Below, piece after piece: positions 1 to 64,000 of a DNA stretch of 64,000 bases. The stretch is taken from contig NW_027361775.1 of assembly GCF_039654945.1 (NCBI RefSeq), positions 11,656,001-11,720,000 on the forward strand, given 5' to 3'. Numbering within the stretch: position 1 is the first letter of the stretch; each line of letters starts with the position of its first letter. The stretch comes from Dendrobates tinctorius (Eukaryota). The notes beneath the pieces were generated by a model. That model worked only from the letters and a program-made list of their open reading frames with translations, had not been told where the DNA came from and did no database searches. The position numbers and the translations under genes were made by a program.

Positions 1-829
1 CTTCTATATAAAAAATAGAGGGTCAATTTGTCCTGATCGAGAGCTGTAAATGAACTATCCAGACACTTAATAAGGTTCCAAGTCCTTTGTATTCCTGGCT
101 ATTCTTCAAGAGCTATCTTTTTTTTTTTTTGCAAAAGGGCCATGGAACAAGTGATCACTTTAATTAGGATTCATTCTGTGATCCCCAGACTTGTGCTGAG
201 ATCACTGCAACAGTCCTATAGTAATGAGAAGGAAAAGCAAGCAGCAGAAAGCCTAAAAACAGCCCTGGCTGCTGACAGAGGAGTCACACACAGTGTGCTT
301 CTGCCTCAGCTCCTGCTGCACCTCTTCCCACACACCCACTGCCTGCACTGAGCACATCTTATGGACTGCGAGTTGGCTGAAAGTTTAACTCTTGCAGATT
401 TAGCATTTCATGCCATAGGGCTTGTGACTGCTGCATCCCCCAGTGATGTCATGTGAAGGAACCTAGAGCAAGCTGCCTGCCATTCCGTCATCTCTGTGTA
501 TGTGGGGCTTTCCTCCTGTAGATGGAAGGAGACTGGTGCTAGGGAGGTCTCTGTGCAGCTTCAGTCTCTTTCCCCTCTTTGTGCTCAGTGATGGTTGAGT
601 CCAGCTCCTTGTGCTGCCTGCTCTGCACAGTGTAGTGTCTGCTGCGATCTCTGTCCTCCAGCCACGATCCTCCTGCCTTGCTCTGGATCAGACCTGACTG
701 TGGTCACACTGCCCGAGGCGCTGTCCGTTCAGCACCAGCTTCTTCCATCGCTTGGACCTCACCAGGAAGGTGTCTCCTGCTTCTGCTGCCTGCTCTCCTG
801 CAGAGGCTCGTCTGGACCTTCATGATGAC

Positions 830-922
830 ATGAGAGGCAACTTCAGGTGGCTTCACAACCTGGATCACTTCTCCATTTTCTGGCTATTTGATTGTGTGGG
901 TGATCAATCTGGAGAACGGTGA
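830..922 (+). promoter_or_regulatory. 30-codon upstream ORF in the putative 5' UTR, overlapped by a mini-uORF ATGATGACATGA (822-833)
   Basis: ATG at 830 to TGA at 920-922, in frame with the main ATG; the transcription start is not known. Confidence 0.4.
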
Positions 923-967
923 AATATCGCTGAGGAATCCGTGTGGATGTGTGGAGACTACAGAGAC

Positions 968-1034
968 ATGACTGCGCTGGGGACATTGAAGTATCTGCTG
1001 TTTGTGTGCCTAGGATTCCTCACTGCAGCTAAGG
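968..1034 (+). CDS. CSMD1: First coding exon (signal peptide) of CUB and Sushi multiple domains 1
   Basis: gacATG at 968 encodes MTALGTLKYLLFVCLGFLTAAK+G, followed by the donor GTAAGA at 1035 (phase 1). It has a hydrophobic core and matches the recalled human CSMD1 N-terminus MTAW...LLTAAKG|QNC at both ends, with the same junction position. Confidence 0.85.
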
Positions 1035-1279
1035 GTAAGATTTATGCCCATTACTTAGTTATGTCAGGGGCTTCTTGTATTGCTGATCAACCAGTGTGGC
1101 CACTGGATGGCTGAGGTGGTGGAAGCCCCTTAAGTTAGACATAGTGAACTGAGAGCTGCAAGGAACAGACATAAGCCTGGATTCTGGCAATTCTAGAAGA
1201 GGTTAATATGGAGATCTATGCATTGGGTGATAAATGATGTGCTAACGCCATATGGCTAAGGTGCTAGCCCCCCAGCTCT

Positions 1280-2115
1280 CCATTAGTGGATTACAGGGCA
1301 GACTTTGTAGCTGTATGCATTATTACACATGAACCTGTCAGGATCTCACCAATGATGGATACTTAGATGGTGTATTGATGATCATTGCATTGTATGATGA
1401 AGGATGTGGTTACACCAGATAGGTTAGGTGGTGAACCTCAAGTCCTATATTAGTGGGCTACAGAGTAGACTTTTTAGCTGTAATAATTACACATGAACAT
1501 GTGAAGATCTCACCAATGATGGATACTTAGATGTTTTATTGATGATCATTGCATTGTATGATGAAGGATGTGGTTACACCAGATAGATAAAGTGGTGACC
1601 CTCAAGTCCTATATTAGTGGGCTACAGAGTAGACTTTTCAACTGTATAAATTACACATGAACATGTGAAGATCTCACCAATGATGGATACTTAGATGTTT
1701 TATTGATGATCATTGCATTGTATGATGAAGGATGTGGTTACACCAGATAGGTTAGGTGGTGAACCTCAAGTCCTATATTAGTGGGCTACAGAGTAGACTT
1801 TTCAGCTGTATAAATTACACATGAACATGTGAAGATCTCACCAATGATGGATACTTAGTTTTATTGATGATCATTGCATTGTATGATGAAGGATGTGGTT
1901 ACACCAGATAGATAAAGTGGTGACCCTCAAGTCCTATATTAGTGGGCTACAGAGTAGACTTTTTAGCTGTATTAATTACACATGAACATGTGAAGATCTC
2001 ACCAATGATGGATACTTAGATGGTGTATTGATGACCATTGAATTGTGTGATCAAGGATGTGGTAACACCAGATTGGTTAGGTGGTGAACCTCAAGTCCTA
2101 TATTAGTGAGTTACA
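1280..2115. repeat. Tandem repeat, 164-bp unit, about 5 copies
   Basis: ATTACACATGAAC recurs at 1322, 1486, 1650, 1814 and 1975. Confidence 0.95.
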
Positions 2116-4682
2116 AGTAAGAAGCAGCAGACTTTTGGCTCAATCTGAAGTGCATTTGGATCCTGGCAATGTTGCTTTACATAAAGTCAAAAATGTGATG
2201 GCTAATTTTGGGGGTTACATAAGATAGCTGAAGTGATAGCCCTCAGATTGAAGAAGTAGACATTAAGATAGTTGGAATAGATGTGGATATGCACAATGGC
2301 AATGCAGATTTTTTTTTTTTACAAGAGGGTTTCTTGGTGATCTAGCTATACACAGTAGTTTGATAAAGGATGTGATAACTCCAGGGCAGTGCACTAAACA
2401 GTAATATACTTAGGAGCCTAGAGAAAAATGGGATGTAGTCATATATCACTTACGGTACCAGTGTCTGCATCCACCTTATAGGGAGATTTATTGCACAGAT
2501 CTTATGATGTTTTACTCAGTAATCAATCTCCACCAGATAATTTATTGTAACAAGTTGCCACCATTAATGGCTTGCTGTATGGTATTGTGTGGAAATAGAA
2601 TATAGACAGTATTCCAGCACAGTACAATATGGAGATCTTATCTTACATTTATGTCCATGTTTCTTAGTTTCTTTCCTTTTCATTAATCAAAAGTCGTTTT
2701 AACTTTTGACACATATGCTCCTTACATGAATATTAGGCTTCTATTTTTGGGCAATTGCTACACTTTGTTATATATGTTGTGCTATGGAATGAGTTACAAA
2801 GGTGTAATGCTATTACTAAACTGACTGGGGTCCAGTCCTAAACAAGTGCTCCTTGAACCAATGGGAAAAGTGTTGGCTCTTGAGTTGTATTATCCTTTAC
2901 ATGGTATTGCCTTAAGGATTTATTAAATCGGCAGTTTATGATAATAACACTAAAGGGAGCTCATATTCAAAGCTTTCTTTGGAGAATTAAGCCCTCTTTT
3001 AGTAGACAGCCTTGCTAAAAGGCATATGTACAAAATTGGAAAATATGAGTTTTCCATTCAAGTACATACACATCTTAATATATGACTTCTGGCTAGGAGG
3101 TGTGATGCCCTCCCAGGATCTCCGAGTCACAGTTGTGTGTACAATATACTTATATGGAATATTGCATTGACCTTTATTTGTACAGCATGTCTAAACATCA
3201 GCCTCTTGTTAGTGCACAACCTTGGTCTACGAGGCTTTTTTTTATATTATTCGTGTTATTGTTTACATGAACGACACTTTTTATTTCCCTTAATTTTCAA
3301 TTTTATTAATGAAGGTCTAGAATCCAGTGTGACTATACAGAACATGACTATGTCTTTTGTCCATGATGTCCTTCCTAAGTAAATAATGGAACTCAATTCC
3401 AATGTGTATTTATGAAAGTTGATGATGTGTAGGCTGCATATTACAATGTGCTCAGTAATAAAATATAGATGATAGAGATGGACTGATTATTACCACTTGG
3501 TTCCATGGTTTATGCTGAAGGCGACCTTGCCATCTGATCTGGTAATGAAGAAGCAGGAGGAAGTGTGTGATGTTCTCTGTGCAAGCTCTGAATACATCTC
3601 CAGCCTGAGCAATTCGTGTGTAGCCTGTAGATGCAGCACACATGCTGTGTGTGTGAGAGGCTGTGTGTGGGCTTTTCTTCTCAAATGTTCCTTCTTTTCC
3701 ACTCTCTCGCATTCCCCCTACAGTAATTTATAAGCTGAGCTCACACTTTATTTTGCACGTTTGAAGGTGGTTATCAAAGCTTTTAAGGTTAAAAATGTCA
3801 ATATATCTAAATTTATATCTCCACCCTCTACAATTAAAGGATTTGTCTACTGTAGTTTTGGTGTGACGTAGTTGGTGTGCATGTTACAGTATAAGGCTGG
3901 GGTCACACCACTGTATTTTCTCTTATTTTAAGAGAATCGGGCCAATTATGTTCATCACATTCTGATGCAACGCTCATCAGAGTTTGATCAGAGAGCGGTA
4001 AGAAGATAGTTTAGTCCTGTTTTCTCGGGAGAGGAGAAAAAAGTCTCCATCTTCACAATTCTGTCAGTCCATGAAAATTGAACTGCACTCAGATGTCATA
4101 TGAGCGTGTTCTGATTTTTTTCACCGACTCATTGACATGCATGGCTGAGTGTGATCCGAATATAGGATTTTTTCCTGGTCTAAGGAAAATATTGGACATG
4201 TGCACGGCTCCATCGAATAACATTGGTCCGAATGCGATTCAAGGATCGCACTAAGACTGAAAACACCATCTTCCACACAAGCCCTAAAGCACGATTTATA
4301 GAAAATTCATCTGTGACTATTGTAAAGCAATATCTTCCAGCAAGCACAGACTGGATCTGTAGTAGCACAAAAAGTTGGAGAACATTATTAAAGTGCATAG
4401 TGGTCACTGAGGCTATTAAATATGAACTCGCTAAAGAATCCATTCCATAAATCTGAGAGATCTATTCACAAGTATGACTATTATGGTTCAGTTTGTTTCC
4501 TATGATATATTGTAGTCTTTGGGGATTTCGGTCCATTTCCCTAAACAGTGGTGTATGACAAAGAAAGGCATACTAAACACAAGATGTGTAACCCAACGTC
4601 TTTCTTAGGGGTGTAAAGTTCTTGAAGGTCTATAATATGCTCTGTAGAGGGAAGAATTCAGGCTTTGCTGTTTATTCAACCA

Positions 4683-5603
4683 CTAGATTTTGGCCCGATG
4701 CTATAGCATCGGGAGGATGCGATAGCATCACACCTCTTGCCATGTTAACCCTCAACACACACACTCTCACCTTTCACCATCTCCACTCACTCTTTCACTC
4801 CACATATGACCCCTTCTCTCACTCCGTCTCTCATACTCACGCCGTCATCGCCGCTGCTCCACGATCCCCGACATCCTGGATCCAGACGTTGTCCACGCCG
4901 GCGACATGTTCTTGCGGCGACGTCATCTTGAGTATCGTGAAATCCCGCGATACTCAAGATGGCGTCGCCGGAAGAACATGTCGCCAGCATGGACGACGTC
5001 GGGATCCAAAATGGTGTCGGCGAAATCTCGCGAGTTTTCGCCGACGCCATTTTGGATCCCGACGTCGTCCTCGCCGGCGACATGTTCTTGCGGCGACGCC
5101 ATCTTGAGTATTGCGGGATTTCGCCGATCCAAAATAGCGTCGCCGCAGGAACATGTCCCCAGCGTGGATGCCGTCGGGATCCAAAATGGCGTCGGCGCGA
5201 GATTTCGCTGACGCCATTTTGGATCCCGACGTCCTCCACACCGGCGACATGTTCTTGTGGCGATGCCATCTTGACTATCGCGGGATTTCGCTGATCCAAA
5301 ATGGCGTCGTCGCAAGAACATGTTGCCGGCGTGGAGGACGTCTGGATCCAGGATGGCGCCGGCGGAAGAAGATGTCGGGGATCGTGGATCAGCTGCGATG
5401 ACGGCGTGAGTATGAGAGACGGAGTGAGAGAAAGGGTCGTATGTGGAGTGAAAGAGTGAGTGGACGTGAGTGGAGATGGTGAAAGGTGAGAGGAGTGGTG
5501 TGTTGATGGTTAACATGGAAAGAGGTGTGCGGTGACGTCACCGGTTACAACTGGACGGAAGTTGTTACAACCGGAAGCTGCTTAGGGCATTTATTATTAT
5601 AGA
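4683..5603 (-). mobile_element. Non-autonomous Helitron with a large internal palindrome
   Basis: Minus strand begins TCTATAATAATAA and ends with hairpin CCCGATGC-TATA-GCATCGGG then CCAAAATCTAG; inserted between A and T with no TSD; inverted arms span ~4729-5529. Confidence 0.85.
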
Positions 5604-7070
5604 TAATATAACTAGTCGGAAATCTATTTCAGTTAGGCTTTTCTCTATTTCATTCCATATGAATGTCTTAAACGTGAAATGGTCAACGGTGAAGTCTCAG
5701 GTGTGCTGCACCGGGCGACCTGATTTCAGTAGTATGCCTCCTAGCTTCATGCTCAGGATGAAGGCTTTGGTAAATCTGGCCACCTGCAGCAGATCTGACG
5801 CCGGAACGTTTTGAGCACTAGCGTGCAGGTTTTAGCATAAATCCTTACATACTTTAATAAACCCAGACATGATGGATTTGAAACTTGGCATTTACACACA
5901 TTTTGAATTCATAAGCTGTGGTGTGTATGGAATTTAGAAGTCTTCATATTTCACTGTCGCTGTTCTCCGCATAAGCAAACAGAATGTACCGTACTGTACA
6001 TTGTGCACTTCTTTGTAGGAACATATATCTATAGCACATGCATGACTCAAGAATGGATCGATTTGCAGTTCCCCTTGACCTCACCATATGTATTGTAACG
6101 CTTCAGCTGGCATTATAATACTATCCATGCTTGCAAGAACGAGATCCTACTCAGTGTAAATGCCAGCTGCACATCTGAAGTCATTATGCATGAAAATAAC
6201 ACTATGAAGAAAGAAGGTATCAGAGACACTGCTTATGCTAAATAGAGGTTAACTGAGGTATAGAAGCAGAGATTCATTGGAAAATACATAGAAATGACAG
6301 AGCATACATTTTTCATTATGAATATCTGCTCATCTCGTTAACGCATCTGTCAGAATACTGGAATTATATAGTTAACAGCAAGAATGTCTTCACTGCTATA
6401 TCTTTAAAACTGGTGGGCTGCGTCAATCAGAAAGGGTGTTTAGTAGACTATCTTTGGTTGCCAGGCAACACTAATGTTTGATCATTTTCCATTGTTCGAC
6501 TTCGTCACATAAATGTAATTTCTTTCTCTGATAAATGCCATAAAGAGCGTTTCCACCCCAATTGCAGTTTTTATACAGATACAGAAAAGTGTACATGTAA
6601 AAAGTAAATCATTCTGAGGGTATTTTTTACAACAGTATCCCATATAATTGTTCACCATTCCTAAACTGAGGATGCTAGAAACACTCTGGGTGGCGAAGTG
6701 CAGAAATGAGTGATGTGTGGTGTGTGACTCCCTATATTCCCATGCAACATTGTAAATAGGTTTTATACCAGTGTACAGGCTGAGAAGCATAGACTTAAGA
6801 ATAAGGTGTAATTCCTCCATTAAAATTATTTTCAGTATATATAAAAATTAAAAGGGGCAAAGATCAAGATTATAAATTGGTGATCCCCAAAGAGCTCACT
6901 ACTGGGATTGCCCATCAGTGATTATCAAGGGTACTGAATATTGTGGTGTTTGAGCATTTTGTCTCTTTTGCATAGTTCCTCATTTAAAGCCTCTACTATA
7001 GAATAAGAAGAACAATAACGGTCGTTGCATTTCTTCAGGCTTCATATGTGAAGCATTCCTTGCTGCTTTA

Positions 7071-7459
7071 AGGTACTGTCACACTTAGCAATGTACCAGC
7101 GATCCCGACCAGCGATATGACGCGGTCAGGACCGCTGGTACATCGCTAAGTGGTCGCTAGTGAGCTGCCACACAGGCAGATCTCACCAGCGACATCGCTA
7201 GGGTCGGGGGTTGCTACTTACCTGTCACACCAGACGATCCTGCGTCCTCCCGCCCGGCTCCACGCTCGTCTCTCCACAGGAAGCACCGCAGGAAGCTGAC
7301 GACGAGAAACAGTCCAGGACATTCTCGCGCGATCAGCGATAACCAGCGGGGGAGCGGTGGGAGGTAAGTATCAGACACAGCGATATCACTAGCAATATCA
7401 CTATAACGTCACAAGTTATAGCGATATTGCTAGCGATATCGCTTAGTGTGACAGTACCT
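7071..7459. mobile_element. PIF/Harbinger-type MITE (GCGATATCGCTAG family)
   Basis: TIR AGGTACTGTCACACT...AGTGTGACAGTACCT; TSD TTA/TTA. Confidence 0.9.
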
Positions 7460-9456
7460 TTAGAGTCAGCATACAGCAACCCTCCAACCCATCTAAAAAT
7501 TGACTACAGATAGCAATGGCATATATCTCATGTCTGATGTCCTGCTTTTGATCTCCACTTCTGAGTGCTGAGGTAGCTTCCTTTGAGACCAAAATACTCA
7601 CTGCAATCTAACTGTGAGATAGTCAGACGCTCTGAAGCACATGTCCATTTTATAAGGACATTCTGTCAGTGGTTACCTGGCAGCTCTAAAACAACTACCA
7701 TGGACAGGTTTAGCACAAGCCACCTTGGTTACCAAATCCCAAGGGTTGCCCTGGGCTTCATCCTTTAAACTCAGTACAAGGATCTGGACTTAAATGGGCT
7801 CCTGGGCTGGGACAATGGAATAAGCCTTTAATCAGGGGTTGAGGCTGGTATGAATGGTTAGGTAGCCGGGCACCACAAAGAGGGCAGGAAAAGTACAAAA
7901 TCAGAATATATAATAGTCAGACACACAAGTCAAGATGAAAACAAAGAATAATGTTACAACAAGGCACAAACAGACAGGACTGAATCATAGAAGCACAAGA
8001 CTATATCTGGCAGCTTCCAGCAGTAAGCTGGAAGCTTGACTGTGGTGCTCGCCAATTGGCTGGAGTTAGCTGAGAACTAAAAATGGGCAGCACATACTCC
8101 CACACTGTCAAACTAGACGGCACTGCAGGTCCCAGTAACCCTAACCTTAATGGCTGGATAGAGCCTGCACCATCCAGAACTTCTGGTTCTAACATTTCTT
8201 CTATCACCAGTTCAGAATAAATATGGCAGCACCTGGCGTCAAAAGAAGATATTGCAGAATCAGGTCCTTGTGGAGAATGACACATTGGCATGGCTTACAC
8301 CATTGTTGGTGACCTCAGTGATTCTTTCATTTCTGCTGTCTGTAACAGTGAGAGTTGGCAGTGGAGGCACAGAGAAGGATGATTCAGACTTTTTACTGAA
8401 TCCTCTATGTGACTGCAGTGGCTATTTTTTTTTTCTAGAAGAAGTGTCTTAGCACTTGGAAATGGCAGACGTAGGGACGAAAAGCAGGGTAGCTATGGTG
8501 TCCAAGCATTAGTCACATATAGGCTAAGTTTTTACCTATTCTGGAGTGTTTAAAAAATGTAGCATTAAGGCGAGGACCTGAAAAGCAATCTGTCTTATAT
8601 AGGAAAAATAAATTGTCTCCAGCTTACCTAAACTTATTGGGGTATGTTCAACCACAGATTTGCAAACTGTTCCCTTTAACAATTGGAAGAACTTTGACTG
8701 CAACTCTGAAATATAATACAGCATGTTACCTGACGAACCCAGGAAAATAAGTAACTCCAAGTAGCTACCAATATACTGAAATATTTCTGTATAGTAGTTT
8801 GCCATCTATGTATAAATTGCTAAACGATTCTTAATGGTGGACATACACAATAGGAACTAAATCATAGACTTTAATGCAGTAGTAAGCAATTATCTTGATG
8901 CATTCTGAATACACATTTTGTAGTCGGTTCCTTTTGTACAGCAGACCAATAATATGCAAAGTGGTCACTAGTGCTCATGTTAGTGCTTCTTTCTCGATAT
9001 AATGGGTAGACGGGCTGAATGCAAAGCTTTTACTGGTTAAATGCTATTGAATGTTCGAGCTATACAGAGGATATTTAAAGCTGATAAGGAAGCAGTTGAG
9101 CTATGGTCACAGAACAGATAATCTGAAAGAAGGACCAAGTCAGATCTCGGCTTCTCAACAAGTGGTACTGCTCAAGGTACTGAAATATAGGACAGGAGAA
9201 AGTAGTGGATACAGAATTATGCAATAATTATAATACACTGCGCGGCTATCACAGTATATATATATACAGTATATTGCAATTTTTGTCAGGTTATCAATAT
9301 TAACAGCATTTACTTTAATCTTCTGTAAATTGGACTATTTGGAGTTCTGAGAACTACAGTACAGTACGTACATATTCAGCCCGCTACATATTAGAGCGAA
9401 CATCAGTAGCTTCTAGTGTCTTAATGGTGTAATATACAATGTCAAAAACTTGGTAT

Positions 9457-10074
9457 TGGAGATGAGTGCATAAGCACAAGTTAATATTTTCCTGTTTGTG
9501 AATTTTTTCCTGAGAAATTTAATTTGCAAAGAAGTAATTCTCTACAAATATAATGTCATGTATTATGCGCTAGGGTCTTCTCAGACCATAATAAGTATAA
9601 TATGTAAAACATAGCAAAAAATTGCTATAGTCACTTCTCTGGACCCCTCCAGTACTCACCGCCATCCATCGCAACATCCTCTGATCCACTGGCATTCGCA
9701 TGTGAATCTTCAGTACTATTGCACTGTACCAGACATTCAGGTGTCATGGTGCCATGGGAGGACTGTGAGCAAGCGCGCAGGGGTTAATGATATCATGAAA
9801 ACCCATCACGATTGGCGGGAGATCAGAAGATGGTGTGAGGAGGGTGGGGCGGTGAGTAGCGAAGATGATCCGTGAGTAGGTGAGGTGAGTATAATTCTTA
9901 TTTCTTTAAACTTTTGATGACCTATTATGGTTCAGAAAAATGTCTGTCAGTCACCACTATTTTTCTGAATCCATGTGGAAGCGATTTGCAAGAAAATCTA
10001 CATTTTGGCAAATGCAGATTTTTCTAAAAGTTGAGTCAAGTTCAATTTCACTGGAAGTTAGTCGCTCATCTCTA
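9457..10074. mobile_element. Non-autonomous hAT element
   Basis: TIR TGGAGATGAG...CTCATCTCTA; 8-bp TSD CTTGGTAT on both sides; internal imperfect hairpin ~9650-9860. Confidence 0.85.
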
Positions 10075-10144
10075 CTTGGTATACCTGCTTAGTTAATTAA
10101 GAGGCGGTCTCCTGGCATTTACCATCTCGATGTTATTAAAAAAA

Positions 10145-10604
10145 GGCTAGTTTCACACTAGCGTTTATTCTACGCAGCGCACGGCGCCGCTAAGCCACGC
10201 CCCCTGCCGGCTCCCTGCCCACCCCATCCGGTCATCGCCGCCTACCTACTATCGCACATGGACGCTTGCGATCTGCGCAACCTATCTTTAGCATACGGTG
10301 CGCAGATCATGCGCTAGTAGGATTTTGACGTGCGCTGCACACTTTTGAAGGTGCGCCCGTGTGCGCCGAATGAAGCATGTTGCATTTCGGCGCGCTCGGC
10401 GCACCTTCAAAGATGCGCAGCGCACGCCAAAATCCTACTAGCGCACGGCCAGCGCACGATCTGTGCACCCTATGCTAACGATAGCAAGCGTCCATGTGCA
10501 ATAGTAGGCGGCGATGACCGGATGGGGCGGGCAGGGAGCCGGCAGGGGGCGGGGCTTAGCGGTGCCGTGTGCTGCGTGGAATAAACGCTAGTGTGAAACT
10601 AGCC
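10145..10604. mobile_element. Palindromic Harbinger-type MITE
   Basis: TIR GGCTAGTTTCACACTAGCG; the whole element is an imperfect inverted repeat; right flank TTA. Confidence 0.88.
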
Positions 10605-12139
10605 TTACTTCTCCCTAAAACAGGATAAACCCATTAGGCAGTATTCACATCTTTGGTGCACAATATTTAAGAGGGTTCAAATGTAACATATCTAAAAGTA
10701 GATTGGCACTCACCACAAAGAATGATAAAACAGCAGTTTATGTTGTTTGCATTGTTGAAAGGTATACAAAAAGAGCAATATACAACAGGTCCGTACCCCA
10801 TGGCTGTGTAATGCACACAATGCTTTCTCAAGGTCCATCTCTGCGTGGTTCATTGCTAGGCCACTTTTTTTTTCTAAATGAGTATTCCGAGGCAGTGTTC
10901 ACATGTCCTTATATATTATTTCTATTTTTTCAATTTAGAAAAGACAAACAGAATTGATACCTGAATTAGAACTTTCTGCATTGCTTTGTCAAACCAAAAC
11001 AGAAGGGCCCCATTGATTTATATGGAAGAAAAAGTTCTGCATGTAGGAGTTTAATTTCCATTAGGAAAATAAACAAACGAGAAGCTGACCAGGGGTGGAC
11101 ATATCATTGGTGCAACCTGTGCAGCCGTCAGTGGGCTCATTTCCACCTCCAAAACATGTGAAACTGTATTTTAAATGAACTATTGGTCTACTAAGGACCC
11201 TTTTTACTGTTCTTGCACGGGGCCTTTTTCTGCTTGTGTTTTCCAGTGATGCAGATGGGTTCCATACAAATCAATGAGGGACCCTGTGTTCCTTTATTTG
11301 ACACAATAATGCAGAAGATGCCAATTCCATTTATTTTTCTGTTATTCTGTTCTAAATATAATAGACAAACGTAAATAGCATATGGACATTTTAACATAGC
11401 TTAAGTCAGACCAACAGTATGTACAGGCACTTGCCAGCAGTTGATTGGTGAGTCACCTATTAGTTAAGAATCAAGCCTTGCTCAAGCTTCAGCACTTCGA
11501 GAACCTACAAGGCTTTTGAGCAGGGCTTGTACTTCCATCATTGCCATATGCATACATTTTTAGGTTTAATTAAAATTGACTAATGCAATTCTTTACATCT
11601 TGAGAAATAATTGTGAACTTGGCTCACCAGTTCCAACATAGTCAATGCAAAAGAACATTTGTAAAATAATATCTAAATACACGGCCGTAACAAAGTATTT
11701 TGGAGCTCTAGGCATATGAAGCCAATGGCTCCACTTATCACCCCCAAAACAAAGGAATGGCTCAGGGACTAAGGTAACAGGACCAATAATGAACATTCCC
11801 CCTTCCCCTCCAAATAGTTAGGTAGCAAACTCTGAAGACCATTTCCACTAAAATTGTTCCCTTTTTCACAAACAAAATCAATTATTTTTACTGACAATTT
11901 ACATAATACAGTGGAAAAAATAGCAATATTCATCCCTGACGTCTTATATTTTAAACGTAGTACCCAAGGAAAGTAATCGAAAATAATAAAGCGTAACTAT
12001 AATTGGAGCCACTTGGTTTTGATTAAGGTGTCCAGCATTTGGCAAATACACTAATGGAAAATAAACAGAGCCCCATTGCAAATAAAGGGATACGTCTGAT
12101 AGTTTTTGCGTCCGTCATGCGACAAATACAGCTTGCACA

Positions 12140-12560
12140 AAATTGATGGTGGTTCTGGTGATGTATTCAGGTTCGGGTGACATTGATGTAGTGATGGTTC
12201 TGGTGCTCTATTCATGTAGTGATGATGATTCTGGTGATATATTCTTCACCAGAACCATCATCACTTCATGAATACAGAGCCAAAATAGTCATCAGTACAT
12301 AATTAGAGCACCAGAGCCATGAATCGTACGTGAATACGACCAGAAACATCATCAGTAAATAAATACATCAACAGAACCACCATCAGTACATGAATACATC
12401 AACAGAACCACCATCAGTCCTTGACTACTTCACCAAAACCACCATCAGTAAATTAATAAGTCATCAGAACCTCCATCAGTACATGAATACATCACCAGAA
12501 CCACCATAAGTACATGAATATATGACCAGTACCAAGAGTACTTGAATACAAGAACCAAGC
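12140..12560. repeat. Minisatellite, ~30-bp unit (CATCAGTACATGAATACATCACCAGAACCAC), with an orientation switch at ~12240
   Basis: GATGGTGGTTCTGGTGATGTATTCA units are followed by their reverse complement. Confidence 0.75.
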
Positions 12561-13599
12561 TTAGTACAATGATCGATTGTAATATCAAGCCAGTCGCATA
12601 AACAATTATATCACATGAACCTACAACTTCCAGCATGTTCTTAACAAGGGTAAGGAGATACTGGGAGTTGTTATTAACAGCTATCATCAGACTGTGACCA
12701 TATAGGAACCACAGTACTGATGAGAATTAGTAAGTATTACAAATAAACATTTACATCCTGGTATTTTATAGATTATGCCTTCTCTGGAGTCATCTCTTTG
12801 CTTTCATCTCCATCTTGTCTAGATTCCATGATGACTTTTCACATCCACAGCTGTTCTCCGCAGACCTCCATCTTCTTCGGTCTTTTGCAGCACATCCCAA
12901 CACAGTTACCTTAAAAATAACAGTGCCATTAAAATGCCCTCTATATAAAAATATTTTTTCATATTATAGCCTAAATAAGCCTCCTATGGTATATAACCTC
13001 CAAACTGTCTACCATAATCAGCTATAACCCTACACCATCTGCCCTTATGAACCAGGCCTATACCATGACTGTCACCTCTCTAATTTTCCATTACACTTTC
13101 TATATCTCCACACTACCGCCCTACCATGCTAACCCCTTCCCATATTGTGCCTCTATTTCATGTGTGATCTCTCCATATCAATTCTGTGTTGCTTTCCACA
13201 CTATGGCCTCATACTACCCACCACACTGCCCTCTTAAAACTGTTACCACTCCTCACACTGTTCCCCTACACAGTATGATGGTCACCACAGCCGCCCATAT
13301 GGAATTATTTCAACAACAATCCCCAATATATAATACGGTTACCACCGCAGCCTCTCCATATATAGTATCATGTCCATCACAGACCCCCCATAAATAGTAT
13401 TGTCCAAAACAACCCTCATGTATACTATGATGGCCCCACAGCACCTCATACAGTATTATAACCCACAAACAACACCTCAGACAGTTAAAAAATGATGATA
13501 TTCACAAAGTCCCCTATCTAGTATGGTCACCGCAGCCTCCGGTATAATGACTTCCACAGCCTCATTTACAGTATGGTCGCCACAAGTCCTCATATATAC

Positions 13600-14100
13600 T
13601 TTGCTGTCCCCCTTCACAGCCCCTCATTTCATTGCTCAAATGCATATCCCCTCATTTAATGGCCCCCTGGTACTGCCTCTCATTTCATGCCCCCTGCACA
13701 ATCCTTCATTTTATGCCCCCTGCATAGCCCCTCATTTTATTACCCCCTCTGCACAGCCCCTCTGTTTATGCCCCCTTTGTGCACAGCCCCTCAGTTTATT
13801 CCTCATCTGCAGAGTCCCTCAATTTATTCCCCATCTGCGCAATCCCTTCATTTTTTCCACCCCTCTGCACACCCCCTCGGTTTATCCTCCCATCTGCAGA
13901 ACCCTTCAGTTTATTCTCCCCATCAGCACACCACCTCTATTCCCCCATCAGCACAGTCCCTCAGTTTATTCTCCTATCTGCACAGCCCCTCATTTTATCA
14001 GCCCACCATAAGCACAGCCCCTCATCACATTTCATTCCCCCATCAGCACAGGACCTCTACTCACTTTATCCCCCCTCTGCACAGCTCCTCATTTTATGCG
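13600..14100. repeat. Degenerate C-rich minisatellite, ~25-30-bp unit (TTTATTCCCCATCTGCACAGCCCCTCA)
   Basis: The motif recurs throughout and explains the overlapping Pro-rich ORFs. Confidence 0.75.
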
Positions 14101-14166
14101 CAACTGGTTATGATGAAAAAGTTTTTCTTTGAAATGCGTCAACCAAGACTCTAATCTCTTATCTTA

Positions 14167-14620
14167 GGCTAGTTTCACATTTGTGTTTCAGGGCGCAGCG
14201 ATCGCCTGCACACAGCCGCCGCTAAGCCCCGCCCCCTGCCGCGCCCCTCCGATAGCTCCGCCTCCGGGCGCATGACGCTGCATGCATCATGCCTCCCCTA
14301 TCTTTATCACTGAGGATGCAGGCCGTGCGCAGTATGCGTTTTGGCGGCACCTGCGTCCTTTTGACGGTGTGCCAACCAGCTCCAAACGCAACCTGTTGCA
14401 ATTTGGTTGCGCTCGGCGCACCGTCAAAGGGATGCAGGCGTCGCTAAACACATACTGCGCACGGCCTGCATCCTCAGTGGTAAAGATAGAGTACGCATGA
14501 TGCATGCAGCGTCATGCGCCCAGAGGCGGAGCTATCGGAGGGGGCGCAGCAGGGGCGGGGCTTAGCTGCAGCCGTGCGCAGGCCGTCGCTGCGCCCTGAA
14601 ACGCAAATGTGAAACTAGCC
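14167..14620. mobile_element. Palindromic Harbinger-type MITE
   Basis: TIR GGCTAGTTTCACATTTG; TSD TTA/TTA; near-complete palindrome. Confidence 0.92.
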
Positions 14621-16231
14621 TTATTGTGCCTTTTTCATCGGATGTTATAGCCAATTATTAGATAATGTGGATTCTTTTTATGAAAATACTTTTTGCATAA
14701 AAAAGTACACCGAATAAAGTAATCACAGCTCTGGGTCCACCATTTCCTCTTCTGTGAAGTGCAGCAGTGGACGCTGGGTGACGCACGATTATGTCAATCC
14801 ATGACAGCGTCTGATGGAAATGGCCTGCATCTTGCTGGAGAGCCCAGCAAAGCAAAGAGAGATGACAGCTCTTCTGCTCTTGTGCGGGGGGCTCACACAC
14901 AGCTATTGTATTCATGACAGCTGAGTGCAGGGAGAAAGCAATGGCTGGGGTGCAGGCAGATAGAGAGGTGTGTGGTGTTAGTCACTGACACTGGTCTCCT
15001 GTGTGCCCACACCCCGGCCGTCAATGTGCTGAATATCTGTGGAAGATGCCGGGGGACCGCAGAAATTCAGTAATTTTTTTTTCATAGTCTGCTCCCCTTT
15101 GGTAGGCAGGAAGTAGCACCCTGTGCAGGTGTCTGACCTGTCTACTTCTCATTCTGGCCCAGTCTAAATATCACTTAATATTAGCGATAAGTGAATATAA
15201 TTCAGAATGTGGATTTTTTTGCAATTTGCTCCACACACTTCAGCAAAATAGTGACTAGCTAGTCACCTTTTCTGCTTAACCGTAGAGATAAGGCAAAATG
15301 TGAAAAAATACATGAATACTCACTCCTCCACTGACCCATCTCACTGCTTCTGCAGACTACCATTTGGTCTTCCATGTCTCTTCTTTAAATCTTTCCCTTT
15401 CATATGCATCTTCTTCTACATGCTTCACCCTGAGAAACCCCAAAAATAATAAGGAACATTTAATTTACATAGAATAACTTTGATACAAATTGTATTTCTC
15501 TGATAAATTTGCATGATGTTCGTGAAGTTGAAGACTGCTGTTGGTGAACACTAAAATATGCTATGGGATGAAAAAATGGAATAAAGAATCAAATAGCAAA
15601 TAATAAAAAAAAAAAACATTTCTTTCATAAAACATACAGTTATGCAGAAGGAAATACATGTTCATATTTATGCAATGATTACTTTAGTTTTAAAAATTCA
15701 TAAACAGATATTTGCACCATAAAATAATCCAGCTATTCCTGCCATGCACATTTGCATTGAGCACCGCATCACATATCTGTCATAGGTAGGAACAGGAGAT
15801 TTATAAATGCAGCGATACTACATTTGGTATATCACATTTTGTAGAAGACTTTATCTTTTAGAATAAATTACTATCACATTTATGCATTTCTTTTGCTGTT
15901 AGATGCTTCTCGCACATTAGGCAGTTAGTGCTGTTTTTATGCATCTGATTCTGCTAGCAGGAAAGGAGTAGCACTTTTGCATTAAATTCTATCTTTTATT
16001 CTAGCATCCCTCATAGCATTCTATGTTGTAGTATAGAGTATCGTACAATGATGTTAATAATAAAAGGTTTGTTTTTGTTAAATGCAGAGAGAAACTAATA
16101 TTTACTGATGATGCAAAAATTATCATGACTCAAACTCTTAGTGCACCATCTTGATAACTCGTCACAATGGGCTATCTCACTTACGAGGATGAAGATAACA
16201 TCGTACAAGCCATTTACTGATGTCACGTTAA

Positions 16232-17059
16232 AGCAAATCTGTCATCAGAATTTTGCTAAGTAAACTACAAGAATTGTCAGGTTGGTGTTGTTACACTGAC
16301 TAAAATGATACCTGGAGTGAAGAAATCCATCTTGTGGTTCTTGTTAATCTGTCTTTGCAGTTTTGAGTCAATGAGATGCTCGTGCTCCGGGACGTGCCTG
16401 TTGGGGGAGTTTGGTGCACTGGCCTGATTATGATCATTCTGGGCTTAAATTACAGGTCACTGAACCAGTGACCTGCCTACTATTGTAAATACTGCACCTC
16501 TGTATTTAGTATTCTGGCTTTCAAAAAGCAAATTTTGTTTAAAAAAATGTTGACCACACAGTAGCACCAATTGGCAAGCAATGTTCTTAAACTGTCCATG
16601 TGTTGCCCACTTTGTTTTGAGGACCAGTGCTGGAGCGTGCACAAGAAGAGGAAATCGTTGCCACTTAACATGGCATACACAGTGGGCAGCACTTGCGCAG
16701 ATTTAGAGCATTGCTTTGCTGATACATGCTACTGCGCCATTTTGTTAAAGCAAATTTTTTTTTGAAGACCAGAATATTAAATGCACAGATGCAGTATTTA
16801 AAATAGGAGGCAGGTCATGAAGGTTTATAGACCTGTCATTTAAGCCCAAGATGATGATGGGGCCAGAGCATCCAAAAAAGACCCACCCACAGGCATGTCC
16901 CATAGCATGAGCATCTCATTAACTCAAAACGGCAAACACAGATTAAACAAGAACAACAAGACATATTTCTTACACCCAGGTATCATTTTAATCAATGTAA
17001 CAATGCCAATCTGATAATTCCTGTAGTTTACTTAGCAAAATCCTGATTACAGGTTCACT
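16232..17059. mobile_element. T2/Kolobok-type palindromic MITE
   Basis: TTAA flanks; long inverted arms (TTTTGCTAAGTAAACTACA / TGTAGTTTACTTAGCAAAA) extending to a centre near 16690. Confidence 0.8.
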
Positions 17060-18202
17060 TTAACTGTCAAAATAAGGCTCGTTTGTGCCCTGACATTCCA
17101 TTGATATGTTGAGTCAAGGTAACCTTTGCTGGATCTGTAGCTGAATTTCCTAAGTGTTATAATAGACAAATACAATGCTTGTCACTTACTACATAGAACA
17201 GAAAAGAAAGTTTGATCTTAGTACTTTTTTTTCATTATTGAATTGTGGGTATTTATTCATGTTTATTGTCATAGGGGTTTTTACATACAGTAAGTGTCAA
17301 CTGAACATGCAGTAATATTGGTTGTCCCTTTAGATTCAGAACCTCCAAGTTAAACAGTCATTTTGTTGACTTGCATCCAGTGTGAAAAAGAAAGTTTGTT
17401 ATTAATTGCTCCGAAACGACATTTCTTCCATAATAAACACCAGTGTTAGAATTATTTTTCCTAAAAGCCACTGCAAAGTTAAATTATTCATTAAAAAATA
17501 ATAATTATGAATAAGCATTAGGCACTTGCGTCATTTCTGTAAATACCATACATATGTGATAAATATGGAATAAACTTACCAACAGAATCAGACAGATATC
17601 AACCTTACTCTTTCCTTAACTCCTGTAGTCTGTTATAGATTTAGTCCCACTCCCATGTAGCCACCTCTCCAATTAGACTCTTGTCAGATGTAGCTTAACT
17701 TCACAGGCAAAATGGGTTCAAGAGACTTTTGTTTTCTTAATAGATGGAGGTCCCACCTATGGGATATGTATGACATATCCTGTGGTATGCTATCATTTCC
17801 TAAAGTAAACCCATTTATGTAATCTGAGAGCACCATATTGTAGGAGCACAGAACCTGATTACAGTGATATGTAACTTATTAGGCTGTGTTTTGTGTTTTT
17901 GCTGTTTCAATACAATCAGTGCTTTATCAGAAATAGATTATCATGAGAGGACAACTGACCTTGTGCCTCCTAGTCCAACTAAGCCCCTAGCACTGATTAC
18001 CTGCTCTTTATCACTATGCAATCTACACAGAAAGCTGTGGTATGAGTGGGTATGAGTGGGATTATACACAGCTCAACAACTGAGCTCTACTAGGTCTGCA
18101 GCTGAGAAAACTGTGAATTTATCATACCTATTAAAACTGAGACATCCCTACCCTGTGCTGCTTTCAGATTACATAGTAAAAACTTGCTGACAAAAAAGCC
18201 TT

Positions 18203-19680
18203 TAAATGACAACTATTGTTTTAATTTTTCTTTTTTATTTTCAGAAATCATTCTTGTGAATATAAGAAACTTTGTCATATATCTCAATAGAGAAATCTGC
18301 TCCATTCTCCACCTGGACTGATCATTCATTTTCAAAATTCTCAATTCAAGTGTAATAACTGTCTTCAGTGGCTTCAGGTTTTCCTATTACTGAGATGATA
18401 GTTGGTTCTCATAAAGTTCTGTGGTGAACATTAACAGTCATTTCAGGAGAACTTGCAGCAAAATATTTGCCTCTATCTCCTCCCCATCCATAGAGTTTTA
18501 AAAGCACCAACTGTCATCTGCTAATCTCAGTAATTGGAGAATCTGTCTTCACGCAATGCAAATTTTACAGATTTTACCCTTGAAATGAGAGTCATAGAGC
18601 AATCCAGAAGGTAAAAGAAGCATATATACGATATAAAATAAAGGGAAGACTTACTGTATATAACACAATGTAACTCCATGTCAATCATAGTTGTGTGAAA
18701 TCATCCTATCCCGTTGTGAAGAAACAATGATTGTGAATCAATTTCTCCTGCTGTTGTGCAAATGAAACAGATAACAGGTAGAAATTGTAGGCAATTAGCA
18801 AGACAACCCCTATAAAGGAGTGGTTCTGCAGGTGGTAACCACAGATCATTTCTCTCTTCTCATCATTTTTGGCTATTGCTTTGGTCACTTTTGCATTTTG
18901 TCATTGCTCTCACCCCTAGAGGTGATGTATACAACCCACCGAAGTTGCTAAGGTTGTGCAGCTCATCTAGGATGTCTGCCATTAGGTACCGGGATGAGAT
19001 CCTCTGACCCATTGTGAGACCATATGCAGATGCAGTGGTCCCTGGTGCCTTATGATGCATGATAATGCTAGGTCTCATGGCTGAAGTGTATCAGCAGTTC
19101 CTCCATGATGAAGACATTGATGCTATGGACTGGCCTGAACGTTCCCCAAACCTGAATCCAATCGAGCACATCTGGGACATCATGTCTCATTCTATCCACC
19201 AATGCTATGTTGCACCCCAGACTGTCCTGGAATTGACTGATGCTTTCATCAAGGTCTGGGATAAGATCCCTCAGGAGAACATCCGCATAATCATCAGTAG
19301 CATGCCCAGGCATTGTAGGGAGGTCATACAGGCAAGTGAAGGCCACACACTACCGAGCATCATTTCCTTGTCTTTAGGCATGTCCTCTGAAGTTGGATCA
19401 GCCTGTAGTTTGATTTTACACTTTGACTTTGAGTATCACTCCAAATCCAGACTTCCATGGGATATTCATTTTGATTGACACTGATTATTTTTATGTTTTA
19501 TTGTTCTCAAGGTATTCCATTATGTAATAAATAAAGATTTGCAACTGGAATATTTCATTCAGTGATATATTGGATGTGTTATTTTAGTGTCTTCTTTATT
19601 TTCATGAGCAGTGTATTACAAAGTGGCTTATTTTCACATGTATTATTGATTTATTTAATTAAAACAACAATTACTCTTTA
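18203..19680. mobile_element. Old palindromic MITE interrupted by a Tc1 remnant
   Basis: Imperfect inverted arms 18240-18430 versus 18490-18625; the right arm resumes after 19615. Confidence 0.5.
18628..19613 (+). mobile_element. Internally deleted Tc1 remnant
   Basis: The ORF at 19059 contains MDWPERSPNLNPIEHIWD (Tc1 C-terminal motif); right end ...TTTTCATGAGCAGTG|TA; left end degraded. Confidence 0.8.
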
Positions 19681-19791
19681 AATCAAATACATTACTTACA
19701 GTACTTTACATATGCGCTGTTCTTACTATGTTTTATAGTCAATTTTGTGGACTGCCCAATCTGCAATGGTAATTGGCAATAAGTGAAGTAA

Positions 19792-21499
19792 TCTACATAT
19801 ATAAATGCCTTATCATGTCTGTCTGTAACCGAAATCGCGGGCAGCTGATTGGTGGCGGCCGCCAGGCTGCCACCAATCAGCGACAGGCGCAGCTGTTTGT
19901 AACGGTAAGCTGCGCCTGCCGCTGATCAGTGGCAGGCGCAGTCGGGCACAGCGCTCAATAGGATGCAGGCCTTAATCTGTAAAGAAGAGAATTAAAATTA
20001 AAAAAAAAGGTTATTCTCACCTTCCGACGGCCTCCTGTCTTCTATCCACGCGCCCGACATCGCGTTCCCAGTAATGCTTTGTGGCTTAGACCGCTGATGA
20101 CGTCACTCTCGCGAGAGCGAGAAAGAAGACCGACGTCACTCTCGCGAGAGCGAGAAAGAAGACCATCAGCGGTATAAGCCGTAAAGCATTACTTGGAACT
20201 CCAGGCCGGGCGCGTGGAAAGAAGACAGGAGGCCGTCAGAAGGTGAGAATAACTTTTTTTTATTTTTTAATATTATTTTTTTACATGCTAGAGGGCCGCG
20301 GCAGTGATTGGTCGCAGATACAGGGCCGTGTTGCTGATTGGTCATGGACAGAGGGCCGTGACGCTGATTGGTTGCGGCTACATGGAAAGGGGGTGAGGGG
20401 ACCATGCATACCAGGAAAGGGGGGTGAGGGGACCATGCATACCAGGATTGAGGGGTGAAGGGACCATGCATACCAGGAAAGGGGGGTGAGGGGACCATGC
20501 ATACCAGGATTGGGGGGTGAGGGGACCATGCATACCAGGAAAGGAGGGTGAGGGGACCATGCATACCAGGAAAGGGGGTGAGGGGACCATGCATACCAGG
20601 AAAAGGGGGTGATGGGACCATGCATACCAGGATTGAGGGGTGAGGGGACCATGCATACCAGGATTGGGGGGTGAGGGGACCATGCATACCAGGATTGGGG
20701 GGTGAGGGGACCATGCATACCAGGAAAGGGTGGTGAGGGGACCATGCATACCAGGAAAGGGGGGTGAGGGGACCATGCATACCAGGAAAGGGGGGTGAGG
20801 GGATCATGCATACCAGGAAAGGGGGTGAGGGGACCATGCATACCAGGATTGGGGGGTGAGGGGACCATGCATACCAGGAAAGGAGGGTGAGGGGACCATG
20901 CATACCAGGAAATAGGGATGAGGGGACCATGCATACCAGGATTGGGGGTGAGGGGACCATGCATACCAGGAAAAGGGGGTGAGGGGACCATGCATACCAG
21001 GATTGGGGGGTGAGGGGACCATGCATACCAGGAAAGGGGGGTGAGGGGATCATGCATACCAGGAAAGAGGGGTGAGAGGATCATGCATACCAGGAAAGAG
21101 GGGTGAGAGGATCATGCATACCAGGATTGGGGGGTGAGAGGACAATGCATTCCAGGATTGGGGGTGAGGGGACCATGCATACCCCGAAAGGGGAGTAAGA
21201 GGACCATGCATACCAGGAAAGAGAGGCGAGAGGACCATGCATACCAGGATTGGGGGTGAGAGGACCATGCATTCCAGGATTGGGGGGTGAGGGGACCATG
21301 CATACCAGGATAAGGGGTTGAAGGGTAGCATGCATATCAGGATTTGGGGTGAGAGAACCATACATATCAGGATCGGGGGTGAGAGAACCATACATATCAG
21401 GATTGGGGGATGCATTATTGCATTATTATTAAATCTTCAAAAATAAACTGCATACATATTCTAGAATACCCGATGCTTTAGAATCGGACCACCATCTAG
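19792..21499 (+). mobile_element. Non-autonomous Helitron carrying a hairpin and a G-rich minisatellite
   Basis: A|TCTACATATATAA start; 3' end CCCGATGCTTTAGAATCGGACCACCATCTAG|T. Confidence 0.85.
20385..21410. repeat. Minisatellite, 30-31-bp unit (GGGGGTGAGGGGACCATGCATACCAGGAAAG/ATT), about 33 copies
   Basis: Direct tandem units, diverging toward the 3' end. Confidence 0.95.
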
Positions 21500-21714
21500 T
21501 CTACTATATAATTGTCTGATTCTGTCTGTCTGTGTGCCTGTCTGTAATGGAAATCCCACCTCGCTGATTGGTCGCGGCAGTTAGGCCGCGACCAATCAGC
21601 GACAGTTGCTTAGTCGTCGTGGCAAAACGGCTGCATTGCTTATTGTACAGGCACATTACAGTCTGTTAAAGGCATTACTGCTGCGTTGCTCATTACACAG
21701 GCACAGTCCTGTAC

Positions 21715-23723
21715 ATATTCTGGAGTACAATACATTAGATAATTAAGTAACAATAGAACAGTGACTGCAGCTCTGGGTGTAACTGTAGTACAATACATTA
21801 GGTGACAGCAGAAAAGTGAATGCAGCTCTGGGTGTAACTGTAGTACAATACATTAGGTAAGATCTAAACAGTGACTGCAGCTCTGGCTGTAACAGGAGTA
21901 TAATACATTAGGTAAGAGCAGAACAGTGACTGCACATCTGGGTGTAACTGGACTACAATACATAAGGTAAAAGCAGAACAGTGACTGCAGCTCTGGGAGT
22001 AACTGGAGTACAATACATTACATAACAGCAGAACAGTGACTGCAGATCTGGGTTTAACTGGAGTACACTACATTAGGTAACAGCAGAACGGTGACTGCAG
22101 CTCTGGGTGTTATGAATGAGTCACTGAAGGAGGAAAAAACAAAAATACAAGCTAAGTCCAGAAAACCGGAGAGGTTGGTAGCTATCAGATTGCAGTCCCC
22201 TGATCCTATCCACAACAACTAACAGTAGCCGTGGGGGGTTCCTACGATGCCCTAGACCCCTCGATCACAGCCGGAGAACTAAATAGGCCTAAAGAAAGAA
22301 AGGGTAAATCTAAACTGCCCCAGAGCAGACCCCAAAGCAATAGACAGCCCCCAACATATAATGACGGTGAAGCAAGAAGAAAACACTAACACAGATAGAA
22401 AGATAGGTTGAGCAAACGATGGGGCCCAAGCTAACTAAAAAGGACAGGATAGAAAAGCTGCTGTCTGCAATCCGCAAAAAACCCTACCAAAAATGTCCCA
22501 ACCGTCTGATAGGAAAAACAGGCCCTGAAGTCGCTAGGACTTCAAAAAGACTATATCAGCACTCAGGTAAATTCTGAAGACAGAGCAAAGAGACAAACTG
22601 ATCAGAGACAAAAATGGAACTCAGCACACCCCCGACCAGGGATGGCTGAACTCCAAAAAACAAGGTAAACAAAACAAAACTAGTAAGTTCAATAGCAGAG
22701 CAAAAAACTTATCTTTGGGAAGCAGGAATCAGACTGGTCTCCAAGAATCCAGCAGAGAAATCACCAGCGACTCAGAAGGGCGTCGGCTGCCTTATATCCA
22801 GTCAGAAATTCCTGTTACCCAGTCATCATCTACCAGATCAGGTGTTTGGTGATCAGCCTCACTACCTTCCTTCACCAGAAGAGGGAGTTCATCAGACATT
22901 GACGGTGAAGGGGAAAATGAACTCACAACATCTTGGTGTAACTGGAGTACACCACATTATGTAACAGCAGAACAGTGACTGCAGATCTGGGTGTAACTGG
23001 AGTACTCTACATTAGGTAGCAGTAGAACAGTGACTGCAGATCTGGGTGTAACTGGAGTACTCTACATTGGCTAACAGCAGAACGGTGACTGCAGCTCTGG
23101 GTGTAACTGGACTACAATACATTTGGTAAAAGCATAACAGCAACTGCAGCTCTGGGAGTAACTGAAGTACAATACAGATTAGATAACAGCAGAACAGTGA
23201 CTGCAGATCTGGGTGTAACTGGAGTACACTACATTAGGTAACAGCAGAACAGTGACTGCAGCTCTGGGTGTAACAGGAGTACATTAGGTAACAGCAGAAC
23301 AGTGACTGCAGATCTGGGTGTAACTGGAGTACAGTACATTAGGTAACAGAAGAACAGTGACTGCAGCTCTGGGTGTAACTGGACTACAATACATTAGGTA
23401 AAAGCAGAACAGTGACTGCAGCTCTGGGATTAACTGGAGTACAATACATTAGATAACAGCAGAACAGTGACAGCAGCTCTGTGTGTAACTGGAGTACAAT
23501 ACATTAGGTAACAGCAGAACAGTGACTGCAGCTCTGGGTGTAACTTGAGTACAATACATTTGGTAAGATCTGAACAGTGACTGCAGCTCTGGCTGTAACT
23601 GGAGTACAATACATTAGGTAACAGCAGAACAGTGACAGCAGCTCCGGGTGTAACTGGAGTACAATACATTAGGTAACAGCAGAACAGTGACAGCAGCTCC
23701 GGGTGTAACAGGAGTATAATTCA
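21715..23723. repeat. Tandem array, 55-bp unit, about 21 copies, split by a solo LTR
   Basis: Unit AGTGACTGCAGCTCTGGGTGTAACTGGAGTACAATACATTAGGTAACAGCAGAAC; unit starts at 23411, 23466 and 23521. Confidence 0.95.
22108..22930. mobile_element. Solo LTR
   Basis: TGTTATGA...TCACAACA termini; near-TSD TCTGGG/TCTTGG; cleanly interrupts a 55-bp unit. Confidence 0.8.
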
Positions 23724-24081
23724 CTAGATGGTGGCCCGATTCTATCGCATCAGGTATTCTAGAGTCTCTGTTAAAATAAAAAATAGTGATATATTCACCT
23801 CCTGATGGCCCCCGGACTTTTTCTCTCTTCTCACCACGCTCCCGGCATCTTACAGTCCCAGTAATGCTTAGTGAGAAGGGCCAGAGATGACGTCACTCTC
23901 GCGAGAGTGTAACGTCATCAGCGGTGTTTCGCGCTAAGCATTACTGAGACCGGAAGATGCCGGGAGCGTGGTGAGAAGAGAGAAAAAGTCCGGGGGCCAT
24001 CAGGAGGTGAATATATCACTATTTTTTATTTTAACAGAGACTCTAGAATACCCAATGCGATATTATCGGGCCACCATCTAG
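23724..24081. repeat. 358-bp palindrome with a Helitron 3' terminus at both ends
   Basis: A|CTAGATGGTGGCCCGAT...ATCGGGCCACCATCTAG|T; centre TCTCG|CGAGA at 23897-23906. Confidence 0.9.
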
Positions 24082-25382
24082 TAGATGATAAAAAAAAATA
24101 TTTAACACACAGGTCTTAGAGCTGAATCTCTTTTACAAGCATATGTTTGGCCTCCTGTTTTAGATTTTTCCAGTAAAAATATGTCATTTCATGGAATAGG
24201 ACATCTAGCTAGAAATGACCTTATGTGCATGAGAACAATAATATTATTTAGAAAAATTGAGAAGAAAATGTCAAATCTTTGCACACACTACTATAAACAC
24301 AGCATGCTTTCCATTACCTGTGACTGCATAGAAGCTAGTGCTTGATTTTCTCAAGATCCAACCAGCATCCGTCTAATCAAGCTCTGTATGCACATATGTT
24401 TGAGCAGGGTTTCTGCGCTGGCCTTGTTTTTAATAGTCATCAGAATAAAGTTTGCATTGTGAGTGTTTCTTGTTTTGTAAAATGAAAATTTCAATATAAC
24501 CTAAACCATAAATAGTGACATAGCTGGAAATCCAAAAGCTGCAATTTTCTATTTCTGCCTGTCTAGTTATGAACTGACTATTTTTAAGGGAAGTTTAGCA
24601 CCACCAGCAAAGTTGTTTGTAGTGCCTACAGCTGTCAGCGCTCATGCTGAATATTCTATTCTGACTTGATACTGCTTCTTTCACATAGAGTCTAGAAAAG
24701 CTCTCTTCCCAGGAGGCAGTCTGTCATTACTTGAGACATGTATATTGTGTTTTCTACAGTATGTGGACCTACGAGCTGGAGTACATTCATTTTATATTCA
24801 TGATGCATATATAGCATGAAATGTGAAAATGTATGGATTTTAGGTTTGATTGAGCACTATTAATATGAATAGATGTTTCCCTGGATATATGGTTGTTTGT
24901 GCACTATATAGGAATTAAACTGGGGTATGGCATTCAATTTTTGCCATTTATATTTTGGAAATACAACTCTACAGGAATTCACACATGCACACCATTATTA
25001 CAAATATTTTTATGACAATGGAACCTGTCAAAGGATGGAATATATCAGGAAGCCAGTAAATAGACAGCTGTTGAAGTTGACATTTGGAAGCATGAAAAAT
25101 TGAAGGGTCAGAGAATCTGAGGGAATCTGACAGAGGTAAAGTTGTGATGGCTAAACCGAATTTATTTTTTCCAAAATGGCAGGTCTTGGGCGATCTTGAT
25201 AGGCTGCAGTATTTACTAGCTACTATAGGTGGTTCAATGGAAGACAGCTGGTGAATGCTCAAAGCTGATTGATTCTTACATGTGTTCCTGACTGCTCTGA
25301 TCCGAAATAAGACCTACAGTAGTATAAATTTATAAAAAATAAATAAATGATGGCTAAAAAGGAAGGTGTCCGAACACACAAT

Positions 25383-25639
25383 TAGAGATGAGCAAACCCG
25401 AACGTAAAAGTTTGGGGTTCATACCAAACAGTCAGTGGTAAACTTAGATCATGAACGTCTGAAAGTTCGTTTTAATGTTTGAAGCTTCGGGGGAAGAGAG
25501 AGTTCAAGTTACCTTTATTTTCAATGTGGTTGAGGTTCAAGTTAAAGTTTGGGTCAATTTCTGGTTCCAGAACTGAATCTTTGGACTAAAGGTCAGATGG
25601 GTAATAGAACTCAAACTTCCATGGGTCTGCTCATCCATG
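25383..25639. mobile_element. Short non-autonomous hAT element
   Basis: TAGAGATGAGCA...TGCTCATCCATG; 8-bp TSD CACACAAT. Confidence 0.8.
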
Positions 25640-26694
25640 CACACAATGCATTACATTACATGTTCCTGGGAATGGAGCTGCAGAGCTGTAATTTATAAAT
25701 GAGCAAATTTATTAAAAATTCATCAAATTTGCTTCCGATTTTGCCAAAAAAATTAGATTCCTTGCATTTCGGAACCCAGCTGGCAACATATATCATGACA
25801 TTGCAGGGTTTAGTCATCATTGGAGGCCTCAAATATGGCCAGGAGCTTGAAGATACTGAAGATGGCGCAGAGAATACCAGCCTGAATAGGATGACTAGAC
25901 ATCAGAGAAGCTATGCCAAAAGACAATTGAGGGCCAAATTGAGTATCTTTTTTTGTCCTGTTATGCTTACAGTTTGAGAAAGATGTGCATTCAATCTGTA
26001 TCAAATAAATTCAATACAAATCGAATTTACTGGATACAGTCAAGAAAATCTGAGAATTTAATTTTTTTTCTAATTCATTAATTCTTAGTAAAGATTAGTC
26101 AGGATGTCCATGTTAACCAGTGTCCATCCTGAAAAGTTGGTGCAATAAGTATGTTAGCATCCTAACAGCTCCATGAAGCTGGCATTATCAAAAAATAAGG
26201 TTTGTTAGTAGAAAAAAAAACGTAGCTGCTGCGACAAGATCTTGTAAGTAACTGAATATAAGAAGAAAAAATAAAATCAGAGTCAAGTATAACAACATGC
26301 TAGTGGGCTTACTGCATGGGAGTTATGGCGGTACCACGCACAGATATAGAAATATCCCATTGACGTTTTACATTAGAGGGTATAAATATAAGGAGTTTGG
26401 CTTGGGAGACATTTTGTTTTGGACTGAGGAAGGACATGGTGTTTGAGACAGAAGACGATCACTGGTGTTTTATATTAGATGGGGTTGAAAGAGGAAGCTA
26501 TTAGAAAAAGTATGTAATTTTGATTCAACAGCTTAGAGATTGTAACGAAAGCCAAATCATTTTGTCCAATAGGGACTGTGCAGAGCGATAAAAGGATGGG
26601 ACTTGGGATTGAACTCTGGGGAACTCAGCATAAGGAGGAAAAGAACCAGCAAAAAATATATTGAAAGTAAGGTATAAAGAGAGCAGTATCCCTA

Positions 26695-27124
26695 GGAAAG
26701 CACTCCCATCAACATTTTTTATCCTCTTAAAATATTGCAATCATCATAGATGATGCCAGCACTGTTTATTTACAATAGCTCATTTTGCCTTTCTTCCCAA
26801 CTAATTCATCTCTTTTCCATTAGGTCTATGACATCACATAGTTAAAAACAGACTAGCTGAATCTTTCTTATCTCTATGTAAAAACAGGTCAATTTCTTTG
26901 TATGTGTCATAATTCACTGCAAAAGTTGACAGTAGGGGGCTGGGTCAGGAGATGAAGAAGGGAATGGTAATTGCAGGTAAAAGAGGCGTCTTATTTTACA
27001 CAGAGCAGAGAAAAAAAGAATTAGCTGGGTGGAAAGGAAAAATGAGCAATTGTAAGTACATAGTCTATATATTAGGATGGCTGCACTATATTAAGAGCCT
27101 TAAAAGGTTGATGGGAGTGCTTTT
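26695..27124. mobile_element. T2-like MITE
   Basis: AAAGCACTCCCATCAAC / GTTGATGGGAGTGCTTT termini with extended imperfect arms. Confidence 0.7.
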
Positions 27125-28514
27125 TTAAGGTCTATATAATAGACCATGTTAAGCTAAAGATGATGATCTACAGTCATCAAAAGCTGAAGAGATCCAAAGA
27201 GATTAAAAAAGATTAGCTGCCTTTTGATTGAACTGTTATTATATCATTAAACACTCTATTAAGAACAATCTGGAGAATGAAGACTTCAGAAACCAGATGG
27301 CGGGGGGGCGTGGCTTAGGCCTCGAGCAGGGCAGACGTGTCTCCCTTGAGCTCCTCTCTCCTGAGCCTTCAGGGGAACCTTCTGCTCCTTATAACCTAGG
27401 CTAAAGCCACTAAAAGACTCTCTGGAACATCGAGGGAGTTTCTGGGAGTGAAGGAGCAAAGTTTTATCGGGTTGAAGACGACAGCGGCGGCTTATTTGGG
27501 ACTCATAGGCCCGTTGGTGGAGGGGCGCTGGCCATCTTTGCCCTGCGTGCTGAGAGGGAGAAGCCAATTCCCCTCATTAAGCCCGACTGAGAGACTGACC
27601 TGCAGCTTAACGGTGGAGCTGGACCTCTGGACGGCGAGAGCTGTGTGACAGGTGCGGCTGCAGAGGGGTCGGGTGGCCGGGGGCTGCTTCCCCACCACGG
27701 GGTTTCCCCTCTCCCCTCCTCCATTCCAGGCTCCAGCGAGGTGGGGGTACCATCTTCCCGGGTCTCCCTCCCATCCTTTCCTGCCTGGAACGTTATAATA
27801 AGAGCTGTGCCTGTCAGGACTTAACAGCGGTCACTCCTCCTTCACCACAGGGAATCCCCAAGCAAGATAACAAGCCGGACCCAGGAGTGTGCTGCTTGAC
27901 ACAGAGCCCCCCCTTCCTCCCTCTTCCTCTTCTCCTGTGTGCAGCTGTCAGCACGCTGTGATTCACACACAGCAACGCTCACTGAGCCTGCAGGTCCTCG
28001 GCTGCCCTGTCAGTGGAGGGAGGGTTGTGGGAGATCAGACTGTGGACTGAGCCCCTGGGCACCGTGGCTTTGCAGGGTAAAGAGTTTTTACTGGGGTCAG
28101 TGTTGTGTTGTGATAAGGGGAAGTACAAGGCACCATCACTACATCATTAACCCCGCCCACGAAGCTCCAAGCCCGGGAATCCCCCCATCTGCTCCCTGCC
28201 AGCTCTGGTGATTAACCCCTCGTGCCCTGAAGGGGAAAAACAGCGGCCCTATAAGGACCAATAAACTGGGGTCGTCACCTTGCGTGAATCATAGTGCTCT
28301 GGCTCTGTAAATATCATCAACCAGCGATCTCTCTGTGCCCCCTGTCCTCCTGGGTGCTATGCCATTTGGGTCATGGAGTAGGAGCACCATCTACTGGCCA
28401 GCCCTGGTAACAACATCTTATTAATGTCTTCCTTCACAGTAAAGGACATGTTCTATTAATCATCCTGATGTAGCCAAGCGGCGTGTATATTGGCCCGTTT
28501 TCAGCAGCCTTATA

Positions 28515-29584
28515 ATGGTCCGCACAAGTCATAAAACTCGGGCAAAAAGTTTCACCAAACAAACCTCTGCAAGTAACTCATCAGCCCCCAGGGGTGAACT
28601 GGACAGATTCCAAAAAAAGAAATTAGTGATGTCGCAATCGCCAGATAAACAGAAGGCACGCAGTGCCCAGACTGAGACATTCAATGAGGCCTCAGATGCT
28701 GACAGAGACTCAGACTGTGAATCCACTTCTGAGGACTCAGCCCCGATCTCTAGATCCTATATGAAACATTTATTAGAATCCACGATGAAACCTTTGCTTA
28801 AGGAAATGTCTGAGATCAGATCTGATATACGCCACATAGGCCATAGGGTGGAGTCCCTGGAAAACGCCCAAGTGGGTCTGATAGAAGCATCTAATGCCCT
28901 GGGCGACCATCTTCAGATGCATCGACAACACCTCAATTCTGTGTACCTTGCTCTGGAGGACCAAGAAAACAGGAGTCGGAGAAAAAACATACACATACGC
29001 GGCATACCCGAGTCTTTCGCGCCAGAAGCACTCAACAAAGTGTCCAAAGAGATCTTTGCGGACATTTTAGGCCCAGAGCGAACACTATCATCATAGAGAG
29101 GGTGCATAGAGCCCTCAGACCGAAACCTAAAGTCAATGAACATCCAAGGGACATAATTTGTGGCCTCCTCAGTTTTGTTGACACTGCAGCAATTCTAACA
29201 GGCGCAAGAGAAAAAGCGCCATTGATATACAACGACGCTAATTTTCAAATTTTTCAAGATATCTCCCCAGCCACACAATCGAAGAGGAAAATCCTAAAAC
29301 CATTGACTGATGCAATCTTGAACCATGGGCTGCGCTTCAAGTGGCTGTTCCCCTTTGGGGTGGGAATCACGAAGGAAGGTCGTCAGATCACTATCCGCAT
29401 CCCGGAGGATTTAGACGCTGCCTGGGAGTCTTTGCAAATTGATCCCATTTCCATCCCCTTGTGGATGCAGCTTGATATGGGAGTTCCCATCCCACATCTG
29501 GATAAGCCAGGTGACTGGTCGACTAAGCAAAAGTCTGCCTCCCCAAAGGCTAAAAGGCATATGAACAAATCTCAATCTACTTGA
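28515..29584 (+). pseudogene. L1 ORF1p with one frameshift near 29080-29095
   Basis: Coiled coil, then LEDQENRSRRKNIHIRGIPE, (ERV)HRAL and IFQDIS motifs spread across two frames. Confidence 0.9.
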
Positions 29585-30190
29585 GCGAGACTATTATCTT
29601 TCTACAGGTCAACCTTTGTCCTGGGGTTGAGTCGGCAAAGTGGTCACGGACAGCGATCGCCCAGCATGTGATCACTCCTTACTGACCCCCGCTTACTTAT
29701 CTGCGAAAGGAACATTATATTTAGCTCATGGAGCAAGCCTCCCATCCGTGGTGCTCTTGGGCCTGCTGACGCAGGAGGGGAGGATTTTTGTTCTCCCCCT
29801 ATTGCCCCGTTTTCTTTTTCAGATGGGAACTCAAATATATCTTCAAGTTGCCAGAAATAGTAATGAACTTTAGTTTAATAACAGGTTGCTAAATTGCCTC
29901 CCCATGTATCCTTAAAAGGTTTGCTAAGGAATGTGGGACTGTTGTCTACTCCTTATTCTATGCATTTTTACTTGCAGTTGATAAACTTCTAGATTCACAC
30001 TGTTGTCTTAATTGGAGTGCTTAACTCTTCATTTTATTTTTACACGTTGCTTGGCTATGTTAGAACTCATCTTCAACGATTGGGTCTCTACGAACCCCCC
30101 CTGCAGAAGATGAGACTGTTTTTGCAATTAGTTTTGTTGTTCTATTGTTTTATACCCATTATAGGTATTCGTCTCAGGCTTTGATCTCCG

Positions 30191-33100
30191 ATGACACATT
30201 TGAACATGGCTAACAATATTGGAGAGAGCTCGGTCGTTGTGGCATCCCTCAACGCGAAGGGTATGAATAGCCCCGCCAATCGTAGTCAGACTATTTCCCT
30301 CCTGAACAAGTCCCGCTCCCAGGTAATTCTTTTTCAAGAAACACATTTTAAAGTGGACAGGCCCCCAGACATGACTCGCTCAGCGTTTCCAACATGGTAT
30401 CATAGTTGCTCGAAGTCGGCCTCTAAAGGGGTTAGTATAGCGTTCAAGAGAGGACTTCCCTTTGTTTTAAAAGATAGTATTGCGGACTCGGAGGGCAGGT
30501 ATATTTTTGTGAAAGGCTATCTGGCCTCAACTCTAATGACTTTTGCCAACATATACGCACCAAATCAAGGCCAAGTAGAGTGGCTGTCTACCACTCTGGA
30601 AGTGCTTACTCTATTTAAGGAGGGACTCCTACTCTTGGGGGGAGACTTTAACCTGACAATGCAGCCAAATGTGGACTCGTCCTCGGGGAGATCGTCAATC
30701 TCTAAAAAGGAGAGAAAGGTGCTCTTGGAAAAACTTTTGTCCCTTCACTTGGTGGACCCCTGGAGATTAGTACATCCCACCGACAAAGACTACACATTTT
30801 ATTCCCCCACACATGACACATATCATAGACTCGACTATATATTGGTTCAAGCCTCATCCATCAAATCGGTCACTTCTACCTCTATAGGCCCCATAACGCT
30901 AGCGGATCATGTCCCGGTTTTCTTAGCATTAAAATTAGACTCCCTCTCGCGCTCCCCTCTCACATGGCGACTGAACGAAACACTTCTAGATAATAAGGAT
31001 AATGTTTTCTCAGATTGATTTTTCTTTAAAGAGGTTTTTCAGGGAGAACATGGTGGATGGAAGGTTAACCCCAATTATATGGGAAACACATAAAGCCGTC
31101 TTGAGGGGGGAGTTGATCTCCCTGGGGACCCACATTAAAAGGAGAAGAGACAGGGAAATCCTCTCCCTCTTACATCAAATTGCCACCATGGAACGCTTAC
31201 ACAAACTGAGGACGTCAGACAATGTCCGTGCAGACCTGATGTCATTAAGGGAAAAACTTAAAGATTTACTCAACGTGCGTTCTGCCAAAATGTATGCTCG
31301 TTGTAAGCAAAAAATATATATCCATGGGAATAGAGGAAGCAAGCTTACCTCAAAAATGTTAAAGGCGCAGAGGGAAAAATGTTTCATCCGGCAAATACAT
31401 ACGGAGGGGGGACAGACTGTGACAGACTCCGATGGTATAGCTGAAGCATTTTGCTCATATGCTCACTATACAACTTAGATCCCCATGTGGATATGAGAGA
31501 CCTCCCCAGTGCGACTCAACGCATACAAGACTTCCTCTCCACCCTCACATTACCTGTAATCCCCACCTCTGAGTATTCGACTTTACTTGCACCAATCTCC
31601 ACCCAGGAAGTAGAGGAGGCAATTGCCTCGACCCCGGGAGGAAAAACACCGGGCCCAGATGGCTTTCCCATCATTTACTAAAAGACATTTGCAGAAACTC
31701 TCGTCCCGCACTTGGTTGAACTGTTCAACCTGTTCCTTTCGGGCTCAACTCCTCTGCAGGCCCTGGAGGCACACATCACGGTGCTACCTGAGGAGGGGAG
31801 GGAGGGGACCCTGTGCCGTAATTACCATCCGATTTCTCTACTGAACGCGGATCTCAAACTTTGGGCCAAAATATTGGCTAACAGGATACACCTAGTTCTA
31901 GCTGATCTAGTTCTCCCTGACCGGGCTGGTTTCGTGCGTGGAAGGGAGGGGAGGGACAACTCTAGGAAGGTCCTACAGGCCATCTCTTATGCTAAGCAGT
32001 CACATCAACCACTTATCCTGCTCTCTACAGATGCCGAAAAGGCTTTTGACCGTATTGGCTGGAGATATATGGCTTGTGTTTTGCAGAGGTTTGCCTTCCC
32101 TCCTCCTTTCATAGACGCAATCATGTCACTGTATGCCTTCCCTACAGCCAGGGTCAGGGAAAATGGGATATTGTCGGCGCCTTTTGCCATCAATAATGGC
32201 ACTAGGCAGGGTTGCCCTCTCTCCCCTACTTTATTTGTCTTAGTGATGGAGTCATTCATCCAAGCCATCAGGCAGGATCCCGGGATTGAAGGGTTTAAAA
32301 TTAATCAGCTGGAATTGAAAGCGGTTGCCTTCGCAGATGACCTTTTATTACTTTTATCTAACCCGAGAACTGCAGTTCCTAGGGTCCTGGAACTCTTCTC
32401 CCTATTCAGAGAACTCTCAAATTTTAAAATAAACTTAGATAAATCTGAGGCTTTGAATATCACGGCAACGGAGAGGGATGTTCAGATTCTGAAAAGCCTG
32501 GCCCCTTTTACATGGCAACGCAATACACTCAAGTACCTTGGGATATATAACTCGAATGACCCCTGTACTCTGTTCCAGTATAACTTCCCCCCCATTAAAA
32601 CACGTTGAAACTCTTTTAAAGACATACAACATTCCTCTCTTGTCCTGGTTGGGTAGGGTAAATGTGATGAAGTCATACGTGTTCCCTAAAATATTCTATG
32701 TGATGAGTATGATACCAATCGAACTCCCTGAGTCATTCTTAAGCGCTTTAGATCGCCTGATGGCGAAATTTGTTTGGAGACACAAAAGGGCCAGGTTGCC
32801 CTTGCGACTCCTATCGCGCCCAAAGCGAAGAGGGGGAGTTGGCCTACCTAATCTCATGGCTTATCATCAGGCTATCTTATTGGCAAACTGGTTGAAATTA
32901 ATAAAATGGGCAGAAAAAGGACAGGATGCACACATAGAGATGCAGCTCATGGGTAGGAATGCACTAAAATTCTTGTGGACAGATTGCCCACTACCTAAAA
33001 CTGGTCTGGGAGATATCCTTCTGGCCATCCTACGCACCAGAGGCACATTGATACCGATAAGAGCACCCCACTGCAACTTCCTAGATAAAATTCCAATTGG

Positions 33101-34025
33101 GCTCATACCTTACATATTTATACCAGATTTCACAGACCCGTATGGACTCTGGTCCTCATTACCAAACAAACCTATTTCTCACCTATTACAGGGGAAAATT
33201 CTATGCGCAAATGGCTGGCCAGTGACTGCGGGGAGACGTCCCATAAACCATTTGCAACTCTCACACGTAACTTACTTTATGAGTCAAATCAAAACACTTC
33301 CTCAGTTGCCCACTAAATGGCTCTGGTTGGAAATATTGACGAAGGTTAACCATTATGTCCCGAAAGTGGTATCAAAATTCTATTCCAATCTCATAGATGA
33401 GGAAAACTCCTCCCAGCCACCTTTCCTACATTCGTGGGAAGTGGAACTAAATATTTCTTTATCCCCACTGGACAAACAAAAGATCTGTGCTGCTTCTCAT
33501 GGCTTCTCCCGTTGTGTTCTATTTCAAGAGTCGGCTTATAAGTTACTATCGCGATGGTACTACACACCTGAAAAACTGCATCATTTGGGACTGATTAGCT
33601 CCCCTCTGTGTTGGAGGTGTGGGGAGTCGCGGGGTAACCTGTCTCACATTTTTTGGTTCTGTCCTACTCTCGCCCAATTCTGGTCAGATGTCATGGAGTT
33701 TATGAAGAACCTTAGCATACTTAAGGCAGACCTGACTGCGGCGGAGGCACTCTTATCCTTACCCTCAGAGAATTTCCAACCTAAGAAGCATGAGCTAGCG
33801 CCATTGATGCTGGGAGCGGCAAAACAATTGATAGCCCTTAGGTGGAAACAGCAAACCCCCCCGACTCTAACAGAGTGGAAACATAAAATAAGAGATTTGT
33901 TTAGACTCAAGGAGCTCACGAGTTGGGACTCGTCATCTCATGAGAAATTTAAGAAAACCTGGGCACCTTGGATACATTTCCAGGACACTGCGTGGAGGCT
34001 GGGGGGTGCCACGGCGGCCGAGTAA
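30191..34025 (+). pseudogene. L1 ORF2p (APE endonuclease, reverse transcriptase, CCHC) with about 3 frameshifts and an in-frame stop at 31679
   Basis: Endonuclease motifs FQETH, GGDFN, RLDY, ADH; RT motifs PGPDGF, DAEKAFD, QGCPLSP, FADD, YLG; C-terminal CWRC-x8-H-x4-C. Confidence 0.93.
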
Positions 34026-34625
34026 GTAGCGAGGAGTGATTGAGCCCTGGGGGCCACTGAGCCAATTTCTTCAAACTATCTAAGGTCATAATTACAACAG
34101 ATGTGCATGAGAGAGCATTGTATCGGCTGAGGCGACATTCTGGTGGGGGCGGTTCATCGGGCCTCTTCACTAATATTTTTATCGGAGAACCTCAAGAGCT
34201 TGTTTTTCTTTGTAAAGTATGCCCTAGAGCATCAAGGATACCTGCCTAGGTAATGGGTTAGTTTTAGTTAGGTTATTTACCTCGTTAAGTGTTATATTGT
34301 TTGAAAAGAGTAAAACTGTATAATTAATGCTCTGTAATTCTACATACAGACTTGTACCTCAAAATTTGAACATGTCTTGCTTCTGTATTGCTGTAATCTC
34401 TCTGTATTAATAAAATAAAGAATTACAAAAAAAAAAAAAACCAGATGGCAATAGGTGAAGAAGAGAGTTATCAGAAAGATAATGCATTAGGTAAAAGTTA
34501 ACTAAGCATTACATGAGTTTAGATATGAAAGGAAGATTAGAGACTGGTCTTTAATTAGAGCAAGGTGGTTCAAGAGATGCTTATGTTGGTATGTTTGAAA
34601 GAAGAAAGAGTTTAAATATACATTA

Positions 34626-35030
34626 AGGGCCTTTTACACATAGTGAGATCGCTAGCGCTATAGCTAAAGCGTCACCGACTTTGTGACGCAAAAGCGATAT
34701 CGCTAGCGATCTCGCTTTGTGTGACAAGTACTTGCGACCGGCCCCCCGCTAGATATCGATGATCATGCTCAAATGTCCTGGGCCATTTTTTCCTCGTTGG
34801 CGTCCCGCTGGCACCGACTAGAGACGCATGGACGCAGGCGGAAGTCGTCATCATCGCTGCGGTGTGACAGGTAAGAGCGACCGCCGACGGATCGCTTATC
34901 GCTGCTGCGTCGCTGGAGGAATCTGACTGTTTGGCAGCTCACTAGCAACCATTTAGCGATGCACCAGTGATCATGACCAGGTCAAATCATTGTCGGGATC
35001 GCTGGTGTTTCGCTAAATGTAACGGGACCC
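34626..35030. mobile_element. Harbinger-type MITE (GCGATATCGCTAG family)
   Basis: Imperfect 14-bp TIRs; TSD TTA/TTA; homologous to 7071-7459 in reverse orientation. Confidence 0.88.
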
Positions 35031-36273
35031 TTAGTTCATTCATAGTTTCTGGCATTGAAAGACACAAAAGAGCAGTGGACAGGTTAAAGATTTAATGATT
35101 TGGCTGTGAATATCTCAAGAAAAAACTTAAAACAAATGTCTAGGGATCTCTCTTACTGAAGATTGTACTTTCTGATGCTGTTGCTGCTTACTGTTTTGTT
35201 TCTAGATTTCTACAGCTCATGGCTGTTGTCTCTATAGATATTCAGGAGTTGTAAGCTATACTGTTTGTTCAGAATATTTCTCTACCTAAATTAGTGCTGG
35301 TCATTTAACAGCTGAGCACCGATCTAGGTAGAAAATATATAAAAATTGACATTGTCATAATATATGATGGGATAAATAGTTAAACTAAAAGTTAGAGATG
35401 TATAAACACAATGGAAAATGTTCATTCATATGTATAGCCCTCATGTTCATTTATATTTGTATTTCCTGATAAGATTTCATGTGAATTTTACTGTCTATCA
35501 GTATTTGCAAATTTGGGTGATTTTTAAAAATAAATATTCAACAATTTGCCAAAAGAAGAAGCACACCAGACACAATAATAGAAAAGGTGGACTCAAGGAC
35601 AGACGGCACTCACATTATTCAGATGCAGTGTGCAATTAGATTTTCAATTGACCTGGTAATGGATTATTGGTGATCTTATTTCATGTAATTGCAGATTGAA
35701 TTCCTCATGAAAATAGGGTGTAATGTAGAAAATAGGATTCCTGCTTTGTGTTTAAATGATGCATACTCGTAAGGCGAGTACCCATGTTCAAGATAATAAA
35801 TTACTAGACGTTTCTTCATATAGAGACTTTTCTGTAGGACACCATTCTCAATTGTGTTCATATATTGTATTATTTTTACTGAAGAATGTTGTTTTCCTTA
35901 AGCCACTTTTTGATATTTTGCGATTGAAAACTTCAAAATTTTAATTGAAATTCTAGTTTCCAAGAATCAAAATCATTTGATCTGAGTGAATTGGCTTCAA
36001 TTTCTCTTATTAAAAAGTATATGTACTGTACTATCCTTACATATTTTTAGTATGAAGATCCTGGCACACCTCATGGGAGTAGGCAATCCAATAAATACAC
36101 ATGAAGTTTCCGTCTGGTATTAGAACAGTTTAGCAAGAAATGGAGCCATTTCTCAGCGCTATTTTCTTGCAGCGCTATTCTCCTATTTGCTTTCACCTGT
36201 CTCCTACAGCAGCAATCCATGAGTCTGATGAAGGGCTAATAATAGTAGACCAAAACATCAAGTGTATTTGTTA

Positions 36274-36679
36274 AGCCCCCGATACACACTGCGATATCGC
36301 TAGCAATATCGCTGTAAAGTCACCGATTTTGTGACGTTGCAGCGATATTGCTAGTGATATCGCTGCATTTGATACTTACCTCCGACCGGCTCCCCCGCTG
36401 GTTATCGCTGGTCGCGCGAGAAGCTCCTGGACCATTTCTCATCGGGCGCTTCCTGCTGGGCTTCCTGTGGCGCCGACGAGCGATGCATGGACGCGGGCAG
36501 GAGGAGGTCAGGATTGCCGCGTCTGACAGGTAAGTAGCGACCCCCGACCCCTGCGATGTCGCTGGTGAGATCTGAATGTGTGGCAGCTCACTAGCGACCA
36601 CTTAGCGATGCACCAGCGATCCATATCACTGCCGGGATCGCTGGTGTATCGCTACGTGTAACTACGTGTAACTGTACCC
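36274..36679. mobile_element. Harbinger-type MITE (same family)
   Basis: TSD TTA/TTA; closely similar to 50363-50768. Confidence 0.9.
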
Positions 36680-37185
36680 TTAGACTGCCTATTACCCCTT
36701 CACACTGCAGCCAATTTCCATTTTTTTGTTTGTGTTTTTTCCTCCCATTTTTCCAAGACCTATAACTTTTTTTTTTATTTTTCTTGTTTTGGCTTGTTTT
36801 TTTGCAAAATGAATTGTACTTTTGACCATTAATTTCATCATGTCATGCACTGGAAAGCAGTACAAAAATGTAGGAATTATAAAAAAGTGCAGTTCCCCTA
36901 TTGTTTTAAGGTTTGTTTTTATTTACCATGTTCCCTAAACAGTAAAAAGACGTGACAATTTTTTTTTCTGGTTATTCTGTTTACCAATCTGTTTTATTTT
37001 ATATTTTGAAAGTTTGGACTTCGGCAAAGGCCGTGATACCAAATACATGTATTTTTTTATTTTTTTATTGTTTTATTTTTAATGGGACATTAATGCAGCG
37101 ATTTGATCTTTTATATTATTTTATTATTTTCCCATATTCAAAAATTTTTTTTCACCTTTTAATGTATTCGTTAGTTTCCTTAAGG

Positions 37186-38120
37186 CAGTGGTCCCCAACC
37201 TTTTTATATCAGAGACCGGCTTCAAGCAAGACTATTTTTCCATGGCCCGGCAGCGTGGGGTGGGACAGGGGCAGGGCTTTGGTCATATGGGAACGGGGAT
37301 ATGGAGAGGGTTGGAGTTTAGTGCATACTTATCATTTAATTATAACATTTATAATGTGAATGTGACTCAACTCTCTAATAGTGAAGGGCTTCTTAGCCCT
37401 AGCAATGTGATTAGCAACCAAGAATGATGCTCTTAGTGCAGACACATTGTTGATGAGGAAAAACCAAAAAAAAATTGAACTGTAGTAGACTTGAATGACA
37501 TGCATGATGTAAAAGCATGTTCACACTGGCCATAAAAGCAAGCAAAACCAAGGGAAAAACATTGTGTGTATAAACCCTAATGAAAATAAATAAGTACAAA
37601 AGCAAGCACATTAAATAACATAGGGTACTTGGTAAACACTGTTTTGATCCAAAAAAGTATAAAGCTGTCCCACCACAGCAAGGTGTACCCATTTGAGACA
37701 GTAACTACACTAACGGTTAAAACCTACCTAATGTGAATAGTGGCAGAGTCTCTGGGTCCCAAACGGACACCCAGCTTCAGAGGGACTATACGTGAACTAC
37801 ACAGCTCAGTAGAAAGGAGGCCACACCCTATTTGTACTGAATACAAAAATGCTGAAGAAAAACCAAAAAAACTGAACTGGAGTGGGCTTGGGGCCTTTGA
37901 ATCGCCTGTTGCGATGAATTTAAGTAGGACTCATTGTATTTTCTTTTAAATGCAGCTTTCTTTTTTTTAGCAGTCATTGATTCTTTATCTCTCTCATCAT
38001 TGGGTTTTTCTTCCTTTTTAAAAAAGCTCTCTAGCAATGTTTGTTTTTTACAAGGGTTTGAGGCAGAGGCATAGTGGGCCCCTAACGCTGAAAGATGCCT
38101 ATTGCTACTGATGACAGTCA
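37186..38120 (-). mobile_element. hAT Charlie/Buster-type (MER1/Charlie3-like) remnant
   Basis: Terminus CAGTGGTCCCCAACCTTTTT...GACTATTTTTCCATGG; minus-strand peptide KKQTLLESFFKKEEKPNDE...AKKKKAAFKRKYNESYLN resembles Charlie/ZBED5-type N-termini; the other end was not established. Confidence 0.65.
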
Positions 38121-38259
38121 CTGCTGATTATGATTGGAACCTACAAGGAAATGGAGCATTGAACACTTAACAAAAAAATTGTGCTTGAGTACTGTACATG
38201 TATATTTTTTAGTCATGGTGTTAGAAAATTTGACAAATATTCAAAAGGTGTACCACACA

Positions 38260-38510
38260 TATAATCCCCCATATATAGCAAGATGGTCCCACACATGTAA
38301 TCCCCCATGTACAGCAAGATGGTCACACACATACTGTATAATCCCCCATATATAGCGTGATCGTACCACACTTATAATCCCCCATGTATAGCAAGGTGGT
38401 CCCACACCTATAATCCCCCATGTATAGCAAGATGGTCCCACACATATAATCCCCCCATGTATAGTATATTGGTCCCACACATATAATCCCCCCATGTATA
38501 GTATGATGGC
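38260..38510. repeat. Minisatellite, ~32-35-bp unit (ATAATCCCCCATGTATAGCAAGATGGTCCCACAC)
   Basis: About 7 direct tandem units. Confidence 0.85.
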
Positions 38511-38541
38511 TCCACAAAGTACTGATTGATATATATATATA

Positions 38542-39200
38542 CCATATATACTCGAGTATAAGCCGACCCGATTATAAGCCGAGGCACCTAATATTGCCAT
38601 GGAAAACTGGGTAAGCTTATTGACTCGAGTATAAGCTGGGTATGCATTGCCCCCTCATTCCTATCCCGTATGTGTGGTTCCCCGCATCCTGTCCAGCTCT
38701 GTGTGGCTCCCCCTGTTGTATGCATGGCTCTCCCGATTCCATCATGTATGCATGGCTCGGCTCTCCCCTCCCATCCTTGCATGCATGACTCCCCTGTCCC
38801 ATCTTGTATGCATGGCTCAGCTCCCCCCTCCAATCCTTGTATGCATGGCTCCCCCGGTCCCATCTTGTATGCATGATTAAGCTCCCCCCTCCCATTCTTG
38901 TATGCATGGCTCCCCTGGTCCCATCTTGTATGCATGGCTGTGCTCCACTGGGCTCCCCTGTCCTCTGCCATTCTCCTCCATCATCGTCCCTCATACTTAC
39001 CCTCCTCGCACCATCGCTGAACGTCCCAGCATCTCTATCCTGGCACGTCAGCTTCTTCTTGTGTGGAGCGGTCACATGATACCGCTCCTTAAGGTCATGA
39101 ATATGAGCTCCATGCCTATGGGAGTGGAATCACGTCTATGTTCATGACCTTAATGAGCGGTACCACACGACCGGTCAGCACAGGAAGAAGCTGCTGCTTT
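38542..39200. mobile_element. Partial non-autonomous Tc1/mariner-superfamily (pogo/Tigger-like) element with an internal minisatellite
   Basis: TA|CCATATATACTCGAGTATAAGCCGA terminus; TGTATGCATGGCTC repeats at 38700-38950; hairpin ~39050-39195. Confidence 0.6.
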
Positions 39201-39299
39201 GGGATATCTTTTCACTCAGGACATAAGCAGGAGTACAGAGCAAAAATAATCAAAAACAGCCCAGCCTCACTGTGTATGCCCGCATTCAAGCCACCAATT

Positions 39300-39818
39300 T
39301 GTAGGGATTTGCTCTGGTAGGCAGTGGCAGGGCCGCAGTAATGAGGCAACACACAGGCTTAGAGTCTAATTTCAGTGGTCTAATGTCACTTTAAACAGCA
39401 TGTTAACAGAAAATAAAGAAAAACACAAATATACTCCAGCTTGGAGAACCACTGGTCTCAGACACACCCTTGTACGAAATGGGCTTAACTAAGAGGATGC
39501 CCGGTCAGCGGCATCTGCCAAGTGCCATCCCCCGGGTTGTTTTGAGTCTTGCTGCTAAAGCTTTGCTGCACAGTTAGTCCAGCAAAACAAGTTCAGGCTA
39601 ACTCCAGGTGAGTTCCTAATGCAGTATCTTCCACACACACTCACCATGTGCCAAACACCCACCTCCATTACATAGCCCATAACCCCACCCACAGGTGAGG
39701 TACACATTACATGGGCTGGTCACGTGACCGTGACATCATCGCAGTTCCTTGACTTTAGGGAAAATCCTGGCCAAACTTTATCCTGCTGGGAGAAATGTAT
39801 CTCCCATCCAGCACTACA
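39300..39818. mobile_element. Possible solo LTR
   Basis: TGTAG...CTACA termini; TSD not convincing. Confidence 0.4.
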
Positions 39819-41344
39819 CCCTTTGCTGTACCACAATATGAATCATTATTCTACTTCCTTTGTACATTATGTACATTGTCATGTTTCAAAAATCCATATG
39901 GCACACATCTACAGTTCCATACTATTCCACTGTGTGCTTCCTATCAAGGCATACAGATGTTTTCTCCATTGTCAATGTGCCATTATGCCTATTCGGTGGA
40001 TATATATTCATATAATAGATATTCTTTTTAGTAGGGGTATACATGACTATGCAGAGCAAATTTGATATTAAAGTAGGAAACACTGCAGTTGCTGCCAACT
40101 TTTTACAAAGGAGAAGATAATGTAGTTTCCATAGAGTAGCATACATGGAGCTGTTGGCATTTTAAGTGAATATGTAGTTTAGTAGCTCAGCACAGAGTGC
40201 TCATAGTTGTTCATATAAATTGTGGTAAAACTCGGTTTCTTCGATCTTATTACTGAGGCTGCAGCTAGAGGCTCTTTTAAGATGAGGAACATCCATAATT
40301 CTCCACAGCCAATTATATGGACCAACAATATGGAAATAAAATGCCCTTTCCCCCACAGCTACAGCCCCCAAAAATTGCTTTTAAAGAATGATGTTAAACA
40401 CACAGCATATCCGTTGGTCTGAGCACTGCTTGCGGAATTACATGACATTTATTAAAGCTATATTAAAAGGTGCTTTTGTGGAAATACTTTCTGCACTGCC
40501 TATTATTTTTGGGGGAACATTTCTCAAAGTAATAATGAAAGCTTCATCCTCTAGTTATGAACTACCTAGTTAGGACGTAATAGGAAATGACTGCATGCAG
40601 TGGAAATGGAGCACTTAGAGAAGAAATAATGAATCTACGTTAGTTTTCATCTATATATTCTGTTTGGCAAGGTAATGGCTGGATTGTAACCCTGATAAAG
40701 GTCTGGTCACAACCTCATAAATATGGAAATTGGAGACAAAGGGTTATTTATTTTCCTTTTTTATCTACCACTCTGGCCATCATGCTGTGTCATTTTATGT
40801 TTGCTTGTGTTTCCTACAGAGTTAAGATAATTGTATTGATTGGTAATGGGTGTTGGGCTGAAATTTTTATAGACTAGCTTGCTTCAAGCTAAACAAACAA
40901 TTTATTGGAAAATATGCTACCTTTCGTTAACTTGTCCATATTTTGACAGATTATATTTTAGCACAGGAGCCTAACATCACATTGGATTTATTCACCTATA
41001 TTAACAGGAAATCGATACCTAATATAACATATTACATGTCTGTTCATTATAGGAAGAGATCTGCCATATACCTTAGTTACCCCATTTACTATGAATCTGA
41101 TAAAACTCACTAAAGAGAAGCATATACCGTAATTCACAGACATATGTTTTAAATATATTTAGTTCTTTATGTTTTTTCAGCATTAATACAAAAAAAGATG
41201 CATTTACCAGAAGCAAATCAGTATCTATTAAGCATTGATCGTGTCTTTATATCAGATGAGAAATGTTTTTGAAAGGTGCTTAAACTATTCTGACTTTATA
41301 TATCACAGGTACGTATGGCACTACTAATTTATCTAGTACACATA

Positions 41345-42905
41345 CAGTGGGGGAAAAAAGTATTTCATATACTGCTTATTGTACACGTTTTCCCACTTAC
41401 AAAGAATGGAGAAGTCTGTCATTTTTATTGTAGGCATACTTCAGGTGTGAGAGACAGAATCTAAAAATAAAAACCAGAAAATCACATTGTAAGATTTTTA
41501 AATAAATTCCATTTTATTGCATGAAATAAGTATTTGATCACCTGCCAACCAGCAGGAATACTGGCTCTCAAATATCCATTAGTATTTCTTTAAGAAGCCC
41601 TCCTACTCTGCACTCATAACCTGTTTTAATTGCACCTGTTTAAACTCATTACCTGTATAAAAGACACCTGTCCACACACTCAATTAATCACACGCTAACC
41701 TTATCCACCATGGCTGAGACCAAAGAGCTATCTAAGGGTACCAGGTACAAAATTGTAGACCTGCACAAGGCTGGGGCGGGCTACAGGACATTCGGCAAGC
41801 AGTTTGGTAAGCAGGCAGCAACTGTTGACAGAATTATTAGAAAATGGAAGAAACACAAGATGACTGTTAATCTTCTTCGGTCTGGGACTCCATGCATGAT
41901 CTCGCCTCGTGGGGTAAGAATGATTCTGGGAAAGGTCAGAATTGGCCCAGAACTTCACAGGAGGACCTGATCAATGGCCTAAAGAGAGCTGGGACTACAG
42001 TCTCAAACGTTACTGTTAGTAACACATTACGCCGTCATGGATTAAAATCCTCCTGCAGGGCACTTAAGGTCCACATGCTCACACCAGCACATATCTATGC
42101 CTGTTTGATTTTCACCAAAGACCATCTGGATGATCCAGAGGAGGCATGGGAGAAGGTTATGTTTTCAGATGAAGCCAAAATAGAACTTTTTGGTATCAAT
42201 TCCACTTGCCGTGTTTGGAGGAAGAAGAAGGATGAGTACAACCCCAAGAAAACCGTGAAGCATGGTGGTGGAAACATTATGCTTTGTTGGTGATTTTCTG
42301 GAAAAGGGACAGAACGACTGCACTATATTGAAGGGAGGATCACAATCACCTTCCCTTAGTAAGAGCATTGAATATAGGTCATGGCTGGGTCTTCCAGCAT
42401 GACAGTCACCCTAAACAAACTCAAGGAAACTAAGGAGTGGCCCATACAAAGCATTTCAATGTCCTGGAGTGTTCTAGCCAGACTCCAGACCTGAAACCTC
42501 CAAAAAATCTTTGGAGGGAGCTGAAACTCAATGTTGCCCAGTGACAGCCCCTAAACCTGAAAGATCTGGAGATCTATAATGATGAATGGGCCATAATCTC
42601 TGCTGCAGTGTGTACAAACTTGGTGAAGAGCTACAAGAAAAGTCTGACCTCTCTATTTGCAAACAAAGGTTTCTGTACCAAATATTAAGTTCCTTTTTTT
42701 TCTATTGTATAAAATAATTATTTCATGCAATAAAATGCAAATAAATTATATAAAAATCATACAATGTGATTTTCTGGATTTTTTTGAAGATTCTGACTCT
42801 CACAGTTGAAGTGTACCTACCATAAAAATTACAGACCTCTCCATTCTTTGTAGGTGGGAAAACTTGCAAAATCAGCAGTGAATCAAACACTTATTTTCCC
42901 CACTG
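41345..42905 (+). mobile_element. Full-length decayed Tc1 with long (~190-bp) TIRs
   Basis: TA|CAGTGGGG...CCCCACTG|TA; frameshifted transposase ~41710-42690 ([29 protein letters not shown]). Confidence 0.92.
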
Positions 42906-44032
42906 TATGCTTATATTATATTTTTTAGTCGTCCTCTGCCTGGACCCTCTGTTCTATTTGAATACTCTAAGATCAATGTTTGCATATACAGTATAAAAAT
43001 GTACAATATCAGAATGAGAAGCTTATTTTTGTAATTCTTCATGAAGATATATTGAGCTATGTTCATATCAATTTTCCTTTAGAGTTAACCAGTCATCAGG
43101 TCACAATTGTCCATTTTTTGCTCTAATTTTACTCCTACTGAAGCACTATGTGTTCCATTTTTTTCAATCTTTCATGCAGTTCCTGAGATATTGGCTTTTT
43201 TTAATTTGTTGATATTTTTTATTTTATTTTGTTATGGTCTTTATTAAAGGTCTTTGCTCACAGAGTAATAGCACACTAGCCGGAAGACACACCTCAGAGA
43301 ATCCTGAGAGCAATAAGTTCAGGAAAAGCAGCCCATGGTGCTCGTTCCACAATCATATACCATTGGGATTAGTTTCTCTATCTATGGATTAAGGTCGCGC
43401 ACAGGTCGTTAGTAATAGATTCCTAAAACTTTACAGCTTCTTGTGTTTTTATAACACATCCTCTACAATCTTCTCAAAATTGTTAGGCATGGTTCACACT
43501 AATAAAATGTTTCTTGAAATTAACAGATCTGTCAGTAACCAATCTTTCTGTACCTTTATCTAATCAGTAAAGCACCTGTGAAACCCAAAATTCTAATTTA
43601 ATTTCCTTAATTAAAAAATCCTTTACCAATTAGTTCTTGGCAAAATCATTATCACAGAGGTTCACTTTACTTGTTCTCAATTTACAACAAAATACAACAG
43701 TTTGTGAGTCATTGGTGTACGTTTAATTTTTTTGCATTTCTATTATAGTGAAATTGATAACAATTATACCACATTTTATCAGTAATCAACAAAGAAATGT
43801 AGGTAATTCTACTTTATTTTTCTTGGAATTACGCATTTGACATTTACTATTTTCCTGGCACTTGATGATGTACAATATCAATTTATATTGTAGTACTGTG
43901 TTAGTCAGAAAATGTATGTAAATCCTTTTATGCCCGATGAGGCACTTGATAAAATTCTGTAAATAAAAAAAGACCTGCTGTCAGGTAAAAAGTTTTATTT
44001 TTATCTTATTATATTCCTGCTGATCCCCTTAA

Positions 44033-46457
44033 CCCCTTAAGGACCAAGCCATTTTGTAGGTTAATGACCGGGCCTTTATTTTGAAATCAAACCACTGTCA
44101 CTTTATGTGGTTATAACTCTGGAACGCTTCAACGGATCCCGCTGATTCTGAGAATGTTTTTTCATGACATATTGTACTTCATGTTTGTAATAACATTTCT
44201 TCAATATGTCTTGCATTTATTCATGAAAATAACAGAAATTTGTCAAAAATTTTGAAAATTTAGCAATTTCCAAATTTTAATTTTTGTACCCTTAAGGCCG
44301 GTTTCACACTAGCGCATTTTCAACGCGCGCACGGCCGGGGGTAGCTCCGCCCCCGATCCGGCTCTCTGCCCGGCGTGCCCGCCCCTTCCTTGTAGCGCTG
44401 CCTCCTAGCGGACAGCGGCGCCTGCGATCGGCGCACCCTATCTTTAGCATAGGGTGCGCCGATCGTGCGCAGGCCGTGCGCTAGTTGCGCTTTGACCTGC
44501 GCTGCGCACTTTTGACGGTGCGCCGTGCGCGCCAAAATCAAACTTTTCGGATTTTGGCGCGCACGGCGCACCGTCAAAAGTGCGCAGCGCAGGTCAAAGC
44601 GCAACTAGCGCACGGCCTGCGCACGATCGGCGCACCCTATGCTAAAGATAGGGTGCGCCGATCGCAGGCGCCGCTGTCCGCTAGGAGGCGGCGCTACAAG
44701 GAAGGGGCGGGCACGCCGGGCAGAGAGCCGGATCGGGGGCGGAGCTACCCCCGGCCGTGCGCGCGTTGAAAATGCGCTAGTGTGAAACCGGCCTAAATCA
44801 GAGAGTGGTGTCACACAAATAGTTAATAAATAACATTTCCCACATGTCAACTTTACATCAGCACAATTTTGGAAACATATATTTTTTTTTGTTAGGACGT
44901 TATAAGGGTTAAAAGTTGACCAGCGATTTCTCATTTTTCCAACAAAATTTACAAAACCATTTTTTAGGGACCACCTCACATTTGAAGAGAGTTTGAGGGG
45001 TCAATATAACCGAAAATACCCAAAAGTGACACCATTCTAAAAACTGCACCCCTCAAGGTGTTCAAAATCACATTCAAGAAGTTTATAAACCCTTTAGCTA
45101 CTTCACAGGAATTGAAGCAATGTGGAAGGAAAAAATTAACATTTAACATTCATTCCCCAAAATATTTATTTTCAGAAGGGTAACAGGAGAAATCAGACCC
45201 CAAAAGTTGTTGCGCAATTTGTCCTGAGTACACTGACCCCCCATATGTGGGGTGGAACCACTGTTTGAGTGCATGGCAGAGCTCAGAAGGGAAGGAGCGC
45301 CGTTTTGGAATGCAGACTTTGATGGAATGTTCTGCGGGCATCATGTTGCATCTGCAGAGCCCCTGATGTGCCTAAACAGGGGAAACCTCCCACAAAAGTG
45401 ACCACATTTAGGAAAGTAGACCCCCCCAAGGAGCTCATCTTGATGTGTGGTGACCACTTTGAACCTCCAAGTGCTTCACAGAAGTTTATAACGCCCGGGC
45501 GTGAAAATAAAAAAATCATATTTTTTCCACAAACATGATCTTTTAGTCCCCAATTTTTCATTTTCCCAAGGATAACAGGAGAAATTGGACCCCAAAAGTT
45601 GTCCAATTTGTCCTGAGTACGCTGATACCCTATATGTGGGAGAAAACTACTGTATGGGCATACATCGAGGCTCGGAAGGGAAGTAGTGAGGTTTTGGATT
45701 GCAGACTTTGATAGAATGATCTGCGGGCTAGACCCCCAAGGAGCTCATCTAGATGTGTGGTGAACACTTTGCACCCCCAAGTGCTTCACAGAAGTTTATA
45801 ACTTAGAGCTGTGAAAAGAAAAAATTTTTGCCTAGTCCCTTTATGGGACTTTCACTTTTTTACTTTGATTTGCACGTATAATACATTGCATTGCTCCAGC
45901 ATTGCAATATATTTTGCCTATGCTGAATGCTTGATCTCAGAGGCTTTCTGTAGCCCGATGACCCAGGGGTTGTCATGACAACCCCACGTCATCATGTCTG
46001 AGATAGGACCCCGCGATTACATTGCGGGGATGCCTATCTAAGGCAGAGGGAGCCCCTGACCCTCTGCCGATCGCAGCAATCAGGGGGTTAGCAGCCAGGT
46101 TAGGCACAGACGCCGCTCTTGGCTCTAAGTGCAGGAAGCTCAGCCACCAGCAGCGCTGAGCTCCTGCACTTACCGGGCAGGAGATGCTAAAATTTCAGCA
46201 TCTCCTGCCCGCTCATGCGGTGATCAGTCAGTCAGATTGACTGAGCAATCACAGCGCTCTGGGTGCAGGGATCGACTCCAAGGGTCCCCGCACCTCTTTC
46301 TGTTCCTGTCAGCTGTCTATGACAGCTGTCGGAACTGAATTGTCACTGCGTGTTTACACGCAGTGACAGTTTAAATGCATGACGTGCATAACCCGTCATG
46401 GTGCGGGAAGTTACATCCTGCCATGACGGACTGTGCACGTCAATGGACGTTAAGGGG
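44033..46457. mobile_element. Non-autonomous piggyBac-like element
   Basis: TTAA|CCCCTTAA...TTAAGGGG|TTAA; homologous to 61146-63932. Confidence 0.85.
44296..44793. mobile_element. Near-perfect palindromic Harbinger-type MITE nested in the piggyBac-like element
   Basis: TIR GGCCGGTTTCACACTAGCG; TSD TAA/TAA; empty site CCCTTAAATCAGAG in the paralogue at ~61405. Confidence 0.95.
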
Positions 46458-46471
46458 TTAATATTATGTTA

Positions 46472-47291
46472 AGGGCCAGTCACACTAAGCGATATCGCTA
46501 GCAATATCGCTATAACATCACTGGGTTTGTGACGTAGCAGCGATATTGCTAGCGATATCGCTATGTGTGATACTTACCTCTGACCAGCTCTACCGCTGGT
46601 TATCGCTGATCGCGTGAGAACATCCTGGGCCGTTTCTCGTCGTCAGCTTCCTGCTGGGCTTCCTGCTGTGGCGACGAGCGACGCGTGGACGCGGGCGGGC
46701 GGACGTCTTCATCGCCTCTTCTGACAGGTAAGTAGCGACCGCCGACTGTTGCTACATCGCTGGTGAGATCTGCCTGTTTGGCAGCTCACTAGCGACCACT
46801 TAGCGATGCACCAGCGATCCTGACCGGGTCATATCGTTGTCAGGATCGCTGGTGCATCGCTAAGGGTACCGTTACACCTAGCGACTCACCAGCGATCCCG
46901 ACCAGCGATATGACGCGGTCAGGATCGCTGGTGCATTGCTGGGTGGTCGCTAGTGAGCTGCCACTCAGGCAGATCTCACCAGCGACATCGCTGGGGACAG
47001 GGATCGCTACTTACCTGTCAGACGCGGCGATCCTGCGTCCTCCCGCCCGGCTCCACGCGTCGCTCGTCGTCACAGCAGGAAGCGCCGCAGGAAGCTGACG
47101 ACGACGAATGATCCAGCAGCTTCTCGCGCGATCAGCGATAACCAGCGGGGGAGCCGGTCGGCGGTAAGGTAAGTATCACATGCAGCGATATCGCTAGCAA
47201 TATCGCTGCAACGTCACAAAATCGGTGACTTTACAGCGATATTGCTAGCGATATCGCAGTGTGTAACAGGGGCTTAAGTGTGACAGTACCT
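46472..47291. mobile_element. Harbinger-type MITE containing a second copy of the same family
   Basis: Outer TSD TTA/TTA; the right TIR is displaced to 47278-47291. Confidence 0.88.
46864..47274. mobile_element. Nested inner MITE in opposite orientation
   Basis: TSD TAA at 46861-46863 and 47275-47277. Confidence 0.9.
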
Positions 47292-47876
47292 TTAATTATT
47301 GACTTTTTTAAATCCACAATATGGTTTTAGAGATTTGGGCCTTTTCCTTTAGTGCTATGCTAAATTTTATGGTCTTTACCAAAGAGGCATTGCTCATAGG
47401 ATTTTCTAGGGACATGGTTTTATAATAAATACTTTGTATAATTACCTTGTGATTAGTGCACTTTGATGAAGACTATAAAAATTAGAACTAAAGAAAATGC
47501 CTATATCTCTGATATCGTGTTATGCATTTGAAGAAAAAAGGATTACGCAATCAATCAGTGGAAATAAAATAATAAAAACTGTCTGCTTTTGACCAGGTGA
47601 CATGAATAGACTCTCCAAATGACCCATTCCAATGTTCCTTATTGTAATATCAGGTTTAACTGAGCCTGGATGGCCATAAAGTAACAGGTCAGCTTAGGTA
47701 AGGCAAACATTTAGCAAGATTACCTGTACATGTACTGTAGGCAGTGAATTATGTACAATAAATATGTGGTTATTGACCTTTGATGGATGGTCAATAAGCT
47801 ACTATGGACAGTCTGGAAATGTACCTATTCATTGTGGATATATACTGTTGTAAAAATAATTTTAAATATAATTTAA

Positions 47877-49067
47877 CCTCTTCAATCCCGGAGATTTTTT
47901 CTATTTTTCGTTTTTGTTTTTCGCTCCCCTTCTTTCCAGAGCCATAACTTTTTTATTTTTCTCTCAATATGGCCATGTGAGGGCTTATTTTTTGCGGGAC
48001 GAGTTGTACTTTTAAACGACACCATTGGTTTTACCATGTTGTGTACTCAAAAACAGGAAACAAATTCCAAGTGCGGTGAAATTGCAAAAAAAGTGCAATC
48101 CCACACTAGTTTTTTGCTTGGCTTTTTTGCTAGGTTCACGAGTTGCTAAATCTAACCTTCCATTATGATTCTCCAGGTCATTATGAATTCATAGACACCA
48201 AACATGTCTATTCTTTCTTTTATCAAAGTGGTGAAAAAAAATTCCAAAGTTTGCTAAAAAAAATTGCGCAATTTTCTGAGACCCGTAGCGTCTCCATTTT
48301 TTGTGATCTGGGGTCGGGTGAGGGCTTTTTTTTGCATGCCGGGCTGCCATTTTTAATGATACCACATTTGTGCAGATGCAATATCACGGCGACCAAAAAA
48401 ACGTAATTCTGGCATTTTTAATTTTTTTCCCGCTACGCCGTTTAGCGATCGGGTTAATGATTTTATTTTTATTGATAGATCGGGAGATTCTGAATGCGGC
48501 GATACCTAATATGTGTTTGTGGGATTTTTTTATTATTTTATTTTGATTGGGGTGAAAGGGGGGTGATTTGAACGTTTAGGTTTTTTTATTTTTTTATTTT
48601 TAAACATTTTTTTTACTTTAAGCATGCTTCAATAGCCTCCAAAGGAGGCTAGAAGCATGCACAACCCGATCAGCTCTGCTACATATGGACGATAAGCAGA
48701 TCGCCCATATGTAGCAGATTTACTGCTGTGCTTTGAGCGCCAACCACCATGCGGCGCTCAAAGCCATCTGCCTGGAACAACCATAGAGGTCTCATAGAGC
48801 CCTATGGTTGTCCAGGCAACAAGACGCCAACCCCCGATCACGTGACGGGGTCGGCAATGAGCTCATTACCGGCCCGGTGGCCGGAAATGCTATGTAAATG
48901 CCCACTGTCAGATTTGACAGCAAGATTTAACTAGTTAATAGGCGTGGGCAGATGGCGATTCCGGTTGCACCTATTGCGGGCACATGCCCACATGCACATG
49001 CCGGAGCCCACCTCAAAGCGGGGGACCTTACCGATGACATACTATTCTGTCATCCATAAGGAAGGGG
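47877..49067. mobile_element. Non-autonomous piggyBac-like element (second family)
   Basis: TTAA|CCTCTTC...GAAGGGG|TTAA; a related fragment lies at ~36695-37185. Confidence 0.75.
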
Positions 49068-49768
49068 TTAATATCAAAATGCTATCCTTAGTGTCACTAG
49101 TGGTATAGGAAAAGAATGACCACTTATAGAAGCTATACAGCATTGCAACAAATTGTGAAACTATTCACACACTTGGAATTTGTAGTTTTTTGTTACCTCA
49201 ATTTTTGAGGGTTTGCATCAGTTCATGTAAAGTACATCACTACAACTGTGAACATTTGGTTTTCTTTTTATTGTGAAACAAGCAACAAATTGGACAAAAT
49301 AGCTGAAAACTTCAGTGTTCGTTAGTTATTCACTCCACTGAAGTCAATACATTGAAGAGCCTCTTTTGTGGCAATCATAGTTGCAATTCGTTTTGGATAA
49401 GTCTTTATTTGCTTTTTTTGTCCATTATTGCATAAAGGCCACCTTTGGGCTCTGTGCTGTCTCTCTGATTAATGCCGTCCTTGCCCAGGCTGAGAGTTTT
49501 GTTGGGTGACCCTGTCTTTGCAGGTTTGTTGTGGTACCATATTATTTCCATTTGATGTTAATAGATTTAATGGTGCTCTAGAGGATCATCAGAGATTGAG
49601 ATTTTTTCTTATAGCCCAACCCTGACTTCTCAATAACTTTGTCCCTGACTTGTTCGGAGATCTCCTTGGTCCTCATGGTACTGTTTAGTTAGTGGTGGCT
49701 CTTAATGGTGTTGCAGCCTCTGGCCTTTTAAAAAGGTTTTCATATACTGACAGATGATGTGACACTAA

Positions 49769-50175
49769 AGGCCCCTTTACATTTAGCGATGCACCAGCAA
49801 TCCCGACCAGGATACGACCCGGTCAGGATCACTGATGCATCGCTAAATGGTCGCTAGTGAGCTGCCAAACAGGCAAATCTCACCATCGATGTAGCGACGC
49901 AGCAGCGGTCGTTACTTACCTTTCAGACGCGGCGATCCTGACGTCCTCCTCCCACGTCCACGCGTTGCTCGTCGGCGCCAGCCGGAAGCCCAGCAGGAAG
50001 CGCCCGATGAGAAATGGAGCAGCACGATCTCGCACGATCAGTGACAGACAGCGGGGGAGCCGGTCGGAGGTAAGTATCACACATAGCGATATCGCTAGCA
50101 ATATCGCTGCTGCGTCACAAAATCGGTGATGTTTTAGCAATATTGCTAGCGATATCGCTATGTGCAAAGCCACCT
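49769..50175. mobile_element. Harbinger-type MITE (same family)
   Basis: Flanks TAA/TTA; homologous to 7071-7459. Confidence 0.87.
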
Positions 50176-50362
50176 TTAGACTTCTCATAGTTTTACTTCC
50201 TTTCACTAAGCCTGTGGCTTATGAAGGTAATTGCTGACACCAAAAATTTGTAGCCGTTCATAGTGCACAGGGAGAATACATAAGCATATGCCAACGTTTA
50301 GTTATTTGATCCCATGAATGTATTGTGTGCCTATGTTTTTCTCACTTCACTTCATCAACTTA

Positions 50363-50768
50363 AGCCCCCGTTACACACTGCGATATCGCTAGCAATATCG
50401 CTGTAAAGTCACCGATTTTGTGACGTTACAGCGATATTACTAGCGATATCGCTGCATGTGATACTTACCTCCGACCGGCTCCCCCGCTGGTTATCGCTGA
50501 TCGCGCAAGAAGCTGCTGGACCATTCCTCGTCGTCCACTTCCTGCGGCGCTTCCTGCTGTGACGACGTGCGACGCGTGGAGCCGGGCGGGAGGAAGCAGG
50601 ATCGCCGCGTCTGACAGGTAAGTAGTGATCCCCGTCCCCAGCGATGTCGCTGGTGAGATCTGCCTGAGTGGCAGCTCACTAGCGACCACCCAGCGATTCA
50701 CTAGCAATCCTGACCGCGTCATATCGCTGGTCGGGATCGCTAGTGAGTCGCTAGGTGTAACGGTACCC
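50363..50768. mobile_element. Harbinger-type MITE (same family)
   Basis: TSD TTA/TTA; nearly the reverse complement of 46864-47274. Confidence 0.9.
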
Positions 50769-50945
50769 TTAGACAATTTACTGTTAACGTATCACAGACA
50801 AATTGGATTACAAAAATATTTAAACACAGGTTGTATTGTAAGTAAATAGGCAAAGATCCAAGGGGGTGAATATTTTTACAAGCCACTGTATGTAAAGCAC
50901 AACCAAGCTATTAAAAACACAAATTGATTTCATTCCTGTCCTTTG

Positions 50946-51040
50946 TAACATAGTAACATAGTTATTAAGGTTGAAGGGAGACTTTTAAGTCCATCTAGTT
51001 CAACCCATATCCTATCCTAACCTGCCCTAACATGTTGATC
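50946..51040 (-). mobile_element. CR1 LINE 3' tail fragment
   Basis: (GTAACATA)2 octamer followed by AAGGTTGAA...GTCCATCTAGTTCAACC, as in a CR1 3' end in reverse. Confidence 0.65.
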
Positions 51041-52497
51041 ACACAAAGTTACATTTGTATTTGATATCTTTATCACTTTTCTTTCTTTCAGTACATGCCC
51101 GTCTTTCCTGTTTATTAAATTTCTGACACATTCAACTTTATGTTTCAAGATTTTTAGAATATAGTAAATGGTTATATCCCAGAATTGACAGCAGTACTGT
51201 TAGTCATGTATTGTTCTGTCACGTTTCTTCCTCCTGTTGCCTTGATACTGAACATTTGATTTTTAAACTCTATTTTTGAAATATTGGCTGCATTTCTAAT
51301 CAGCAATCACTTTTTGTATTTTGCTTTATCTTTAGAAACATATATCATGATATAACCTGGCTTTCATATTTTAATAGAACTACTAAGCAGCAAGATTTTA
51401 TAACATAATAAGGAAAAAACAGTCAAAAATTTACCAATAAAAATACAAAAATGTATTATGACACATAAATGACAATTCAAAGCAATTTACTAAAAATTGT
51501 ATATGCAAACAATCAGTACATGGGTTCTATCTTAATCGAGAAGTGATTAAATCCATGGGTGTAAAAAACAGCTGAAGTGAAGGTCAGGATTTATTTATGA
51601 AGAGCAAACAGAGGGAAAGAGAAAAGGGATATAAAATCCCATAACAGAAACTGATCAAAAGATTGTGTAGAGTGCATAAATGCATCAATGCATCAAGTCA
51701 GCATTAGATGCCTGGATATTTATTAAGACAAAATACAATAAATGTAGTGGATTGGTCACTAAACCTTTCTGTTACACACTGTTCCTATCAAAACGTAATA
51801 TTAGTGAAGCAGGAGATAATTATTGCAGTGATCTGTCCCACCTTGACCTCAGCCACTTACCCCAAAGCGTGTTTCGTGTTCAAAAATGTCGCTTCCTCAG
51901 GGGGCGTGATTTTATAACTTGTGCGAAAACATTTCTTTTATAGAGTGCTACTTAAAGTTGCTTACCATATATGTGTTCATCATCTTGGACTCTAGATAGT
52001 AATGATGCTGTGAAATAATTAGCAAATGTTACAAAAACTATTGTGCAGTCTTTCTTCTGCTTTCTATTTCATTCCGAAAGAAGGCAAAAATGTGTAATTT
52101 TATTTTAATTGCAGCAGGACAGATGCCAACTATGCTCAATCATATTGAGTCTGTCTGTGCCAATTCTAGAATATCTCATATGTGTCTATCCCCAATTTGA
52201 ATTTCTGTATTAGGCCAGGAACAGATGAGCACATGAAAAATTGTCTGCGTTTCATCTTAAAAATTAGGATGATTTTTGTCCAATTTTTATCCGTTTGCCA
52301 TCCATGTGTATATTTTTTCAGTCCATGTGACATCATTGTGACATCCGTGTGTGATCCATTTTTACACATCTAGATTCAAAAATGTACATGATTAAACTTT
52401 TATTCCTAAATGAATAACAGAAGTCTATCCTTAAAAATGAGATGCCACATGGCTGTTCTATGTTGGGTATTTTTCTTTTTACGAACCCATAGACTTA

Positions 52498-53996
52498 CAC
52501 TGATGAGCAAAAGGGTAGCAATGTTATGAACTTTTGATTTTCAGGCTCCATATCTCACAGAGTACTGTCATTCCACAGATAATAATCTTGGCTATCTCAT
52601 ACATAAATTTGACTTTCAACTATTTTGCATATTATTAGTTATGTAGATTCCTGTCATGTCATTGTATTATTACTGTTTTGCCCCTGGTAGTCAAAAATCT
52701 GTTTCTTTCTGTATAATACAAATTACAACCATTCTTACATTCCCTACTAGCTCAGTGTGCTATTAGGTTGATTCCCAAGCGAAAGGTCCATGAAGAAGAT
52801 TTCCCAAGAAAAGAGAAACAGCATCATCCAGCTCATCGATACAGATCTGTAAGCCTAGAAAACTGTTAATCATATTTGCATCATTACAGTTGGAAGAATG
52901 CGAAATGAAGTTTATCCATCCTTTCAAAAGCCAAGAGGTGGACGTCTATTCTAAATATCGGTGTCAACAAGTTGGCTCACAATGTCTATCAGTTCTGGTG
53001 CGACAAACATGGCAGTGAAGGTGGCTTGTATGCTTCATAATAGTGAGATTACAGATGTCCGTGCAAGCACAGAGAGATGCACATTACACAAGACTGAAAT
53101 AGGTGAAGAAGCCTCAACTTCAATACCATCATATGAACATCTGGCTTGAGTTTGCAAAAAAGTACGAAAAGTGGTCAGTAGAAGATTGGAAACAGGTAAT
53201 TTGGAGTGATGAGATAAAAATCAATAGGCTGGGCTCTGATAGATGCAAATGGGTCTAGAAGAAACAAGGGAAAAGGGGGCTAATGAATTGAGAAAATGAA
53301 GGAACTGCAAGGCTCAGTTCAGGGAGCCTGATGAGTTGGGGTTGTTTCATAGCCAAAGGCGCTGAAAACTTGACCAGGATCTATGCTGTTCTCAATGATG
53401 AGCAATATGAGTGTCCTACAAGTTGATTTACTTTGTTTACTTGATTACTATTGGTATGAAAAGGAAGACATAGTGTTCTAGCAGGACAACGACCCAAAGC
53501 ATACTTCGAGATTGGCAAAGAAATAGTTTAATGACAATGAAGTAGAGGTAATGAATTGGTCCCCATTGTCCCTAGATCTCAATCCAATTGAACATTCATG
53601 GGTAGTGTTGAAGAAAAAACTGCACATACCCAAGTGAGTCTACCAGTATGCACCAACTTTGGGAATGTGTAGAAGAGACTTGGGATCACATTTCAGTTGA
53701 GAGATGCTTAAATCTGATTGAGAGCATTCCCAGAAGGATTCAGCTAAAAGGTGGATTGACAAAATAATAAAAAAAATAGATTTTTAAGAGAAAAATAGAA
53801 ACAATGCAGTGACATGAAAAGAATTTGCATAACTAATCATAGGCAAAATAGTATCAAGTCTAGTTTATGTATTAGAAAGCTAAGTTGATTGTCTATAAAA
53901 GGATGGTAGCCTCACGTTCCAAGCAGTAGATGATGGTGAGATATGGAGCCTGAAAGTCAAAAGCTCAGAACATTTTTACCCTTTTGCACTTCAGTA
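52498..53996 (+). mobile_element. Decayed Tc1 (DD34E)
   Basis: TIRs CACTGATGAGCAAAAGGGTA / TACCCTTTTGCACTTCAGT; remnants WSDE and QDNDPKH...DLNPIE (34 residues between D and E) with stops. Confidence 0.85.
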
Positions 53997-54539
53997 CAAA
54001 TGGCTGAGTCTCATCCTAGTAAATAATACATAAAGCAACTTTTTTTTCACGTACCATTGGAACATGAGAAAAATCGGCCGTATGAACAAACGTATTCAAT
54101 AAAATTAGTCATTCTGTTAGTCGATGTAAAATCAGACAGAACATGTCCAATATATAATCTCGTCTGCATAAGCCATTAGTCATCAACTAGTTCTCTCATC
54201 TTTTTCACTGGCAGAGTTATACAACACATTACAGTCTTGAGTATTTGTCCAATTAGAGCCTTATCTTCATTTCACTATAACTTAGCTCTGAACAGGTATA
54301 CTTTCACTATCCTAAAATCATCCTAAAATGGTGGCTACATTCCCTGTGTAAACTTACATACAGGCTTTTTATTTTGCCCTTATTGGCTTAGATATTCCAT
54401 GTGAGGTGACAGCTGCAAGTCATTATTGGGGAAGCCTGCACCTGAGATCATGTCAGTCTGTTACATATGCAATCTTCAATGTGTAATATGCTGATGAGGA
54501 TTGATCCCCAAAGGATTGACTTCAAGAAAAATTTTCTTA

Positions 54540-55067
54540 GGCCTCTTTCACACATCAGTTTTTTGCCATCAGGCGCAATCCGGCCTTTTTTTGTAAAACC
54601 GGATCCGGCAAAATGCAATGCCGGATCCAGTTTTTCCCCCATTGACTTGCATTAGCGCCGGATCGCGCCGGATGGCATTGCGTCTCATGCGTTTTTTGCC
54701 GGATCCGGCTACTTGTCTCATTCCGGCGTCTGTAAAAAACGGCTACTGTAACGTTTTTTGTCTCCGGCGAAAAGGCCGGAAGCGCCGGATCCGACGCTTC
54801 CGGCTTTTTGCTACAATGAAAGTCTATGGGCGCTGGAATGCGCCGGATCCAGAAAAAGACGGATCCAGCCACCGGATCCGTTTTTTTAAGTCTGCGCATG
54901 CTCAGATCCAATTGGCCAGCCCCCAGGAAACAGATATAACCTGCTAGACGGATCTAGCAGAAAAACGGATCCGTTTCTACAGTTCTCCAAAATTTATGCC
55001 GGATCCGTTTTTTCTAAAAATAGCCGGATCCTGCCTGACGGCAAAAAACTGATGTGTGAAAGTAGCC
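54540..55067. mobile_element. Harbinger-type MITE rich in CCGGATCC
   Basis: TIR GGCCTCTTTCACACATCAGTTTTTTGCC / GGCAAAAAACTGATGTGTGAAAGTAGCC; TSD TTA/TTA. Confidence 0.9.
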
Positions 55068-55954
55068 TTAAATGTATGTTTTCACACAAATTTTAACACT
55101 TGGAGATTTGATTTGCAATTAGAAAAAAAAACCTTGCCCACCACCATTTTTCACACTGCTGAAGCATCAGAGAGTGGGCTAATGTTATTTTGCTTTGCCA
55201 TGCGGACTTTTCCATAATGCCAAGCAGCTCTGAAATATAGTAGGTTATCATACTTTATACAGTGGTTTTCAGTACCTGGGCCATCACAGATCAGCAGTTT
55301 CCAGTGGCGAACAATTTGTATAGTAGAGTCTTTTCCATCTCCAGTTTCACTGGGCAAGTCACTTTTGTAGTGTAAACTCTTATGGTCTGTGAGGTCATCT
55401 CTCCAGTAGTGTTGAGCGATACTTTCCAATATTGAGAAATATCGGATCGGATTGGATCGGACCGATAACCAAAAAGAATCGGGTATTGCCGATTCCGATA
55501 CCGGAAACCCCATGCAAGTCAATGGGACAGAAATATCGGAATTGAAAAAAAAAACCTTTCTTTACTTGCACATCCAGTTCGGGAGGGGGAAGAGTGTGGG
55601 CCGTGCATGGGCAGACACTGTGCATGTCTGTGTGTGTGGGCGGGGTCTGTATGGGCCTCTTGGGGGTCTGTGCGGGCCTGCCGGGGGTCTGTGCGGGCCT
55701 GCCGGGGGTCTGTACGGGCCTGCCGGAGGTCTGTGCGGGCTGCCGGGGGTCTGTGCGGACTGCCGGGGGTCTGTGCGGGCCTGCTGGGGCTCTGTGCGGG
55801 CCTGCTGGGGGTTGTGTGTGTGTGCAGGCATCGTCCGATGGGACTACAAGTCCCATCGGGCTATGCCTGCTACAATGACAGTGATTGACACATTAGCCAA
55901 TGATGGGACAGTAGTAGTCCCATCATCCGGCTAATGTGTTGAATGTAAAAAAAA

Positions 55955-56740
55955 ACATACATACTACATATATACTACATTCATACAACATTCATACAAC
56001 ATACATACATACTACATACATACTTCATATATACTATATTCATACAGCATACATACATACTACATACATACAACATACATACCACATACATACTTCATAT
56101 ATACTATATTCATACAACATACATACTGTACATACTACATACATACTACATATATACTACATTCATACAACATACATACTACATACATACTTCATATATA
56201 CTATATTCATACAACATACATACATACTACATACATACTACATATATACTACATTCATACAACATACATACATGCTACATACATACTTCATATATACTAC
56301 ATTCATGCAATATGCATACTACATGCATACTACATTCATACAACATACATACTACATACTTCATATATACTACATTCATAAAACATACATACATACTACA
56401 TACATACTACATATATACTACATTCATACACTACATATATACTACATTCATACAGCATACATACATACTACATACATACTTCATATATACTACATTCATA
56501 CAACATACATACATACTACATACTACATATATACTACATTCATACAACATACATACAACATACATACTACATATATACTACATTCATACAACATACATAC
56601 ATAGTACATACAACATACATACTACATGCATACAACATACATAAAACATGCTACAGACATACAACATACATACTACATACTATACATTCAGACATTCATA
56701 CAATACATACATATAGACATACAGTACATATAACATAGAG
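55955..56740. repeat. Complex (CATA/CTA)n microsatellite in the left arm; inverse (TATG/TAG)n at 57200-57337, 58559-59060 and 60144-60415
   Basis: Visible simple-repeat blocks on opposite strands. Confidence 0.92.
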
Positions 56741-57337
56741 TACATACTCACATCACTTGTCACTTTGATCCCCAAAGCCAGTGTCATCTTTACAAAATAT
56801 TAAAATAACAAACAAGCAATATACTCCCTGATCCGCAGAAATCCACGAGTGTCCCTCGACGATCTCCCGTGGAGAACAGCATCAGCTGATGCCACCGCTC
56901 TCTAGGGGCCCCAGGAATACAATGAGGGGAGGTAGGTGTCTTTCCGCACTGTATTCCTCCACCACTGTAAAATAAAGTTCCTAGTCTCATTTTTGGCATT
57001 GCTGTGTGAGAAAGTTCCCACGCAGCTTTTGCCATAAAGTGAGACCAGTGAACTATAGTAACCTCTCAGTGATGCAGTGCAGGAGATCAAAGTGGGACAC
57101 TCGTGGATTTCTGCGGATCAGTGAGTATATCAGTTGTTTGTTATTTTAATATTTTTTACAGTGAGATGACACTGGCTTTGGGGAACAAAGTGACAAGTGA
57201 TGTGAGTGTGTACTCTATGTTATATGTACTGTATGTCTATATGTATGTATTGTATGAATGTATGAATGTATTGTAGGTAGTATGTATGTAGTATGTATGT
57301 TGTATGTATGTAGCATGTTGTATGTATGTTGTATGTA

Positions 57338-58558
57338 CACTCACTGGCCACTTTATTAGGTACACCTGTCCAACTGTGTGTTAAGACTTAATTTCTAATC
57401 AGCCAATCACATGGTGGCAACTCAGTGCATTTAGGCATGTAGACATGGTCAAGACAATCTCCTGCAGTTCAAACCGAGCATCAGTATGGGGAAGAAAGGT
57501 GATTTGAGTGCCTTTGAACGTGGCATGATTGTTGGTGCCAGAAGGGCTGGTCTGAGAATTTCAGAAACTGCTGATCTACTGGGATTTTCACGCACAACCA
57601 TCTCTAGGGTTTACAGAGAATGGTCCGAAAAAGAAAAAAAATCCAGTGAGCGGCAGTTCTGTGGCCAGAAATGCCATGTTGATGCCAGAGGTCAGAGGAG
57701 AATGGGCAGACTGGTTCGAGCTGATAGAAAGGCAACAGTGACTCAAATTGCCACCCGTTACAACCAAGGTAGGCAGAAGAGCATCTCTGAACGCACAGTG
57801 CGTCGAACTTTGAGGCAGATGGGCTACAGCAGCAGAAGACCACACTGGGTACCACTCCTCTCAGCTAAGAACAGGAAACTGAGGCTACAATTTGCACAAG
57901 CTCATCGAAATTGGACAGTAGAAGATTGGAAAAACGTTGCCTGGTCTGATGAGTCTCGATTTCTGCTGCGACATTCGGATGGTAGGGTCAGAATTTGGCG
58001 TAAACAACATGAAAGCATGGATCCATCCTGCCTTGTATCAACGGTTCAGGCTGGTGGTGGTAGTGTCATGGTGTGGGGAATTTTTTCTGGGCACTCTTTG
58101 GGCCCCTTGGTACCAATTGAGCATCGTTGCAATGCCACAGCCTACCTGAGTATTGTTGCTGACCATGTCCATCCCTTTATGACCACAATGTACCCAACAT
58201 CTGATGGCTACTTTCAGCAGGATAATGCGCCATGTCATAAAGCTCGAATCATCTCAGATTGGTTTCTTGAACATGACAATGAGTTTACTGTACTCAAATG
58301 GCCTCCTCAGTCACCAGATCTCAATCCAATAGAGCATCTTTGGGATGTGGTGGAACGGGAGATTCGCATCAGGGATGTGCAGCCGACAAATCTGCGCCAA
58401 CTGTGTGATGCCATCATGTCAATATGGTCCAAAATCTCTGAGGAATGCTTCCAGCACCTTGTTGAATCTCTGCCACGAAGAATTGAGGCAGTTCTGAAGG
58501 CAAAAGGGGGTCCAACCCCTTACTAGCATGGTGTACCTAATAAAGTGGCCAGTGAGTG
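57338..58558 (+). mobile_element. Intact Tc1/mariner transposon, DD36E (Incomer-type)
   Basis: 1221 bp; perfect 29-bp TIR CACTCACTGGCCACTTTATTAGGTACACC; TA TSD. Confidence 0.95.
57486..58526 (+). CDS. Tc1-family transposase, 346 aa, DD36E
   Basis: Uninterrupted ORF with an HTH N-terminus, WSDES, FQQDNAP and [11 protein letters not shown]; 36 residues between the second D and the E. Confidence 0.95.
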
Positions 58559-59058
58559 TATGTAGTAAGTATGTAGTATGTAGTATGTATGTATGTATGT
58601 TGCATGAATGTAGTATATATGTAGTATGTATGTAGTATGTATGTATGTTGTATGAATGTAGTATATATGTAGTATGTATATAGTATGTAGTATGTATGTT
58701 GTATGAATGTAGTATATATGAAGTATGTATGTGGTATGTATGTTTTATGAATGTAGTATATATGTAGTATGTATGTAGTATGTATGTATGTTGTATGAAT
58801 ATAGTATATATGAAGTATGTATGTAGTATGTATGTATGCTGTATGAATGTATTGTATGTAGTATGTATGTAGTATGTATGTTGTATGTATGTAGCATGTT
58901 GTTTGTATGTTGTATGTATGTAGCAACTATGTAGTATCTAGTATGTACAGTATGTATGTATGTATGTTGCATGAATGTAGTATATATGTAGTATGTATGT
59001 AGTATGTAGTAGGTATGTATGTTGTATGAATGTAGTATATATGTAGTATGTATGTAGT

Positions 59059-60143
59059 ATACAAATAAAGAAAAAAATAGAGTAGCCATAAACCACAATA
59101 GAAATGTAAGAAAAATGAAAAATCTTTATTAACACATCTTAAAACAAAATAAGACATTTATAAACACATAACAGAGGTAGATATACAAGGAATAATCCCA
59201 GTGTAGCACACGGTAGACATCCCTATATATAAAGTGACAGCAGGCCAAAGCACCATATGTTACAAGTATGAAACTTAGTCTAAGCACCAAAACGTATTGT
59301 GCAACTTATCCAGAGACAATGTCTCTATGTACCTAAAAAGGACCGGGTGCTGTATATAGCATGATGCTAAAATTTATATAAACAATTACTGGCTAGGAGA
59401 AAAATATATCAATCAATTCTGGGATCATACCAAATATCCATATTGCTCATGCCACTTACCCATAAGGGAATATAAATGCAGGGAGGATACCGCGTTCAAC
59501 CCCGACGCGCATTTCGCCTCGGCTTTCTCAAGGGGAAGTGCCTATCTATCCTCAAGCACCCATATATAAATGCAGCGTTCCAGGTGTAGCTAATCAGTAA
59601 CGGCGCATGCCCAGTGTAGCCGCATAGTAACCGCGCGATGACCTGCCGCCATCAGTGAGTGGCGCGCGTGCGCGGTGAAAAAACACCGCTAGACGTCATC
59701 AACACGCGCGCGACCCACAATATGATGGCCGGAGCATCGCGACCAATGCCGGGCACACCGCGCATGCGCTCAGGATCAGCGCCATGTTCTCGGAGACACT
59801 GCAAGCGGCCATACTTGTAACATATGGTGCTTTGGCCTGCTGTCACTTTATATATAGGGATGTCTACCGTGTGCTACACTGGGATTATTCCTTGTATATC
59901 TACCTCTGTTATGTGTTTATAAATGTCTGATTTTGTTTTAAGATGTGTTAATAAAGATTTTTCATTTTTCTTACATTTCTATTGTGGTTTATGGCTACTC
60001 TATTTTTTTCTTTATTTGTATGTTATTGGGAGTACTCCACTATTGTCTTATTAGCCCTAATTTTTGGTGGGGGAACTATGATTGTTTTCGAACTGGTTCC
60101 TGACCACGTTTTATAGTTATGAAGGTTTTGAATTTGTCTTCAA
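59059..60143. mobile_element. Penelope-like element fragment with an inverted duplication
   Basis: ~212-bp near-perfect inverted repeat (59059-59270 / 59810-60022); hammerhead-like motif at 59500-59535; interrupts the TATG microsatellite. Confidence 0.7.
59500..59535 (-). ncRNA. Degenerate minimal hammerhead-ribozyme-like motif
   Basis: Minus strand reads CCCC-UUGAGAAA-GCC-GA-GGC-GAAA-UGCGCGUC-GGGG; the core deviates from CUGANGA. Confidence 0.4.
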
Positions 60144-61145
60144 TATGTATGTAGTATGTAGTATGTATGTTGTATGAATGTAGTATATATGTAGTATGTA
60201 TGTAGTACTGTATGTATGTTGTATGAATGTAGTATGTATGTAGTATGAGGTATGTATGTATGTTGTATGAATGTAGTATATATGTAGTATGTATGTAGTA
60301 TGTATGTATTTAGTATGTATGAATGTAGTATATATGTAGTATGTATGTAGTATGTATGTATGTTGTATGAATGTTGTATATATGTAGTATGTATGTAGTA
60401 TGTAGTATGTATGTTTTATTGTTTTTTTTACATTCAACACATTAGCCGGATGATGGGACTACTACTGTCCCATAATTGGCTAATGTGTCAATCACTGTCA
60501 TTGTAGCAGGCATAGCCCGATGGGACTTGTAGTCCCATCGGACGATGCCTGCACGCACACACAACCCCCGGCAGGCCCGCACAGACCCCCGACAGGCCCG
60601 TACAGACCCCCGGCAGCCCACACAGACCCCGACAGACCCGTACATACCCCCGGCAGGCCCGCACAGACCCCGGCAGCCCGCACAGACCCCCGGCAGGCCC
60701 GCACAGACCCCCGGCAGGCCCACACAGACCGCGCATCATGATGCGCACAGACCACGCATAATGATGACATCATTTCAGCAGCCAATCACTGCCACAACAC
60801 TGGCTCATTGCATTATGGGAACTTCCGATTCCGGTATCCGACATTGTAAAAAAATCGGTACTCGGTATCGGAATTCCGATACAGCGAATATCGGCCCATA
60901 CCCGATATTTGCAGTATCGGAATGCTCAACACTACTCTCCAGTAGAATATAAAAGCTTATGTTCAGCAGAGTCATTTTTTGTGTGCCAAAATGTTTTGTC
61001 TAATAAAAGAAATATCATCTACAATTCTCACAGCGAGAGACCTTCTTACAACCGCACAGCCTATTTTAAAGTGTTTTTATTCCTTTGGTACATTTTACCT
61101 GATTAATCTCCTCCAGCCACAAGGCAGCAGCAGTTTGATTTTTAA

Positions 61146-63932
61146 CCCCTTAACGACCAAGCCATTTTGTAGGTTAAAGACCAGGCCTTAATTTTGAAAT
61201 CACACCACTGTCACTTTATGTGCTCACAACTCTGGAACGCTTCAACGGATCCTGCTGATTCTAAGATTGTTTTTTTTTATGACATATTGTACTTCATGTT
61301 AGTGGTAAAATATCTTTGATATGACTTGCGTTTATTTATGAAAAAACAGAAATATGGCAAAAAATTTTAAAATTTTGCAATTTTCAAACTTTTAATTTTT
61401 ATGCCCTTAAATCAGAGAGATATGTCACAAAAAATAGTTAATAAATAACATTTCCCACATGTCTACTTTACATCAGCACAATTTTGGAACCAAAATTATT
61501 TTTTGTTAGGAAGTTATAAGGATTAAAAGTTGACCAGCGATTTCTCATTTTTACAACAAAGTTTACAAAACCATTTTTTTAGGGACCACATCACATTTGA
61601 AGTCACTTTGAGGGGTCTATATGACAGAAAATACCCAAAAGTGACACCATTCTAAAAACTTCACCCCTCACGGTGTTCAAAACCACATTCAAGAAGTTTA
61701 TTAAACCTTTAGGTACTTCACAAGAATTGAAGCAATGTGGAAGGAAAAAAATGAACATTTAACTTTTTTTCCCCAAAGTGTAAATTTGGGCACAATTTTT
61801 TTTATTCTGTCAAGGGTTTCAGGAGAAAATGAACCACAATATTTGCTGTGCAATATCTCCTGAGTACATTGATACCCCATGTGTGGAGGAAGACCAATCT
61901 TTAGGTGCACGGCAGTGCTCAGAGGGAAAGGAGCATCATTTGAGATTTTGAATGTCAAATTGGCTGGAATCGAGAGCGGACGCCATGTTGCGTTTGGAGA
62001 GCCAATGATGTACCTAAACAGTGGAAACTCCACATAAGTGACCCCATTTTGGAAACTAGATCCCCCAAGGAACTTATCTAAATGTGTGGTGAGCACTTTG
62101 AACCCCCAAGGGCTTCACAGAAGTTTATAACTTAGAGCCGTAAAATTAAAAAATAATTTTTTCCACAAAAATGATCTTTTCACCCCCAATTTTTAATTTC
62201 TCAAATGTAACAGGACCCCAAAAGTTGTTGAGAAATTTGTCCTGAGTATGCAGATACCCCATATGTGGGGTTAAACCACTGTGTGGGTGCATGGCAGAGC
62301 TCGGAAGGGAAGGAGCGCTGTTTTGGAATGCAGACTTTGATGGAACGGTCTGCGTACGTCATGTTGTGTTTGCAGAGCCCCTGATGTGCCTAAACTGTGG
62401 AAACCCCCCACAAGTGACACCATTTTGGAAACTAGACCCACCAAGGAGCTTATCTAGATGTGTGGTGAACACTTTGAACCCCCAAGTGCTTTACAGAAGT
62501 TTATAATGTAGAGCCGTGAAAATAAAAAAATCATACTTTTTCTCAAAAATGATCTTTTTTTCCCCCAAATTTTTATTTTTACAATGGTAACAGGAGAAAT
62601 TAGATCACAAGAGTTGTTGTGCAATTAGTCTTGAGTAGGTTGATACCCCATAAGTGGGGGTAAACCACTGTGATCGCCTTACTGCGATCCTTGGGAGGCA
62701 GAATGCACAAATCCACAAAAGGTGAAAAATTAGTTTTATTTTTTATGCCATTCCTCCTGCGGTATTAGTGATATGGTGACTTCATTCCTTGGGTCAGTAC
62801 GATTGCAGCGATACCTCATTTATATAGTTTTTTTATATTTTGGTGTTTTTTACACAATAAAAACTTTTATAGAAAAAATAATTATTTTTGCATCACTTTA
62901 TTCTGCGAGCTAAAACCTTTTTATTTTTCTGCTGATGGAGCTGTATGGCAGCTCGTTTTTTGTGGTACAAGATGACGCTTTCAGAAGTACCATGTTTATT
63001 CATATATTTATCATTTTGATCGCGTGTTATTGCACTTTTTCCAAGGGGTATGATGATACCGCTTGGAAAAAGTATAATTTGCTACTTTTTTGTGTTTTTT
63101 TATGGCGTTCACTGAAGGGGTTATCTAGGGTGACACTTTTACAGATGGGATTTTTACAGTTGCGGCGATAAGAAACATGTGTGTTTTTTGTTTTTCTACA
63201 TAAAAATGTGTATTTTTAGGGGATTTTTTAATTATTTTTCATAATTTTTTAATATTTTTTTAAATGTTTTTTTTTACCTTGTCCCTTTATGGGACTTTCA
63301 CTTTCACTTTAGGTATAATACATTGCAATGCTCCAGCATTGTAATGTATTATGCCTATGCTGAAAGCTGCAGACACCATGGTTTCTGCAGCTTTCCATAG
63401 GTAAATGACCAGGAGGTTGTCATGACACCTCCAGGTCATCATGGCACAGGTCAGGCCCCACGATTACATAGCGGGGATGCCAACCTTAGGCAGAGGGAGC
63501 CCCCTACACTCTGCCTCCCCCTCTGAACTCTGCAATTGCGCTCGATCGCAGCAGTGAGGGGGTTAACAGCGGGGGCGGTGAGGGCGCCGCTCAGCTGTCA
63601 GTGGAGGATGCTCAGCCACTGCAGCTCTGAGCTCCTGCTCTAATCATCGGGCAGGAGATGCTGTCATTTTAGCCTCTCCTTCCTGATCGCTGCTGTGTTT
63701 GGTCAGTCAGATTGACTGACCAATCATAGCGCATGGGGTGCAGGGACCGACTGCAGGGGTCCCTGCACCCCTTGCTGTGCCAGTCAGCTGTCATAGACAT
63801 CTGTCAGCACTGAACTATCACTGCGTGTTTACACGCAGTGGCAGTTCAAAGCCATGACGTGTACAGTCCGTCATGGTGCTGGAAGTTACCTCCTGCCATG
63901 ACGGACTGTGCACATCAGTGGACATTAAGGGG
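61146..63932. mobile_element. Non-autonomous piggyBac-like element with ~375-bp internal repeats
   Basis: TTAA|CCCCTTAA...TTAAGGGG|TTAA; GAAACTAGA recurs at ~62052 and ~62428; paralogue of 44033-46457. Confidence 0.85.
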
Positions 63933-64000
63933 TTAAATCAGAGCCACCACACAGTCCCCTAGGTCAACAACCCCATTTTAAGATTTTTATCCTATCAAAT

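What the first reader, a model, noticed from the sequence alone, without database searches (positions are those of the whole stretch)
23724..24081. Palindrome with a Helitron 3' terminus at both ends
Seen: a 358-bp inverted repeat whose two ends each read hairpin + GGGCCACCATCTAG outward, flanked A|...|T, with no TC 5' end between them. Known: canonical Helitrons are asymmetric (5' TC, 3' hairpin-CTRR) and lack TIRs. Inference: either a strand switch at the internal hairpin during rolling-circle replication copied the 3' end back, or this is an independently mobile 3'-3' foldback Helitron derivative that mimics a MITE.
Basis: partly seen in the sequence, partly recalled or inferred. Interest (0 to 1): 0.72.

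Follow-up and report, generated by a model that had tools for sequence, protein, structure and literature searches.

The report
Helitron tail with inverted second terminus
The 358-bp palindrome is real, but it is the rearranged 3' tail of an ordinary non-autonomous Helitron transposon, carrying an extra upside-down copy of the 40-bp Helitron end, and nothing here shows that it moves on its own.

Summary
Window 23724-24081 is a 2 x 179-nt inverted repeat (18 mismatches). Each outer end carries a Helitron 3' terminus: a hairpin, then 11 nt ending in CTAG. The outside flanks are A and T.

The palindrome has three parts:
- an inverted 40-bp terminus (23724-23763);
- a roughly 278-bp palindromic, CpG-rich cassette (23764-24041);
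- the forward 40-bp terminus (24042-24081).

The neighbouring Helitron also carries the cassette, but far from its own end.

The unit closes a 2.6-kb non-autonomous Helitron (21500-24081). That element has a 5' TC end and a 55-bp satellite, and it sits head-to-tail behind another Helitron (19792-21499).

Two observations argue against a separate insertion of the 358 bp here. The satellite stops at one of its two AT dinucleotides, exactly where the inverted terminus begins. It does not resume on the right, where the DNA is single-copy.

My best reading (about 0.45) is that a sister Helitron inserted into the satellite in the opposite orientation. Recombination between the two palindromic cassettes then removed the rest of it.

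The rivals are a strand switch during rolling-circle copying (about 0.25) and a truly mobile 3'-3' foldback (about 0.12).

The genome-wide copy census that would decide this could not be run. Earlier notes of this scan on the same genome describe Helitrons with foldback bodies.

The parts
23724..23763 (-). Inverted copy of the 40-bp Helitron 3' terminus (hairpin CCTGAT/ATCGGG, then CCACCATCTAG). It abuts A at 23723.
   Evidence: 76 family contigs diverge from the window exactly at 23763
23764..24041 (.). Palindromic CpG-rich family cassette. The outer 88 bp of each arm are identical; the inner 51 bp of each arm carry 14 mismatches.
   Evidence: homologous to 19978-20285 in the neighbouring Helitron
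23888..23906 (.). Centre of the cassette: TGACGTCA (CRE-like) followed by the palindromic TCTCGCGAGA motif.
   Evidence: all three TCTCGCGAGA sites of the window lie in Helitron cassettes
24042..24081 (+). Forward 40-bp Helitron 3' terminus, taken as the element's own end. It is followed by T and single-copy DNA.
   Evidence: contigs from two studies cross 24081|24082 (records 8 and 23)
21500..21741 (+). 5' end region of the Helitron that owns the palindrome (TCTACTATATAA..., with a CCAAT-bearing hairpin).
21742..23723 (+). 55-bp satellite cargo (21742-22110 and 22931-23723), interrupted by an unrelated 820-bp insert (22111-22930). The array ends at consensus position 26, ...AATACA|TTAGG.
19792..21499 (+). 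Upstream Helitron. It has the same type of ends, its own cassette at 19978-20285 and a 31-bp satellite at 20384-21409. It is inserted at the A|T 5' junction of the next element.
4683..5604 (-). Third related Helitron: a 5' end, then an ~800-bp palindrome running to within about 5 bp of the terminus, then the 3' end. It has no second terminus.

Best explanation
The palindrome is the 3' tail of a dead, non-autonomous canonical Helitron at 21500-24081. Shown: the family carries a palindromic, CpG-rich, promoter-like cassette, and in this copy the cassette lies directly against the element's own 40-bp 3' terminus. A second 40-bp terminus sits inverted on the other side of the cassette, joined to an AT dinucleotide of the element's internal satellite. 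Inferred: a sister Helitron inserted into the satellite in the opposite orientation, which made the A|CTAG junction. Because the cassette reads nearly the same on both strands, the sister's cassette and the resident cassette were direct repeats. Recombination between them deleted the sister's body and the remaining satellite. What is left is inverted terminus, cassette, forward terminus. The unit is not a transposon of its own. It could travel only as part of the whole element, started from the 5' end at 21500.
For: The host element has canonical ends, and the same 40-bp terminus closes two other canonical Helitrons in the window. The cassette occurs without termini in the neighbouring Helitron. 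The terminus is the only part that most family copies share, since 76 contigs diverge at 23763. The satellite is cut exactly at one of its two AT dinucleotides per 55-bp unit, 3.6% by chance, as a transposase-made junction predicts. The right flank is not satellite (alignment score 11 against 10.0 +/- 4.3 for shuffles) and has single-copy depth. The forward terminus therefore closes the 21500 element. Nesting at Helitron borders happens at this very locus, where the 19792 element sits in the A|T 5' junction of the 21500 element. Helitrons with multiple termini that arose by nesting, including opposite-orientation nesting, are described in PMC3288121 and PMC5148889.
Against: No intermediate was seen, that is, no inverted sister still carrying its 5' end. 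No genome-wide census was possible. The outer cassette arms are identical over 88 bp and share letters that differ from most family contigs. The sister would therefore have to be nearly identical to the resident copy, or the arms were later homogenised. That pattern is equally natural for an intramolecular copy. The AT junction argument rests on a single event (p about 0.04).
Confidence: 0.45

Rival explanations
1. Strand switch during rolling-circle copying or repair. Synthesis that had reached the satellite jumped onto the cleaved 3' end of the displaced strand, or the nascent strand folded back on the cassette. It copied the terminus and the outer arm in reverse, then returned through the palindromic cassette. 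This extended the palindrome exactly to the physical DNA end at CTAG.
For: The left arm stops exactly at the terminus. The outer arms have a 99-bp perfect run, while the inner 51 bp per arm carry 14 mismatches (Fisher p = 6.5e-6). This is as expected if the outer parts were copied from each other after the centre had diverged. Both arms share letters that differ from the family majority (table 3). An earlier unchecked note on this genome (s1-389209) reports an inverted copy of a Helitron 5' end plus outside flank, which would be the same kind of event.
Against: It does not predict that the satellite breaks at an AT (3.6% by chance). It needs two precise template switches. The terminus pair is more diverged (4 mismatched positions in 40) than the adjoining arms (0 in 88), although two of the three underlying events are CpG transitions.
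Confidence: 0.25
2. A self-mobile 3'-3' foldback derivative. The unit of inverted terminus, cassette and forward terminus inserted into an AT of the satellite in an ancestor of this element. At the next round of transposition, copying from the 5' end stopped at the unit's forward terminus, which dropped the rest of the satellite.
For: It explains both the AT junction on the left and the missing satellite on the right. [quoted passage not shown] The top strand of an inverted terminus could therefore in principle be nicked like a 5' end. Chimeric Helitrons that arise by termination at a nested element's terminus are an accepted model (PMC5148889).
Against: Deleting the 5' end abolished Helraiser transposition in cells. 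The window holds only this one unit, and it is attached to a 5'-end-bearing element. The other two family members in the window are asymmetric. No copy in an unrelated flank could be shown.
Confidence: 0.12
3. Assembly artefact: a chimeric or foldback read created the left arm.
For: No Logan contig spans the whole palindrome or is shown bridging 23723|23724.
Against: The arms differ at 18 positions and the centre is asymmetric. Artefactual foldbacks are near-perfect. Short-read contigs from two studies reproduce the private variants of the right terminus joined to the unique flank (record 8 covers 24034-24900 with 0 differences; record 23 covers 24046-24726 with 2 differences). The left junction falls at a biologically meaningful AT.
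Confidence: 0.03

Closest known systems
Canonical (Helitron1) non-autonomous Helitrons of amphibians, e.g. the Heli1Xen1 family of Xenopus and Bufo (PMC12001565)
   Same: A 5' TC followed by a TATATAA(A) stretch. A 3' hairpin about 11 nt before CTAG. Insertion between A and T without target duplication. Very many short non-autonomous copies, including tandem arrays.
   Different: The hairpin stem differs (CCCGAT/ATCGGG here, CCCGTTA/TAACGGG reported). No Rep/helicase gene lies in the window, so family membership is untested. That paper does not describe a second, inverted terminus.
Helitrons with multiple termini / chimeric nested Helitrons (maize helA, PMC3288121; Fusarium FoHeli, PMC5148889)
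   Same: Extra copies of a terminus inside one element, explained by one Helitron inserting into another and later transposition or loss of inner parts.
   Different: The reported extra termini are in direct orientation. In maize the inner 3' ends mostly lack an intact CTAG. Here the extra 3' terminus is inverted, intact, and mirrors the true end across a palindromic cassette.
Helitron2/Helentron elements and their non-autonomous HINE/DINE-1 derivatives (PMC4067079, PMC7492417)
   Same: Inverted repeats near the ends, hairpins, and central tandem-repeat cargo.
   Different: By published descriptions (partly from my own knowledge), those have short asymmetric terminal inverted repeats. They also lack the TC...CTAG ends and the A|T insertion site seen here. 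This family shows the Helitron1 hallmarks.
MITEs and foldback transposons
   Same: Small size, long inverted arms, and a very stable hairpin.
   Different: There is no target-site duplication (flanks ...TTCA and TAGA...). In the wider family the termini occur mostly as single, unpaired ends with many different upstream sequences.
Promoter-carrying Helitrons such as the HelibatN elements
   Same: A CpG-rich, promoter-like insert with an outward GT donor, carried inside non-autonomous Helitrons.
   Different: Here the cassette is palindromic (bidirectional). Its promoter activity is inferred from motifs only.

Membership tests
Canonical Helitron (Helitron1), non-autonomous | 3' end CTRR preceded by a short hairpin 10-12 nt upstream | tested here: met
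   Both ends of the unit, and the ends at 21499 and 4683, read stem ATCGGG (or a near variant) plus 11 nt ending in CTAG.
Canonical Helitron (Helitron1), non-autonomous | 5' end begins with TC | tested here: met
   Met for the host element (TCTACTATATAA at 21500) and for the elements at 19792 and 5604. Not met inside 23724-24081 itself.
Canonical Helitron (Helitron1), non-autonomous | Insertion between A and T without target-site duplication | tested here: met
   A|TC at 19791/19792. CTAG|T at 21499/21500, 24081/24082 and, on the minus strand, 4682/4683 and 23723/23724. GA|T at 5604/5605. No direct repeat of the flanks.
Canonical Helitron (Helitron1), non-autonomous | Many copies with the same ends in different flanks | tested here: met
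   At the terminus, 117 + 40 contigs in one run carry heterogeneous AT-rich outside sequence. Word depth is 1e4-1e5 against about 5 for the unique flank. The same holds in a second organism.
Canonical Helitron (Helitron1), non-autonomous | An autonomous partner encoding Rep/helicase | not tested
   No search for a Rep/helicase gene was run. The genome outside the window could not be searched.
MITE / TIR transposon | Terminal inverted repeats flanked by a target-site duplication | tested here: not met
   Inverted ends are present, but the flanks do not repeat at any length from 1 to 3 nt. A TA inside CTAG could mimic a TA duplication. However, in other elements the same end pairs with a TC 5' end.
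Self-mobile 3'-3' foldback Helitron derivative (hypothetical) | If inserted as a unit, the same host sequence continues on both sides | tested here: not met
   Satellite on the left, single-copy non-satellite DNA on the right. This can be rescued only by assuming a later termination at the unit's forward terminus.
Self-mobile 3'-3' foldback Helitron derivative (hypothetical) | Several copies with both termini in unrelated flanks | not testable with these tools
   No eukaryotic genome collection was at hand. Public collection scans gave only chance bacterial matches. The Logan contigs are too short to link the two ends.

The most novel reading that the evidence does not exclude
Units made of two inverted Helitron 3' termini around a palindromic cassette are mobile on their own. 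The transposase would nick the top strand at the inverted terminus, since bottom-strand cleavage at the 3' terminus is seen in vitro for Helraiser, and would terminate at the forward one. That would be a MITE-like Helitron derivative needing no 5' end. This copy would then be such a unit captured as the new tail of a satellite-carrying Helitron.
Probability: 0.1. Interest if true: 0.7.

Novelty: new variant of a known kind. Interest (0 to 1): 0.3.

Why it matters
As read here, it is a local rearrangement in one copy of a very abundant Helitron family. It is a tidy example of how palindromic cargo and nesting create Helitrons with extra termini, here in inverted orientation. It also shows why such copies can be mistaken for MITEs by annotation tools. 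It would matter more if a census showed many such units in unrelated flanks. That would mean a Helitron transposase can start from a 3' terminus, against the current view that the 5' end is essential. Separately, the cassette is CpG-rich and carries CRE and TCTCGCGAGA motifs and outward GT donors. Spread in thousands of copies, it is a candidate source of dispersed bidirectional promoters in this genome.

Tried and rejected
1. Census in public collections. The 17-nt terminus pattern gave 0 hits in viral contigs, 29 in metagenome contigs and 15 in bacterial/archaeal genomes. BLAST of the two Helitrons against all 44 loci gave only 20-43-bp matches, and the two loci inspected are bacterial coding sequence. 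These are chance matches.
2. Fetching other copies through translated ORFs. The cassette frame (68 aa) and the satellite ORF (79 aa) found no relatives in the word-indexed protein collection.
3. Exact look-up of the DD36E transposase, to identify the source genome, found nothing on record.
4. Rfam. Nothing in the window reached gathering scores. Two weak chance hits lie in 19700-24200, and there is no hammerhead.
5. The scan's own notes, searched by sequence and by relatives, were blank.
6. MITE reading with a TA duplication. Rejected because in other elements the same end pairs with a TC 5' end.
7. Read laying could not link the two termini or show a contig bridging 23723|23724, because the contigs are about 60-350 nt in the repeat. 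The organism stayed coded. An anuran is suspected only from the resemblance to published frog/toad Helitron ends.

Full report
**The observation.** The region 23724-24081 is a genuine long palindrome. The repeat finder reports arms 23715-23900 and 23905-24090 at 89% complementarity. Self-BLAST gives 90.6% identity to its own reverse complement. A global alignment of the two 179-nt halves has 18 mismatches and no gaps. As single-stranded DNA it folds at -184.6 kcal/mol, against -40.1 +/- 3.8 for shuffles. Both outer ends read a 6-bp-stem hairpin followed by 11 nt ending in CTAG. GGGCCACCATCTAG is exact at both ends, and the window has four matches with up to 2 mismatches against 0.32 expected. 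The outside flanks are A (23723) and T (24082). No 5'-type end lies inside.

**The context is two, and in the window three, canonical Helitrons.**
- 19792-21499 begins A|TCTACATATATAA and ends hairpin-CTAG|T.
- 21500-24081 begins TCTACTATATAA and ends with the right arm of the palindrome.
- The two share the first ~110 bp (76% column identity) and the last 40 bp.
- The T after the first element's CTAG is the first base of the second element. The first element therefore inserted into the A|T made by host A 19791 and the older element's first T.
- A third, related element lies on the minus strand at 4683-5604. It has a 5' end, an ~800-bp palindrome reaching to within about 5 bp of the terminus, and a 3' end.
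- Cargo differs between copies: a 31-bp satellite in the first element and a 55-bp satellite in the second.

**Anatomy of the palindrome.**
- Only the outer 40 bp of each arm are Helitron terminus.
- In the laid contigs of four public runs, 76 contigs of one run leave the window sequence exactly at 23763. They continue with the sequence that precedes the terminus in the 19792 element (table 7).
- The inner ~278 bp (23764-24041) are homologous, at about 70%, to a palindrome inside the 19792 element (19978-20285). That palindrome lies about 1.2 kb from that element's own terminus.
- The structure is therefore inverted terminus, family cassette, forward terminus.
- The cassette centre holds TGACGTCA and TCTCGCGAGA, and all three TCTCGCGAGA sites of the 64-kb window lie in these cassettes.
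- CpG observed/expected is 0.8-1.1 in the unit against 0.25 in the flank.
- The arms end in outward AG|GT sites.

**Mismatch pattern.** The 18 mismatches are unevenly spread: 4 in the 40-bp terminus, 0 in the next 88 bp (a perfect run of 99 bp), and 14 in the inner 51 bp (Fisher p = 6.5e-6). The four terminus mismatches amount to two independent G-to-A changes at one CpG of the hairpin stem, one in each arm, plus one dinucleotide change in the loop of the right arm. Both identical outer arms carry letters that differ from most family contigs, at 23801, 23819, 23824, 23828 and their mirror positions (table 3). The two arms are therefore each other's closest relatives.

**Junctions.** The 55-bp satellite runs in phase up to 23723. 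It is cut after consensus position 26 (...AATACA|TTAGG), one of only two AT dinucleotides in the unit, which is 3.6% by chance. The right flank does not continue the satellite (alignment score 11 against 10.0 +/- 4.3 for shuffles). From about 24110 it has single-copy depth, about 5 against 1e4-1e5 within the repeat. Short-read contigs from two studies reproduce the right terminus with its private variants joined to the unique flank (records 8 and 23). No contig is shown bridging the left junction or spanning the whole unit.

**What this means.** If the 358 bp had inserted here as a unit, satellite should lie on both sides, and it does not. The element starting at 21500 would also be left without a 3' end. 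The forward terminus is therefore best read as that element's own end, and the inverted terminus is the anomaly. Its exact stop at CTAG, against an AT of the satellite, looks like a transposase-made junction. I see three routes to this structure.
- Route 1: a sister copy nested in the satellite in the opposite orientation. The cassette is palindromic, so the sister's cassette and the resident one are direct repeats, and recombination between them removes everything in between. Nesting that creates extra termini is documented (PMC3288121; PMC5148889). Nesting at a Helitron border is visible at this locus.
- Route 2: a strand switch onto the cleaved end of the displaced strand, or a fold-back of the nascent strand, during rolling-circle copying. 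This explains the identical outer arms and the exact stop at the DNA end. It does not explain the AT.
- Route 3: a mobile 3'-3' foldback nested in the satellite, followed by termination at its forward terminus in the next round. This explains both junctions. It requires initiation without a 5' end, whereas deleting the 5' end abolished Helraiser transposition in cells. The same paper does report in-vitro cleavage on both strands of the 3' terminus (PMC4778049).

I rate these routes 0.45, 0.25 and 0.12, and an assembly artefact 0.03. The remainder is unassigned.

**Comparison with known families.** The ends meet every Helitron1 hallmark that could be tested: TC, CTAG, hairpin distance, A|T, no duplication, and many copies in different flanks. 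They resemble the ends described for Heli1Xen1 in Xenopus and Bufo (TC, TATATAAA, hairpin, CTAG), but the stem sequence differs (PMC12001565). Membership in that family is untested, and the organism stayed coded. The unit fails the MITE test because it has no target duplication. It also does not fit Helitron2/Helentron, which has a different kind of ends.

**Limits.** The decisive census of copies with both termini in unrelated flanks could not be run. No eukaryotic genome collection was available. Collection scans returned chance bacterial hits. ORF-based look-ups were blank. Rough depth at the letters diagnostic for this copy's arms suggests that a few tens of similar arms exist (table 3). 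Depth is not a copy count, and it says nothing about the second terminus.

**Earlier scan notes.** Unchecked notes on the same genome describe head-to-tail Helitrons with foldback bodies, one shared terminus with interchangeable satellite cargo, and palindromic promoter-like cassettes. This window agrees with them.

Noticed in passing
window 19792-21499 and 21500-24081: Two different non-autonomous Helitrons lie head to tail. The upstream one sits exactly in the A|T formed by host A 19791 and the first T of the downstream one. It is therefore a later insertion at a Helitron border and not a rolling-circle multimer.
   Followed up: partly
window 23764-24041, 19978-20285: The family cassette looks like a small bidirectional promoter. 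It has a TGACGTCA plus TCTCGCGAGA centre, CpG o/e of 0.8-1.45 against 0.25 in the flank, and outward AG|GTGAAT or AAG|GTGAGA donor-like sites at the arm ends. Activity was not tested.
   Followed up: partly
window 4683-5604 (minus strand): A 0.9-kb Helitron whose body is an ~800-bp palindrome of palindromes (4727-5520). It holds six A[AT]NATGGCG (YY1-like) sites out of ten in the whole window.
   Followed up: partly
window 19836-19886 and 21561-21602; also 20300-20380: The 5' regions of both Helitrons hold a ~45-bp hairpin with an inverted pair of CCAAT/ATTGG boxes. The first element has three more ATTGG units in a 30-bp tandem repeat.
   Followed up: no
window 22111-22930: An 820-bp sequence with no other match in the window interrupts the 55-bp satellite. 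Its nature is unknown, and no clear inverted ends were seen by eye.
   Followed up: partly
window 55963-56578 (+) and 58613-60388 (-): Arrays of a repeat containing ACTACATATATAC lie in opposite orientation on either side of the DD36E transposase ORF (57486-58526). They look like long repeat-filled inverted arms.
   Followed up: no
window 24110-24335: In the related organism B (run X13) no contig covers this stretch of the right flank, while 24336-24900 is covered at about 97.7% identity. This may be an indel or a different insertion boundary at the orthologous locus.
   Followed up: no
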